Shown here in pieces: positions 1 through 64,000 of a DNA stretch of 64,000 bases. Every line of letters starts with the position of its first letter. Position 1 is the stretch's first letter. This DNA comes from an uncultured Methanosarcinaceae archaeon. Lineage in GTDB: Archaea; Halobacteriota; Methanosarcinia; Methanosarcinales; Methanosarcinaceae. The notes under the pieces are model-generated. The model saw nothing but the letters and a program-made list of their open reading frames with translations, did no database searches and had not been told where the DNA came from. The stretch lies in NCBI GenBank assembly GCA_963727895.1, contig CAVSHT010000004.1, positions 352,001 through 416,000 of the forward strand, written 5' to 3'. Position numbers and translations under genes: made by a program.

Positions 1-82
1 CCTTATCTGGAGTCCATTCTAAAAAATCTAGTTTACATGCTTGCAATTCTGAAAAATACATTTCCTCATTTTGATCTCCCAT
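1..82 (-). CDS. 5' end of a gene running off the window (possibly a regulator divergent from the MFS gene)
   Basis: ATG at 82 with upstream GGAG; reads MGDQNEEMYFSELQACKLDFLEWTPDK. Confidence 0.4.
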   Translation of the reverse strand, partial: MGDQNEEMYFSELQACKLDFLEWTPDK

Positions 83-449
83 AAAGTTTACCAACTCCTT
101 AAACTACTATTTTATCTTATTTATTCGCCCACTATAACTAGGCATTTAAGTAATAAAATACTTTTTAATTCAGGGGTCTGTGGAACCCCTAATTTATGTA
201 AATAATTACTACAACTTTTTTGTTTACATTATAGACTATCAGTTTAATTTTTATTTCTTTTACTTGATTATAGAATTTTTTTGCTTTAGTTTCTCCAAAC
301 TTCTTTTTAGCAACAGAGAAAGTTTTATCCGCTATGTTTCTTTCATTGTATTTAGTTTTGTTAATAATTATAATTATATTGTAAACTGGGTTTACTCTTT
401 ATAGCCAGTTATAATATTTTACCAGTAAAAATGTAAAATGGGTTTTGTT

Positions 450-1676
450 ATGCATTTTCAAAAAGAAAAAGATAATTTCATAGAAAAACGAAATGGAGAA
501 TTAAGAACTAATTTAAAAGGGACGGTGCTGCTACTGGCTCTTTTGACCGTATTTCCCCCTCTGTCCACAGATATATGATCCTGCCTGCAATTCCTTCCCT
601 TGCCAAAACCTGGAACCAGCCGCTGTCTATAGTTAACCTGATTATAATCAGCTTTTTCGTTACTTATGGGTTTTGTCTTCTTTTCTACGGTCCGGTTTCA
701 GACCGGTTTGGACGCCGAAAGCCTCTCCTTTTTGGACTTACAGTATATATAATTGCAAGTTTTTTCTGCGCTATGGCTTCAAACGCTTCCACACTTATTT
801 TCTTACGCATTTTACAGGCAGCAGGAGCTGCTGCAAGCTCTTCTATTTCAATGGCAATGACAAAGGACATTTTTTCCGGGAATGAAAGAGAAAAAATTTT
901 GGCTTACATATCTGTAATTATAGCTCTTGCTCCTATGATTGCTCCCGTACTTGGAGGCTGGATACTCACCAGGTTCTCCTGGCACTGGATATTTATTATA
1001 CAGGCAACCGCTGGAGTTATAGGGCTACTTGGTGTTCTACGTTTTTCAGAGACGCTTTCTCAGGTGTCCGATGTTCCTTTATCAAGAATGATACACAGTT
1101 ATGGCTGACTGCTGCTCAATCCTTCCTATATTGTTCTGGTTCTTGTCATGTCAATAAGCCTTTTTCCCTTATACACATTCATTGCAGGCTCTTCTGCCAT
1201 TTATGTTAATTAATTTGGGCTGAACGAGCAGAATTATAGCTATTTTTTGCCTTCAATGCTCTAGCCTTGATGGTAGGTTCTTTTTCCTGCCTTCGGTTGA
1301 TAAGAAGCACAAGTTCAAAGCATCTAATGACGATTGGATTTGCTGGAATTTTTCTGGGTGGGATTATTCTCTTTTTCACTGGACAACATAGCACATGGAG
1401 TTTTGCCCTGCCAATGTTCCTTGTCACATTTTCAATAGGTCTTAGCCGTCCTCCAAGCAACAATCTCGTACTGGAACAGGTCGATAAAGACGTTGGATCA
1501 GCTTCTTCCTTACTGATTTTCACCTATTTCACCCTCGGAGCTGTAGGCATGCGGCTCATATCCCTTGAATGGGAAGACAAAATCCCTGTACTTGGAGCTA
1601 TCATCGTTGGCTGTGGGCTTTAGTGATTGCAGCATGGACTATTCTACAAAAAAGAGGTATAAAGGGAACTACCTGA
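450..1676 (+). pseudogene. Bcr/CflA-family MFS drug efflux transporter, disrupted
   Basis: MFS motif A (GPVSDRFGRR) and PPLSTD-like start; frameshift near 572, TGA at 1106-1108, further shifts near 1210-1250 and 1620. Confidence 0.85.
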
Positions 1677-1781
1677 AAACAATAATCAAAATGAGAAAAA
1701 TGTTAACAAAAAGATGCATGTGATATAAATGGACAAAGCAATAGTAAGGAGCTTATCCTGAGATTCAAATGTTCATCTTTT

Positions 1782-2450
1782 TTATTTCCTTACTTCCATT
1801 TCTTTTTGTCGCTTTACGAACTTTGCTCCCATCTCAAAAGCTTTCTGACAGTCCAGCGGAAAAACTTCCTTTCTCCTTTTTGCTTTTTCCTCGAGATCAA
1901 ATTTGTCTGCCACATACTTTGAATAGTCGTCAAACTGATAAGTATCGGTACTGCAAAGTGATTCAGAATATCCAAAGATCCTCTTCGTAAAATTTTCATT
2001 TAATTCTATAGTTTTCTTGAGCCCAAACATATCAAAATATTCTTCCTTTATCCCCATCGTGTAGATAAAACCAACAGGAATGTTTTTTGGATAAAGCGAG
2101 GGAAGACTATCGGAATAAACGAGGTATGGAAATACATAACGCTCCATGAATGATCTCATCTCGCCTGTAGAGTTCCCAAGGTAAATTGGCGATCCGAGTA
2201 TCACTGCATCTGCATCTTTCAACCTCTCAAGCACAGGTGTCAAATCGTCATGCATTGCACATTTTCCATAGCTTTTTCCGTCCTTCAATTTGCAGGCAAA
2301 ACAACTTGTACAGCCTTTAAAATTGAAGTCATAGAGGTGGATTATTTCTGTTTCTGCACCCTCTGAAGTTGCTCCTTCAAGAGCTTTTTCAAGCAGGGTT
2401 GCTGTATTCCATTTCTTTCGAGGACTTCCGTTTATCGCTATTACTTTCAT
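1782..2450 (-). CDS. flavodoxin-family / iron-sulfur flavoprotein (NADPH-dependent FMN reductase fold)
   Basis: INGSPRK..NT, CxxCxxC...C cluster, LGSPIY. Confidence 0.9.
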   Translation of the reverse strand: MKVIAINGSPRKKWNTATLLEKALEGATSEGAETEIIHLYDFNFKGCTSCFACKLKDGKSYGKCAMHDDLTPVLERLKDADAVILGSPIYLGNSTGEMRSFMERYVFPYLVYSDSLPSLYPKNIPVGFIYTMGIKEEYFDMFGLKKTIELNENFTKRIFGYSESLCSTDTYQFDDYSKYVADKFDLEEKAKRRKEVFPLDCQKAFEMGAKFVKRQKEMEVRK

Positions 2451-2722
2451 GACTTTTACCTCTTATTTTCAATTTCTTTTATATTTATATTCATAATTTG
2501 GATACTGAATTTTCTGTATGCGATCACTACGCTTTTTTCTCTGATTAGAGGTAATTTTTTAAATCAGTAATGAAATTAGGCAAGTTATTTACAAAGTTCG
2601 GTATATCTCATATAATATTGTGAAAACCTCCGAGATATTAACTCCAGTATTTTTAAGTTCGATATATAAAGAATATTAACAGCTTTCCAGTCAACTGATG
2701 CTTTTCCAGAGTTAAGAGTTTC

Positions 2723-3702
2723 ATGAATAAGCAAAAAGCCATACTGATATTATTATTTCTCCTTCCCCTTCTTTTCGTGTTGTATCTTTATGTTCCTTCA
2801 TAATTATGTCTTTTATTGACAGTTCATGGTACCATTCCAAGGAAATCGATATTGGGCCTCTTAATTACAGTCCCGTACTCACGAAAGCGGAGAAAGCCGG
2901 CTATGAAGTGGAAGGCGCCTAGTCCTAGCCCGGAAACTTTTCGGGCTTTGAACCCGGGGATGTCCCGGAGATTCGGAAAAGCTTTGGAAGTGCTCCTCTT
3001 GTGCAGGATATAAGGCTTAACTATAACGATAACTCTGAGATTATAGTCTTTGTATGCGAAGACAGGTCGGAAAACTGGACAAGAACCTGCGTTGCTGTCT
3101 CGAACTTTAGTCACTCTGATCCAAATTCTCCTTTACAGAGATCGGAATTCCCAGATGACTTCTGGACGCTTGAAAAACTCAGGCTCCTCTTTGGCTCGGA
3201 TGAAAAAGTCCCGGAAAGTATCTTGAGGCTCTGAAAAAAGCCGCACAAAACCAGACATGGGATGCTGAAATACAGGTGAACGAATCTCCAGATATTCCAG
3301 CTGTATATGCTTATCTTATGGAAAACAGTAACATTTCCAGTTACAGATCCAGTTTGGGTATTTTATACCCCACAACAGGTTCGGGCATGGAATTTTTTTT
3401 AAAGGACGGGAACCGGCTGGGTTCGGCAAGATGTTTTATTCCGGAGGCAAGGGTAATAAATTATGATAAGGGGAACAGAGGTACACAGGAAACAGGTACA
3501 TAGTTGAACTCAGTGCTTCAGGAAAAGTCAGGCTCGAAATCATAATGCATCTCGGAAGCGGTGGAGAATCGATACCTTAAGAGGAATATCGTGCATTTTT
3601 CAAGAAGATGTTTGAAGAAATGGGGCTTTCTCCTGAAGCAGTGGACAACTTTGAATTTTTTTACACTTCTTTAATGATGTGATGAAACTGCCTGAAGCTT
3701 AA
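2723..3702 (+). pseudogene. membrane-anchored hypothetical protein, fragmented
   Basis: hydrophobic N-terminus MNKQKAILILLFLLPLLFVLYLY followed by several stops/frameshifts (track ORFs 3001-3234, 3276-3503). Confidence 0.45.
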
Positions 3703-3739
3703 GCAATTTCTTTATCTCGCGGGAACTGGAGTTTATAAC

Positions 3740-4396
3740 TATAGTCTTGAATGCAACTTCTTACACGTATTACCACTTCTCTATTCTTATGGTGGGAAAA
3801 GAACACATTCCTATTTATCAAAATATAACTCTTGATGAGATTAACGTTTCAATCAGACATGAAAACAATTCAAGAATGCTTAAAAGACTCTATTTTGTCA
3901 AATCCGATTTTTAGGGGATTCTGTTGAAAAAGCTACAACTAAAGTTGGAGCTACTAAGAAAACAGGATATTATTGGCAAGAAAATTGGAATAAAGGTGGC
4001 TATGCCGCCTTAATACCAAATTTTGGTGGAGGACGAAAACCCAAGCTTACCGATAAGCAAATAAAAGAATTAAAAATTTTGTTAGAAAAAAAGGATTACT
4101 GGACTACAAGAAGTGTTTTAGAGATAGTAAAGGAAAAATATGGTGTAGAGTATTCACAGAAGCAAATTTGGGTCATACTACATAATTTTAAGTATCATTC
4201 AAAACCATATACTCTTAACTATAGAAGACCTGAAAACGCTGAGGAAATTTTAAAAAAGTTAATAAAAGCAATTCCAGAGTATATTGGTCCAGATGACCAA
4301 TATATCATAGGTTTTCTGGATGAATCTTCACCACAAACAAAAGCAAATACGCAACGATTATGGTCATTTAAAAAGCCTTTAATGCTTAAAAATACG
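3740..4396 (+). mobile_element. IS630-family element, degenerate, 3'-truncated by IS6
   Basis: transposase pieces: HTH region, GGRKPKL, WTT..V..I...YGV.YS, GFLDESSPQT..NTQRLWS; TA at left end. Confidence 0.8.
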
Positions 4397-5253
4397 GGTT
4401 CCGTTGCAAAAAATATCTGCTAAGGATATAATTAAAATAAAAATGAAATCAAAGATAGTGATATGCTATCTAATTCCTTTAAATGGAAGCACTTTGTTGG
4501 TGAAATTATTTTATTGAATGTTAGATGGTACTTAAAATACCCACTTAGTTATAGAAATTTAAAGGAAATGATGGCAGAAAGAGGGATAATAGTCAACCAT
4601 ACAACCATTATGAGATGGGTACATCAATATTCACCTGAAATCGAAAAGAAGGTCAGAAGGCATTTAAGACCAACAAACGATTCTTGGAGAGTTGATAAAA
4701 CTTATATCAGAGTTAAAGGTGAATGGAAATATTTTTACCGAGCAGTTGACTCAAATGGAGATACAATTGATTTCATGTTAAGTGCAAAACGAGACCAAAA
4801 AGCAGCGAACAGATTCTTCAAAAAAGCTTTGAACTCTAATCATAATCAAATTCCAAGAGTAATCACAGTTGACAAAAATCCAGCTTATCCACCTGCTATA
4901 GATAAACTGAAAAATGATAAAATACTACCTATAAACGTAGGCATTCGACAAATCAAATATTTGAATAACATTATAAAACAAGATCATAGATCCATTAAAC
5001 GAATAGTTAATCCAATGTTAGGATTTCAGTCTTTTCATACAGCCATTAAAACTTTAAAAGGAATTGAAGCTATGAATATGATTAAAAAAGGACAAATCAA
5101 GAACTTAAATTACTCTGGCTTTAATGAAGCTAAATATATTAATCAATTATTTGGAATAGTTCTATAATATTGACATATCTTTTTGAATATTTTAACTTTT
5201 ATTCATTATTCATAGATTTACAGGCTTATTCTAAGATTTTTTGCAACGGAACC
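4397..5253 (+). mobile_element. IS6-family element copy 1 (transposase 4463-5167)
   Basis: IRs GGTTCCGTTGCAAAAAAT; 234-aa IS240-type DDE transposase with DKTY and IKQDH substitutions. Confidence 0.97.
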
Positions 5254-5341
5254 TTTCTTTATATTGGAATACTTAGACAAAATATTGGTTTTAAAATTGG
5301 ACTTTGTATTCGCTTCCAATATTCATGCCTCATGGGGATTA

Positions 5342-7756
5342 TTACCTTCCAAGCTTCTTTTCCGTTTCAAGAACTTTAAGAGTAACTTTCATAATCGAAT
5401 CCGGATTAAGTGAAATGGAATCTATCCCCTCTTTTACCAGGAACTCTGCGATTTCGGGATAGTCACTGGGTGCCTGTCCACAGATCCCGCTGTGTCTTCT
5501 ATTCTGCTTTGCTCCCTGTACAGCCATTGCCATTATTTTCATAACTCCTGGATCTCTTTCATCAAACTCTGCAGTAAGGATTTCCGAGTCTCTGTCAACT
5601 CCAAGAGTCAGCTGGGTCAGATCGTTTGAGCCTATCGAGAAGCCATCGAAATATTTACTGAATTCGTCAATTTGAAGAACATTATTTGGAATCTCGCACA
5701 TGACATAGATCTGAAGCCCATTTTCTCCCCTCTTTAAACCGTTTTTCTCCATTTCTGCAATTACTTTTTGAGCTTCTTCAACGGTTCTGCAGAAGGGAAT
5801 CATAATAATTAGATTTTTAAGCCCCATTTCTTCTCTAACTTTTTTCAGAGCTCTGCATTCAAGGGCAAAACCTTCCCTGTAACGCTCATTGAAATAACGA
5901 GAAGCTCCCCTGAACCCCAGCATTGGATTATCCTCTTTTCCTTCAAAATAACTGCCTCCAAGAAGGCTTTCATACTCATTGCTTTTGAAGTCGCTTGTGC
6001 GGACTACAACACTTTTTGGGTAAAAAGCAGCAGCAATGGTTCCAACTCCCTGAGCAAGTTTCTCTACAAAATATTCTTCTTTGTTATCAGAATTTTGCGT
6101 AAGTTCCTCAATTTCCTGAAGGATCTTCGGATCCTTAACCTTTTCAGGATGCACTAGAGCCATTGGATGGATCTTGATATAGTTTGAAATAATAAATTCC
6201 AGCCTTGCAAGCCCAATTCCATCGTTTGGGACCATGGAAAGGCTAAAAGCTCCTTCAGGATTTCCAAGATTCATCATAATTTCAGTTTTAGGGCGTTTTG
6301 TGCCTTTAAGGCTCAATGTATCTTTGTGGAAAGGAAGAATTCCCTCGTACACAATCCCATCTTCACCTTCAGCACAGCTTACGGTAATTTCCTTACCCGT
6401 CTCGAGAACTTCGGTCGCGTTACCTGTTCCCACAACTGCCGGAACTCCCAGTTCCCGGCTAACAATTGCAGCATGGGAGGTTCTTCCTCCCCGGTTCGTG
6501 ACAATTGCAGCCGCTATTTTCATCACAGGCTCCCAGTCCGGAGTTGTAGAATCAGCAATCAGGATCTCTCCCTGTTTAAAAGAAGGCAGATCTGAAACAT
6601 TGGGGATTACATGTGCTTTTCCAGCAGCAATTTTGTCTCCTATGCTCTTGCCTTTTGCAAGGACATTAGATTTCTTTTCGAGCACATAAGTTTCCAGAAT
6701 GTCTTGACTTTTTTGAGACTGAACAGTTTCCGGTCTCGCCTGCACTATAAAGAGTTCTCCTGTTATCCCATCCTTTGCCCATTCGATATCCATGGGCATG
6801 GGCTTCTTATTTTTATTTGAGTAATAGTCTTCAATGGTAATAGCGTACCATGCAAGTTTAAGCACTTCTTCATCATTGATACAGAATCGACTTCTATCAG
6901 CCTCAGAAACCTCGACATTCCGGGTAAGCATTTTGGAACCGCCTTGCCCATAGATCATCTTAATTTTTTTATCTCCCACATTTTTTTCGAGAATCGGCTT
7001 GTACCCGTCCTTGAAAGTTGACTTGAAAACGTAGAACTCGTCTGGATTGACCTGACCCTGCACGATATTCTCCCCAAGCCCATAGGAGCCTGTGATAAAA
7101 ACTACGTCCCTGAAACCTGTTTCTGTATCCAGAGTAAATATAACGCCGCTTGAAGCCATATCAGATCGGACCATTTTCATTATTCCTATTGACAGAGCCA
7201 CTTTAAAATGGTCAAAGTTATTTATTACTCGATAAGAAATAGCCCTATCAGTAAAAAGTGAGGCAATACAGCGTACGCAAGCGTCCCGAAGTGCTGGATA
7301 ACCCCGGATATTAAGATAAGATTCCTGCTGGCCCGCAAAAGAAGCAGTTGGAAGATCTTCAGCTGTAGCCGAACTCCTTACGGCAACATCAGTGTTTTCT
7401 CCATATTGCTCACATAAATGGTCATATCCAGCTTTTATTTCCTGCCATAGATCATCCGGAATTCCTGCACCAAGAATCAAATCCCTTGCAGCTTTTCCTT
7501 TTTTTGCAAGGTCAGCTACATTTGAGGTATCAAGTCCTTCCAGAGTTTGCTTGAGCTTTTCTAGAATTCCTCCGGTTTTGAGGACATGCCAGTAGGCTTC
7601 AGCAGTTACTGAGAAACCGTTTGGGATTTTTACTCCCTTTGGAGTAAGTTCCCTGTACATTTCCCCAAGAGAGGCATTTTTTCCACCCACAAGTGGAACA
7701 TCTTCAATCGACGTTTCATTAAACCAGCGTATGTATTTGCTTTGATTCTCATCCAT
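5342..7756 (-). CDS. ppsA: phosphoenolpyruvate synthase
   Basis: VGGKNASLGEM, AVRSSATAED, GGRTSHAAIVSRE (phospho-His), FSIGSNDLTQ, GICGQAPSD. Confidence 0.97.
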   Translation of the reverse strand: MDENQSKYIRWFNETSIEDVPLVGGKNASLGEMYRELTPKGVKIPNGFSVTAEAYWHVLKTGGILEKLKQTLEGLDTSNVADLAKKGKAARDLILGAGIPDDLWQEIKAGYDHLCEQYGENTDVAVRSSATAEDLPTASFAGQQESYLNIRGYPALRDACVRCIASLFTDRAISYRVINNFDHFKVALSIGIMKMVRSDMASSGVIFTLDTETGFRDVVFITGSYGLGENIVQGQVNPDEFYVFKSTFKDGYKPILEKNVGDKKIKMIYGQGGSKMLTRNVEVSEADRSRFCINDEEVLKLAWYAITIEDYYSNKNKKPMPMDIEWAKDGITGELFIVQARPETVQSQKSQDILETYVLEKKSNVLAKGKSIGDKIAAGKAHVIPNVSDLPSFKQGEILIADSTTPDWEPVMKIAAAIVTNRGGRTSHAAIVSRELGVPAVVGTGNATEVLETGKEITVSCAEGEDGIVYEGILPFHKDTLSLKGTKRPKTEIMMNLGNPEGAFSLSMVPNDGIGLARLEFIISNYIKIHPMALVHPEKVKDPKILQEIEELTQNSDNKEEYFVEKLAQGVGTIAAAFYPKSVVVRTSDFKSNEYESLLGGSYFEGKEDNPMLGFRGASRYFNERYREGFALECRALKKVREEMGLKNLIIMIPFCRTVEEAQKVIAEMEKNGLKRGENGLQIYVMCEIPNNVLQIDEFSKYFDGFSIGSNDLTQLTLGVDRDSEILTAEFDERDPGVMKIMAMAVQGAKQNRRHSGICGQAPSDYPEIAEFLVKEGIDSISLNPDSIMKVTLKVLETEKKLGR

Positions 7757-8167
7757 TTCCCCGAACTCCCATTTAAAATTATTATAGTTTTGAAATAATC
7801 ATAACTTGTATTTACGGTTCCGTAAATTAGTTGAAACGTTCCCCATAGCGTATTAGCTATTCCCAAATAAAGGCCCCAATATAATTATGCATCAATGAAA
7901 GAAATGAATTTCCCCTGTTCAAACTGTTCTTTTTTATGACCCATATAATAAGTCACGAAATATACGTTAAAAAGATATTTGTATCAACTGAAGTAAAAAT
8001 GCTCTTTAATTAGTACTCACACAGTAATAATTGTATTTAACAGTAAAATGTATATTACCGTAAGTACAAGGTATATCTTAAGAATTCTAAATAAAATTGA
8101 ACTGTGTGCTCCATTTTAACGGGGAGATGAAACATACATTTTTTAGAGAAATGGGGGGACAAATACA

Positions 8168-8310
8168 TTGCTAGATAGTGAAATAAAGAATCTCAAACAT
8201 CCTGCCGAAATACCTCTTTTTGTTGTTTCTTTATTAATTAGTGTTTTTATTTATGCCGTATTAATGACAATACCACTTCTCTATCCTGAAAAACTCGGGA
8301 TTGAGTATAT
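8168..8310 (+). pseudogene. N-terminal fragment of a membrane protein, truncated by IS6
   Basis: RBS, TTG start and a hydrophobic segment reading directly into the IS6 IR. Confidence 0.55.
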
Positions 8311-9167
8311 GGTTCCGTTGCAAAAAATATCTGCTAAGGATATAATTAAAATAAAAATGAAATCAAAGATAGTGATATGCTATCTAATTCCTTTAAATGG
8401 AAGCACTTTGTTGGTGAAATTATTTTATTGAATGTTAGATGGTACTTAAAATACCCACTTAGTTATGGAAATTTAAAGGAAATGATGGCAGAAAGAGGGA
8501 TAATAGTCAACCATACAACTATTATGAGATGGGTACATCAATATTCACCTGAAATCGAAAAGAAGGTCAGAAGGCATTTAAGACCAACAAACGACTCTTG
8601 GAGAGTTGATGAAACTTATATCAGAGTTAAAGGTGAATGGAAATATTTTTACCGAGCAGTTGACTCAAATGGAGATACAATTGATTTCATGTTAAGTGCA
8701 AAACGAGACCAAAAAGCAGCAAAACGTTTCTTTAAGAAAGCTTTGAACTCTAATCATAATCAAATTCCAAGAGTAATCACAGTTGACAAAAATCCAGCTT
8801 ATCCACCTGCTATAGATAAACTGAAAAATGATAAAATACTACCTATAAACGTAGGCATTCGACAAATCAAATATTTGAATAACATTATAGAACAGGATCA
8901 TAGATCCATTAAACGAATAGTTAATCCAATGTTAGGATTTCAGTCTTTTCATACAGCCATTAAAACTTTAAAAGGAATTGAAGCTATGAATATGATTAAA
9001 AAAGGACAAATCAAGAACTTAAATTACTCTGGCTTTAATGAAGCTAAATATATTAATCAATTATTTGGAATAGTTCTATAATATTGACATATCTTTTTGA
9101 ATATTTTAACTTTTATTCATTATTCATAGATTTACAGGCTTATTCTAAGATTTTTTGCAACGGAACC
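8311..9167 (+). mobile_element. IS6-family element copy 2 (intact transposase 8377-9081)
   Basis: same IRs and 857-bp length; DETY...DKNPAY...IEQDH. Confidence 0.97.
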
Positions 9168-10199
9168 ACAAAAGCTACCAGCCCGAAAATTGCGTTTGAG
9201 GTATTTACTCCGGAACTTGAAATTATGAATTCTTTCGAACTCTCAAGTGTTGCAGGATTACTGGCATAAGGATCAGAATAGAGAGAAGTTTTTAGCTTTC
9301 CAAGCTCAGGTTCGGAGGTTTTTTTCTTAAGGGGAATTCTGTCAAAATCCACTTTTGCGGCAAGACCAGTGAGAAGTGCTGCAATTGCTGAAGAAAGTCC
9401 TGGGAGCCATGCCACAAGTGAACCCGCTGCACTGCCTGTAAGGATTCCTCTCAAAATTCGTTTTCGAGAAAGTTTGAGTGCAGAAACAGATTCCTCTGGA
9501 ATTTTAGAGCTTGTTAGAAGGCTTATAATTAATTGGGATGCTCCGAAAAGCCCACTCAAGAGGGGAAGGAGTATAGAAGGTTCTCCAAAACTTACAATTG
9601 GAACCATTAGAAATTCTCTGGAAAATGCAAAAAGCCCAAGTAAGCCTGTGATCAAGAATAAAACTAACGCAAAAAATTTGTACTTATATTTTGCAAGTAG
9701 ATTTCTCTTTTTAGAATCGTCATCTTTTTCATTTTTTTCACTTGCAAGCATCAGAAATACTATTAAAATAAGAATCCATGCCATATGCGCTTCAATATAA
9801 GGATAAACAGCTTTAAAAAAGAGAGAAAAAGGTACCACGAAAATCAGAGCGGCAACTACCGAGCCCGCGCTTCCAAGTGCTGAAAGGCGAACTGCTTCGG
9901 CTCCTGCTCCATCAAGCAGAAGCCTGTGTCCTGGCAGGACTGTTAGTGCGGTATCTCCATCCGGCGCTCCTAAAAATATTGATGGGATTATGTCATGAAA
10001 GATCTGAGATATAGCGTTTGAAAAAATAATCACAGCTATGTAAAAAGGTGCAAGTCCTTTCTCAGCTAGGAATGGGGCAAAGGCTACTAGTGCAAGTGCA
10101 AAATTATTTTATGTATTCCAGGAAGAAGACCTGAGATTATGCCAAGAAGGTAACCCCCTAAAATTGACAAAAAAGTAAGAATAAAGAGACACCTTCCAC
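9168..10199 (-). pseudogene. archaeal TctA-family (tripartite tricarboxylate transporter) permease, frameshifted and 3'-truncated by IS6
   Basis: GLLPGIH.NN, IPSIFLGAPDGDTAL..LPGH motifs; frameshift near 10110; C-terminus replaced by IS6. Confidence 0.8.
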
Positions 10200-10635
10200 T
10201 TAGTAACCACCCAATACTTTGTTTAAATCTTTAAAAACTATTACAGGTAGTTACAATTATTTCTATAAACAGATATTTTAAGCATACTTGTGAAAAGAAA
10301 TTGCTTATCATTCAAAATGAAGAATTAAAATAATAGAATAGAATAAGAAAGTGATAAAAAGAAATAGGAACGTTATAAAAAAGAAATAAGAAAGTAGTTA
10401 GATTAATTTAACTATACTAAAAAGATTTAGTTCTTTAATTTTAAAAGTTATAATATAAATTTTTTGTGGTGGAGTTCCGTAATCTTTTATGATATTTTGG
10501 AAGCATATATAAAAATATAATCTAACTGGTTGATAAGTGCCTCAAAATTTTTTGTTCCTTTGATCACATCAAAGAAAATAAAAAATCAATTCCATTTATG
10601 TTTTATATGTGACCGATATCTTATATTATGTAGTT

Positions 10636-10930
10636 CTAAATGCTAATTTTGAATGGGGTTCATGAGTAGCATTTAGTGAATATGTAGAGCAAGGATACCG
10701 AGGTTCGCCATTCCTCAACCTTGTCCTCCATAAGTCAGAAGCTCTCCCTTAATCAGAAGCCACCGAGGTTTTTTGCCATTCCTCAAGCTTTAGTTTCAGG
10801 AGATACTTCATATGGGAAACGGAAAGAGGTTCGCCATTCCTCACTTCCGATTCCCTTAATTTCAGAAGCAAAAAGAAGTGAGAGGTAAATCCCTCTCAAT
10901 ACTGTTTTTCCTCTCACTTCAATTGCCTTC
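10636..10930 (+). ncRNA. candidate multi-hairpin small RNA
   Basis: five inverted repeats; three share GAGG-(TT..GCCATT)-CCTC; TATA-like TTATATTA at 10621. Confidence 0.55.
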
Positions 10931-11318
10931 TTTATGATCACATTTTCATAGTTAGTGTTGTTTTATTTCTCTCCGTTTTTCTAGTATTATTGTTACAATT
11001 TCTATCTCAGCATACTGATGAAATGAAAATTCCTGTCAAACTAGATAATAAATTCACTAATAATTCACTAAAATCAAGAAATAACTTCATCAAAAACAAT
11101 CAAGTTTCCAAAATTGGGATTTTCGGGATTGGAGTAGTCAGAAAAAAGAGAGCTGTAAATATTTGTTATTAAAAACACATACAAAACCATATATATGAGC
11201 GGTTCCTGTTCTAAAAGAACCCTGACATAATATTATTAAAAAAACTTGATTATGTATCTATAGGTAAGGTTTAATTTTTTCAGATTATTTTCAGCAATTC
11301 GTAGAAAAAAGGATTTAG

Positions 11319-12227
11319 ATGACAATCAAATGCAAAAAATGCAATCATGAAGCTATCGTTTTTCAGAAATATTCCGGAATGCATCTTTGCAAAAAACATT
11401 TTGTAGAAGATGTTGAAAGAAAAATCAAACTGACAATCCGGAGAGAATACAGTATCCAAAAAAACGATGTAATAGCTGTTGCCTTAAGTGGGGGTAAAGA
11501 TAGCTCAGTTGCTCTCTATGTAATGCATAAAATTCTAGGGAACAGACCTGACATTAAAATCATAGCAATCTCAGTGGATGAAGGAATAAATGGATACCGT
11601 CCGCATTCCCTAGAACTCGCAAAAAGCCTCACAAAGATGCTTGGAGTCCAGCATGTTATAAAATCTTTTAAAGATGTACATGGAGTAACTATGGACGAGC
11701 TGGCGGCAATGGATCGGGAAAAAGGCGCATGCAGCTATTGCGGAGTTCTTAGGAAAAATGTCCTTAATAAAGCTGCACTCGAAATAGGAGCAACAAAACT
11801 CGTCACAGGGCATAATCTGGATGATGAAGCCCAGACAATCCTTCTTAATCACTTAAGGGGAGATATGGAGCGCATGGTCAGGCTTGCTCCGCCGGCAGCT
11901 ATTGACGGCCTGGTGTTACGGGCAAAACCTCTAAGGAATATTCCTGAAAAAGAAGTGGCACTTTATGCCATTGTAAATTCTCTACCTGTGGATTTTAGTG
12001 AATGTCCTTATGCAGGAGAAGCTTTGCGAGGGGAAATACGTGAGCTTCTGAATAACTTTGAGGCAAAACATCCGGGAACTAAATATTCTTTACTCAGAGG
12101 TTTTGACAAGCTTGCGGGAGCTCTTGCAAAAGAAATGCCTCCTGCACATCTCAAAAAATGCAGGATTTGTGGAGAGACCTGCAATGAAGATGTATGCCAG
12201 ACCTGCAAATTGCTAGGTCGGGCTTGA
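11319..12227 (+). CDS. TIGR00269-family tRNA 2-thiolation protein (NcsA/Ncs6/TtuA-like)
   Basis: N- and C-terminal Zn fingers, PP-loop SGGKDS, CSYCGVLR, TGHNLDD, ECPY. Confidence 0.9.
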   Translation: MTIKCKKCNHEAIVFQKYSGMHLCKKHFVEDVERKIKLTIRREYSIQKNDVIAVALSGGKDSSVALYVMHKILGNRPDIKIIAISVDEGINGYRPHSLELAKSLTKMLGVQHVIKSFKDVHGVTMDELAAMDREKGACSYCGVLRKNVLNKAALEIGATKLVTGHNLDDEAQTILLNHLRGDMERMVRLAPPAAIDGLVLRAKPLRNIPEKEVALYAIVNSLPVDFSECPYAGEALRGEIRELLNNFEAKHPGTKYSLLRGFDKLAGALAKEMPPAHLKKCRICGETCNEDVCQTCKLLGRA

Positions 12228-12317
12228 AAATAAAAATAAAGGCAGTAGCCTTTTAGAGGCAATCTATCAGAAAGGTCTTTTTGAATATTTTTTGAAAATA
12301 TATATGAAGCCAATCTT

Positions 12318-13214
12318 TTAGAAGCTTTCGTAGGAAAGCAGATATGAAGGGTCATAAAGTTCTTTTCCTTTTTTCGTTAGGTAAATACGTGTCCATAGAA
12401 CGGTCGCAAGAGGCTTTAATATCAAAATCGGCACAAGAGAGCTAGCTGCTATCAGAATACTTCCTGAGCCTGCAAATTCACTAACGAACGCGTTGAGTAA
12501 CGTGAGCCCTGTATAAATCATCCATATGACGAAAACATCTAGCTTGTTATTCATAAAGAAACGGAACCCTGCACTCAAAGCCTCGAGGGGTCCAAGCTCT
12601 TCGATTACAAGGGCATATGTACTGAGGGAAAATACAAGATTTATTATTATTAAGTAAGTAGTCCATAAAATAATTCCTACAGCTAGTACGGCTGTACCTT
12701 GTATAGAATTTGGATTTTCAAGAATCTTAGTAAGGTTCCCTATAGAAAGTGCTCCAGGCACCAGAAATACTATTCCTACAAACAGGATTAATGTAAGTAG
12801 TAGGGTTGTCATAAATAATCTAAAGGCGTTTTTCGAACCTGAAACCAGCATGTCCGAGAGAACAGTATCTCCTGTTTCCAAGGACTTCTTTGCCATTCCT
12901 ATTGCTCCTGCTGTGAAATAGGACTGCACGAACATCAAGAACAGGAAAAATCCAAGAATAAGAGATATTGACAATACTATATTCTTAGAAAATCCTTCCC
13001 ACATCATGGCAAAAAGTTCTTCATTGGAAAGGCTGGAAGTATTTACAACACTTCCGGCACTTGAAGTAAAGAGTAAAATGCCCATTAAGCCAAAGAAAAG
13101 GACATAAAGAATAAGTTCAATAAGAAAATTAATGGTGAAAGGAATACAGATATTTAAATTTCTAAGCCAGCTTTTGAATCCGTTATTGAGTAATGTTCCA
13201 AAGTCTTCATGCAT
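12318..13214 (-). CDS. multi-pass membrane protein of unknown function
   Basis: about six hydrophobic segments, intact 298-aa ORF. Confidence 0.8.
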   Translation of the reverse strand: MHEDFGTLLNNGFKSWLRNLNICIPFTINFLIELILYVLFFGLMGILLFTSSAGSVVNTSSLSNEELFAMMWEGFSKNIVLSISLILGFFLFLMFVQSYFTAGAIGMAKKSLETGDTVLSDMLVSGSKNAFRLFMTTLLLTLILFVGIVFLVPGALSIGNLTKILENPNSIQGTAVLAVGIILWTTYLIIINLVFSLSTYALVIEELGPLEALSAGFRFFMNNKLDVFVIWMIYTGLTLLNAFVSEFAGSGSILIAASSLVPILILKPLATVLWTRIYLTKKGKELYDPSYLLSYESF

Positions 13215-13425
13215 ATGCCGTGACCTTCCAATATAAAGACAGTGTACCTACACTTTTTTGCAACTGTTCTCAACAAATTACAAAAATATTGATTGTATGC
13301 AGGATCACAGATTCCATTTTTCGGATAGATATGCCGAGGATAAATATAAAATCTCTTGTCTAATGCAATGAAATCTGCAATTTACTCAAGGCACTACAAA
13401 TACCAGGCGAATAAAAGTGATTAAT

Positions 13426-13929
13426 ATGAAAAATTTGGAAACAAATGATTCTTCTCTGATTTCTGAAAAATCCACTATCGGTAGCGATAACGAAAAAGTT
13501 TTGGTTATAGGTCACTGCCTTCTCAACCCGCTTGCGAGGGTAAAAGGAGTAAAACCCACCCAACCTATTGATATACGAGGCGCGAATGTTATCCAACTCC
13601 CTTGCCCTGAAACCATATTTTTCGGTATGAAACGCCGTGAAATTACTAAAGACCAGCTCGATCATCCTGCCTACCGGTGTTTTTGCAGAGAAATCTTTAC
13701 CCATTTTGCAGACCTGCTCGAAGACCTTGCAGTCAACGGCGTAAATATAACAATTATCGGAGTTTCCAAAAGTCCCTCCTGCGGCGTGGAAATTACCAGC
13801 GTCGGCGGAGAGCCAGGCAAAGTTAAAGAATTTCACCACAGGCATGCACAAGAGCATGGCGTGTTTATGGAAGAGATTATAAAAGAGCTTAAGAAGAGAA
13901 ATATAAATTTTGAGATAGAGGATGCGTGA
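13426..13929 (+). CDS. DUF523 / TudS-related putative desulfidase
   Basis: HCLLN, QLPCPE, SPSCGV, GVFMEE motifs. Confidence 0.75.
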   Translation: MKNLETNDSSLISEKSTIGSDNEKVLVIGHCLLNPLARVKGVKPTQPIDIRGANVIQLPCPETIFFGMKRREITKDQLDHPAYRCFCREIFTHFADLLEDLAVNGVNITIIGVSKSPSCGVEITSVGGEPGKVKEFHHRHAQEHGVFMEEIIKELKKRNINFEIEDA

Positions 13930-13966
13930 AAGTAAAAATGATTTTTGATTTATTAAGAGATTAAAG

Positions 13967-14823
13967 GGTTCCGTTGCAAAAAATATCTGCTAAGGATATA
14001 ATTAAAATAAAAATGAAATCAAAGATAGTGATATGCTATCTAATTCCTTTAAATGGAAGCACTTTGTTGGTGAAATTATTTTATTGAATGTTAGATGGTA
14101 CTTAAAATACCCACTTAGTTATGGAAATTTAAAGGAAATGATGGCAGAAAGAGGGATAATAGTCAACCATACAACCATTATGAGATGGGTACATCAATAT
14201 TCACCTGAAATCGAAAAGAAGGTCAGAAGGCATTTAAGACCAACTAATAACTCTTGAAGAGTTGATGAAACTTACATCAGAGTTAAAGGTGAATGGAAAT
14301 ATTTTTACCGAGCAGTTGACTCAAATGGAGATACAATTGATTTCATGTTAAGTGCAAAACGAGACCAAAAAGCAGCAAAACGTTTCTTTAAGAAAGCTTT
14401 GAACTCTAATCATAATCAAATTCCAAGAGTAATCACAGTTGACAAAAATCCAGCTTATCCACCTGCTATAGATAAACTGAAAAATGATAAAATACTACCT
14501 ATAAACGTAGGCATTCGACAAATCAAATATTTGAATAACATTATAGAACAGGATCATAGATCCATTAAACGAATAGTTAATCCAATGTTAGGATTTCAGT
14601 CTTTTCATACAGCCATTAAAACTTTAAAAGGAATTGAAGCTATGAATATGATTAAAAAAGGACAAATCAAGAACTTAAATTACTCTGGCTTTAATGAAGC
14701 TAAATATATTAATCAATTATTTGGAATAGTTCTATAATATTGACATATCTTTTTGAATATTTTAACTTTTATTCATTATTCATAGATTTACAGGCTTATT
14801 CTAAGATTTTTTGCAACGGAACC
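13967..14823 (+). mobile_element. IS6-family element copy 3 (nonsense TGA at 14255-14257)
   Basis: same IRs and length; Trp codon TGG changed to TGA. Confidence 0.97.
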
Positions 14824-15123
14824 GAATTGTTTATATTTGGTTTTAGTTGTAGTTAGGACTGAAGGTATCTGTACATATCCAGACAGGTCATTATAAGACT
14901 GTAAGCTATAATAAGATGTTTAATACGAAAAAATACTATATTTTAACTTTATTTTTTGAAAAACTAAAACATAGAAGAAGAACTTTGTTTTTAAGAGGTC
15001 ACAACAAAAAAGCAGAAAAACAGTTATAATAATATACACCAAAACACAATTAATAATTTTGATTAGTTTTGAGATAATCGGGTGACAGAAAAATATGTGA
15101 AAAATAATTAAGGACCTATCTTT

Positions 15124-16707
15124 ATGAATATTGTTAAACTCTTTAGGACCAGAAGTAAAATAAAATTTTCAAGTTTTATCTCAGGTTTTATTCTTATTTT
15201 TCTACTTGCCTGGACTATTCTTCCTGCTTCAGCCGCAGGAATAGAAGCAAGCCGAGAACTCTCTGCTAGAAGTGTTTATCCAGGTGAAAGTTTTGCGGTG
15301 ACTGTAAACATAAAGATAGACCAGGATATTGAAGCCCTTACACTTGATGAAGACCTTCCTGATGGATGGCAGATAAGCCAGAGAGGAAATACTGTTACTG
15401 CGTTCCAGAACAGCAGCACATTTAAAGAATCTACTCTTGAGTGGATATGGACCGAAAATCTGTCAACTGGAGAAGAAAAGACAATTGTATACAATGTAAC
15501 TGTGCCTTCGAATTCCAAGCCTGGAAACTTTACATTATCTGGCAATATTTCTGCTTATTCTGTCCCTGCTGCCCCTGTAAAAGGATCTTCAGAAGTAACA
15601 GTGGCATCTCAGATAGCAGAAGCAAATTTTTCTGCAAATCCTCTTACGGGATATTCACCTTTGACTGTCCAGTTTACAGGTTTATCCACGATTAGTCCTG
15701 ATTCATGGGAGTGGGATTTTGATGGAAATGGGAACATTGACTCAAAAGAAAAGAATCCGATTTATAGATATGAAAATCCCGGTAATTACACTGTAATATT
15801 AAAGACAACTAACAGTACGTATGGAAATAGTACCAGGACAAAAACAGGATATATAACTGTTATTGAAACATCACCCATTTTTGAAACAAGTAAAGAAAGT
15901 GACGAAAATGGAAGTAGTGAAGAAAGTAGCAGTCGTAGCAACAGTGGAGGAGGAAGCGCAAGTAGTGGAACAGAAAGCACTAGTAGCGGAGGAGGAAGTT
16001 CTAGTAGTGGAGGTGGGGGAGCTGCAGTTTCTCCTGAATCAACAAAGAATATCGAACTAAAGGAAATATCTAATGTACAAATATTCAAAGGTACTCACAC
16101 ATGTTTTACTTTTAAAAATGAAACAAATGAAATTGTTAGCGTGGAGTTTGATCCAAAAAAGAGTTTTGGAAAAACAACTGCTATTGTAGAGATGCTTAAA
16201 AATACTTCTTCAATTGTTAAGGAACCTGCCCCAGGAACTGTGTATAGAAATGCAAATATATGGATAGGAAACAGTGGTTTTTCAAGCTCTGAAAATTTTG
16301 AAAATGCCAGAATAAGTTTTAGAGTAAAAAAATCCTGGATTTCTGAAAACAACATCAATGAAAGTACAATAACCCTGTATAGATACGATCAGAATTCATG
16401 GAATAAATTACCTACAACTCTTAGTGGAGAAGATGAGATTTATCTTTACTTTACCGCAGAAACTCCAGGATTTTCTCCCTTTGCAATTTCAGGCACTGAA
16501 AAGAAAATTCAATCAATAGAGATATCTCCAGCAAAAATAAGAGAAAACCAGACCCAAAATAAAGTAACAATGTCTGATATAGAAAAACAGGAAAATATGA
16601 CTTCAAATCTAAAAAATAACGAAAATAAAAGTTCTCCAGGATTCGAAGGAGCCTTTACAATTGTTGAATTACTAACTTTATATGGTATATTGAAGAAAAA
16701 AAAGTAG
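15124..16707 (+). CDS. cell-surface protein with PKD and PGF-pre-PGF domains and PGF-CTERM-like tail
   Basis: signal peptide, PKD (PLTVQFT, WEWDFDG), Ser/Gly linker, ETPGFSPFAI, SPGF plus hydrophobic segment and KKKK. Confidence 0.9.
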   Translation: MNIVKLFRTRSKIKFSSFISGFILIFLLAWTILPASAAGIEASRELSARSVYPGESFAVTVNIKIDQDIEALTLDEDLPDGWQISQRGNTVTAFQNSSTFKESTLEWIWTENLSTGEEKTIVYNVTVPSNSKPGNFTLSGNISAYSVPAAPVKGSSEVTVASQIAEANFSANPLTGYSPLTVQFTGLSTISPDSWEWDFDGNGNIDSKEKNPIYRYENPGNYTVILKTTNSTYGNSTRTKTGYITVIETSPIFETSKESDENGSSEESSSRSNSGGGSASSGTESTSSGGGSSSSGGGGAAVSPESTKNIELKEISNVQIFKGTHTCFTFKNETNEIVSVEFDPKKSFGKTTAIVEMLKNTSSIVKEPAPGTVYRNANIWIGNSGFSSSENFENARISFRVKKSWISENNINESTITLYRYDQNSWNKLPTTLSGEDEIYLYFTAETPGFSPFAISGTEKKIQSIEISPAKIRENQTQNKVTMSDIEKQENMTSNLKNNENKSSPGFEGAFTIVELLTLYGILKKKK

Positions 16708-16900
16708 TCAAATGAGAATAGAGATAAATGAGGAAAAAATGTGCCTATCAAGTTTGGGTAAAATCTTTCCTTTTCAGAATATATTTTTTCTTCAATTATT
16801 CTCTCATTTCTAACTGCTTGATATAAAAACTTATGACTTGAAACAGAAGTTTAGAGCTTGAAACAGAAGCCTCTGTTATTTTAGTTCTTTTTTCTTCTTC

Positions 16901-17842
16901 TCATATATATCCACATTGTTCAAGCCAGGTAAGCGACCTTATCCATTCCCCTTTTGGCTCTCTTGAAGTGCCTACTACAAGCCGCTTTATATCTCCGACT
17001 TCTTCGACAATGCCGCAAGCTTCTATAATTTCCCCAGGAAGTGCCTGACCTGCATAAGTATGGGTATATGAGAGTACGTGGTCGATTTCATCGTGCTCGA
17101 CTTTGTAATATGCAGGGCTGTCAAAGGCAAAGTCGGCATTTGTAACTTTGGCTTCGATTTTCATTTTGACGGTGTCTTTTCCGCGCAGAAGAGGCTCTTT
17201 TATCTGGTCCCACTCCCTTACGAAAAGAAGATCAAAATAAGTGCCATCAACCATGCCCCTGTTGCCTTTTCTGGACTCGTGGAGCATGAATTCGTCAAAT
17301 GAAATCTCCGGAATTCTCTTTCTGTAGATTCTCTGCCACATTTCTTCATCAATTTCTTCAATGGGACCTTCCTGTTGTTTTGCAGCAGTTATTGCATCCC
17401 TTGCCCTGAACCATACAGGACCATATACAACAAAGTCAATATCCGAACTCTCATTCTGGAGACCTGCAAGCATCGAACCTGTAACTCCCATGCTTGTTCT
17501 GGGAATGCCTGCCAGATCAAGTGTTTTTACAATTGCCCTTACGCGGTTGTCAGAATTTACAAGTTTGGGAATCACGTCTGAAGGACGAAGCACCTGCTTT
17601 ACCTCGGATTCAGGAACTACATGAACATCCTGAACCCATTCAGGCCTGTGCTTCCTCATGAACTCAAAAGCCGGACCAAAATCGTATTTTTTATATCTAA
17701 TTCCATTTAACTCCCTCTCCCCGTTCTCATCGGGCACATAGCGGAGCGTGGCCCGGATTCCATCACTACGGAAATAGTCGGAAACCGCAAAAAGCCAGTT
17801 ATCTTTCGTGACAAGAAAATCTCTCAGGCGTGTTTTGAGCAT
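16901..17842 (-). CDS. Pol-beta-superfamily nucleotidyltransferase domain protein
   Basis: GVTGSML...SDIDFVVYG motif. Confidence 0.8.
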   Translation of the reverse strand: MLKTRLRDFLVTKDNWLFAVSDYFRSDGIRATLRYVPDENGERELNGIRYKKYDFGPAFEFMRKHRPEWVQDVHVVPESEVKQVLRPSDVIPKLVNSDNRVRAIVKTLDLAGIPRTSMGVTGSMLAGLQNESSDIDFVVYGPVWFRARDAITAAKQQEGPIEEIDEEMWQRIYRKRIPEISFDEFMLHESRKGNRGMVDGTYFDLLFVREWDQIKEPLLRGKDTVKMKIEAKVTNADFAFDSPAYYKVEHDEIDHVLSYTHTYAGQALPGEIIEACGIVEEVGDIKRLVVGTSREPKGEWIRSLTWLEQCGYI

Positions 17843-18200
17843 TTATACCATCATCCTGGAACTTATAAAAGTACCTAAGAGTACTCGGATTTAAGGAACC
17901 TTAACGTCCAGGGCTTTATAATAATTATAATAAATAGTCAGGAAATGTATTGTACCATTCCTGTATATAATTATCAGGTATAAACCTGTTAGTAAAAGCT
18001 TTCAGATAACTGCAGGATAAAAGCTTTTAAAAATCATTTAATACAGTAGCTTTTAAATAAATTACAAACTTTTGAAGAAACTATTTGAAAAATCCTACTT
18101 TGAAATACAACTATGTTTTAAGACGAAACTTTCTGGGTAAATAACATGCTTAACTTTTACAATAATGGAATATATATAGAGGAGTTTACAGATATTAAAT

Positions 18201-19520
18201 ATGGCAGATATATTAAACGGAACAGACTGTAGGTGCAGAACATCCGAGGTAATGCTTTTGAGAGAGAATCCGAGTGCAGAAGCGCTTGAAGCCTGGATTA
18301 TACAGCTCAGGCGCGAATTTCACAGATACCCCGAACTCAGTTTTGAAGAATATGAGACCCAAAAGAAAATCCTGAAAATACTTGGAGAACTGGGAATAGA
18401 AGCCAGAAAAATTGCAGATACCGGCGTACTTGCAAGTATTCGGGGAACACTACCGGGCCCTTGCATTGCCCTTCGTTCGGATACGGATGGATTACAGGTG
18501 CAGGAAGAATTAACTGGAAGAAATAATGACTATGTCTCCAGAAATGAAGGAGTAATGCACGCCTGCGGACATGATGGGCATATGGCAATGCTTTTTGGGG
18601 CTGCACGGCTTTTTCAGGAAAATAGGAATTTTCCAGGGGAAGTTCGCCTTATCTTCCAGCCTGCAGAGGAAATTCCACCAGGAGGTTCGGAAAGGGTAAT
18701 TGCAGAAGGAGGGCTTGAGGGTGTGGATGCGGTTATGGGTATGCACATCTTTACCAATCACGAATCAGGAAGTGTGGGTTTCCGTCCAGGACCTTTTATG
18801 GCAAGCACCAACAGATTTGAAATAACTCTCACAGGAAAGGGAGGCCATATCTCAAAGCCTGAAAGCTGTATTGATCCCGTCAGAATAGCAACGGATTTTC
18901 TTAGCAGCCTTTATCCTACTCTGGAAAAACGGCTTGAACCGGATAAGTATATCATTGGAGTTGGAAGGATTCGAGGAGGAGCCCAGTTCAATAGAATTCC
19001 TGATACTGTAGAAATTCTTGGAAGTTATCGGACTTTTGATCGGGAAACTACAGATATCATTGACAGGACAATAAAGGAACGTCTGGATGAGGTAGTAAAA
19101 AGATACGCAAAAGCAGGAGAAGAATTTTCAGGTTTTCCTGACTACAAGCTTGATATACTGCATGGATATCCTGTCCTTGTAAATGATCCTGTGTTCACAA
19201 ATGCTGTAAATTCAAAGCTGCAGGAGAGTTTTCCTGAACTTACAGTCTACCCTGAACTAGAAAAAACCTTTGCTGCCGAAGATTTTGCAAGTTACCTGCA
19301 GAAAGTTCCAGGAATTTTTATTTCTCTGGGCACCAGAAACCCGGAAAAAAAGATAGTGGAAATCAATCATTCATGCAAGTTTGATATTGATGAAGAGATC
19401 CTTATTACCGGCACGAAGATATTTTACACTGTATCTCTAGATTTTCTCAAAAATCCGGCAAAATATCTTAATTCTCAGAGTTATTTGAACCCTGGACCAT
19501 CAAAAAAGCCTGAAAACTGA
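18201..19520 (+). CDS. M20D-family amidohydrolase
   Basis: HRYPELSFEE, MHACGHDGH, FQPAEE, AEDF. Confidence 0.92.
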   Translation: MADILNGTDCRCRTSEVMLLRENPSAEALEAWIIQLRREFHRYPELSFEEYETQKKILKILGELGIEARKIADTGVLASIRGTLPGPCIALRSDTDGLQVQEELTGRNNDYVSRNEGVMHACGHDGHMAMLFGAARLFQENRNFPGEVRLIFQPAEEIPPGGSERVIAEGGLEGVDAVMGMHIFTNHESGSVGFRPGPFMASTNRFEITLTGKGGHISKPESCIDPVRIATDFLSSLYPTLEKRLEPDKYIIGVGRIRGGAQFNRIPDTVEILGSYRTFDRETTDIIDRTIKERLDEVVKRYAKAGEEFSGFPDYKLDILHGYPVLVNDPVFTNAVNSKLQESFPELTVYPELEKTFAAEDFASYLQKVPGIFISLGTRNPEKKIVEINHSCKFDIDEEILITGTKIFYTVSLDFLKNPAKYLNSQSYLNPGPSKKPEN

Positions 19521-19556
19521 CAAATGAGCTAAAACTGCCATTTTGGAGCGAAATAG

Positions 19557-19994
19557 ATGATAATCGAGAGATACGATGATTCCAGAAAGGAAGAAGTCCG
19601 TGAGGTTGTGCTTGGAGTTTTGGCAGAACACGGTTTTGAACCAGACAGGTTAAAAGATGCCGACCTCAACGACATAAACGGTTACTATTTTGGAAGCGGA
19701 GGCGCATTTTTTATAGGAATCGTCGACTGTAAAGTTGTAGGCACGGCAGGTGTTCAAAAACTTAAAGGAAATTTGTGTGAAATCCGGCGTATATATCTTA
19801 AAAAGGACTTCAGAAGCAAAGGCAATGGAAAACGGCTTTTCAGGACTGCTCTCGATTTTGCTGAAAAAAACGGTTCAGGTGCGGTTCTTAAAACCGATTC
19901 AACTCTCACGAAAGCAATAGACATGTACCTCAAACACGGCTTCACTTTCAAGAAAGAAGAGAACGGGTACCTGTATTTTGAGAAAATGTTTTAA
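19557..19994 (+). CDS. GNAT-family N-acetyltransferase
   Basis: EIRRIYL...RSKGNG motif A; AIDMYLKHGF. Confidence 0.88.
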   Translation: MIIERYDDSRKEEVREVVLGVLAEHGFEPDRLKDADLNDINGYYFGSGGAFFIGIVDCKVVGTAGVQKLKGNLCEIRRIYLKKDFRSKGNGKRLFRTALDFAEKNGSGAVLKTDSTLTKAIDMYLKHGFTFKKEENGYLYFEKMF

Positions 19995-20002
19995 CGCCCG
20001 AA

Positions 20003-20130
20003 TTCCGTCACCCGAGTTCCATCACCCGAGTCCCGTCACCCGAGTCCCGTCTCGGGAGGACGGTGACCTTTTTTCGCTACCCGAGTTTCGCTTCGGGAGC
20101 ACGAAGCCCTTTTCGCTTCGCTCAAGAGGG
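20003..20130. repeat. GC-rich intergenic REP-like element with three 14-bp tandem units
   Basis: TCACCCGAGT(C/T)CC(G/A) x3 followed by hairpins and TTCGCTTCGCTCAAGAGG. Confidence 0.6.
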
Positions 20131-20258
20131 CTGAATCATAAGAATCATAACAAAGACATTTAGATGAGACAAGAATATCTATTTGTAGAACATTTATTTG
20201 CCTTATGTGTGTATTTTTTGTAATCATCTTTATAATTTTATTTTTCTAAATAATTACA

Positions 20259-22257
20259 TTAACAGCCTTCTTTTTTCTCAAGGGCTTGTAGATATTCGAG
20301 GACAGCAAGGATGTAGGCTGAATGGGACCAGGCAAGGGGGAGAACTGAGAGAGATTTGCCTTTATCATCGATTTGTTCAGAGAAAAGACCTGTTGGGTGG
20401 GCGTGAACTGCACACCAGTTCAGGATTTCAAGAGCTCGGTCAAGATTACCAACTGCTGAATGCCATTGGGACAGCCAGAGAGTGCAGATAATCCAGCTGT
20501 TCATGTAACCAAAGTAGGTGTCGTGAAGATACCTGGCAATCCCGCCTGAAGGACGCTTAAGTTCACGTTCAATAGCCTTCATTGTCTGGACAATTCTGGG
20601 ATCATCGGGAGGGAGAATTTTAAAGTACCAGACCGCAAAGACCGAGGAATCAAGAGTTGGATCATCAAGAGAACGGCGGAAACGCTTTAGTCTTTTATCG
20701 TAAAGGTTCTCCAGAATTGATTTATGGATTCGATCTGCAGCTTCTTTCCAGATGTTTGCATTGTCATAATCGCCAAGAGAACTGGAGAGTTCATAGGCTC
20801 CATTGAGGCCAGCATAAACTGTACATGAACTATATGTATGCACACCCTTTCGCTCTTCCCATAAGTCAAAACTCGATATTGGGAGGTCTGTTTCTTTATC
20901 AATCGCTTTTGTAAGATAATTTGCTGTTGGGATCACAAGCCTTCGGTAGTATCTGCCAGTGGTCCAGACACTCTTTGAAATCTCCCAGTTGTTATACAGG
21001 GCATAAAGAGGAAGCCCTGTTTCATCTATCTGAATCATAGGGACAGGATGCCATGTGCTTCCGAAATCTCCTGCAGGCGTATACTTGTGAAGAAAGTTAC
21101 CTCTGGGTGTGATGACTTTTGAGAAAAACTCAAATGTCTCGGCGCTAAGGTGATGGTATCGCGCCCTATCGAGTGCAAGGCAAATCCAGGCGGCATCCCT
21201 GGGCCAGCAATAGCTGTAAAGGTCTGCTCCGAATTGCTTTATATCCGAATCGCAAGATGCAACTACCGAGCCCGTAATATCCATGTGAGCAACAACTGCA
21301 AGGAGACTTCCTATAAAAGCACTGAAAAATATTTTGGGGTAACTGAGACATTCGTGCAAATTCCGGAAGGACGGACACTCTTTCAGTAAACGAGTTCCAG
21401 AAATTGAAGTTATGATGAAAAAGAGCTTTTCCTCCAGCTTCTTTTTCCTGTTTATGAATCTGAAGCACACTGCAGTATTTTTTGCCAAGAATTATCCAGT
21501 AATGTATTCTTGTTGATTCTCCTGGCTTCAGTTCAGGGAGGGTCCAACCAAGAGTGGAATCTACAGAACCATGAGATACGGGATTTCCACTGAGAGAGGA
21601 GTCATTTTCCATATCTTTCCATGTGCCTTCAAGTCCTCTCCATTCTGCAGTCCCAACTGCATACTGGTCAAAAGCAGGATCACTTGCATGCAGAAAATAT
21701 CTGTCACGCTTGTAATGGATAAGCCTAGTTTTATCGATTACAGCAGTTTCTCCTATTTTGGTCTCAAGAATCCGATAATTCTGGTTTGAGAAAAGGCGTA
21801 AATGTTTAGATTCATTTGAAGTATTCATCACCTCAAAGGTCCTGTAAAAAATATTTACCGAAGGGTGAACAGCTTCCCAAACTGTAATTTTGAGTCCGAT
21901 CTCAGAATTTTCGAATACTGTTTCTCCTATATTTGAGATAATTCCCTTGCAGACCTCAGGAATTTGCCGGTTTCCTTCCTGACTACCGTATTTTTTATTT
22001 ATTTTCCTGCCCTCTCCTGAGTTTTCAAGAAGACGCTTGCAGAAGTCTTCCTTAAACTCGGATTTATATCTCTGTCGAATCTTCCAGTTTTCAAGCCAGC
22101 TACAATAAAGGGATTCAAGGTCACATATGCCAACTTTTATCGAATTTCCATGATTTTCGAGTCCTACATATGGAAAATATATATCCCTTATAATCCCTTT
22201 TTCGTCTTCACAGATCAGGATTCTCCCATTTCCGAAAATTAGAGGTCTAACCCCGAT
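20259..22257 (-). pseudogene. glycoside hydrolase family 15 (glucoamylase-like), frameshifted
   Basis: YCWPRDA, QIDETG, DLWEE, PLAWSH; frameshift near 21310; N-terminal frame (RPLIFGNG..DIYFPYVG) lacks a canonical start. Confidence 0.88.
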
Positions 22258-22654
22258 ACCTCCTGTTTTCCTTTGTGAAAATACCCTATTACGAGAGATG
22301 AATTTATTACCTCAAATAGCTTAGTATAAAAAATTTGGTGAAAACTGGATTTTAGCCATAGAAATATTTTATCAAAAACATTAGTAAAAATAAATATACG
22401 TGTCAAATTTTCATCGTCTAAACGGCATTTAAGGGGAAATGTGTTTCTTTATATTCCGTTTTTAAAAAGTAAGAACAGACTCGTCAGTAGAAAACATTAA
22501 TTTCTTATTGAAGATATATATAAATTTAATAAGAATATTTATATTTTATTATGCTATCTTAGTAAATGTCTTATAGATAAATATTAAAAATTTAGTAAAT
22601 GTCTTCTAGACAAATATTAAAAAATTACTTACATACAGAAAGTACGTGTTTATA

Positions 22655-22816
22655 ATGTCTCACGTGAAAAAAACATGCCCCATTTGTGGAAAAGAATTCT
22701 TTGTCCTTAAAAAAGTTGAGGAAAAAGCAATTTACTGTACTCTGGAATGCCTGATAAAAGCTCAGGAGATGTATGAACCCAGAGAATTTTCCCAACCCCT
22801 GGTTGAGATCTTGTAA
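22655..22816 (+). CDS. small CPxCG zinc-finger protein (53 aa)
   Basis: MSHVKKTCPICGKEF...YCTLEC; below ORF-track cutoff. Confidence 0.65.
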   Translation: MSHVKKTCPICGKEFFVLKKVEEKAIYCTLECLIKAQEMYEPREFSQPLVEIL

Positions 22817-22888
22817 GGTAAGAAACAAAAAATGTGGAGAACTCCCTTATAAAGGGTTTTCCAATATTTTTTAGTTATAGAATCTCTT

Positions 22889-23518
22889 TTATTTTCCAGC
22901 AAGTTTTTTTGCAATTTGAGCTACATATCTGCCCTGATAACGAGCCATTTCAAGCTCATTCTCAGAAGGTTGACGGTTTTCATCAGCTCCTGCAATCGTG
23001 GAAGCTCCATAGGGACTACCACCTGTGATCTCATCCATACTTCTCTGTCGAGTTTCTGAATAAGGAAGCCCTACAATAATCATTCCTAGATGAAGCAGGG
23101 TAACATGTGTTGTTAAGATAGTAGATTCCTGACCTCCATGTTGTGTTCCACTGGAAGTAAAGATACTTCCAACTTTTCCAACAAGAGCATTTCTGCTCCA
23201 TAATCCTCCAAGACCATCAAAAACCGTACGCATCTGGGCTGACATATTTCCAAAACGTGTGGGTGTCCCAAAAATAATTGCATCTGCCCCTGCAAATACT
23301 TCTTCATACATGCTTCTGGTAACTACAGGAATATGCGAAAAAAGATTTTTTGTTTCGATTGCCCCCATTTTTTCCAGAACTTCATAAGGTAGAGTTTCAG
23401 GAACCTGATAAATCTCTACTTCAGCTCCTTCAACTTCTCTTGCTCCTTCGGCTATAGCTTCTGCCATTTTGTAAATATGACCATGAATACTGTGAAATAC
23501 AACGTTTACTTTAACCAT
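22889..23518 (-). CDS. wrbA: NAD(P)H:quinone oxidoreductase, type IV
   Basis: FGTPTRFGNM, SGTQHGGQEST, GGSPYGA. Confidence 0.95.
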   Translation of the reverse strand: MVKVNVVFHSIHGHIYKMAEAIAEGAREVEGAEVEIYQVPETLPYEVLEKMGAIETKNLFSHIPVVTRSMYEEVFAGADAIIFGTPTRFGNMSAQMRTVFDGLGGLWSRNALVGKVGSIFTSSGTQHGGQESTILTTHVTLLHLGMIIVGLPYSETRQRSMDEITGGSPYGASTIAGADENRQPSENELEMARYQGRYVAQIAKKLAGK

Positions 23519-23803
23519 TCAGATCCTCCATTAAGACCAATTGGGACGTAAATAAAATGATTTCAATAATAAAACGGATTAAGAATCCCCAGAAAAGTTA
23601 AGATTCCCTCTTAAAAATAGTTTTCTGATATTATATATCTTGTTAGCAAAAGTTAATTTTTTCTGACTAAGATTTGTGATCGACTTATTCCTAAGAGTCC
23701 TGTACTCCTAATTTACTTCATTAGTTAATTGCGAATATTTAAAAAAATTGAATGTGTATAGATTTCAGTAAATATAATCTATCAAAATAGTTATTAGGAT
23801 ATA

Positions 23804-24952
23804 ATGCTTTATAAGCTGGACATGCCCTCTCTTTCTATCGTAATGCCTTCCATGAATGAAGAAGAAACCATTCGAATTTGCATAGAAAAAGCTCAGTCTA
23901 TATTCAAAAAATATGGTTTAGAAGGAGAGATAATAATTGCTGACAACTCTTCAGACAGGACTGCAGAGATTGCGTCATTAATGGGTGCAAAAGTCATAGG
24001 TCCAATAAAAGGTTACGGAAATGCTTACCTTAAAGGGCTGGCTGAAGCAAAAGGGGACTATATTGCTATTGCCGATGCAGACAATACATACGACTTACTT
24101 GAGTTGGATAAGTTCTTTGACCCACTTATGGCAGGAGAAGCAGACTTTATAATGGGAACCAGGCTTAAAGGCGACATCAAAAAAGGAGCTATGCCATGGC
24201 TGCATCAATATATAGGAAATCCTTTCCTGACAGCAATGTTAAACTTTCTTTTTAAAACAAAAATCTCGGACGCTCACTGTGGAATGCGAGCTTTTACAAA
24301 AGAAGCACTTGAGAAAATGAACCTTAAAACTCACGGCATGGAGCTTGCATCTGAGATGGTAATTGAGGCTGCAAAATGTGGATTGAGAATTAAAGAAGTT
24401 TCCATAACTTATTATTCACGAAAAGCTCCTTCCAAACTGCGTTCATTTCACGACGGCTGGCGTCATATCAGGTTTATGATGTTATACCGCCCTCTACCAT
24501 TTCTTCTTCTGCCTGGAGCTGTAGTTTTTGTTCTTGGTATTTTGGTAATCTGTTCTCTTCTGTTTAGTGGTGAAGGAGCACAAAACAGACTCCATTCATT
24601 TATTTTAGGCTGTATGCTCTTAATTATGGGAGGACAGACTCTATCTACTGGAAGCTATATGAAAATGTATAGTCTTGTCCGGGGTGGGCACCCTAAGAGT
24701 AAAAACATTAATTCAAAGTGGCTGAACTATCATTCTCTTGAAAAAGAGTTGCTTGCAGGTTCAATAATCCTGGGTGTAGGAATTTTGCTCGGACTAAGAG
24801 TAATATACACATGGATCAGTTCAGGGTATGGATCTCTCTCAGAAGTGAAAAGTGCAGCTGTTTCTATGGTTTTTGCTTTTATCGGTCTTCAAATGATTTT
24901 TTCAGCTATTGTCCTGAGCGTAATGCTTCTTGAAGTAGATACTGACTGGTAA
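23804..24952 (+). CDS. GT2 glycosyltransferase (DPM/DPG synthase-like) with C-terminal TM region
   Basis: SIVMP..NEE, GYGNA, DAD motif, SDAHCGMRAF. Confidence 0.9.
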   Translation: MLYKLDMPSLSIVMPSMNEEETIRICIEKAQSIFKKYGLEGEIIIADNSSDRTAEIASLMGAKVIGPIKGYGNAYLKGLAEAKGDYIAIADADNTYDLLELDKFFDPLMAGEADFIMGTRLKGDIKKGAMPWLHQYIGNPFLTAMLNFLFKTKISDAHCGMRAFTKEALEKMNLKTHGMELASEMVIEAAKCGLRIKEVSITYYSRKAPSKLRSFHDGWRHIRFMMLYRPLPFLLLPGAVVFVLGILVICSLLFSGEGAQNRLHSFILGCMLLIMGGQTLSTGSYMKMYSLVRGGHPKSKNINSKWLNYHSLEKELLAGSIILGVGILLGLRVIYTWISSGYGSLSEVKSAAVSMVFAFIGLQMIFSAIVLSVMLLEVDTDW

Positions 24953-24960
24953 GTGGTATA

Positions 24961-26130
24961 ATGAAGATCGCCTTTGTTTATGATGCTGTCTACCCCTGGG
25001 TCAAAGGTGGTGCAGAAATGCGTATCCATGAGCTAGGAAAACGGCTTTCAGACAAAGGTTATGAAGTACACATTTACGGTGTCAAATGGTGGGAAGGAGA
25101 AAATACCATCAGATATGAAAGTATGACCCTGCATGGAGTTTGCAAAGCTCGAGATCTATATGTAAACGGCAGGCGTTCAATCTCTGAAGCAATTGTCTTT
25201 TCCATAAAACTGTTTCCAGAACTCAGGAAAGAGAATTTTGACCTTATAGATGTAAGTGTCTTTCCCTATTTTTCTTGCTTTACCGTAAAAATGATTTCAA
25301 TCCTGAAAAAGACTCCCGCAGTGTTTACCTGGCACGAAGTGTGGGATGATTACTGGTACGTATATATGGGAAAAGCAGGATTTTTTGGAAAATTGATCGA
25401 AAAAACGGTTTCGAAATTATCTGATAAACACATTGCAGTTTCGGAATGGACAAAAAAGAGGCTTAAAGATCTTAAAGTTCCTGAAGAAAGGATTCAGGTT
25501 ATTCATAACGGGATAGATCTTAAAGAAATTTCCAGGATTGAGCCCGAAGGCAGAACATCTTTTCTGGAATTTGAGAATAAAAGATACGATATTATTTTTG
25601 CAGGCCGGCTTATAAAAGAAAAAAATGTTGATCTCCTGGTTAAAGCTGTATCTCTTCTTAAAGAAGATTTTCCGAATGTCAAATGCTGTATTGTTGGAGA
25701 TGGACCTGAAAAGTTATCGCTGGTTGAACTCGCAAAAAAAACTGGAGTTTATGAGAGTATTGAGTTTTCAGGTTTTCAGGAGTATAAAGCACTTATCGGA
25801 AAAATCAAGGTTTCAAAGGTACTTGTGCTGCCCTCAAGCCGAGAAGGATTTGGAATGGTTGTTATTGAGGCTTTTGCCTGTGCAGTACCTGTGATAACCG
25901 TAAGAGCAAAGTACAACGCTGCACAGGGACTGGTTGAAGAGGAAATTGATGGATTTGTTGTTCAACCGGATGAAAGAGACATTTCAAGAGCCATAGAAAA
26001 AATAATTGAGAAAAACTCGGGTTATAGAAAGATTTCAAACGCTGCTCATCAGAAAGCTGAGAAATACGATTGGGAAAAAACAGTTGAGAAATTAAATTTA
26101 ACTTATGAAGCTTATACGAAAGAATCTTAA
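24961..26130 (+). CDS. GT4 glycosyltransferase
   Basis: GGAE, FAGRL..EKNV, PSSREGFGMVVIEA. Confidence 0.92.
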   Translation: MKIAFVYDAVYPWVKGGAEMRIHELGKRLSDKGYEVHIYGVKWWEGENTIRYESMTLHGVCKARDLYVNGRRSISEAIVFSIKLFPELRKENFDLIDVSVFPYFSCFTVKMISILKKTPAVFTWHEVWDDYWYVYMGKAGFFGKLIEKTVSKLSDKHIAVSEWTKKRLKDLKVPEERIQVIHNGIDLKEISRIEPEGRTSFLEFENKRYDIIFAGRLIKEKNVDLLVKAVSLLKEDFPNVKCCIVGDGPEKLSLVELAKKTGVYESIEFSGFQEYKALIGKIKVSKVLVLPSSREGFGMVVIEAFACAVPVITVRAKYNAAQGLVEEEIDGFVVQPDERDISRAIEKIIEKNSGYRKISNAAHQKAEKYDWEKTVEKLNLTYEAYTKES

Positions 26131-26270
26131 AATCAGGTTCAGTTGTTTTTACTTAAAGGAATATTAAAGATAGTGGTAATTAAAAAACTGTGAGAAATAT
26201 TTAAACCACAAACTTTGTTTACTATTTCTACTATTAAAATAACCTGATTTATCTGGGTAGTGGAATTACC

Positions 26271-27127
26271 GGTTCCGTTGCAAAAAATCTTAGAATAAGC
26301 CTGTAAATCTATGAATAATGAATAAAAGTTAAAATATTCAAAAAGATATGTCAATATTATAGAACTATTCCAAATAATTGATTAATATATTTAGCTTCAT
26401 TAAAGCCAGAGTAATTTAAGTTCTTGATTTGTCCTTTTTTAATCATATTCATCGCTTCAATTCCTTTTAAAGTTTTAATGGCTGTATGAAAAGACTGAAA
26501 TCCTAACATTGGATTAACGATTCGTTTAATGGATCTATGATCTTGTTCTATAATGTTATTCAAATATTTGATTTGTCGAATGCCTACGTTTATAGGTAGT
26601 ATTTTATCATTTTTCAGTTTATCTATAGCAGGTGGATAAGCTGGATTTTTGTCAACTGTGATTACTCTTGGAATTTGATTATGATTAGAGTTCAAAGCTT
26701 TTTTGAAGAATCTGTTCGCTGCTTTTTTATTTCGTTTTGCACTTAACATGAAATCAATTGTATCTCCATTTGAGTCAACTGCTCGGTAAAAATATTTCCA
26801 TTCACCTTTAACTCTGATATAAGTTTCATCAACTCTCCAAGAGTCGTTTGTTGGTCTTAAATGCCTTCTGACCTTCTTTTCGATTTCAGGTGAATATTGA
26901 TGTACCCATCTCATAATGGTTGTATGGTTGACTATTATCCCTCTTTCTGCCATCATTTCCTTTAAATTTCTATAACTAAGTGGGTATTTTAAGTACCATC
27001 TAACATTCAATAAAATAATTTCACCTACAAAGTGCTTCCATTTAAAGGAATTAGATAGCATATCACTATCTTTGATTTCATTTTTATTTTAATTATATCC
27101 TTAGCAGATATTTTTTGCAACGGAACC
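26271..27127 (-). mobile_element. IS6-family element copy 4 (intact transposase 26357-27061)
   Basis: same IRs and length. Confidence 0.97.
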
Positions 27128-27199
27128 CTTTTCAGTAACTGAATCTAAAAATCAAATTCTTTAACTGCTTTTGAGATCATTTTAATTCCATGCCTTTTA

Positions 27200-27462
27200 T
27201 TACAACGGGAGCGCAGAGGGTCACGAATACCCCATTCTTTAGATTAGGGATGAAGTGGACCCTCGCCTCTTCTTATTTCTCTTTGAATATCTAAACCATA
27301 GCTTCCTTTTATGTAGATAGTAAATCGGATAGGAAACCGAGGTCAAAATTTCAATCACTTATAGTAAGGAAACTTTGTTAAAGGATGCTTAATCATCTGT
27401 CTCCAATTAATCGGGCGGACGGCCCGAAGCATACTCCATCCTTTAGGGTGGGGTGGCCGCAC
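27200..27462 (+). mobile_element. non-autonomous IS200/IS605-derived element (ends only)
   Basis: two subterminal hairpins with CTTTAG-type loops (27216-27264; 27433-27454), no ORF between. Confidence 0.6.
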
Positions 27463-27742
27463 GCAACTTGATTTTACTGTATATATAAAAGACAAATATT
27501 ACTATGATAATTTTCTTTATTTCAATTTTGGAATTTTGATTAAAATGTAGAGCAATAATTCAATGTATCATTAAAAAACCAGAAAAAATAATTAGCATAG
27601 AGGCGTTATTCAAATACCTTCAAGCATGTTCAAGATACATGACTGTTATTACTAAATTCTAAAAATAAGTGATTCTGTAAATTAAACATTACTAGAAGCC
27701 CTAAAATAACCCTAAAAACAACTTTCATTAAGAAAATAAAAA

Positions 27743-29272
27743 ATGATCCCTATGCATCCTAAAACTCAACAGATCCTCGAAGTCTTTGAAGAAATTAATA
27801 AAATTCCAAGACGTTCAAAGCATGAAGAACAGATTTCAATATGGCTTCAGGAATGGAGCCGATCTAGAGGTTTTGAAGTAAAAACTGATTCCTTAAACAA
27901 CGTACTTATCAAAGTTCCTGCAACGGCTGGATATGAACAGTCTCCCACACTTATCCTGCAGGGACATATGGATATGGTCTGCGAGAAATGTAAAGATTCA
28001 AAACACGACTTTTCCAGAGACCCTGTGAAATGCGTTTGTGATGGAAACTGGTTGCGAGGAGATGGGATTTCCATAGGCGCAGATAATGGTATTGCACTTG
28101 CAATTGGACTTGTACTGGCAGAATCCGGGAAAAAAGGAGAAATAGAACATCCTCCCCTTGAGCTGCTTTTTACGGTAGATGAAGAGACAGGCTTGACAGG
28201 AGCAAGGAGACTTAAAGCTGATTTTTTCGAAGGAAAAATACTTCTGAATCTTGACTCAGAGGATGAAGGAATTTTTGTAATAGGGTGTGCAGGCGGGCAG
28301 AATTCGCTGATTACATTACCTGTTGAATGGGAAATATTTGATGTTGAAGAAGAAAATTTATTCCATTTTTTCAGGCTCTCGGTTGAAGGATTAGAAGGCG
28401 GACATTCTGGAGTTGAAATAAATAAGCAGCGAGCAAACGGAATACAACTGTTTTCCTTTGTATTGGCTGGACTCAGAGAAAAGCTTGGGCCAGAAAATAT
28501 AAGGCTCATTTTGCTGAATGGAGGAAGTGTCCATAATGCAATTCCAAGTACTGCAGAATCCTTTGTTGCAGTCAATAAGGAAAAACTCGAAGACACAGAA
28601 AGAGCCTTGTCGAGTCTAAAGCAAACATTCAAGGCTGAGTATGCAAAAACTGATCCAAAACTTACTTTGAATCTTGAAGAAATTAGTAGAGAAATAATCT
28701 TTGAAGTTGCTGAATATAAGATACAAAAAGAAAAAGTATCTCATATTCGGGTTTTTTCAGCCAAAACCGAAGAGAAGCTAATAGAGCTAATTCTGGGACT
28801 GCCGCATGGAGTTTACAGAATGTCAGAGAATATTCAGGGACTCGTCGAAACCTCAAATAACCTTGCAACAGTAAGAACGGTGGAAAACAAAGTAATAATC
28901 GTATCAAGCCAGCGCAGTTCAAATAACTCCCGGCTGGCTGAAATTAGTGGAAAATTAGAAGCTGTCGCAAAACTTGCAGGTGCATTGGTTGAACATGAAC
29001 CCGGATATCCTGCCTGGGAACCTGAAACGAAATCTGAACTACTCTTAAAATGTAAACAGGTCTATACCGAGACTTTTGGAGAAGAGCCTGAGATTGAAGT
29101 GATTCATGCAGGACTTGAATGTGGAATAATTGGTTCAGTGCATAAGGGTATGGAAATGATTTCTTTCGGGCCGACGATTAAATATGCACATAGCCCTTCG
29201 GAAAGGATCTTCATTCCTTCGATAGAGAAAGTCTGGATATTCCTCGAAAAACTGCTTAAAACTTATTGCTGA
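27743..29272 (+). CDS. pepD: aminoacyl-histidine dipeptidase (M20C)
   Basis: LQGHMDMVCEK, GADNGI, TVDEETG, GGHSG, IHAGLECG. Confidence 0.92.
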   Translation: MIPMHPKTQQILEVFEEINKIPRRSKHEEQISIWLQEWSRSRGFEVKTDSLNNVLIKVPATAGYEQSPTLILQGHMDMVCEKCKDSKHDFSRDPVKCVCDGNWLRGDGISIGADNGIALAIGLVLAESGKKGEIEHPPLELLFTVDEETGLTGARRLKADFFEGKILLNLDSEDEGIFVIGCAGGQNSLITLPVEWEIFDVEEENLFHFFRLSVEGLEGGHSGVEINKQRANGIQLFSFVLAGLREKLGPENIRLILLNGGSVHNAIPSTAESFVAVNKEKLEDTERALSSLKQTFKAEYAKTDPKLTLNLEEISREIIFEVAEYKIQKEKVSHIRVFSAKTEEKLIELILGLPHGVYRMSENIQGLVETSNNLATVRTVENKVIIVSSQRSSNNSRLAEISGKLEAVAKLAGALVEHEPGYPAWEPETKSELLLKCKQVYTETFGEEPEIEVIHAGLECGIIGSVHKGMEMISFGPTIKYAHSPSERIFIPSIEKVWIFLEKLLKTYC

Positions 29273-29344
29273 CATGAATACTAAAAACGACACCTTAGGC
29301 GTGATCAACCGGCGCAACGGTTGGTTGATCTAAAAATAAACAGC

Positions 29345-30094
29345 CTATCCTTGTAAGTATACTTTTCCAGGTTGATAGTCCCGTAATAACCAGATGCCAT
29401 AAAAGAACAGAATAAACGAAAAAAGTACTAACACTAGCCCCTGAGAAGGACTTGTCAGAAATACCAGGCAGTCCCATAGCCAATGAATAATGATTAACGG
29501 AATTACTGTGTCGATACGTATACGTAAAGCTATCGTCCAGACCCCAAACATAACTGCAAAAAAAGCCTGAACTACGCTTGCCTTAAAATCTCCTGTTATT
29601 AATCCATTTAATGTATGAACCGAACCAAAAATAATTGCCGTAATCCACACTGCACGCCAGATACCAAATGCTGATGAAGTTCCATGGAACAATACGCCCC
29701 GAAACATCAACTCTTCGTTGATACCTACTATTAAGGTATTGAGAACTACAAGTAAAAGTACTCGGGTCGGCGGCAAGTCTGTAAATAAAACTGTCACCAG
29801 CAAGAAGAGAAGAAATATTGTAGGTAGCCATAACAGACGTAAATTCTGTAAATTATTCGGGCCTTTCCACCCTACCCGATTCCACCAATTTAAATATGTA
29901 AGTACCATATACAAAAAAATAACTGCACCAAGCACTCCAAAAACAAGCTGGTTTTTAACTAATTCATCAAGTTGAGTAGGCTTGCCTCTGACCTGTAGCA
30001 GTCCTCCTCCTACAACGATAATCAGCCAAATAGTAAATATTTTCAGTGAAGTAAACCAATCTTTTCTTGATGTATTCATCTTGTTTTTCTCCAA
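29345..30094 (-). CDS. CPBP-family (CAAX/Abi) intramembrane metalloprotease
   Basis: EELMFRG, FGSVH, IIIHWLWD. Confidence 0.88.
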   Translation of the reverse strand: MEKNKMNTSRKDWFTSLKIFTIWLIIVVGGGLLQVRGKPTQLDELVKNQLVFGVLGAVIFLYMVLTYLNWWNRVGWKGPNNLQNLRLLWLPTIFLLFLLVTVLFTDLPPTRVLLLVVLNTLIVGINEELMFRGVLFHGTSSAFGIWRAVWITAIIFGSVHTLNGLITGDFKASVVQAFFAVMFGVWTIALRIRIDTVIPLIIIHWLWDCLVFLTSPSQGLVLVLFSFILFFYGIWLLRDYQPGKVYLQG

Positions 30095-30114
30095 TCGGAT
30101 TTAATAGTGTTCTT

Positions 30115-30854
30115 GGCATTGTTATTTAAATATATCTAGTTCTTTATTTATGTATTTTATCAATAGAATAACCGAGTACTTTAGCATTTCAAGACTCTTC
30201 GTATAACACTTTGTCTTTCTTCTCAATCTTGCTAGAAAATGCCTCAATATGCTGTTATATCCCTCAACTGTAAATGTTTCTGCTTTGGATTGAGTATGGA
30301 TCTTTTCTGGAAGAAACTCTGCATATGCTCTCCAGTGATCTGTCATCACTTCTCCAATCTCTTTTTTCTTCAATTTTTCCCAGAGTAGTTTTCCAGTTTC
30401 CGTTCCTCTGCTACCAAAAGAGCAGTTGATGAACTTTTTCCCAACTCTATCAACAGCAATCCAGATCCAGCAATATTTTTTTTTGTTACCGATGTAAGTT
30501 GCATCTCGTCCATTTCAACAATAGATATCTCATTTTCACTTTTTAAAGCCTCTAACTCCGGACCAAATTTCTTGATCCATCTTTGGACAGAAACATGACT
30601 TACCCCTAAAACTCTTCCTATTGAGCGAAAACCCAATCCTTCAAGATAGAGTTGTAAAGCCTGTCTTTTTGCAGAAGCGGAAAAAGCAGTTGATTTTAGC
30701 TCTACTGTATAGTTATATCCACAATCAGAGCATTTGTAGCGTTGACGCCCACCAACTATACCGTTCTTTTTGTGACTGGAACTATTGCATCTGGGGCAGT
30801 TCATGAAGAAATATATGTTATAAGCATACATATCTATTTTTGTATACCAATGCC
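30115..30854 (-). mobile_element. IS1-family element (insA/insB with A-run frameshift site)
   Basis: GGCATTG termini; CPRC..G.QRYKC..C zinc ribbon; VEMDEM, MTDHW, VEGYNS. Confidence 0.93.
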
Positions 30855-30896
30855 AAATTTACATATCAAAGTTGTGCTGGCGCACCCCGCAGCAAG

Positions 30897-31009
30897 GGGG
30901 CTGTCCGATAATTACCGTCGGTAATCAAAGAATTCTCTCTTTTTTGATTTAAATGTCTTATTTGCTTTCTTTTTAGCGCTTTTTTATTACGACCAAATTG
31001 TACAGCCTC
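30897..31009. mobile_element. 113-bp MITE inserted into a GC palindrome
   Basis: imperfect IRs GGGGCTGTCCGAT / GAGGCTGTACAAT flanked by a CAAG direct repeat. Confidence 0.6.
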
Positions 31010-31755
31010 CAAGCCAGCGGGGTATTCGACTGAATAAAAATAGACTTCTTCTTAACTCCTTTTTCTTTTTAATTACATCTTTTGACACACTTATAGTTGA
31101 GTTATATACTATAAAATAATATTATTAGGAGGTAAAAATATACATTTATTCAATAGGCATAATCAAAAAATTTATTAGACTTGTTAGACTCTTGCCTTCA
31201 GGTAATATAGAGTATATGTTGAGAAAATGAGTTTATGCAAAATAATGTATGCAATTAAATTCAGTTTTTTAATGAAACAACATTTCTTGTTCATCTATCC
31301 CTGAAATTTTCAACGGCATTAAAATTTAAAATGAAAGAGAATGATTATATGCAATTAAAACTTTTGGTATGGATAGGTTTTTTGGGGCGATTATGATATA
31401 TATATCTCATACCTGTATAAGTATATAGATTAAGAGTTATGGGTTTCCTCTTAATCTTTGGGTTGGATCGCAGGTAGGGTTCGAGAATAGGGACTCGGTA
31501 ACCCTACCATCTACTTTCAAATTAATTTTTAAACAAACCTACACTATTTTGTATAGATATTATGTATAATAAATCTTATGACCGTTCCTAAATTCATATT
31601 ATTATTTATACTGAAGGTTACTGATTTTTAAATAAACTATCAAATTAAATAATTTGTTATTTTTCTTTAGCTTCATTCAATAATCAAGATTCATTATATT
31701 TTTTTGCAACTTGTGTATAAGGCCAAAGCAAACTAAAGTTCACTTCCATAAAATA

Positions 31756-32085
31756 GAAGTTTCCATAATAGAAGTTTCCATAATAGAAGTTTCCATAATA
31801 GAAGTTTCCATAATAGAAGTTTCCATAATAGAAGTTTCCATAATAGAAGTTTCCATAATAGAAGTTTCCATAATAGAAGTTTCCATAATAGAAGTTTCCA
31901 TAATAGAAGTTTCCATAATAGAAGTTTCCATAATAGAAGTTTCCATAATAGAAGTTTCCATAATAGAAGTTTCCATAATAGAAGTTTCCATAATAGAAGT
32001 TTCCATAATAGAAGTTTCCATAATAGAAGTTTCCATAATAGAAGTTTCCATAATAGAAGTTTCCATAATAGAAGTTTCCATAATA
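31756..32085. repeat. perfect 15-bp tandem repeat, 22 copies
   Basis: (GAAGTTTCCATAATA)22, no spacers. Confidence 0.97.
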
Positions 32086-32878
32086 GGACTTACGCATTTG
32101 CCTGCTTTGCAGGCAACTTTTTAATTTTACAATTTTTAAACCAAAGTATAGATTGGCTTTCTTATAAATTGATTAACTGCATTTATTGTAATGTTCCACT
32201 TTGTTTCAAACCATGTAGTTTCAAACCATGTAATTCCTGTTTTTATTCTTTGGATTTCAAATCTTAGAAATGCTCTCATCGCCACCATAATATGTGCTCT
32301 TTGAACATTGATCCTTCTTGCCTGACAACGCTTTACTCCACAAAACTGTTTTATTCCTCTATGATACTCTTCAATTTTCCAGACTTTTTTTGCTAACTCT
32401 TTCCTTTTTTCTTACTGCAAAAGGTTTCAAGATTAAAGCCATTTACAATCTGATGATGTTTACACTCCATTGCCTGTAAACAAGTTCAATGTGTTTGGAA
32501 TAAGGTTTATAGAGAACAGTATGTTTGGAATAAGGTGTATCAAGAACATTATCCTCGATAATAAGAAATCCAGTTTCAGGAGTGATGAGATATTTTATAT
32601 TCCCATAAAGTCTTCCGTGTCCGGAGGCTGCCTTAGAAGTAAACGAGTAAAAGAGTCATGAGCTGGACTATTCGAGTTAAAATAACTGCACTTAGAAGCT
32701 TCTGTACAGATAAATACTCTTGAAGAAACAATAAGAAAGTTGATATAATCAAGTTCAGTACATTTAGGCGGATTTATTGCCATTCAACTCAAAGATTTTT
32801 TGATCATACCTCTAATAATATAGTAATGGTTGTATTTTAATATAATTTGCAGAAAAAAGATTCAACCGCGTTAGTCCT
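32085..32878 (-). mobile_element. IS701-family remnant, internally deleted
   Basis: IRs AGGACTTACGC / AGGACTAACGC; fragments AHDSFTRLL, LIIEDNVLDTPY, WKIEEYHRGIKQFCGV. Confidence 0.8.
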
Positions 32879-33502
32879 AGATAAAATAGAAATGAGTTAT
32901 TTTCCAGGCTTTCCAAAAAGCTCTATTTTCCTAGTTTTTTATTCAACCAGAGTGTTTATTTGCAGTGGATTTAGAACTGGAAAAAAGCTATTATTATGCA
33001 TATATTCCAAAAAACACAGAATTTTTAAGAATCAGAGTATATAACAGGATATTTTTTATTAAATATTAAATTAAAGCATTAAAAATACTTATTATATCAA
33101 TTTAATTGATTAAATCGTTTTATTATAGATACATTTATATTTAATCCAGTTAATATTATGGGTGCTAGTTCACAGATAGCCTTCAAAACACTTCAACAAT
33201 ACTAAATCAATCTTCAAATTTGAAATTCAGGTTATTGACTTTAAGGGGTAAATTCGGGTCAGTTAATCGAAGGATCACGTTCAGGTTTGTGAATTCAAGG
33301 ATTTATAGGGGTTATTTCTTCAGGTTTGAGAATTAAAAAATTGAATTCAGGTTAATGGGCTAAGGGTTGGATTCTTCACTAGAACACAAAAATCACAGAT
33401 TTTGTTATAGGAAATCTAAAAACTGCAGATCTTAGAAAAGGACTTTTTCTTCTCTGCATGAATCACTTTTTCATTCAATTAAGAAAATTAGGAGTACGAC
33501 TT

Positions 33503-33838
33503 ATGATATATAAAAAATTTGACAAAACAAAAAAGACTCTTGCTATTTTGCTGATACTCTGTTTCATTTTATCTGTGACAGCTGTATCTGTTAGTGCAGC
33601 TAGTAATAGCAAGAATAAAGATGGATACAGTGATGGTTATAGAAAAGGTTACGAATATGGGAAAAAGCAGGGCCAAAAAGACTGCAATCAATACGGCAGT
33701 AAAGAAGCCCTCTCTAAAATTCCTTCTCCTCCAAATGAGTCACAATGGGCAAAATATTACAAAGACAGCTACAATAAAGGATACCGAAAAGGATACATCG
33801 ACAGTTACAATGGAAATAGATATACTTGTTTGAAATAA
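33503..33838 (+). CDS. small secreted protein with GY-rich repeats
   Basis: GGAG RBS, signal peptide (AILLILCFILSVTAVSVSA), DGY..GY..GY repeats. Confidence 0.75.
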   Translation: MIYKKFDKTKKTLAILLILCFILSVTAVSVSAASNSKNKDGYSDGYRKGYEYGKKQGQKDCNQYGSKEALSKIPSPPNESQWAKYYKDSYNKGYRKGYIDSYNGNRYTCLK

Positions 33839-34182
33839 AGGATAAGAATCCTTGAAAACTAACCAGTATATTTATTTTTACTTTTTATATTAATATACAA
33901 TAATACAAATAAAAATATTTATTTACAATTTATACTCACCTAACTAGATAAATTGCATAAAACTTTGTAAGAGTGAAGCAGGCTAACTGACACCTGCTTC
34001 AAAATCATATATGTTTCATATTGTCTGGGGCAATATTGAAGTATACTGTAGCAAATTCATACTGGGTTATGGGGGAGAGTCAATGAGAAAGTCCAAGAAA
34101 GGATCTGATCTACACTCGAAGAGATCTTGAGGATTTTATACTCATTATTTTTAATGGCTAATCCACAACCTCAACTTACAAT

Positions 34183-35130
34183 ATGGGTTTACTGGTAGAG
34201 ATGAATCTGAGGTTCTATATCTTTTGCACTGCTGCTTTCGCCTTAGGAGTGCCTGTTTTACTCACTGTAGGGGTTCCTTTCTTAGTCGACAGCAACACTA
34301 CTGCAACGATCCATGGAGCAACCTATGCCTGGGATACTCTTGAACCCCTAAATGATACTGTGATTAATATCAATTCCAACCCTCCTCAATCAATAGTAGC
34401 AAAAAATGGAGTATATTCCTTTGAATTGGGGCCTGGAGACTACATTATTACAGCTAACTATTATAGAAACAACACTTTAGTCTATTCAAAACAAACAACT
34501 TTGAAAATTGAAGATGAAGGAAACTACGTTTTTGATCTCCTTCTTTATAAAGTATCTGAAAATAGGACAGTTGAAGCAATTCGGGATAAAACAAATAACA
34601 TTAACAATGTAAATCCTGCGGAAAAAATCAGGGTTGACTATTTTACCATAAATCATTTGGGAATAATTCTTGTGCTTTTTTTCCTGTTAGGTGAAAGCTA
34701 TAAACTTTCCAGAAGGCACAAAAAGACGAGTAAAAAAAGATCTCAAGCAAGGAAATTTGATATAACGGGATTTATATTGAAGGTTTTGGGGAAAAGCCTC
34801 GGTTCTGGAATAAAATATGAGTTTCAAAGTACTGGAGAAGCAGTTTCCATAACAGAACCAATAATAGAACATGTAGATAATTATTCTAAAATTGAAACTG
34901 CTGCTCTACAGAATCCTCCTCTTTCAAGTGACCTGCATGAAATCCTTAACATAATTAGGGGTCACAGGGGTAAGATAACGCAAAAGGAACTACGCAGCAG
35001 ACTTGGGTATTCAGAAGTAAAAGTTAGCCTTCTACTAACAGAGCTAGAAAAAAGAGGATTGATTAATAAGTTTAAGCATGGGCGTGAAAATATTGTGAGC
35101 TTAACAGATAAAGAGAGAAAAGGGATCTAA
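34183..35130 (+). CDS. membrane protein with extracellular beta domain and C-terminal winged helix
   Basis: two hydrophobic segments; ITQKELR..LGYSEVKVS..LEKRGLI...GREN. Confidence 0.8.
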   Translation: MGLLVEMNLRFYIFCTAAFALGVPVLLTVGVPFLVDSNTTATIHGATYAWDTLEPLNDTVININSNPPQSIVAKNGVYSFELGPGDYIITANYYRNNTLVYSKQTTLKIEDEGNYVFDLLLYKVSENRTVEAIRDKTNNINNVNPAEKIRVDYFTINHLGIILVLFFLLGESYKLSRRHKKTSKKRSQARKFDITGFILKVLGKSLGSGIKYEFQSTGEAVSITEPIIEHVDNYSKIETAALQNPPLSSDLHEILNIIRGHRGKITQKELRSRLGYSEVKVSLLLTELEKRGLINKFKHGRENIVSLTDKERKGI

Positions 35131-35419
35131 ATTATATTGACAAAAATGTAACCTATATGCAAAACATTAACAGAAAATCAAAAATTAGGGGAGTTCACAT
35201 TATTCTTTAAAGTTTGGTAAGTTGTGATTCTCCCCATTTTTGAGTGGTAAGAATCTCACTGCACTTGGTCTTACTGCTCTTTATGTTATTGTTTTTAATC
35301 ACAGTTACTTATTTCAATCAGGTTATTTTCTCTTAAATCCAGATTATTGATTTTTTAATCCAGGGGATGTATGTTAGGTAATTATTTTCTTACTTTACAG
35401 CTCGCTCTTACCATCTGCC

Positions 35420-35787
35420 TCAGCGGTAGTATTTATGGTAGTTATTATAATACTTGTAATATCCATTACACCATTTATTAAATCCAAATAACCATTTCAA
35501 ATACATTCTGTACCAGTAATCATAATCTTTGCCGTGTTTCTTAGATTTCCAGGCATTCTTTTCACGGTCCCATTTTACTCTTTCGCGGTCATATTTTTTT
35601 TATCTGCATCCCACTTATTCCTATTATTGTCAAATTTTTTCTTGTCGTAATTGTTAAATGTATTCTTTCCATGGTTGCCCTGTTTCCTTCCATCTGTGTA
35701 CGGCGCTGCGCTTGTTGCTGCAGCTGTCACAGACAGTACAAAACAGACTGCCAGAAATATTCCCAGTATCTTTTTCATTTTCAACAT
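35420..35787 (-). pseudogene. small secreted Trp/Tyr/Lys-rich protein, frameshifted
   Basis: signal peptide resembling that of the 33503 gene; frameshift in A-run near 35600. Confidence 0.55.
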
Positions 35788-36779
35788 ACGCCTAACTCCA
35801 AACATTTGTTTTAAATCAAGTTTAATTTTTATTTCCCTTTGTTATTACTCGACCTTGTTTCGTAACTAAAATTACCTGTTTAATTTACCTGTTCTAATTG
35901 TCTTACCGCTTCTCTGCGGCTTGACAATTCTAAAATTCATCAGATTCAATATAAATATACTTATACTAAATAATAGCTTAAAAAGGTTAAATTAAAAAAA
36001 TAAGTGTTTTAAAAGGATTAATTTATAAAATAAAGGTTTTTAAAATTTTAAAGTTATTTTTATTTATATTTAACATATTTACAGCTTATAAACCGCCTTA
36101 CTCTCGGGTTTTTAAGTAGAGTTGTTAATATTTAATGGATATAAATCCCTCAACATTTCCCTAAAATTTAATTTGTATTTATTTTTTAAATTTGATCAGT
36201 ATCTACCTTTTGATTTTTTATTCTAAATATTTTTACGTACATTTGTGAAGTATTTTTACCTCAAATATATGGTTTTTTTAGTAAAAAGGATCTAAATAGT
36301 AGTTATTTAAGTAAATAACTTTTTTTAAGCTTTTAATTTAAAACAGTAGAACCTATTTTCGGGCAGATATTCAAACAAAAATATATTTAAAAATAGACCT
36401 ACTTGACAATAAATAGGTTAAATGAGGATTTCTTGTAAGTAAAAACGTCAATATGAGAAAGAAAGATTTTCTACTCTTATAAAACCATAAATAACACTTA
36501 TGGACAAGAAAGGTAAAGGAACTAAAAGATACTGATTCCATTAATACAATTGGGCATCCGGTGTTGGGGAGTTGGGGGTATGGGGGGTTATTAAAAAAGT
36601 TAAGGTCTATTATGACCTTCCCAGATGCCCATTCCTTTAGTATACTTTTATCATATATAAATTTAAAGATTCAATAGTACATTGTCGAAACAGAATCCAA
36701 TAATATGAAAAATAACCCGACTAATATAACAGAAAAGCCATGATAATTATTTTTAAAAGAAAATACTAGCTTTACTGCT

Positions 36780-37065
36780 TCAAAGCACATATTTCCAGCC
36801 ATTCTTTTTCAGGCTATTCCTGTATTCTTCATAATCAGGCATGAGTTCTTGGACCAGTTTCCAGAACCGAGCAGAATGGTTTTTCTCTTTTACATGGCAG
36901 ATCTCATGCACTACCACATATTCAAGCTGTTTGGGAGGAGCCATAATAAGCTGGAAATTTATCCTAAGTACATTTTCTGCAGAGCAACTTCCCCAACGCC
37001 TTTTCTGATATTTTACCTTAAATACAGGAGGATCTATTTTTAGCTTTTGTGAATAGATATTTAAA
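36780..37065 (-). pseudogene. C-terminal fragment of a YgjP/DUF45 zinc metallopeptidase-like gene
   Basis: manual translation: QKRRWGSCS...LEYVVVHEICH..EKNHSARFW; no start codon. Confidence 0.8.
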
Positions 37066-37159
37066 CAGTTTAATATTTAGTTATACACTGGACTGAATAT
37101 AAATATTTGGTTATTTTTTTGAGAAAGCGGGCGAGAAATCGTCGATTCAAACATTTTTT

Positions 37160-38303
37160 ATGAGTAAAGAAGAATATGAAAAAATACCTAAAATCAGTCG
37201 TGACATAATGCATAAATATGTCACATCAATGCAAGTGAGTAGGAAGGTCAAATCGGACATAACAGTCAAGAATAACGTCGCTGTTGTACGATTTATGCTG
37301 AGAAATATAAAAAAGACCTAGACAATCTGACGATTGATGATGTAGAAGATATACAGGCTGCTATAAATATTTGGAAACGACCTGATGGCAAACCTGTGGC
37401 TGATGCCAGCAAAAAGGTATATACAGCAGGCATAAAGAAATTTCTCAAATGGTACGCAAAAAGATATGAACAGCCGAAATATAAACATTTTTCAGATCAA
37501 ATTGAACTTGGAGGACAAACGAAGAGGGTTCAGGCAAACGACCTTTTGACAACAGCTGAAATTGAAAAAATGATTGCCTAAGCTGATAAGCCGAGGGATA
37601 AAGCGATAATTGCTGTCTTGGCTGAGAGTGGCTGTCGTGCAGGTGAAATTGCATCGTGCAGGGTTCAGGATTTTGAATTGACACAAAATGGTGGAAATCT
37701 TACATTCCCCAAAGGCAAGACAGGTCCTCGTACAGTGCCTCTAGTATTCGCAGCTCCATATATTGATTATTATTTAAGACAGCATCCAAGCAATGACAAT
37801 CCTGATGCTCCGCTCTGGCTTGCAGGTGGGCAGAATGTGCGGAGGAGTATAGGCTATGGCAGATTTATAGCATCGTAAAGGAAGTTGCCAGAGACACTGG
37901 GATAAAGAAGCGAATCTATCCACACTTGTTCCGTCACACAACAGCGACTCAGCTAAGTAAGGTCTGGGGCGAATCAATGATGCGAACTTATCTTGGCTGG
38001 GAATCCGGTAGTGCAATGCCTTCATTATACATTAGTCTAAGCGGGGAGGATGTTGAGAATGCTGTTCTTTGTGACCGTTATGGGCTTGTTGAGAAGAAGC
38101 AAAATGATAAAGGTTTAAAAGTTGGGAAGTGCCCAAAATGCTGGAAGATGATACCGGCTAATGCGACGTTCTGCCACAATTGTGGGGCACCCCTCACAAA
38201 AGAAGTTCAGCAGTCAAATGATATTGCAATGAAAGAGTTTATGGCTGCAATTATTAGCGACCCGAAACTCGCAGAAAAATTTACAGCTTTGATACAAAAG
38301 TAA
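37160..38303 (+). pseudogene. tyrosine recombinase/integrase with C-terminal zinc ribbon, disrupted
   Basis: RDKAIIAVLAESGCRAGE, KGKTG, HLFRH, LGW..GS.MP..Y, CPKC/CHNCG; frameshifts near 37315 and 37850, TAA at 37579. Confidence 0.88.
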
Positions 38304-38552
38304 TTTTTTTTGTTTCTCCACCTCAGTATCATCATTAATTGATTCCTAGAGCCTCGTAGTCAAGCGTAGGGATATATCCTTGAATAATTAATCCAGTCTA
38401 GTTTTTCTTATTTACGTTTTGTCTAAATCAACAACAAAAGACCTATTAGGAATGAAACAGTAATTAATTATTATAAGTTGTGAAATTGCTTCGGCGGGCT
38501 TGCCTGATGACAGTACGTCACTACTTTTCTAAATTCATTTCGAGGCAATAAT

Positions 38553-38687
38553 TTGGATTCAACACAACAACGAGCTACTGAACTAGTTATGAAACATCGT
38601 GCTAGTATTGATTACTTCTTAAAATTTGGCAATTCCATTGAGAAAGCAATGGTGCAGATCATATTGGAAGTGGCGGGTGAGCAATAA
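38553..38687 (+). CDS. small hypothetical protein (44 aa) of the integrated element
   Basis: GAGG RBS and TTG start; stop overlaps next ATG (TAATG). Confidence 0.45.
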   Translation: MDSTQQRATELVMKHRASIDYFLKFGNSIEKAMVQIILEVAGEQ

Positions 38688-38839
38688 TGGCCAGAGCAAT
38701 AAAATTCGATAAAAAAATTAATACCTCCCTGGCCTTTGATCCAAAGGTCATAGCTATCATCGATAGAGAAAGATGTGGTGATAGTCGAAGTGGATGGCTG
38801 AATGATTTGATTTTAGAAATGTTTGGAGGCGGATACTAA
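38687..38839 (+). CDS. putative ribbon-helix-helix DNA-binding protein (50 aa)
   Basis: INTSLAFDPKVIAIID...SRSGWLNDLI pattern; translational coupling on both sides. Confidence 0.5.
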   Translation: MARAIKFDKKINTSLAFDPKVIAIIDRERCGDSRSGWLNDLILEMFGGGY

Positions 38840-39058
38840 TGAAAGACCTAAGAATTGATGGCAAGCCTCTCGGGAGAAAGTAAATCTCAAAAAGCAGGAA
38901 GTACGAGAGCGGGGCCAGATCTGCCTCCCAAGCCAAAATGGTGAATAAAATGGTTGCAAAGCCCATATATTACATGGGTTTGAAAATATTTAAAGATTGA
39001 GTTTACCATTCTCGATTTTGGTTTGTTTCGTGCTTCCACTCAACAAGGAGTGGGTAAT

Positions 39059-40779
39059 ATGACAACAGATAATATTGAAAATATTGAAATAATAACGACT
39101 CTGGATATTCTTAAGGAGTCGCCCGTTCTGGAAAGGCCTCAAATTGAAAAACTTGAACAAAAAGAAAAAGAGCTCGGAAATATATTCGAAGAAGTTCAGT
39201 CACCCGTTTCAGTTAAGGGAGAACCTCAGTTTGTGCCCGATAATATCCCAGAGAAGTCACAGAACTATTTGACTGCGAAGAGCCATGTACGAAATGATCA
39301 GACAAGATATGTAGATACACATGGCAAGTATGTATCAAAAGAAGAATTTGATCCAGTTAAGGCTGAGTCACCCGTCGATGAATTTGACGCTATAAAAAAG
39401 GCAACACTGAACAATGTAGATTGGAAAGACGATAGAACCTATCTTTTTGAATGTCCGGTCCCGAGTGATCATAATGTAACACCGGCTGGTATTACAAAGA
39501 CTAAACCTGCAACGCTTAAAAGACCTGCATATGATGTACCAATCTGTGATATATTTCCAGCAATTGTTGGTCACTACACAGTAAAACAATTCATAGATGA
39601 TAATACATCAGACAACTCATTTATGAAAGCATCATCACAAACATATGTTGTAGTCAAATGGGTTGATGGTGATGAAATACATACAGCTTGTGTACCACTA
39701 AGTGCAGTCATGGTCAAGACATAATTAAAAAAGGTGCTTATTGGACAATTCAATATGCGACTGCCAGAAACAAGAATAGATGACGTGATAATGTATTTTA
39801 ATGCATTTATAACCACAAATCTGGCATGTGACCCGCAAAACACTAAATTCACAAGGGGACAAGCATCTTCAGTGATTGGTTTTCTTGATGAATCTTGTAC
39901 AATATACACCAATGGAAGATCGCTATTTTGTGGTGTTAATGGCGAGCTTGTAATAAAAGATGCTGTGTTCATTGATAGTAAAAATGTCAATGCTGCATGA
40001 ATGATAGAGCCACGTGGGGATTGTAATGTTTGGGCAGATGCTGTCAAAGAGTGGCTTGAATATGATCGAATTCGATTTGCAGGCTACTATATGATGGGAT
40101 CGATGTTGTTATCCATCTTTAAATTACCACCAAGTGTCCTCGGTTATATTTGCTCAACAACATTTGGAAAAACATTTACTCAAATGATATCTGCGAGCAT
40201 GCACGGAAATCCAAGTGATACAGGTGACGGTATAATACTTGGTGGTGATATTACACTAGCTGCAATCAATGTAATATTTGGTGTTTTCAAGGATTATCCC
40301 GGATACATTGATGAGTCTACAATCACAGATGACAAGGTTCGCGATTATCTTGGCTATAAGATTGGAAATGGTTCAGGTGGTCTTCGAAGTACTGCAACGC
40401 ATACACTCGCAGATAGAACAATAATTAGATCAAACATATTAATGACAGGTGAAGATGAATTCATCAAGAAATATGCTCCAGATGGTGTGCAGCAAAGAAT
40501 AACTATAGAGAAAATCCCACCACTAGAGAAGATTGAAGATAATGATAAACTTTGTAGGCTTGAGAATACTCGTCACATAATATGTTCAAATTATGGTCAT
40601 GTATTACAACCATTTGTAGCAGCAATATATAGGCATAAGGATGAACTACAAAGCGTATATAATCAATCGTTGAATAGGCTGAGAAATACAGAAGGCCTAT
40701 CAACAGATGCTAAGAGAAAAGCTACCGGATTTGCAGTTGCGAATGTTGCCGGCTTCCTACTTGAGCCAATTTTTAAATC
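39059..40779 (+). pseudogene. DUF927-type helicase-like replication protein with two in-frame stops, 3'-truncated by IS1
   Basis: track ORFs 39023, 39734 and 40001 share one frame (TAA 39722, TGA 39998); Walker A-like STTFGKT, Walker B-like YIDE, LMTGE, NYGH. Confidence 0.7.
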
Positions 40780-41020
40780 GGCATTGGTACTAAAAAATAG
40801 ATATATATGCTTATAACATATATTTCTTCATGAACTGCCCCAGATGCAATAGTTCTAATTACAAAAAGAATGGTATAGTTGGTGGGCGTCAACGGTACAA
40901 ATGCTCTGATTGTGGATATAACTATACAGTAGAGCTAAAATCAACTGCTTTTTCCGCTTTTGTAAAAAGACAGGCTTTACAACTTTACCTTGAAGGATTG
41001 GGCTTTCGCTCAATAGGATG
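40780..41020 (+). mobile_element. IS1 5' fragment, cut by IS110
   Basis: GGCATTGG end and insA N-terminus. Confidence 0.9.
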
Positions 41021-42501
41021 ATTTAGCATGAAAGTACATGAGGAGATTATCCTCACGTGCTCTCTTGATCCTTTTTCCCCATAATCGCAAATATTCCACT
41101 AATTATTTTAATCCGTTCATCAACCTAAAAAATCTCAGTTTCAATAATATTTCTCTTTTGGATTTCTCCCTTTTGATATCCGGTTTCATCTTCGTCCATC
41201 TCATCGTTTGTAATAAGATGCCATAGTATCGTTGCAATTTTCCTTGCTAAGGCAATAATTGCTTTTGCATTTCCAATCGACTTCTTTTTTCTGTTAAAAA
41301 ACTCTTTTAACCTGCTATTCTTCTTTCTTGCTGCTGCTTGAGCAATCTGTGTCAGAATCCACCTTGCTACTTTTGATCCCCTCTTTGTGATTCTGCCGTT
41401 ATAGTATTTATCTGTAGATTGATACACATTAGGAACTAGACCAAGCCAAGAAGCAAGCTTATTTCCAGAAGAAAAATCCTTAAAGTTGCCTATTTCAGCA
41501 AGTAAAATTGCCGCACCAAGTTCCCCTATACCTGGAACTGACATTAAAATCTCCATTTCTCGCTTATGATTTCGAGAAGCATAATTGAAAATTTCTGTTT
41601 CTAAAGCTTCGAGTTCATCATCAAGACTTTTTATGAGTTCCAGACAGATCTGAAGTCTGAATGCAGCACTTTGAGAAATTTCTCGATCAAGAATTTCTCT
41701 TATCTGAGCAGCTTTTTTCCGAACATTTGGAGAGAGGCTTGCAATAATCTGATCAACACTCTTACCTGAAGAGATTCCTAATAAAATCATTCTGCCATTC
41801 TTGCCAAAAACGTCTGTCAGAACATTATTCAGGTGTAGCATTTCAGATGCAAGAATTGAGTGAGCTTTATTTTTTAAATCTGTTCTTTTTTGTACAAGTG
41901 TTAACCGAAGTCGAACATATGATCTAAAATCTATATGATCCTTTGGAAAAACTCTTGATGGCTGAATCATATTATTAAGTGCAAGTTGTGCAATGACTTC
42001 TGAGTCAATCTTATATGTTTTTGTATGGGTAAATACCTTCATATCTCGCGCATTTCCAACTATCACAGTTAGATGCTTTACCAATGAATCATGAATCGGA
42101 ACCCAAAAGTCGCTGGTTGATTCACATGCAACAACATCACATTTTTCTGATATTACCCAATTTTTAAGGGCTAAAATTCCTTCATCATCTCTGTTGAAAC
42201 GTTGCTGTTGTTTTTCACCAGATCTACTGAAAATTGTAGCAATGAAAAAGAGTTTGTGAATGTCTAAACCACAAGCTTTGTTTATGACTTCAATCAAATT
42301 AGATCACCAAATTTATTTGGGCAGTGGAATTGCCTAAAAGGCCAATTTAGCATCCGTGATCAAAGTCACACTTGAGCCTTCGATGGCAATTCACTGATTA
42401 GTTTTAGGACGGTTTTGAAAAACCAAAATCGAGACAACCTTACTGCCCAAGGTAATGAGGACTTAATAGTCAAAAAAAAGAACGAAGAGTACTTTCATTA
42501 G
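41021..42501 (-). mobile_element. IS110-family element (transposase 42297-41053 with in-frame TAG at 41125)
   Basis: CGLDIHK, ACESTS, IDSE, SVPGIG, WLGLVP..YQS..ITKRGS; subterminal IR ATGAAAGTAC (41028) / GTACTTTCAT (42489). Confidence 0.92.
42310..42490 (-). ncRNA. candidate IS110 bridge RNA
   Basis: structured non-coding end upstream of the transposase; contains a 9-nt match to the element's far end. Confidence 0.55.
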
Positions 42502-43336
42502 TTGTGCTTGTTATTCGAAGAAAAGCATGTGCGTTTTAGGTTAATCGCTTGTTTTTCTAAAGTTCTGCGATCGGCTTAGACAGTAGACATATCAACTATA
42601 ATATATACTTAATTACATTTAATACATTTTTATATATATGTTTTTGTTATTTTTTAATTATTGGGCTGGTTTTTACAAACATGCACTTAATCTGGATTTT
42701 TCGATAGTTTAATTTGATTAGGATGTAAGATGCCGACTTTAAACGTTCGATGTGACGCCCTCAAATGTTCCCTGCTGAATCTCAGGCTGGTCACAGAAAA
42801 TTCAGTATGTATAATCTGATATATGGAATAATATAGCGAACAATGATATAGGAATAAATAATGTACCTGATCGCAAATAAGACAAGTAGCGCTAGTAATG
42901 CAAAGGCTAGAAAGTCATTTTGTTCATATTCAGGGTTATTATGGCACTTTGGATCAACCACTCATCCCACCTTTTGATTTTTGTTATTAATAGTCATATG
43001 AACTCTAGTGAATAAAAATATATCTAAAGTAGCGGTTTCTTGCATTTTTAGTTTTCTTGAATATTTTAGGAAGATCTCAATAATTCCATAGTTTTGTAAA
43101 AGGTGGTATAAATGGAACTTAAAATCGATCAAGAATTTTGAGATTCTTACATTAAATTCTACAAATAATATATCGATAAAATGGATATTATAAACATATT
43201 ATTATAATATATATTACTAGTCTAAAAACGCTAAAATGTAAATTTGCATGGTATGTTTATAAATTTTGTACCTAAAGTGCATGTTCAACGATTGAAAATA
43301 AAATTTTCTACAAAATATAAATAAGGGGGAGAGAAT

Positions 43337-43611
43337 ATGGGATGTGACCCGATAACATTTCACAATGTTAATTCAAACGTATTTAATGGTAGAAACAAAA
43401 GCTTGAAGATTATGGAATTCATGTACCCTCAGGAAATGAAGGGGAAATGGAAGGACATGGCGTTAAAGGTCATTTCAAATGGGATGGAGCAGATAATCTC
43501 ACTCTCACAATCACAGATAAACCCTTTGTAATCCCATGTGATATGATCATAGATAAGCTTCAAGAATTTGTACATAGTTACGGCGGAGTTAGATCTTTAA
43601 CGGCAAAATAA
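43337..43611 (+). pseudogene. small hypothetical protein, one frameshift
   Basis: strong RBS; MGCDPITF.. continues in a shifted frame as KLEDYGIHVPSGNEG..FKWDG..LTITDKPFVIPC. Confidence 0.55.
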
Positions 43612-43678
43612 TTAGACATGAAAACAAATTAACGTTAAAATTGTATATATGTACTTAATTATATGCATTATAGGCGTG

Positions 43679-43876
43679 TCACCGCAAATTCATTTGAAGA
43701 CTTGATTTCCCCATTCGTCTATTAATTTCTTTTTTAAGTTCACCATTTTCATCAACGTATTTTTTCATTTTTTCTTCAATTATTGAAATTTGTATTTTTG
43801 CAATTTTTATTTTCTTGTTATTTGACTGAATTACTCTTAGTTTATCTTTTATGTTATTCTGTGTTGCTGCATCCAT
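43679..43876 (-). CDS. small coiled-coil hypothetical protein
   Basis: GGAGG RBS, 65 aa, heptad pattern. Confidence 0.5.
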   Translation of the reverse strand: MDAATQNNIKDKLRVIQSNNKKIKIAKIQISIIEEKMKKYVDENGELKKEINRRMGKSSLQMNLR

Positions 43877-44519
43877 TAATAATGCCTCCTATAATCTCTG
43901 AATTATCTAATATAGGTCTAAACACATAAATAAATTTGTTATAGTTAACGCTAATCATATCTCTGACCTGCTTGTTACTTTAGGATAAGAGAACACCAAG
44001 ATCGCATACAGAGCCGTAAATCATAGTCACAGTTAAGCAGTTAAGGAAAATTAGAAATAAAATCAGCGCAAATATTGAAGGTTGTATAAAGGCTTTTGTG
44101 CATGATTCAAGTTATCTACTTATTATCCCTAGATTTCAAAAAAACAGCACCAAAAATATACCCTCAAATAGTAAAAACATAAAAAAAGTCAAGGAAGTAT
44201 ATCCAAAGCCAATATCAGAGTCAGTACCGAGAATACCCTCTAAAATAATAAACAAGCCAGAGATAACCACTAGGGATATTTAGGAGGTTTGCAAACACGC
44301 TAAAGGTGAAATACGGGCTTTTGAACCTACTTTTGTGGCTAAAAATTATAAGTTCTAATTATGACCTATTACTTGGAGCTCCTGCTGGTGAAGTTGCTCC
44401 TCTGGGAAGCATTGTACCGTTGCTGACATATTATCTGGGTGCATTGTTGAATTCGGTGGCATGTTCCCCATTTTTCCTTCTGGAGGCATTGTTGCATTAT
44501 CTTGCATATTTCCTGATTT

Positions 44520-45260
44520 GGCATTGTTACTTAACTATATCTAGTTCTTTCTTTCTTTATTTCATCAATAGAATAACCTAGTACTTTAGCATTTCAAGAC
44601 TCTTCGTATAACACTTTGTCTTTCTTCTCAATCTTGCCAAAAAGTGCTTCAATATGCTGTTATATCCTTCAACAGTATACGTTTCTGCTTTTGATTGAGT
44701 ATGGATCTTTTCTGGAAGAACCTCTGCATATGCCCTCCAGTGATCGGTCATCACTTCTCCAATCTCTTTTTTCTTCAATTTTTCCCAGAGTAGTTTTCCA
44801 GTTTATGTTCCTCTGCTACCAAAAGAGCAGTTGATGAACTTTTTCCCAACTCTATCAACAGCAATCCAGATCCAGCAATATTTTTTTTGTTACCGATGTA
44901 AGTGTGCATCTCATCCATTTCAACAATAGATATCTCATTTTCACTTTTTAGGTTCTCTCACTCTTGACCAAATTTCTTTATCAATTTTTGGACAGAAACA
45001 TGACTTACCCCTAAAACTCGTCCTATTGAGCGAAAGCCCAATCCTTCAAGATAGAGTTGTAAAGCCTTGTCTTTTTACAGAAGCGGAAAAAGCAGTTGAT
45101 TTTAGCTCTACTGTATAGTTATAGCCACAATCAGAGCATTTGTACCGTTGACGTCCGCCAACTATACCATTCTTTTTGTAATTAGAACTATTGCATTTGG
45201 GGCAGTTCATGCAGAAATATAGGTTCTCATAATAAATAACTATAGTTAATTAGCAAAGCC
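44520..45260 (-). mobile_element. IS1-family element, degenerate
   Basis: GGCATTG and GGCTTTG termini; insA/insB with stops. Confidence 0.92.
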
Positions 45261-45402
45261 TTATTTTGGAACAAAATCGATGGAGCTGCTTATGAAACTA
45301 ATTAAGTACAGTATCAAAATGTGCCTAAGTTATTTCGCTGTGGGTCCTTAACTTTAAATACATCAGACTTGCGACACTGCCAAGAAAAAAGAAAAGGAAC
45401 AA

Positions 45403-45657
45403 TTATCTGCGCTTTACTGTTTTCTGTGCCGATTTTTGTGCTGATTTTTGAGCGGCTTTTTGTGCTGCACGCTCAGCTTTAACCTTTGGTATCTTCTTTG
45501 TACTTTGTTCTTTTTGTGATCTAACTTTATCAAATATAGATTTTTTTCCCGGTGAAGGAGCTCTCATTTTCTCTCTATTTGCATCATCTCTAGCCTTTTT
45601 AGATTTCTTTTTGGTTTCAGTTTCTTCTTTGCCTAAAATCTTTATCAATATGCCCAT
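45403..45657 (-). CDS. small Lys/Ala-rich basic protein
   Basis: GGAG RBS; paralog at 55869-56111. Confidence 0.75.
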   Translation of the reverse strand: MGILIKILGKEETETKKKSKKARDDANREKMRAPSPGKKSIFDKVRSQKEQSTKKIPKVKAERAAQKAAQKSAQKSAQKTVKRR

Positions 45658-47002
45658 TTTCGGAATCTCCTTTGCTTCCTTATAATACCTATTTCCACTA
45701 TTTATTAATCTCGTTTTCTTTTTGTATTCTGGTTTTCTCTCTGCTTATTGTACCCGATCAGAATCTCTCATTCATCCAGCTCATCATCAAACCTTTCATC
45801 CTTAAAATTCACCCGCCATCACGTAAAACCCAGAAGAATTCTCAGATGGTTGGAATATTTGCCCATACCTTCAAAAAAGAAGAAAATTCAACACTGTAGC
45901 GAAAAACGGCTTCAATGCCCGAAAAAACCTGCACAACGGTTTGAAATAAAAAGGGATTAACATAAAAATGTATTAAATGTAAAAAGGTATATATTAAATA
46001 AAGTCGGTAATGTATAGTGAAGCGTTGTCAAAATAAACAACAGCTTTAAAAAACGGCTACCCTTCCCAAAGATTGTATAAAAATCCATAGCATCAAAAAA
46101 CGAGATATAAATAGGGTACTAAATTGATTAAAAAACGAATGTGTTAACCAAAGTGAGAGGGGAGAGCTCCCCTCTCACTTCTGAAAGTAAATTTTATTAT
46201 GTAATACATAAGTTATAAAGTTTTTCATTTTTCCCACATGTAAATAAGAATTATATGAAGTTGGAATCCAATTCGAAAACCAACCTCCTTGTATAGAATT
46301 TTTTATTTTTCACCGTTGGTGATAATGTAGGATCAGTTTTTTAGGTTGTCTTCCTAATATATTAATCTGCTTATATGTTTCGACAATTATTTTTTTGATA
46401 TAAATATTGACAGCTATTTTTTGGTTCCGTTGCAAAAATAATATGGCAGAAGTGAACTCTATTATGCAACGAATAATCTCTAAAAATCTAATTTTGCAGG
46501 AGACTTCAAAATACAAACATTTATAAAAAAAGTTCGTATTTTAACGGGATATTTTCAAGTTTTACTGTATATTCCTCAGGAATAAGCGTTAAGCATCAAC
46601 CTCTTTTTATTATGTTCTTATATCAATTTCGAATATAATAAAAAGATCAGCGTCAACTCAATTATTGGAGCTATGAATATCGTTAAAAAAAGACAAATAA
46701 AGCTGTGCGGGCTCGAGGATATGATAGAAGCGAATAGGGATATGGTTGGAGTAATTATGCCATAGGCTAATATCCTTAAGCTGAAGAATTGAAGAAGTGA
46801 CAATATTGCCATGCAGAGGATAAAATATCCCAGCAAAATATAATTCAGTTCTATCGACATCAAGAATGGTAAAAATAGATAGTTATTAAGTAAAAGCATT
46901 AAGGGATTTTAGGGGTTAAACCCCGGAAGATCACACTTCCTTTTCCCTTTAATGTGCTTGATTGCAAAAGTATTCCTACCGAATCAAGTACTGAAGGTAC
47001 TT

Positions 47003-47413
47003 TCAGCAGGTTGAGCAGCTTGAACAGCTTGAGCAACTGTTTTTAATTGTAACGGTTGCACAATCAGATCCATTTTTACCTTTTACACAGTACTTGAAAC
47101 TGTCAGTGCAAGATTTGCAGCTTGCTGGTTTTGTGTAACAGAAGTTACCATTGCTCTTCATGCAGACTTTTCCACCCTTTGCGGTAGTGAAGCATCCTAC
47201 AGTTGTAACTTTGAGGTTGCATCCTTTATCGTTCTTCAATACATTAAAGCAACAAGAACCAGATTTACAGTTACATGTGAAAACATCGTTCTTTGCGTCT
47301 GTTTTTGTTGTACAATTACTTTTTGTTGTACAATTACTTGCTGCTCCTGTCATTGACAGAACTAAAAAGACCAATGTAAAAATACATACTGTTTTAAACA
47401 TATTTTTTCGCAT
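47003..47413 (-). CDS. Cys-rich secreted protein with Ig-like (Big_9/tandem-95-like) domain
   Basis: GGAG RBS, signal peptide, DAKNDVF..NVLKND..G.F.Y..DSFKY..ATVTI pattern. Confidence 0.75.
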   Translation of the reverse strand: MRKNMFKTVCIFTLVFLVLSMTGAASNCTTKSNCTTKTDAKNDVFTCNCKSGSCCFNVLKNDKGCNLKVTTVGCFTTAKGGKVCMKSNGNFCYTKPASCKSCTDSFKYCVKGKNGSDCATVTIKNSCSSCSSCSTC

Positions 47414-48353
47414 TACGTTTCCTCCGTATTTAATCTTGGGTTGAATTTGATCTGAAAATACCAACAATCGAAACCTAATAGAATTTTAGGGAATTTCTAT
47501 GGGTTTTAGAGAACTAATGTTTTTTATTCAATAAACATTACTTTTTTTTATCTTATTAGGTTACATTTGATCTAATGGTACTTACAATCGAAATCAACTA
47601 GTTAATTTTTGCATATAAACATACTTATTTTTAGGATCTTAAATAAAAATCAAAAAGCGAGTTTAAAGCTTTATAACACTTGATCTTCAAAATAGGTAGA
47701 TTCTAATAATAATAATAATTTTTTAACCCTCATCACATATCCGTTTAAAATTGAGTTTAAGACATTTGAGACGAGAGATCCCTTCTATGTCTTCCGACAG
47801 TCCTTTATATCCACTCCTACCACACATGTGAAGTTTTTTCCTGTAGAACTAAGCTATTAAAGTCTTTTATTCCACTAAAAGGAGAGAGGTGTATTATATC
47901 TAGAAAAGAAGGCCGTAATCTTCACAAAAAATAATGTACTTTAGGAATTTGGATTTATCAAATAACCAGGGTATTTCATATGCTTTGCCCCGACTATTTC
48001 TACAGAGCAACGTTTGTAATTCATAGAACTCTTGATTAAGATAAAAACCGTTATCATAAGCGTCAATGACTTAAGCATAATTTATAGATGCAGGAATATT
48101 ATTTGCCCAAGACTAAACCTTATTGCTAGAGCTATCAAAAAAAGAGTAATGAGAATACGCTAAATATCCTTAAACTGGGCCATGAAACTTAGGCAGGGAC
48201 AGAAACAAGTAATAAACTTAAAACATCTTATACAACCTCTCATAGAATACAGTTTTGAAACTTTTACTGATTTTATAAGAAGCTTAGTTTTTGAACGAAT
48301 ACAATAAGTAAATAAGTTCTAAAATCTATTACTCTATTAACAGAGGTGAACAT

Positions 48354-48404
48354 ATGGCTTGTAAACCAAAGGGCGACGCCAAGAAACCAAAACCAAAGAA
48401 GTAA
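48354..48404 (+). CDS. candidate 16-aa basic micropeptide MACKPKGDAKKPKPKK
   Basis: GAGGTGA RBS just upstream of ATG; TATA-like element upstream; T-rich tract downstream. Confidence 0.45.
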   Translation: MACKPKGDAKKPKPKK

Positions 48405-48567
48405 TTATAAAATGGAGTCTTCATGACATCCTTCCCATTTTAAAGTGTTCCTATTTTATTTTCTTTTTTTGGGAGAAATTTAATTATGTTCTAATTGTGA
48501 CGTTCTTAGAGTAAAATTCAGCTGCATTATTTCCACGTACCTAATACGCCTATTGATATCAAGACTA

Positions 48568-48927
48568 TTATTCATTGACCCAAGCCTTTGCTTTGTCAAA
48601 TTCACTATTACTGAAAACTTTCACTTGGACAGGAATAATGAATTTAAATAGATTAACAGAATCATTTATCCAGTGAACATCGGAAACAACTGCAACTTTT
48701 TCAAATGAAAGTGTATGCCGCGAGACTTTCGCATCTTCTAAGTAAGCATCGAGTGCATAATGTGGAAAGCCCGTTTTCAATTGATAGAGCATGCGAATCT
48801 TCTTGTGTCTTTGCAGTTTGTCTTTCATTGCAGGAATTAGTACAGTGTCGGAGTCTTCTCCTGTTATTGTTCCGCTACCAATAATACCCAGAACATTATT
48901 TGGCAAGCCTTGAATTAGTTCCATCAT
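48568..48927 (-). CDS. STAS/SEC14 (SpoIIAA-like) domain protein
   Basis: G.IT.ED..VLIP, FEKVAVVSDVHW, AKAWV. Confidence 0.85.
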   Translation of the reverse strand: MMELIQGLPNNVLGIIGSGTITGEDSDTVLIPAMKDKLQRHKKIRMLYQLKTGFPHYALDAYLEDAKVSRHTLSFEKVAVVSDVHWINDSVNLFKFIIPVQVKVFSNSEFDKAKAWVNE

Positions 48928-49352
48928 AATATTTTTCCCCAAAACGAATTTTAAATTGTTTGAATAATATGCACAAACAAATGAAAGTACTTTTCTGAAC
49001 CTTATATGTGTAATGAGACTAAAAGGATATTCACAGGCTGAATCTTTACTTCCAGTCCTGCTAACCAACAAACACTCCGATGTGTGGGTAACAACACATC
49101 GGGCAGACTGGCTACTGTACGATATGTAGAGCCGCTGTAGCTGGTTTTGGGGATATGATTGGAGTAATTGTGCCGGTTTGGTAAATATCCTTGAGCCAGA
49201 GGATTACAGAAGTAGCAATATTGCCACGCAGAGGATAAAATATCCCTGATTCTGAGTAAGGAAGGACATAATCAAAATTTGCCACTTTATCGCAGACTTA
49301 ACTAAATTATAAAAAAATAAATGTAAGATAATAATTCTGTTTTATAGTACTT

Positions 49353-50579
49353 ATGGAAGAAATGGAAGAAATACAGTTAAGGGTTGAAATAGCATTTCCT
49401 GTTGACCTTGGAAAAGGAATTATCCGACTTGATCCCACAACCTTGAGAAAACTTCAGCTCTCGATAGGCGACACCGTGGAAATAAAGGGTAAGAAAAAGA
49501 CCACGGCAAAAGTTTGGAGAGCTGATAGATATGAGTGGAATAAGTATTTTGTGAGAATTGATAACTTCATCCAGCAAAACGCAGGTGTTTCCATAGGAGA
49601 GAAAGTAACCATCAAAAAGGTTGAGGCCCCTGAAGCGAAAAAACTCTTTCTGGCACTTCCGGAAAGTATAATGCAGGGAGGCCCGGAACTTCAGTTTGGT
49701 GAACATGCAAATGAAATTATAAAGCAACATATTCTCAAAAGACCAGTTTTCATGGGAGACATCATTCCTATAATAAATTCAATGTCTCAGTCAATGACAG
49801 AATCTCTGACTACAAGTCAGGTAATTCCTCTAGTTGCCGTCGAGACTGATCCCTCAAATACTATAGTCAAAGTTTCCGAAGAAACTATAATAGAGCTTTC
49901 ACATAAAACAGTTAAACCAGTCAAATCTCCTGAAGAAACTGCAATAGAACTTACAAATGAGATAGTTCAATTTCCTGAAAAAAAGAAAAAATCAGTATTT
50001 AAATCTACAATTAACTATGCAAATCAAATATTAAAATCATTTAATTTAGCTATCATAAGTGACGAAGTCACAGGAGAACTAAATTTATGTGAAACCGAGG
50101 ATACGTTTATTTCAGCTACTAAAAATGTGCAAAAGAAAATTACATTTTCACCTTCTGTTTTTGAAATTCCTAAAAAACCTAATGTGCCCAACTGCGTATC
50201 TGTAATGATGCCTTTTTCAATCGAATTTGATGATGTATATGAATGTATAAAAGATGTCTGTTATGAAGTTGGAATGTCTTGCCATAGAGCAGATGATTTT
50301 TGGCATCATAGTGCGATAATTTAGGATATATTTGAACTGATTTTCCGATCATCTATTGTTGTTGTAGATTTTACTGGTAAGAATTCAAACGTTTTCTATG
50401 AAGCAGGAATCGCACATGCTCTAGGAAAGACTGTGCTCCCAATTACCCAAAATGATGAGGATATACCTTTTGATTTGAGACATCATAGATATATTTTGTA
50501 CCACAATGATAGAGAAGGATTGAAGAAATTAAAAAGAGATCTTGTTTCAAAATTAAATTTCGAGAACAATAGAGAGTAA
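49353..50579 (+). CDS. Cdc48 N-terminal domain fused to a nucleoside 2-deoxyribosyltransferase/TIR-like domain; in-frame TAG at 50322-50324
   Basis: N-terminus IIRLDP..LQLS.GD.VEI.GKK.T.AKVWRAD..RID...NAGVSIGEKV; C-terminus VMMPF..RADD..VVDFTGKNSNVFYEAGIAHALGK..IPFDLRH; frame stays open 84 codons past the TAG. Confidence 0.8.
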
Positions 50580-50656
50580 CTCTACTTTAAGATCATAGGT
50601 TGGTTTAATAGTTAGATTTGAACGGTTCTAAAAATTATTTTGTGTGTGGCGACTAA

Positions 50657-50785
50657 GAGCTTATCCGAAAAGTCAGTAATGCATGTTGAAGTCACAATAG
50701 GTCTATAATATCAAAGTATCCGTTCCGATTTTGTATATTGCATATTGTAAAAGTTATAGCATTTGACTACTTTTCGGATAGGCTC
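50657..50785. mobile_element. 129-bp MITE (IS5-type)
   Basis: 17-bp IR GAGC(T/C)TATCCGAAAAGT with one mismatch; TAA direct repeat on both sides. Confidence 0.8.
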
Positions 50786-50813
50786 TAAGCATTTAATTCT
50801 ATGCGGTGAAAAC

Positions 50814-51099
50814 ATGTTTGAAAGCATAAATATCAAAGGTTTTCGTGGTTTTGCAGATAAACAAGAGCTAAAACTCGCAAAACCTCATGAAAATAACAGA
50901 GGATCGGGTCTTACGGTAATTGTTGGTCCCAATAATGGTGGGAAATCAACAATTATTGAATCTTTTAAGTTAATGTCCTCAGGGATAGATATCGACTTTA
51001 CAGAAGACCAAAGGAATAAATCAAAAGACGATGGTGTTGAAATAGTACTATCATCCGATGATGAAAGTCAAACGCACACTCTGAAAACGATTTATGCTG
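50814..51099 (+). pseudogene. ABC/AAA_15-type ATPase N-terminus, truncated and fused to IS1
   Basis: I.IKGFRGF, LTVIVGPNNGGKSTIIE Walker A. Confidence 0.8.
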
Positions 51100-51707
51100 G
51101 TGGCTATAACTATACAGTAGAGCTAAAATCAACTGCTTTTTCCGCTTCTGTAAAAAGACAGGCTTTACAACTTTATCTTGAAGGATTGGGCTTTCGCTCA
51201 ATAGGACGAGTTTTAGGGGTAAGTCATGTTTCTGTCCAAAAATTGATAAAGAAATTTGGTCAAGAGTGAGAGAACCTAAAAAGTGAAAATGAGATATCTA
51301 TTGTTGAAATGGATGAGATGCACACTTACATCGGTAACAAAAAAAATATTGCTGGATCTGGATTGCTGTTGATAGAGTTGGGAAAAAGTTCATCAACTGC
51401 TCTTTTGGTAGCAGAGGAACATAAACTGGAAAACTACTCTGGGAAAAATTGAAGAAAAAAGAGATTGGAGAAGTGATGACCGATCACTGGAGGGCATATG
51501 CAGAGGTTCTTCCAGAAAAGATCCATACTCAATCAAAAGCAGAAACGTATACTGTTGAAGGATATAACAGCATATTGAAGCACTTTTTGGCAAGATTGAG
51601 AAGAAAGACAAAGTGTTATACGAAGAGTCTTGAAATGCTAAAGTACTAGGTTATTCTATTGATGAAATAAAGAAAGAAAGAGTTAACTATGTTTAGTTAA
51701 CAATACC
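51100..51707 (+). mobile_element. IS1 element lacking its left end
   Basis: matches the 44520 copy from GYNYTVELK to the right IR. Confidence 0.9.
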
Positions 51708-52164
51708 CTTTTTTTTCTGTATTAGATATTAAGTTTGCTTCCAATATCTCCGGGAACTCCGATAATATTTAAGCTTCACAACAAAATATGTAAGTTTTTC
51801 AACAAAATAAAAGTCAAATATAAATAAAATTATTAAGTCCGCACTTTCCAACAGTTTAACATCGAAGCATATACTTTATAAAAATAAATGTAAAGGATTG
51901 AAAATAGTAATTGAAATCTAGTAAAAAATAATAAAATTAGTAAAGCTGTACAGGCTCAATTTCATATTTTGAGTTGTTTTTGAATTCCCAGTTGCCAGCA
52001 AAGTAGAAATGCTCAGTTCCGCCTACAGCTGTGCGATAATTTGAAGTAGTCACCTTATGGTTAATAAATGAATCTTTCTCGAATATCAATAGTCTATAAA
52101 GTTATTCTAGTGTCCAGTATAAATAACATAATATATAATAACAAGGAATGCATTTACTGGTTGC

Positions 52165-52614
52165 ATGAAACCACAAATTGGACAATGTTCAGAAAACGAT
52201 TATCTTGGGATCAAAAAACACTTAATTGATATAAAAAATTCTCTTGAATCAAGGTGTGTTTCTAGAAAACAATGCTTTACGTATACTATTCTCCTTTTTA
52301 TCCTTGCGGGCATTTTTGAAATTGGCGGAGGATACTTTATATGGATATGGTTGCGAGAAGCGGGAGGTTTGCAATTTGCATTTTTAGGAGCAATCGTCTT
52401 ATTTTTATATGGGATCGTACCGACTTTTCAACCAGCAGATTTCCATAGAATATATGCAACTTATGGGGGGATTTTTGTTGTTATGTCTATTTTATGGGGT
52501 TGGGTGTTCGACAAAACTGCTCCAGATAAATATGATCTAATAGGTGCCTTGATAATTCTTGTTGGGGTATCGATTATATACTACTGGCCCAGGAAGGATG
52601 AAGTAAATGAATGA
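52165..52614 (+). CDS. YnfA/UPF0060 small membrane protein
   Basis: FEIGGGY, YG.VPT, RIYATYGG, PDKYD. Confidence 0.88.
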   Translation: MKPQIGQCSENDYLGIKKHLIDIKNSLESRCVSRKQCFTYTILLFILAGIFEIGGGYFIWIWLREAGGLQFAFLGAIVLFLYGIVPTFQPADFHRIYATYGGIFVVMSILWGWVFDKTAPDKYDLIGALIILVGVSIIYYWPRKDEVNE

Positions 52615-52808
52615 TTTAGTTTTTTCTCTTAGGTGCCTTGATAATTCTTGTTGGGGTATCGATTATATACTACTGGCCCAGGAAGGATGAAGTAAATGAA
52701 TGATTTAGTTTTTTCTCTTAGGTGCCTTGATAATTCTTGTTGGGGTATCGATTATATACTACTGGCCCAGGAAGGATGAAGTAAATGAATGATTTAGTTT
52801 TTTCTCTT
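52541..52808 (+). repeat. 89-bp tandem triplication spanning the junction of the two YnfA genes
   Basis: identical units start at 52541, 52630 and 52719. Confidence 0.95.
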
Positions 52809-53114
52809 GGTCTTTTCTTCTTAGCTGCTTTATTTGAAATTGGAGGTGGTTATTTAGTCTGGCTATGGTTAAGGGAAGATAAAAAAATTGCTTTTGGTGT
52901 ACTTGGAGGATTAACATTAGCAATTTATGGAATCATCCCCACATTCCAGCACGCTAATTTTGGTAGGGTTTATGCTGCATATGGAGGAATTTTTATAATT
53001 TCATCTCTTATTTGGGGTGCACTTATCGATAAAAAACATCCTGATAAATTTGAAATAATTGGAGCTTTCATTGCACTTGTAGGAGTTTTTATTATGTATT
53101 ATACTCCACGATAA
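52785..53114 (+). CDS. YnfA/UPF0060 small membrane protein
   Basis: FEIGGGYLVW, FGRVYAAYGG. Confidence 0.9.
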   Translation: MNDLVFSLGLFFLAALFEIGGGYLVWLWLREDKKIAFGVLGGLTLAIYGIIPTFQHANFGRVYAAYGGIFIISSLIWGALIDKKHPDKFEIIGAFIALVGVFIMYYTPR

Positions 53115-53543
53115 TGGATTATAATGCTTATTTTTGAATACACTAACCGAAAACGTGTATAGTTCTTCTTTTTTATTTTAATTTTAAATATATCTTTTAA
53201 TTTATTAGCTCAATTTGTATCATATGATTATTGCAATAACATTAGTCAATTTTTTAGAACAAATCATAAAGGTCTTCAGGCCAGTCATCTATCCCCTCTC
53301 ACCCACGTGGAGCCTCTCTGGAGCCAGTTAGCTCCTCTATAGCGGGCTTGCTGGCTCCAGTAGCCATAATTGTTCAAGCCAAGGGGATATTTGGCTTAGC
53401 CAAGGTACGAAGGCTCGCTTCCAAAATATCCTTGAAACGGCTGGCCGGCGGAGCTTAGCCAGGGCTGGGTCGGAGTTATTCTAAATATGTAGGAAGCAAT
53501 ATTTCATTCAGGCAAAACTTAATCAAAAATTTGCTCATATGAC

Positions 53544-53673
53544 CTAAGGAAAAATAGATTTGAGTATTTAAACACCTAAGGACACCTAAGGAAAAATCTT
53601 TATAAAAATAATTTATTATAAGTATGTATAGACATTATATATTATATTTCCTTAGTTTCCTTAGTTTCCTTAG
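53544..53673. repeat. iteron-like CTAAGGA array (3 direct and 3 inverted) around an AT-rich core
   Basis: CTAAGGA at 53544, 53576, 53586; TCCTTAG at 53649, 53658, 53667. Confidence 0.65.
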
Positions 53674-53684
53674 CTAAAAAATAG

Positions 53685-54422
53685 GGCATTGGTACATAAA
53701 AATAGATATATATGCTTATAACATATATTTCTTCAAACTGCCCCAGATGCAATAGTTCTAATTACAAAAATAATGGTATAGTTGGCGGGCGTCAACGGTA
53801 CAAATGCTCTGATTGTGGCTATAACTATACAGTAGAGCTAAAATCAACTGCTTTTTCCGCTTCTGTAAAAAGACAGGCTTTACAATTCTATCTTGAAGGA
53901 TTGGGCTTTCGTTCAATAGGAAGAGTTTTAGGGGTAAGTCATGTTTCTGTCCAAAGATGGATAAATAAATTTGGTCCGGAGTTAGAGGCTCTAAAAAGTG
54001 AAAATGAGATATCTATTGTTGAAATGGATGAGATGCATACTTACATCGGTAACAAAAAAAATATTGCTGGATCTGGATTGCTGTTGATAGAGTTGGGAAA
54101 AAGTTCATCAACTGCTCTTTTGGTAGCAGAGGAACATAAACTGGAAAACTACTCTGGGAAAAATTGAAGAAAAAAGAGATTGGAGAAGTGATGACCGATC
54201 ACTGGAGAGCATATGCAGAGTTTCTTCCAGAAAAGATCCATACTCAATCAAAAGCAGAAACGTATACTGTTGAAGGATATAACAGCATATTGAAGCACTT
54301 TTTGGCAAGATTGAGAAGAAAGACAAAGTGTTATACGAAGAGTCTTGAAATGCTAAAGTACTAGGTTATTCTATTGATGAAATAAAGAAAGAAAGAACTA
54401 GATATAGTTAAGTAACAATGCC
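53685..54422 (+). mobile_element. IS1-family element, degenerate
   Basis: GGCATTGG...CAATGCC termini; insA ATG lost, insB stop. Confidence 0.92.
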
Positions 54423-54499
54423 TCATTATCAAAAGCAAACTGAGCATAAGTATTTTCGGTGACTAAAGCCAATAAAAGGCAAAGCATATCGATATAAAC

Positions 54500-55356
54500 G
54501 GTTCCGTTGCAAAAAATATCTGCTAAGGATATAATTAAAATAAAAATGAAATCAAAGATAGTGATATGCTATCTAATTCCTTTAAATGGAAGCACTTTGT
54601 AGGTGAAATTATTTTATTGAATGTTAGATGGTACTTAAAATACCCACTTAGTTATAGAAATTTAAAGGAAATGATGGCAGAAAGAGGGATAATAGTCAAC
54701 CATACAACCATTATGAGATGGGTACATCAATATTCACCTGAAATCGAAAAGAAGGTCAGAAGGCATTTAAGACCAACAAACGACTCTTGGAGAGTTGATG
54801 AAACTTATATCAGAGTTAAAGGTGAATGGAAATATTTTTACCGAGCAGTTGACTCAAATGGAGATACAATTGATTTCATGTTAAGTGCAAAACGAAATAA
54901 AAAAGCAGCAAAACGTTTCTTTAAGAAAGCTTTGAACTCTAATCATAATCAAATTCCAAGAGTAATCACAGTTGACAAAAATCCAGCTTATCCACCTGCT
55001 ATAGATAAACTGAAAAATGATAAAATACTACCTATAAACGTAGGCATTCGACAAATCAAATATTTGAATAACATTATAGAACAGGATCATAGATCCATTA
55101 AACGAATAGTTAATCCAATGTTAGGATTTCAGTCTTTTCATACAGCCATTAAAACTTTAAAAGGAATTGAAGCTATGAATATGATTAAAAAAGAACAAGT
55201 CAAGAATCTAAATTACTCTGGTCTTAATGAAGCTAAATATATTAATCAATTATTTGGAATAGTTCTATAATATTGACATATCTTTTTGAATATTTTAACT
55301 TTTATTCATTATTCATAGATTTACAGGCTTATTCTAAGATTTTTTGCAACGGAACC
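54500..55356 (+). mobile_element. IS6-family element copy 5 (transposase 54566-55270)
   Basis: same IRs and length. Confidence 0.97.
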
Positions 55357-55868
55357 ATTTTTTATACTGTAAAAATATGCATGAAAATTTTGTACTCTCA
55401 TTTTTGGGGCAAAAATGGAGAAAAATTCTCCCGATGCTGATTTGTTGGGCAATAAATGGGAATAATTGGGCATATTTGGGAATATTTGGGAGTTAATTCT
55501 GTTTTTGAAAATAGAGACTTAAAAGAGCTTTAATTCAGTATAAAAAAGATACTAATTCATACATAGAGAAATGAAAAATGATAAAAATTTAATAAAGTAA
55601 GGATTTAAACCCCTACTTCTCTTGCAATTGTTATAAAGTCTCTGTTGCTTTCGAAAAGCTGCCATGGTTCAACACTTCCTTAACTCCTAAATATCTAAAA
55701 AATAGTATGATTCTTTATAGATATAATTGCCGATTTATGTATGAGTCATTAGAAGTATTCAATTGGGGTTAATAGGTTTATTTTCGTTTGTGACTTGCGT
55801 GAGAACAAGACGTGTTAAGCGGGTCATAAGCAAAAAGAATAATTAAAAAGGAGAAAAAAGGAATAAAA

Positions 55869-56111
55869 TTATCTGCGTTTTACTGTTTTCTGTGCTGATT
55901 TTTGAGCGGCTTTTTGTGCTGCAAGCTCAGCTTTAACCTTTGGTGCCTTCTTCGCGCCTTGTTCTTTTTGTGACCTAATTTTATCAAGAATCGAGGTCTT
56001 TTCCGATGACGGGGTTCTCATTTTCTTTCTATTTGCATCATCCCTAGCTTTTTTAGATTTCTTTTTGATTTCAGTTTTTTCTTTGCCTAAAATCTTTTTC
56101 AGTATGCCCAT
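55869..56111 (-). CDS. small Lys/Ala-rich basic protein (paralog of 45403-45657)
   Basis: alignable over the full length. Confidence 0.75.
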   Translation of the reverse strand: MGILKKILGKEKTEIKKKSKKARDDANRKKMRTPSSEKTSILDKIRSQKEQGAKKAPKVKAELAAQKAAQKSAQKTVKRR

Positions 56112-56639
56112 TTTCTAAACCTTCTTTGCTTCCTTATATACCTATTTTCATTAATTGGCGCATTTTCTAAGAACGTGTTTTAAAACTCATTCTCACAGAG
56201 TTTTATCTTATCTAGTCTTCTAATTCTTTTTCTTATCATAGCAGCACAAGTTAAAGGTTTGCTTTTGCATATATGCCTCCTAAATATTCAAACATCTCCG
56301 CGAATGATAATCTGAAAACATATATAGTCTATTTTGTTAATACAAAAATCAATAGAGGTTGCAAAGGGCAATCAATGAAATATTCGATGAAAACTCAAAA
56401 ATTCTACTGAAATCAAAAAAGTGTGAACAATAACCTTGAATCGATATGTTAACCTAGTATATACAAAAAACAAATCGATAGCATTATGCTTATGCAGGGG
56501 TCAAATCGATAAGCTTGCAGGGGTAACAATAAAAAATAAGGTTCAATCGGCTTATGCAGGGGTCGGGTGACACTGCGCTTACCCCTGCAATAGGGTAAGC
56601 ATAGCGAAAAATCGACTTTATGCAGGGTTCGCTCAACAC

Positions 56640-57496
56640 GGTTCCGTTGCAAAAAATCTTAGAATAAGCCTGTAAATCTATGAATAATGAATAAAAGTTA
56701 AAATATTCAAAAAGATATGTCAATATTATAGAACTATTCCAAATAATTGATTAATATATTTAGCTTCATTAAAGCCAGAGTAATTTAAGTTCTTGATTTG
56801 TCCTTTTTTAATCATATTCATAGCTTCAATTCCTTTTAAAGTTTTAATGGCTGTATGAAAAGACTGAAATCCTAACATTGGATTAACTATTCGTTTAATG
56901 GATCTATGATCCTGTTCTATAATGTTATTCAAATATTTGATTTGTCGAATGCCTACGTTTATAGGTAGTATTTTATCATTTTTCAGTTTATCTATAGCAG
57001 GTGGATAAGCTGGATTTTTGTCAACTGTGATTACTCTTGGAATTTGATTATGATTAGAGTTCAAAGCTTTCTTAAAGAAACGTTTTGCTGCTTTTTTATT
57101 TCGTTTTGCACTTAACATGAAATCAATTGTATCTCCATTTGAGTCAACTGCTCGGTAAAAATATTTCCATTCACCTTTAACTCTGATATAAGTTTCATCA
57201 ACTCTCCAAGAGTCGTTTGTTGGTCTTAAATGCCTTCTGACCTTCTTTTCGATTTCAGGTGAATATTGATGTACCCATCTCATAATGGTTGTATGGTTGA
57301 CTATTATCCCTCTTTCTGCCATCATTTCCTTTAAACTTCTATAACTAAGTGGGTATTTTAAGTACCATCTAACATTCAATAAAATAATTTCACCAACAAA
57401 GTGCTTCCATTTAAAGGAATTAGATAGCATATCACTATCTTTGATTTCATTTTTATTTTAATTATATCCTTAGCAGATATTTTTTGCAACGGAACC
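56640..57496 (-). mobile_element. IS6-family element copy 6 (transposase 56726-57430)
   Basis: same IRs and length. Confidence 0.97.
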
Positions 57497-58476
57497 TTAT
57501 AAACCAATCTGACATCGATATAATATGTCTTCAGCATGAATTTGGACTTTTTGGGGGAAATGCGGGAGACTACATTTTTGCTCTTCTTTCAAGAATCAAC
57601 AAGCCTATAATAAGCACGATGCATACAGTAATCTGGGAGCCTGAACCTGAATATCGAGTGTCCACAGAAAAACTCATCATGTATTCCGAAAAGCTAATTG
57701 TAATGAGCCAGACTGCGGTAGATATACTAAAAAACATTTATAAAGTTCCTGAGGACAAAATCGAATTAATCTTTCATGGAGTCCCTGACTATCCGTTTAA
57801 CAACTGCACTAAGTATAAGGAAATGCTAAATCTAAAAGGGACTCCGCTTGTTCTTACTTTCGGCTTGCTTAGCCAGAATAAAGGTATTGAAAATATACTT
57901 GAGGCTCTTCCTGAGGTTGTGAACCAGTATTCTGACATCGTTTATCTTATACTTGGTGTTACGCATCCTATAATTAAAAAGAATTTTGGAGAAATGTATA
58001 GGCAGTCTCTCAAGAATAAAGTATCAGAATTCAATCTTGAGAAGAATGTGATATTCCATGACAAATTTGTCGAAAAAGAAGAACTTTGTAACTATATTCT
58101 TGCCAGTGACATTTACGTATCTCCTTACCTCTCTCAAGAGCAGACAGTAAGCGGTGCTCTAACCTATGCAATTGGCATGGGAAAAGCAATCGTTTCCACT
58201 CCTTATTGGTACGCTCGAGAAATGCTTTCCGACAATCGGGGGTTACTTGTTGATTTTGGAGACACGGATGGCTTTAAAAAATCTCTCTTGCACTTAATCG
58301 AAAATCCAGAAGAGTATGATAATATGCGTAAAAAAGCATACGACTTTGGTAGAAAAATGACATGGAAGAACATAGGTAGAGAATATAATGTTATTTTTAA
58401 TAAGGCTTTAAAGAATTACAATACCTATTACAAAATTCGAAATAGATTTAATTTTCCTTCCGAACCAGCTGTGTGA
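57497..58476 (+). pseudogene. GT4 glycosyltransferase, 5'-truncated by IS6
   Basis: QHEFGLFGG, TFGLLS.NKGIE, Q..SGALTYA; track start codon lies inside the IS IR. Confidence 0.85.
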
Positions 58477-58497
58477 AGTAAAACTTGATTATCTTTC

Positions 58498-58637
58498 ATT
58501 TGTATTCGGTTAAGGAATCTGTTAACGTTACAATGACTACTGTAATAATTTATGCATCTCGATTTATATTTATCGGTTTACAGAAATAGCAACAAAAATA
58601 ACACATTTCTTAAATCGTATCTTAACCGAATACAAAT
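58498..58637. mobile_element. 140-bp MITE-like element
   Basis: perfect 17-bp IR ATTTGTATTCGGTTAAG / CTTAACCGAATACAAAT. Confidence 0.7.
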
Positions 58638-58900
58638 AAATCCTTATTATGATTTTTTTGCAACAGAACCCTTAAAATATTCATTTTTTTGAGGTAAAAC
58701 ATTTTTACAGGAAGAGGCAACATTTTGAACAAACTGTTGTCTTCTCTTTTGTCTTCTCTTTATAGATAGGTCTTACCTCAAAACCCCTGCATCATAAATT
58801 AGAATTTACATAACATCTGATACACTGTATTCGACACACTGTCCATTCCAATCTCCAGTAAAGTATCTGCTTACATAGACATCTTTGATCATGCACAAAC

Positions 58901-59308
58901 TTAGGCAGGAGATTCCTTATTCATGATATAAGTAACCATTCCAGGGGTAAGCTTGCTTTCCCTTGAAACCTTTGCTTCAATGTCCTCAGTGGATTTACCT
59001 TCGATTTTCATTTCCTTTATTTTCTCAATAACTGAGGATGGAACTGTGTAATATTCGTTTATGTCCCTCCTGTGGCCCCAGACATCGCCTTCGATAAGCT
59101 GGATTCTCTGCATCTGAAGGAACATTTGAATAGAGTTTGAAACCGTAACCATGTAAGATTTAGGTAACTGAATTACCTCAATTTTTGGGCAGGTCTCAAC
59201 CAGTGCAAAGATATCCTTGTTTGACGGCCTAAAGGCCAGGTGAACAATACGCTCATTAGAATTTAATGTAAAAATTTCTTCTCTTGAACTAACTACTCGA
59301 ATTCTCAT
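58901..59308 (-). CDS. DUF1699-family protein
   Basis: MRIRVVSSREEI..VHLAFRPSNKD..EGDVWGHR. Confidence 0.9.
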   Translation of the reverse strand: MRIRVVSSREEIFTLNSNERIVHLAFRPSNKDIFALVETCPKIEVIQLPKSYMVTVSNSIQMFLQMQRIQLIEGDVWGHRRDINEYYTVPSSVIEKIKEMKIEGKSTEDIEAKVSRESKLTPGMVTYIMNKESPA

Positions 59309-59846
59309 ATTTTCCCCCGCTATAAACTTTTTTAGCTATGGTTTGATTATAATATATATAGGCTGATTATAAAAAATTATCTCATTGAACTAACATTATT
59401 TACACACGGCTATGGAAATAAAACTGAACTTTGAAATAAACACTGATCAGTGAATTCTCCATAAAAATTACTTTCGAAAAAGATATACCTTTAGCGTACT
59501 CTTTGATAGTTTTTGAAGCAGTGACGCGTAAATCTATAACAGTAAAAAACAATATCAATCGGGTCTTTTTCAGACGTGCTGTTTTTCTTTAATAATAAAA
59601 AGTTGTTAAATAGGACCATTTATCGAAGGAAACAAGCATATTCCGATAAACTTTAGAACAATCGAGAAAACAAACACATAGGCAATTGTAGATAAATCAG
59701 CCTGAAATTGGTAATTTTTATTATAATAATCAGACGATAAAACAAAAATAACGTTTTCTGTATTACAGTTATTAGTAAAGTTATGTTAGTTCTGCATACT
59801 AGAGGTATTTTGTAATTTTTCAGATATCTTTTATCATCTTCTCTTT

Positions 59847-60467
59847 TCATTTATTTGAAGTAGCGTCATCTAAAACTTGATAAATTAAAGTGTTCATAAC
59901 TTGTTTTACAGCTTCTTCGTCATCGATGTCTTTTATTTCCAAAAGAAGCATGTCACCCATAACTCTATGAATATAGGTATCTGTTACTCCTTTAGCTTTC
60001 CCCCATTTTCTCAAAACTGAATCTAATTCCTTATCCATCTCTTGAAAATACGTACTCAATTGACTTAGTTCAGCAATCATTTCTTCTTACCCTCGCGTAT
60101 GGCTCATCTTCATGGCACGATTCCAGAAATAATGGTGTGCTACAAAGTTTCTCTTCTTCAGAGCATCGGCAAGCTTCTTTTCAAAATCATCTGGTAGATC
60201 AACAGACTTTTTGATTTGTGTTATCATTTGACCCAACGACTTAGTAAATTTTTTTTCAAGAATAACATCGTATTCCTCTCTGGTAAATTTATCTGCATTT
60301 GGGTTATATACGGTAGCTCCTAACATGGCTAAAGTTCTTTCTAAACACTGGATGTAATACATTGTAACTCCAAAGAAGGCGTAAATCTGTCTACAACGGT
60401 ATGATTCAGGATCAAGTGTAATATTGTCTTCATAATGAGCATCATTATCCATAGCATCTACCAACAT
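59847..60467 (-). pseudogene. HEPN-like protein with internal TAA
   Basis: track ORFs 60087-60467 and 59847-60080 are in one frame; RxxxxH motif RNFVAH. Confidence 0.6.
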
Positions 60468-60994
60468 CTTAATTTAAAACAGCTAACTCAAAATCTTTTC
60501 TATCTTATCTCTCACATTCTGAACCCTTATCAGCGTAGCTGTCACCACCCGCAAAGTAGGCCAAGTTTTTGACTTGGGTCTTATTGTGTATAAAGAAACA
60601 GATCAAGTTATTAATGGACCTATCAATGGATCTTTAGATGTAGAAAAGTTAGGGTGGTTCGAATTAACTCCAATGGGGCAGAAGGTTCTTAATAAAAATC
60701 AGAATATTTGAATTTTGAGGCTTAAAGAGAAGCCCAGGAAGAGCAAAACAGAAGGAGTTTAGTATTTTCTATGCCAATTTGAGAGAGCTTTTAAAAGGCT
60801 CTCTCTGTATTTTTAAAAAAGGAAGATTCTACTTTTTCACTTTAAGTCTAGGTAATTTAGTATAACCTATGCATTTTGTTCACATATCTGTGAATATCTA
60901 GGCATTTGACTTTGAATTTACAGAAAAATTGAAACAGGACACTTAATTAAAAATATAATAAATTATTAGTAATGTATAATCTGTAATTTAATTA

Positions 60995-61614
60995 ATGACT
61001 GACTCTACTATTTTGCCTTCAACAATAATGGGAACCATTGGTGCTTTATATGCAATCTTTGTTATAATAATGCAACCTATAGCAGTAGATAAAAACAAAT
61101 TTATAGCAGATCCAGTTAAAATTTTTAATTTCAATAAAAAAATAAATTTTTTCAAAACACTTTTTGAAGTTCTTGCATTTTTAGTAATTGTTTGTGAAGC
61201 GTACAACGGTATGATTGTTTACTTATTTTCTGACTCTATAATTGACAATTTCAAAACTCTTTTTGATCCTTTATATTCATATTTTCATACTTTAATCGGC
61301 CAATTTTATTTATTAATTTCATATTGTTTTTTTTAGTTTCGATTGCTTACATTATTGGCTTTTCTTATTATTTGGTTCAGTTTAAGATTTCTTTAGACAA
61401 TGATAATCCTAATTTTCATATTTCCCAATTTTTAGATTCGTTTAACGCTATTAATTTTTATAATGCAATTTCTTATCTAACCCTATTTTTTCTTATTTTA
61501 ACAGCTGTTTGCTTTACATTAGTTAAAATAAAACTTTCTTTTATACAGTTTATCTTTGTGTTAATTCCATGTGTGATTATTCTCTGTATTAAATTTATAT
61601 TTAGGTATCTATAG
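60995..61614 (+). pseudogene. multi-pass membrane protein, frameshifted in a poly-T run
   Basis: two overlapping hydrophobic ORFs joined at a T-run near 61330. Confidence 0.55.
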
Positions 61615-61775
61615 AAATTTAATCAAAACGACATTTTAATGATGCACAGATTTTATAGCAAAACCTATGCATTATGAAATATATATAAATAACTTTCAAT
61701 TAGTTTTTATAAATTCATAAGCAAAGATCATATAACATATGTATAAAAGTAATTAATTTGTGGTAAGGCTTAAAA

Positions 61776-63074
61776 ATGGAAGCTGAAATTAAAGTAATTG
61801 AAGTACACGAATTTATTTGTAGGTTTAAAAATCTAATTATAAATAAAAAGGCAAAATTTTCCTTATTTTTGGGTGCAGGCTGCTCTGTGTCATCAGGTAT
61901 CTTAACTGCGGGATTCCTCGTAGACAAAATATGGCTTCCAAAACTTAAAGAAATTGAAACAGGAGATCAGGAAAACCTCGGGGAATGGTTGAAAACAAGA
62001 TTTCCAAGTTATAACAAGAATAACGCAGCACAACTTTGCGGTGAAATAATAGAAACTCTTTTTCCAACTCCAAAAGAAAGACAAACAGAAATAGAAGACT
62101 TGGTTAAAGATTGTGATCCTGGATTTGGTTATGCTATTTTAGCAAAGCTAATGGAAAAATATAATGTTCAGTGTAACATAATTCTCACTACAAATTTTGA
62201 TGATATGATTGCAGATGCACTTTATCTTTACACTTATCAAAAGCCTATTGTTATTTTTCATGAAGCCCTCGCTGGCTTTTTAAAAATAGCCGATACGCGC
62301 CCTATGATAATTAAGTTACATGGTGACTCAAAACTTTCTCCACTTAATACGAAAGATGAAACTGATACATTAAGTAATAAAATAATACCAGTAATTAAAA
62401 ACATATTTTCAGAAACAGGACTAATATTCATTGGATATGGAGGAAATGACAGTAGCATTAACAAAATTCTTGATGAAGTATCTGATGACCAAGGCTCTTT
62501 CCCATGGGGTATTTACTGGATAGGAGAAAGAATACCAGAAAACGAGATGGGAGAATTTCTTAGAAAGAAAAATGCACTATGGGTAAAACACAAAAATTTT
62601 AATGAGCTGATGCTTTTCATAAAAGAAGAGCTAGAGCTTGAATTGCCTACAAAAGATAGATTTGATGTTTTATTTAATGGTCTTTTTAGTGAATGTGAGA
62701 ACTTAACTAAGATGGTTTACGAAAAGCCAAATTATGATGAGAAGGAACTGCTTGAAAAAGCCGTTAAAAAAGCATCAATGGAATTAATGATATCTGTAGA
62801 GCCAATACCCCAGCCAATGATATCCCCTATATGTTATGAAATTTCCAGCTTAATGACAGCGGCTCAAGCAGCTGCTAAAGATATACAACTTTCCGGCTTA
62901 ATGACAGCTACTCAAGCTGCTAAAGGTTTGAAAATGCCCACGAGCCCAATATTAAATATTGAAGAAACCTCCGAAACTTGTATAAACTCTACAGATCATG
63001 AAATAGATGAAAAACTAGAAACATCTAAAGAAGAAATCTCTCAAGATAAGAAAAAATATGAAATAAATGATTAA
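61776..63074 (+). CDS. SIR2-like (SIR2_2) domain protein, putative NADase
   Basis: FLGAGCSVSSG, LTTNFDD, IKLHGD, FIGYGGND, IYW. Confidence 0.88.
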   Translation: MEAEIKVIEVHEFICRFKNLIINKKAKFSLFLGAGCSVSSGILTAGFLVDKIWLPKLKEIETGDQENLGEWLKTRFPSYNKNNAAQLCGEIIETLFPTPKERQTEIEDLVKDCDPGFGYAILAKLMEKYNVQCNIILTTNFDDMIADALYLYTYQKPIVIFHEALAGFLKIADTRPMIIKLHGDSKLSPLNTKDETDTLSNKIIPVIKNIFSETGLIFIGYGGNDSSINKILDEVSDDQGSFPWGIYWIGERIPENEMGEFLRKKNALWVKHKNFNELMLFIKEELELELPTKDRFDVLFNGLFSECENLTKMVYEKPNYDEKELLEKAVKKASMELMISVEPIPQPMISPICYEISSLMTAAQAAAKDIQLSGLMTATQAAKGLKMPTSPILNIEETSETCINSTDHEIDEKLETSKEEISQDKKKYEIND

Positions 63075-63336
63075 TCCAGTGGAAACATTGTATAAAAAGT
63101 TACGAGAAAAATCAATTTTCAATAAGGCACTAAATTAAATATTATACATGATTTGACATGAAAGTTCTTTAAAGTACTTTCATATTTTGTGCCTGTTTTT
63201 TGAAGAATTTCATGTTCGTTTTAAGTGGAAAATATCCCAAAAAAATTTCAATTATGCACAGTTTTTATTGTAAAACCTGTGCATTTTTGTGTAAATATCT
63301 ATGCACTTTACTATTTTAATATGCTTCATGTGTTTG

Positions 63337-63735
63337 TTAGTGATTTATGGAAGATTCGATAATTCGCTTGCAAATATCGTCCATCAGCTTCCAGTAATCT
63401 CTGACTTGTTGGTAGATTTCTTCTATTGCTTCTTCATCATACGTATGAGTACTGAGATTTCTATCATCGGTCATTTCAAGGACTTTTACAGTTTCTTCCT
63501 CCGAAATTATACCTACCTTAAATGCTTCTCTAAAACAAGATTTAGGTGAAGCACACTCAATGCCTTCCTTAACTCGAAGATAATCTTTTATAACCTTCCA
63601 GAAAATGTCAAATGAGTACTCAAATCTTTTAATTGAAGCATCTCTTACTATTGTTGAATATGGTTCATCAACAATTTCTTCTAAGGTTTTCAAAGCTTTT
63701 ATTGCAGTTTCAGATCTAAGCTTTAATTTTTCCAA
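63337..63735 (-). CDS. HI0074-family HEPN protein (nucleotidyltransferase substrate-binding / toxin)
   Basis: RDASIKRFEY, SPKSCFREA, DRNLSTHTY. Confidence 0.9.
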   Translation of the reverse strand: MEKLKLRSETAIKALKTLEEIVDEPYSTIVRDASIKRFEYSFDIFWKVIKDYLRVKEGIECASPKSCFREAFKVGIISEEETVKVLEMTDDRNLSTHTYDEEAIEEIYQQVRDYWKLMDDICKRIIESSINH

Positions 63736-64000
63736 ACAATACCCTCTCTAAGTGCCTTTTCTCTAAAAGCTTCCGAGACTCTGGAAAGATCTACCACATC
63801 AACAGTATAGGGAAAATTAAGATTATCAATCTTTTCTTTCAATATAACCAATTTTTTCCTGTCCAATCTATTTTCTGGAAGAATTCCAATGTCTATGTCC
63901 GAAACTTTATTATAATCCCCTCTTGCTCGCGAACCAAAAAGTATTACAATAACGTTTTCTTCTTTGAAAAACTCAATAATGAGGGATTTCAAATCTCTTA
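63723..64000 (-). CDS. minimal nucleotidyltransferase (MNT antitoxin); start probably beyond the window
   Basis: LFGSRARGD...SDIDI, VDVVD; overlaps the HEPN start. Confidence 0.9.
   Translation of the reverse strand, partial: RDLKSLIIEFFKEENVIVILFGSRARGDYNKVSDIDIGILPENRLDRKKLVILKEKIDNLNFPYTVDVVDLSRVSEAFREKALREGIVWKN

Follow-up and report, generated by a model that had tools for sequence, protein, structure and literature searches.

A Methanosarcina RNA of five hairpins with a fixed GCCAU loop core, very probably the orthologue of sRNA124

What kind of element is an intergenic array of hairpins whose stems differ from one to the next while their loops keep the same letters? Such an array lies in the stretch of DNA analysed here, 64,000 nt from an uncultured Methanosarcinaceae archaeon (the window), where an earlier note, made from the letters alone, had described it. 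We confirm that observation: the array is a real, structured, independent non-coding RNA gene. It is intergenic and single-copy, occupies 10624-10927 of the + strand and encodes an RNA of ~300 nt with five hairpins, namely a 5' hairpin (SL1), three repeated units and a closing hairpin (SL5).

A conserved promoter block (10560-10608, +) precedes the RNA and ends in a likely TATA box, TTTTATAT, at 10601-10608. Near-invariant and kept in 20 of 20 aligned species, the block is retained in the sister genus too, and its 29-nt core has a single occurrence in the genome even when up to 5 substitutions are allowed. The TATA-like box at 10621 that the earlier note described is instead a run that coincides with the start of the RNA or falls just within it. 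Transferring the published ends of a 301-nt Methanosarcina mazei RNA, sRNA124, by alignment predicts a transcript at 10624-10927 (+), and distance from the TATA box would put the 5' end near 10631 instead; we place it between 10624 and ~10631. Conservation in relatives starts ~70 nt 5' of SL1 and ends at ~10925, with a promoter conserved on the upstream side only; G+C is 0.41 in the RNA and 0.27 in each flanking intergenic stretch. The published sense of the M. mazei RNA corresponds to the + strand of the window. The never-varying G.U pairs of a consensus fold of eight species of one clade sit on this strand, and several relatives, sister genus included, have GAGG/CCUU as their upper stem. Both would be A.C mismatches on the other strand, which favours the + strand. 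Folding energy does not assign the strand, because the opposite strand folds about equally well (z -4.7).

The predicted hairpins follow one another closely, and each was found where the earlier note had placed it. SL1 (10636-10676, +) has an almost invariant sequence and 15 pairs, with CTAAATGCTA (10636-10645) pairing with TAGCATTTAG (10667-10676). The three unit cores are GAGGTTCGCCATTCCTC at 10700-10716 and again at 10826-10842, and GAGGTTTTTTGCCATTCCTC at 10765-10784. Unit 1 (10687-10728, +) consists of a lower stem, an internal loop and a GAGG/CCUC stem that presents the loop UUCGCCAUU at 10704-10712. Unit 2 (10738-10809, +) has a stem in three tiers beneath the loop UUUUUUGCCAUU at 10769-10780, and unit 3 (10814-10855, +) has two lower helices, a GAGG/CCUC stem and the loop UUCGCCAUU at 10830-10838. 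The lower stems differ in sequence and still pair, as the note had claimed: GAGCAAGG with CCTTGTCCTC in unit 1 (10687-10728) and GGGAAACGGAA with TTCCGATTCCC in unit 3 (10814-10855). SL5 (10875-10920, +) is closed by 11 pairs between GAAGTGAGAGG (10875-10885) and CCTCTCACTTC (10910-10920), and its large loop holds the invariant AAAUCCCUCUC (10887-10897) and a T run (10905-10909); AAAUCCCUCUC could alternatively pair with the 5' arm. The linkers described as CC.TAA..CAGAAGC are all present (10728-10742, 10746-10760 and 10853-10869), but only the third is conserved in relatives, where it forms a single-stranded segment (10860-10873, +) whose alignments contain AUAUCAGAAGCAA. The first two CAGAAGC linkers occur in this genome alone and belong to the stems of unit 2.

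Folding supports this plan in the window and in its relatives. The + strand from 10630 to 10935 folds at -90.3 kcal/mol, compared with -68.2 ± 5.4 kcal/mol in 100 shuffles, none of which folded as well (z -4.1). Single-sequence folds of 20 species give an identical five-hairpin plan, and the eight-species consensus fold, which includes an M. mazei-type sequence, recovers all five hairpins with 73 pairs. RNAalifold on MAFFT alignments of all 20 species was tried and rejected: in its output unit 1 was joined to unit 3, or the lower stems were absent. Helices change register from clade to clade, which defeats plain alignment of all species, and we therefore relied on the one-clade fold and on three covariance-model alignments.

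The three covariance models (SL1 with unit 1; unit 3 with SL5; unit 2) each matched 45 of the 45 loci searched, and all 45 were aligned to each. In these alignments, which are fitted to the models and thus favour the structure, 95.4% of cells are paired for SL1 with unit 1, 90.6% for unit 3 with SL5 and 80.2% for unit 2, compared with 35-49%, 35-57% and 34-57%, respectively, when partners are slid. Counted on the same model-fitted alignments, changes on both sides of a pair number 19, 46 and 95, against 7.9 ± 2.0, 15.6 ± 3.2 and 40.8 ± 8.6 in shuffles (0 of 500 in each case). They fall in five of the six pairs of the unit 1 lower stem, in all four pairs of the unit 3 middle helix and in 12 of the 23 pairs of unit 3 with SL5 (7.3 ± 1.4 in shuffles; 0 of 500). 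SL5 has 99.4% of cells paired, with both-side changes in three pairs. For unit 2, the number of pairs with both-side changes is no higher than in shuffles (13 versus 11.3; 125 of 500). SL1 never covaries and is simply invariant, with 99.7-100% of cells paired across 42 distinct sequences and zero pairs changed on both sides.

Compensation is visible directly in the stems. The unit 3 helix is CGGAA/UUCCG here, GCCGG/CCGGC or GGUCGG/CCGGUC in other clades and CCUAA/UUAGG in one further species, and the geometry of the upper stem is kept through changes such as GAGG/CCUC to AAGG/CCUU. The loops behave differently: their fixed core is GCCAU, mostly GCCAUU, and 43 of 44 homologues carry GCCAT in every one of the three units; in the other homologue, unit 3 falls outside the pattern used. 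The loops measure 9-12 nt and are closed by a GAGG/CCUC stem of 4-5 bp, with GCCAU(U) on their 3' side, and the loop letters 5' of GCCAU vary between units and clades (UUC, UUUUUU, UGU, UUU, UAC). Across homologues, the three covariance-model alignments thus bear out the claim that varying stems with a fixed loop reflect selection on RNA structure. Recognition of GCCAU as the fixed element is new, as is the five-hairpin structure with covariation support.

We found the RNA to be confined to Methanosarcina and its sister genus. BLAST returned homologues in 20 of 24 Methanosarcina genomes, in 31 of 34 in a wider draw and in all six of the sister genus; matches in other genera were short, at chance level and limited to the A-rich promoter. 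The covariance model of SL1 with unit 1 gave the same counts (31 of 34 and 6 of 6) and matched 0 of 110 genomes from 14 other genera of the family. Within the source genome (3.67 Mb), the 17-mer unit pattern with up to two mismatches occurs at four places, two exact at the locus and two with two mismatches each on another contig, and a reversed control has two matches in the same search. The exact 17-mer occurs in 71 stretches among 596 billion bases. Twenty stretches carry two copies 124-130 nt apart, every one of them Methanosarcina-type, and the single matches in bacteria are at about the chance level (~70 expected by arithmetic). This restriction to Methanosarcina, together with the definition of the family, is new.

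The RNA is not universal in Methanosarcina. One Methanosarcina genome (G008) has a disrupted copy that lacks the promoter and the 5' half of SL1 and carries ~100 nt with inverted ends inserted between units 1 and 2. Another (G018) has no copy in the 1.5 kb upstream of the syntenic TtuA-like gene or elsewhere in its assembly. Given these two cases, the RNA seems dispensable in some lineages. In a further genome (G162), the contig stops short of the expected site.

In M. mazei Go1, the homologue bears the catalogue name sRNA124 (Jager et al. 2009, by way of the PMC11456600 supplements) and spans 301 nt, NC_003901.1:3356386-3356686 (-). By BLAST, the homologous locus of one relative (G012) shares 74% identity with the window across 377 nt; compared by eye, it agrees with the published sRNA124 sequence letter for letter over ~296 nt. 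The two RNAs share full-length homology, five hairpins, three GCCAUU loops, a TctA-family gene upstream and the 301-nt length class. They come from different species, about a quarter of their letters differ, mostly in lower stems where pairing is kept, and their downstream neighbourhoods are unlike. We conclude with high confidence that 10624-10927 (+) is the sRNA124 orthologue: a separately transcribed, untranslated, Methanosarcina-restricted RNA of ~300 nt with five hairpins, very abundant where it has been measured.

The earlier note had held that a match to a characterised small RNA, with sRNA154, sRNA162 and sRNA41 as the families to compare, would remove the novelty. That concern applies by half. 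The RNA is none of those three, and because it matches catalogued sRNA124 it is only the orthologue of a known small RNA; sRNA124 itself has no characterisation in the searchable literature. There, no Methanosarcina paper names sRNA124 in its text or studies its function, and none prints the loop sequence (the original catalogue paper lies outside the search). The three-loop architecture likewise appears in none of the searchable papers.

Published M. mazei data place sRNA124 in the abundance range of the most highly expressed genes. In the tables of PMC11456600, its RNA rpkm values over two conditions are 35,475, 52,901, 65,410 and 45,269, similar in both. A further table of the same paper lists ~48,800 for sRNA124, with a fold change near zero, and ~28,500 for a methanol methyltransferase corrinoid protein, in columns that we take to be expression means. 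In another relative (G160), the homologous stretch is present in 14 RNA libraries. Contigs from four RNA runs of four studies cover that locus at contig-mean depths of 49, 62, 1,514 and 2,832, which we do not count as proof of transcription because the contigs show neither ends, strand nor level and may reflect DNA carry-over. One of these contigs stops 216 nt past the RNA, adjoining a contig of depth 6.

One rival reading is a small mRNA or dual-function RNA, whose product would be a peptide translated either from the 9-11-codon ORF of SL1, known as sORF_252 in M. mazei, or from a longer ORF. The window carries the mini-ORF MLILNGVHE* within SL1 (10640-10669, +), the counterpart of the predicted sORF_252, and 39 of the 44 homologues retain the frame MLILNGVHE(SI), with one substitution in each of two. 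The Ribo-seq tables of PMC11456600 mark sRNA124 'yes' in manual curation, list two ORFs (12 codons in SL1, and 91 codons) and report Ribo-seq rpkm values of 4,185, 2,888, 2,030 and 1,956. The same tables have 'not present' for both ORFs in their final column and give sRNA124 a translation efficiency of 0.04-0.09 (averages 0.086 and 0.037), below the tRNA mean of 0.19, with small RNAs averaging 1.13 (PMC11456600). Moreover, the AUG of the mini-ORF is buried in the SL1 stem with no Shine-Dalgarno motif seen before it, and the frame is shifted or altered in the other five homologues (four of the six from the sister genus and one Methanosarcina). Elsewhere in the RNA, indels do not come in threes and, depending on the homologue, the longest ORF has anywhere from 19 to 92 codons. 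Because translation efficiency is very low and the start codon is buried, we take the RNA as non-coding; the SL1 mini-ORF is probably not a gene, and a peptide-encoding role is very unlikely.

The array could instead be a cis-acting leader, or processed 5' part, of the downstream gene. A PP-loop/TtuA-like ATPase gene, tRNA thiolase-like (11319-12227, +), follows ~390 nt downstream in the same orientation, and RNA-library contigs of one relative extend past the RNA. Among the 3.3-kb loci of 20 relatives, a TtuA-like gene lies downstream in four, and a TctA-family gene lies upstream in 12. The intervening spacer (10928-11318) is unconserved at 27% G+C, however, and SL5 with its T runs resembles a transcript end. 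The next gene on the strand of sRNA124 in M. mazei (303 codons, taken as TtuA-like) lies beyond two opposite-strand features, a gene of 286 codons and a small ORF, and the supplements of PMC11456600 catalogue sRNA124 as a separate 301-nt transcript. The unconserved spacer and the intervening opposite-strand gene in M. mazei argue that the RNA is not the leader of the downstream gene, a role that we regard as highly improbable.

Comparison with known RNA families gave no assignment. The Rfam search of the RNA matched no family at its gathering score, or above chance up to E = 10; two eukaryotic small nuclear/nucleolar RNA families appeared at E 0.74 and 3.8, far under their gathering scores. 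Signal recognition particle (7S) RNA, likewise abundant and ~300 nt long, was rejected, as RF01857 matches G000:C12:325850-326164 (205.9 bits) and not this locus. For a type III antitoxin (ToxI-like), only cores of 17-20 nt repeat, the stems differ and the next gene is the PP-loop/TtuA-like ATPase 390 nt away. An H/ACA or C/D guide RNA was set aside with no above-chance Rfam match, internal loops of 4-6 nt by 1-2 nt and, by eye against the familiar consensus, no tandem G.A motif; AUA or ACA follows unit 1 in many, not all, species (by eye). A CRISPR-like array was considered and rejected. The bacterial CsrB/RsmZ RNAs are alike in logic only, being abundant non-coding RNAs with several hairpins that carry the same short loop motif. 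Their motif is GGA at 8-22 sites, whereas this archaeal RNA has GCCAU at three sites, in loops UUCGCCAUU and UUUUUUGCCAUU, with no Rfam match and no CsrA gene: the CsrA profile PF02599 has 0 matches in the source genome (84% complete) and matched control genomes. The RNA thus works like no family of confirmed membership and lacks the defining features of CsrB/RsmZ, type III antitoxin, guide and signal recognition particle RNAs.

A partial tRNA mimic is a further reading, in which GG-UUCG would recall the T arm, GCCA the acceptor end and CAU the initiator anticodon of consensus tRNA sequences, and the RNA would engage a tRNA-handling enzyme or the ribosome. Units 1 and 3 open with a T-arm-like GGUUCG, GCCA and CAU occur in all loops, and the neighbouring gene is tRNA thiolase-like. 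Unit 2 nevertheless lacks UUCG, as do two of the three units in the sister genus, the loops measure 9-12 nt instead of 7, and a free 3' end is missing. Rfam gave no tRNA-like match, and the neighbourhood is not conserved in M. mazei. We consider such mimicry most improbable.

The principal rival to a protein-binding role is base pairing with mRNAs. Here, AAUGGC or GAGGAAUGGC contexts at the start codon or ribosome-binding site of one or more mRNAs would be bound by all three loops, possibly joined by the CCUC arm once the stem opens. The unit loops are predicted to be unpaired, GCCAUUCCUC is the complement of a Shine-Dalgarno-like GAGG with an AUG after it, and the invariant CCCUCUC in the SL5 loop resembles an anti-ribosome-binding-site stretch. 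There are also precedents: sRNA41 of M. mazei acts through conserved loops. The same holds for sRNA154 (PMC11456600). The only archaeal precedents known to us in Methanosarcina are of this kind.

Target searches did not bear this rival out. Outside the locus, units 1 and 3 have no complement of at least 11 nt, and GAGGAATGGC occurs nine times elsewhere with ~7 expected. Unit 2 has a single complement of 15 nt (G000:C9:386395); it coincides with the ribosome-binding site of a small ORF but belongs to DNA that is present in one of 40 other Methanosarcina genomes. Nine AATGGC clusters were found besides the locus, and the two inspected are coding sequence of two pdxS-like genes. The 5' regions of the neighbouring genes pair no better than shuffles (97 of 200 and 139 of 200 as good). 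These searches are crude: they used neither gene calls nor an accessibility model and would overlook weak or imperfect targets. The fixed core also spans just 5-6 nt while adjacent loop letters vary. Overall, we judge base pairing unlikely, though well ahead of the coding, leader and tRNA-mimic readings.

Like sRNA154, sRNA41 and sRNA162 of M. mazei, the window RNA is genus-conserved and trans-encoded, with conserved single-stranded loops; they are different genes, and our complement searches found no mRNA target for the window RNA. According to PMC3177094, sRNA154 is a 130-nt RNA between MM3337 and MM3338 that is induced by nitrogen limitation and has the NrpR operator GGTA-N6-TACC. GGTA is absent from 10500-10630 of the window. 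In Staphylococcus aureus, RNAIII and the Rsa RNAs use repeated C-rich loops (UCCC) to pair with Shine-Dalgarno sequences. They too repeat one loop motif on several hairpins of a single RNA, UCCC in contrast to the fixed GCCAU here.

Of the readings considered, we tentatively prefer a multivalent docking platform to loop-mediated base pairing. The RNA would work in trans, its three GCCAU(U) loops recognised by a putative RNA-binding protein that is thereby sequestered or scaffolded; we advance this as a possibility that falls somewhat short of even. Each of the three middle hairpins would present the same small motif, the variable lower stem serving as a pedestal. An RNA-binding protein, or three subunits of one oligomer, would recognise GCCAU(U), and the RNA would sequester or scaffold it by a logic analogous to that of CsrB/RsmZ and CsrA, with an unrelated motif. 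The invariant SL1, linker and SL5 loop may be further binding or stability elements. The gene, its conservation and its structure are established here, and expression and lack of translation in M. mazei; beyond them, we infer action in trans, a protein partner and titration.

Several features favour a protein site over an antisense seed. A fixed 5-6-nt motif stands at a set loop position on a compensated short stem and a variable pedestal, is repeated three times and belongs to an RNA of very high, steady abundance. Only 5-6 loop letters are fixed, the flanking loop letters vary, and the genome holds no extended complement elsewhere. Against the docking platform, three sites are few for a sponge, and the apparent dispensability of the RNA in some lineages also counts against it. 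Hairpins with GCCAU loops are not enriched elsewhere in the genome: of 225 found, ~70 lie in copies of an IS element, where they represent one hairpin inside a multi-copy IS1-like transposase gene, and the rest are within the range of permuted motifs. We therefore see no sign of cellular sites with which the RNA would compete. A literature search for RNA-binding-protein studies in M. mazei gave no relevant match among the papers listed. Of the earlier proposal of a sponge or multi-site antisense RNA, the intergenic, independent, structured RNA has stood; the antisense half met negative target tests, crude as these were, and the sponge half has no direct support and no CsrA in the genome.

Archaeal small RNAs of known mechanism are few, and we know of no protein-titrating RNA described in archaea. 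A bolder form of the docking-platform reading would make sRNA124 the first protein-sponge or scaffold RNA of archaea: Methanosarcina-specific and extremely abundant, it would carry a putative RNA-binding protein on its GCCAU hairpins, as three copies or one trimer, and thereby set the free level of a global post-transcriptional regulator. We hold this fuller version to be doubtful. If a partner protein is found, it would reveal a new regulatory layer in organisms important for methane production. Without a partner, sRNA124 still gains a defined family, structure, boundaries and phylogenetic range. With its very high abundance in a model methanogen, its conservation throughout the genus and its simple repeated motif, the RNA lends itself to direct experiments.

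The lower stems show one further property. Pairing between the cognate flanks of units 1, 2 and 3 (-11.1, -17.9 and -14.9 kcal/mol) separates poorly from pairing between non-cognate flanks (-10.1, -13.0 and -12.6 kcal/mol), and the sole clear contrast is with shuffled flanks (-6.9, -11.1 and -7.7 kcal/mol). All unit stems have a purine-rich 5' arm and a pyrimidine-rich 3' arm.

The closing hairpin of the RNA (SL5, window 10875-10920) has a 5' arm, GAGAGG, with two possible partners: an invariant internal CCCUCUC and a distal CCUCUC. Pairing with the internal partner gives a short hairpin with a T run behind it, a terminator-like arrangement, and the sequence changes found in relatives fit both alternative pairings. 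SL5 might act as a switch that selects one of two folds, or one of two 3' ends.

Elsewhere in the window's own genome (G000:C9:386395-386409), 15 nt are perfectly complementary to unit 2, across its loop and the 3' side of its stem. This complement coincides in part with the ribosome-binding site of a short ORF (27-30 codons), and of the 40 other genomes compared within the genus, only one has the surrounding region. The same genome, G000, also carries an IS1-like element whose transposase gene, starting MNCPRCNSSSHKK..RQRYKCHDCGY, includes a perfect hairpin with GCCAU in its loop. About 70 copies of this element are spread over many contigs (for example, C3:89112 and C4:8240), and none was seen within the window. 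The resemblance of its hairpin to the loops of the RNA is a coincidence.

Two relatives have a disrupted or missing homologue. In G008, the homologue (C91:17900-18800) appears degraded: its promoter and half of the 5' hairpin (SL1), on the 5' side, have given way to other sequence, the GAGG of unit 1 is altered, and an insertion of ~100 nt with inverted ends (CTAGTGTCG...CGACACTAG), resembling a miniature transposable element, separates units 1 and 2. In G018 (C29:30175-34080), the 1.5 kb preceding the TtuA-like gene, which in the window follows the RNA, contains neither a homologue of the RNA nor an ORF of at least 80 codons, and the RNA has apparently been lost from this species.

On its other side, the RNA is adjoined by a TctA-family transporter gene on the minus strand (window 9140-10033). 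This gene has 297 codons and covers positions 44-304 of the 423-position profile, whereas the M. mazei gene at the equivalent place has 470 codons. An IS240-type DDE transposase ORF (window 8377-9081) directly adjoins the TctA-family gene, which may therefore have been interrupted by insertion.

A pdxS-like gene, its product probably a pyridoxal phosphate synthase as judged by eye from the translation, occurs in two near-identical copies on different contigs of G000 (C5:337420-337950 and C18:3229-3760). In another relative, G160, the initial 90 nt of locus L125 (L125:1-90) are part of a multi-copy repeat, and RNA-library contigs split there into several differing continuations.
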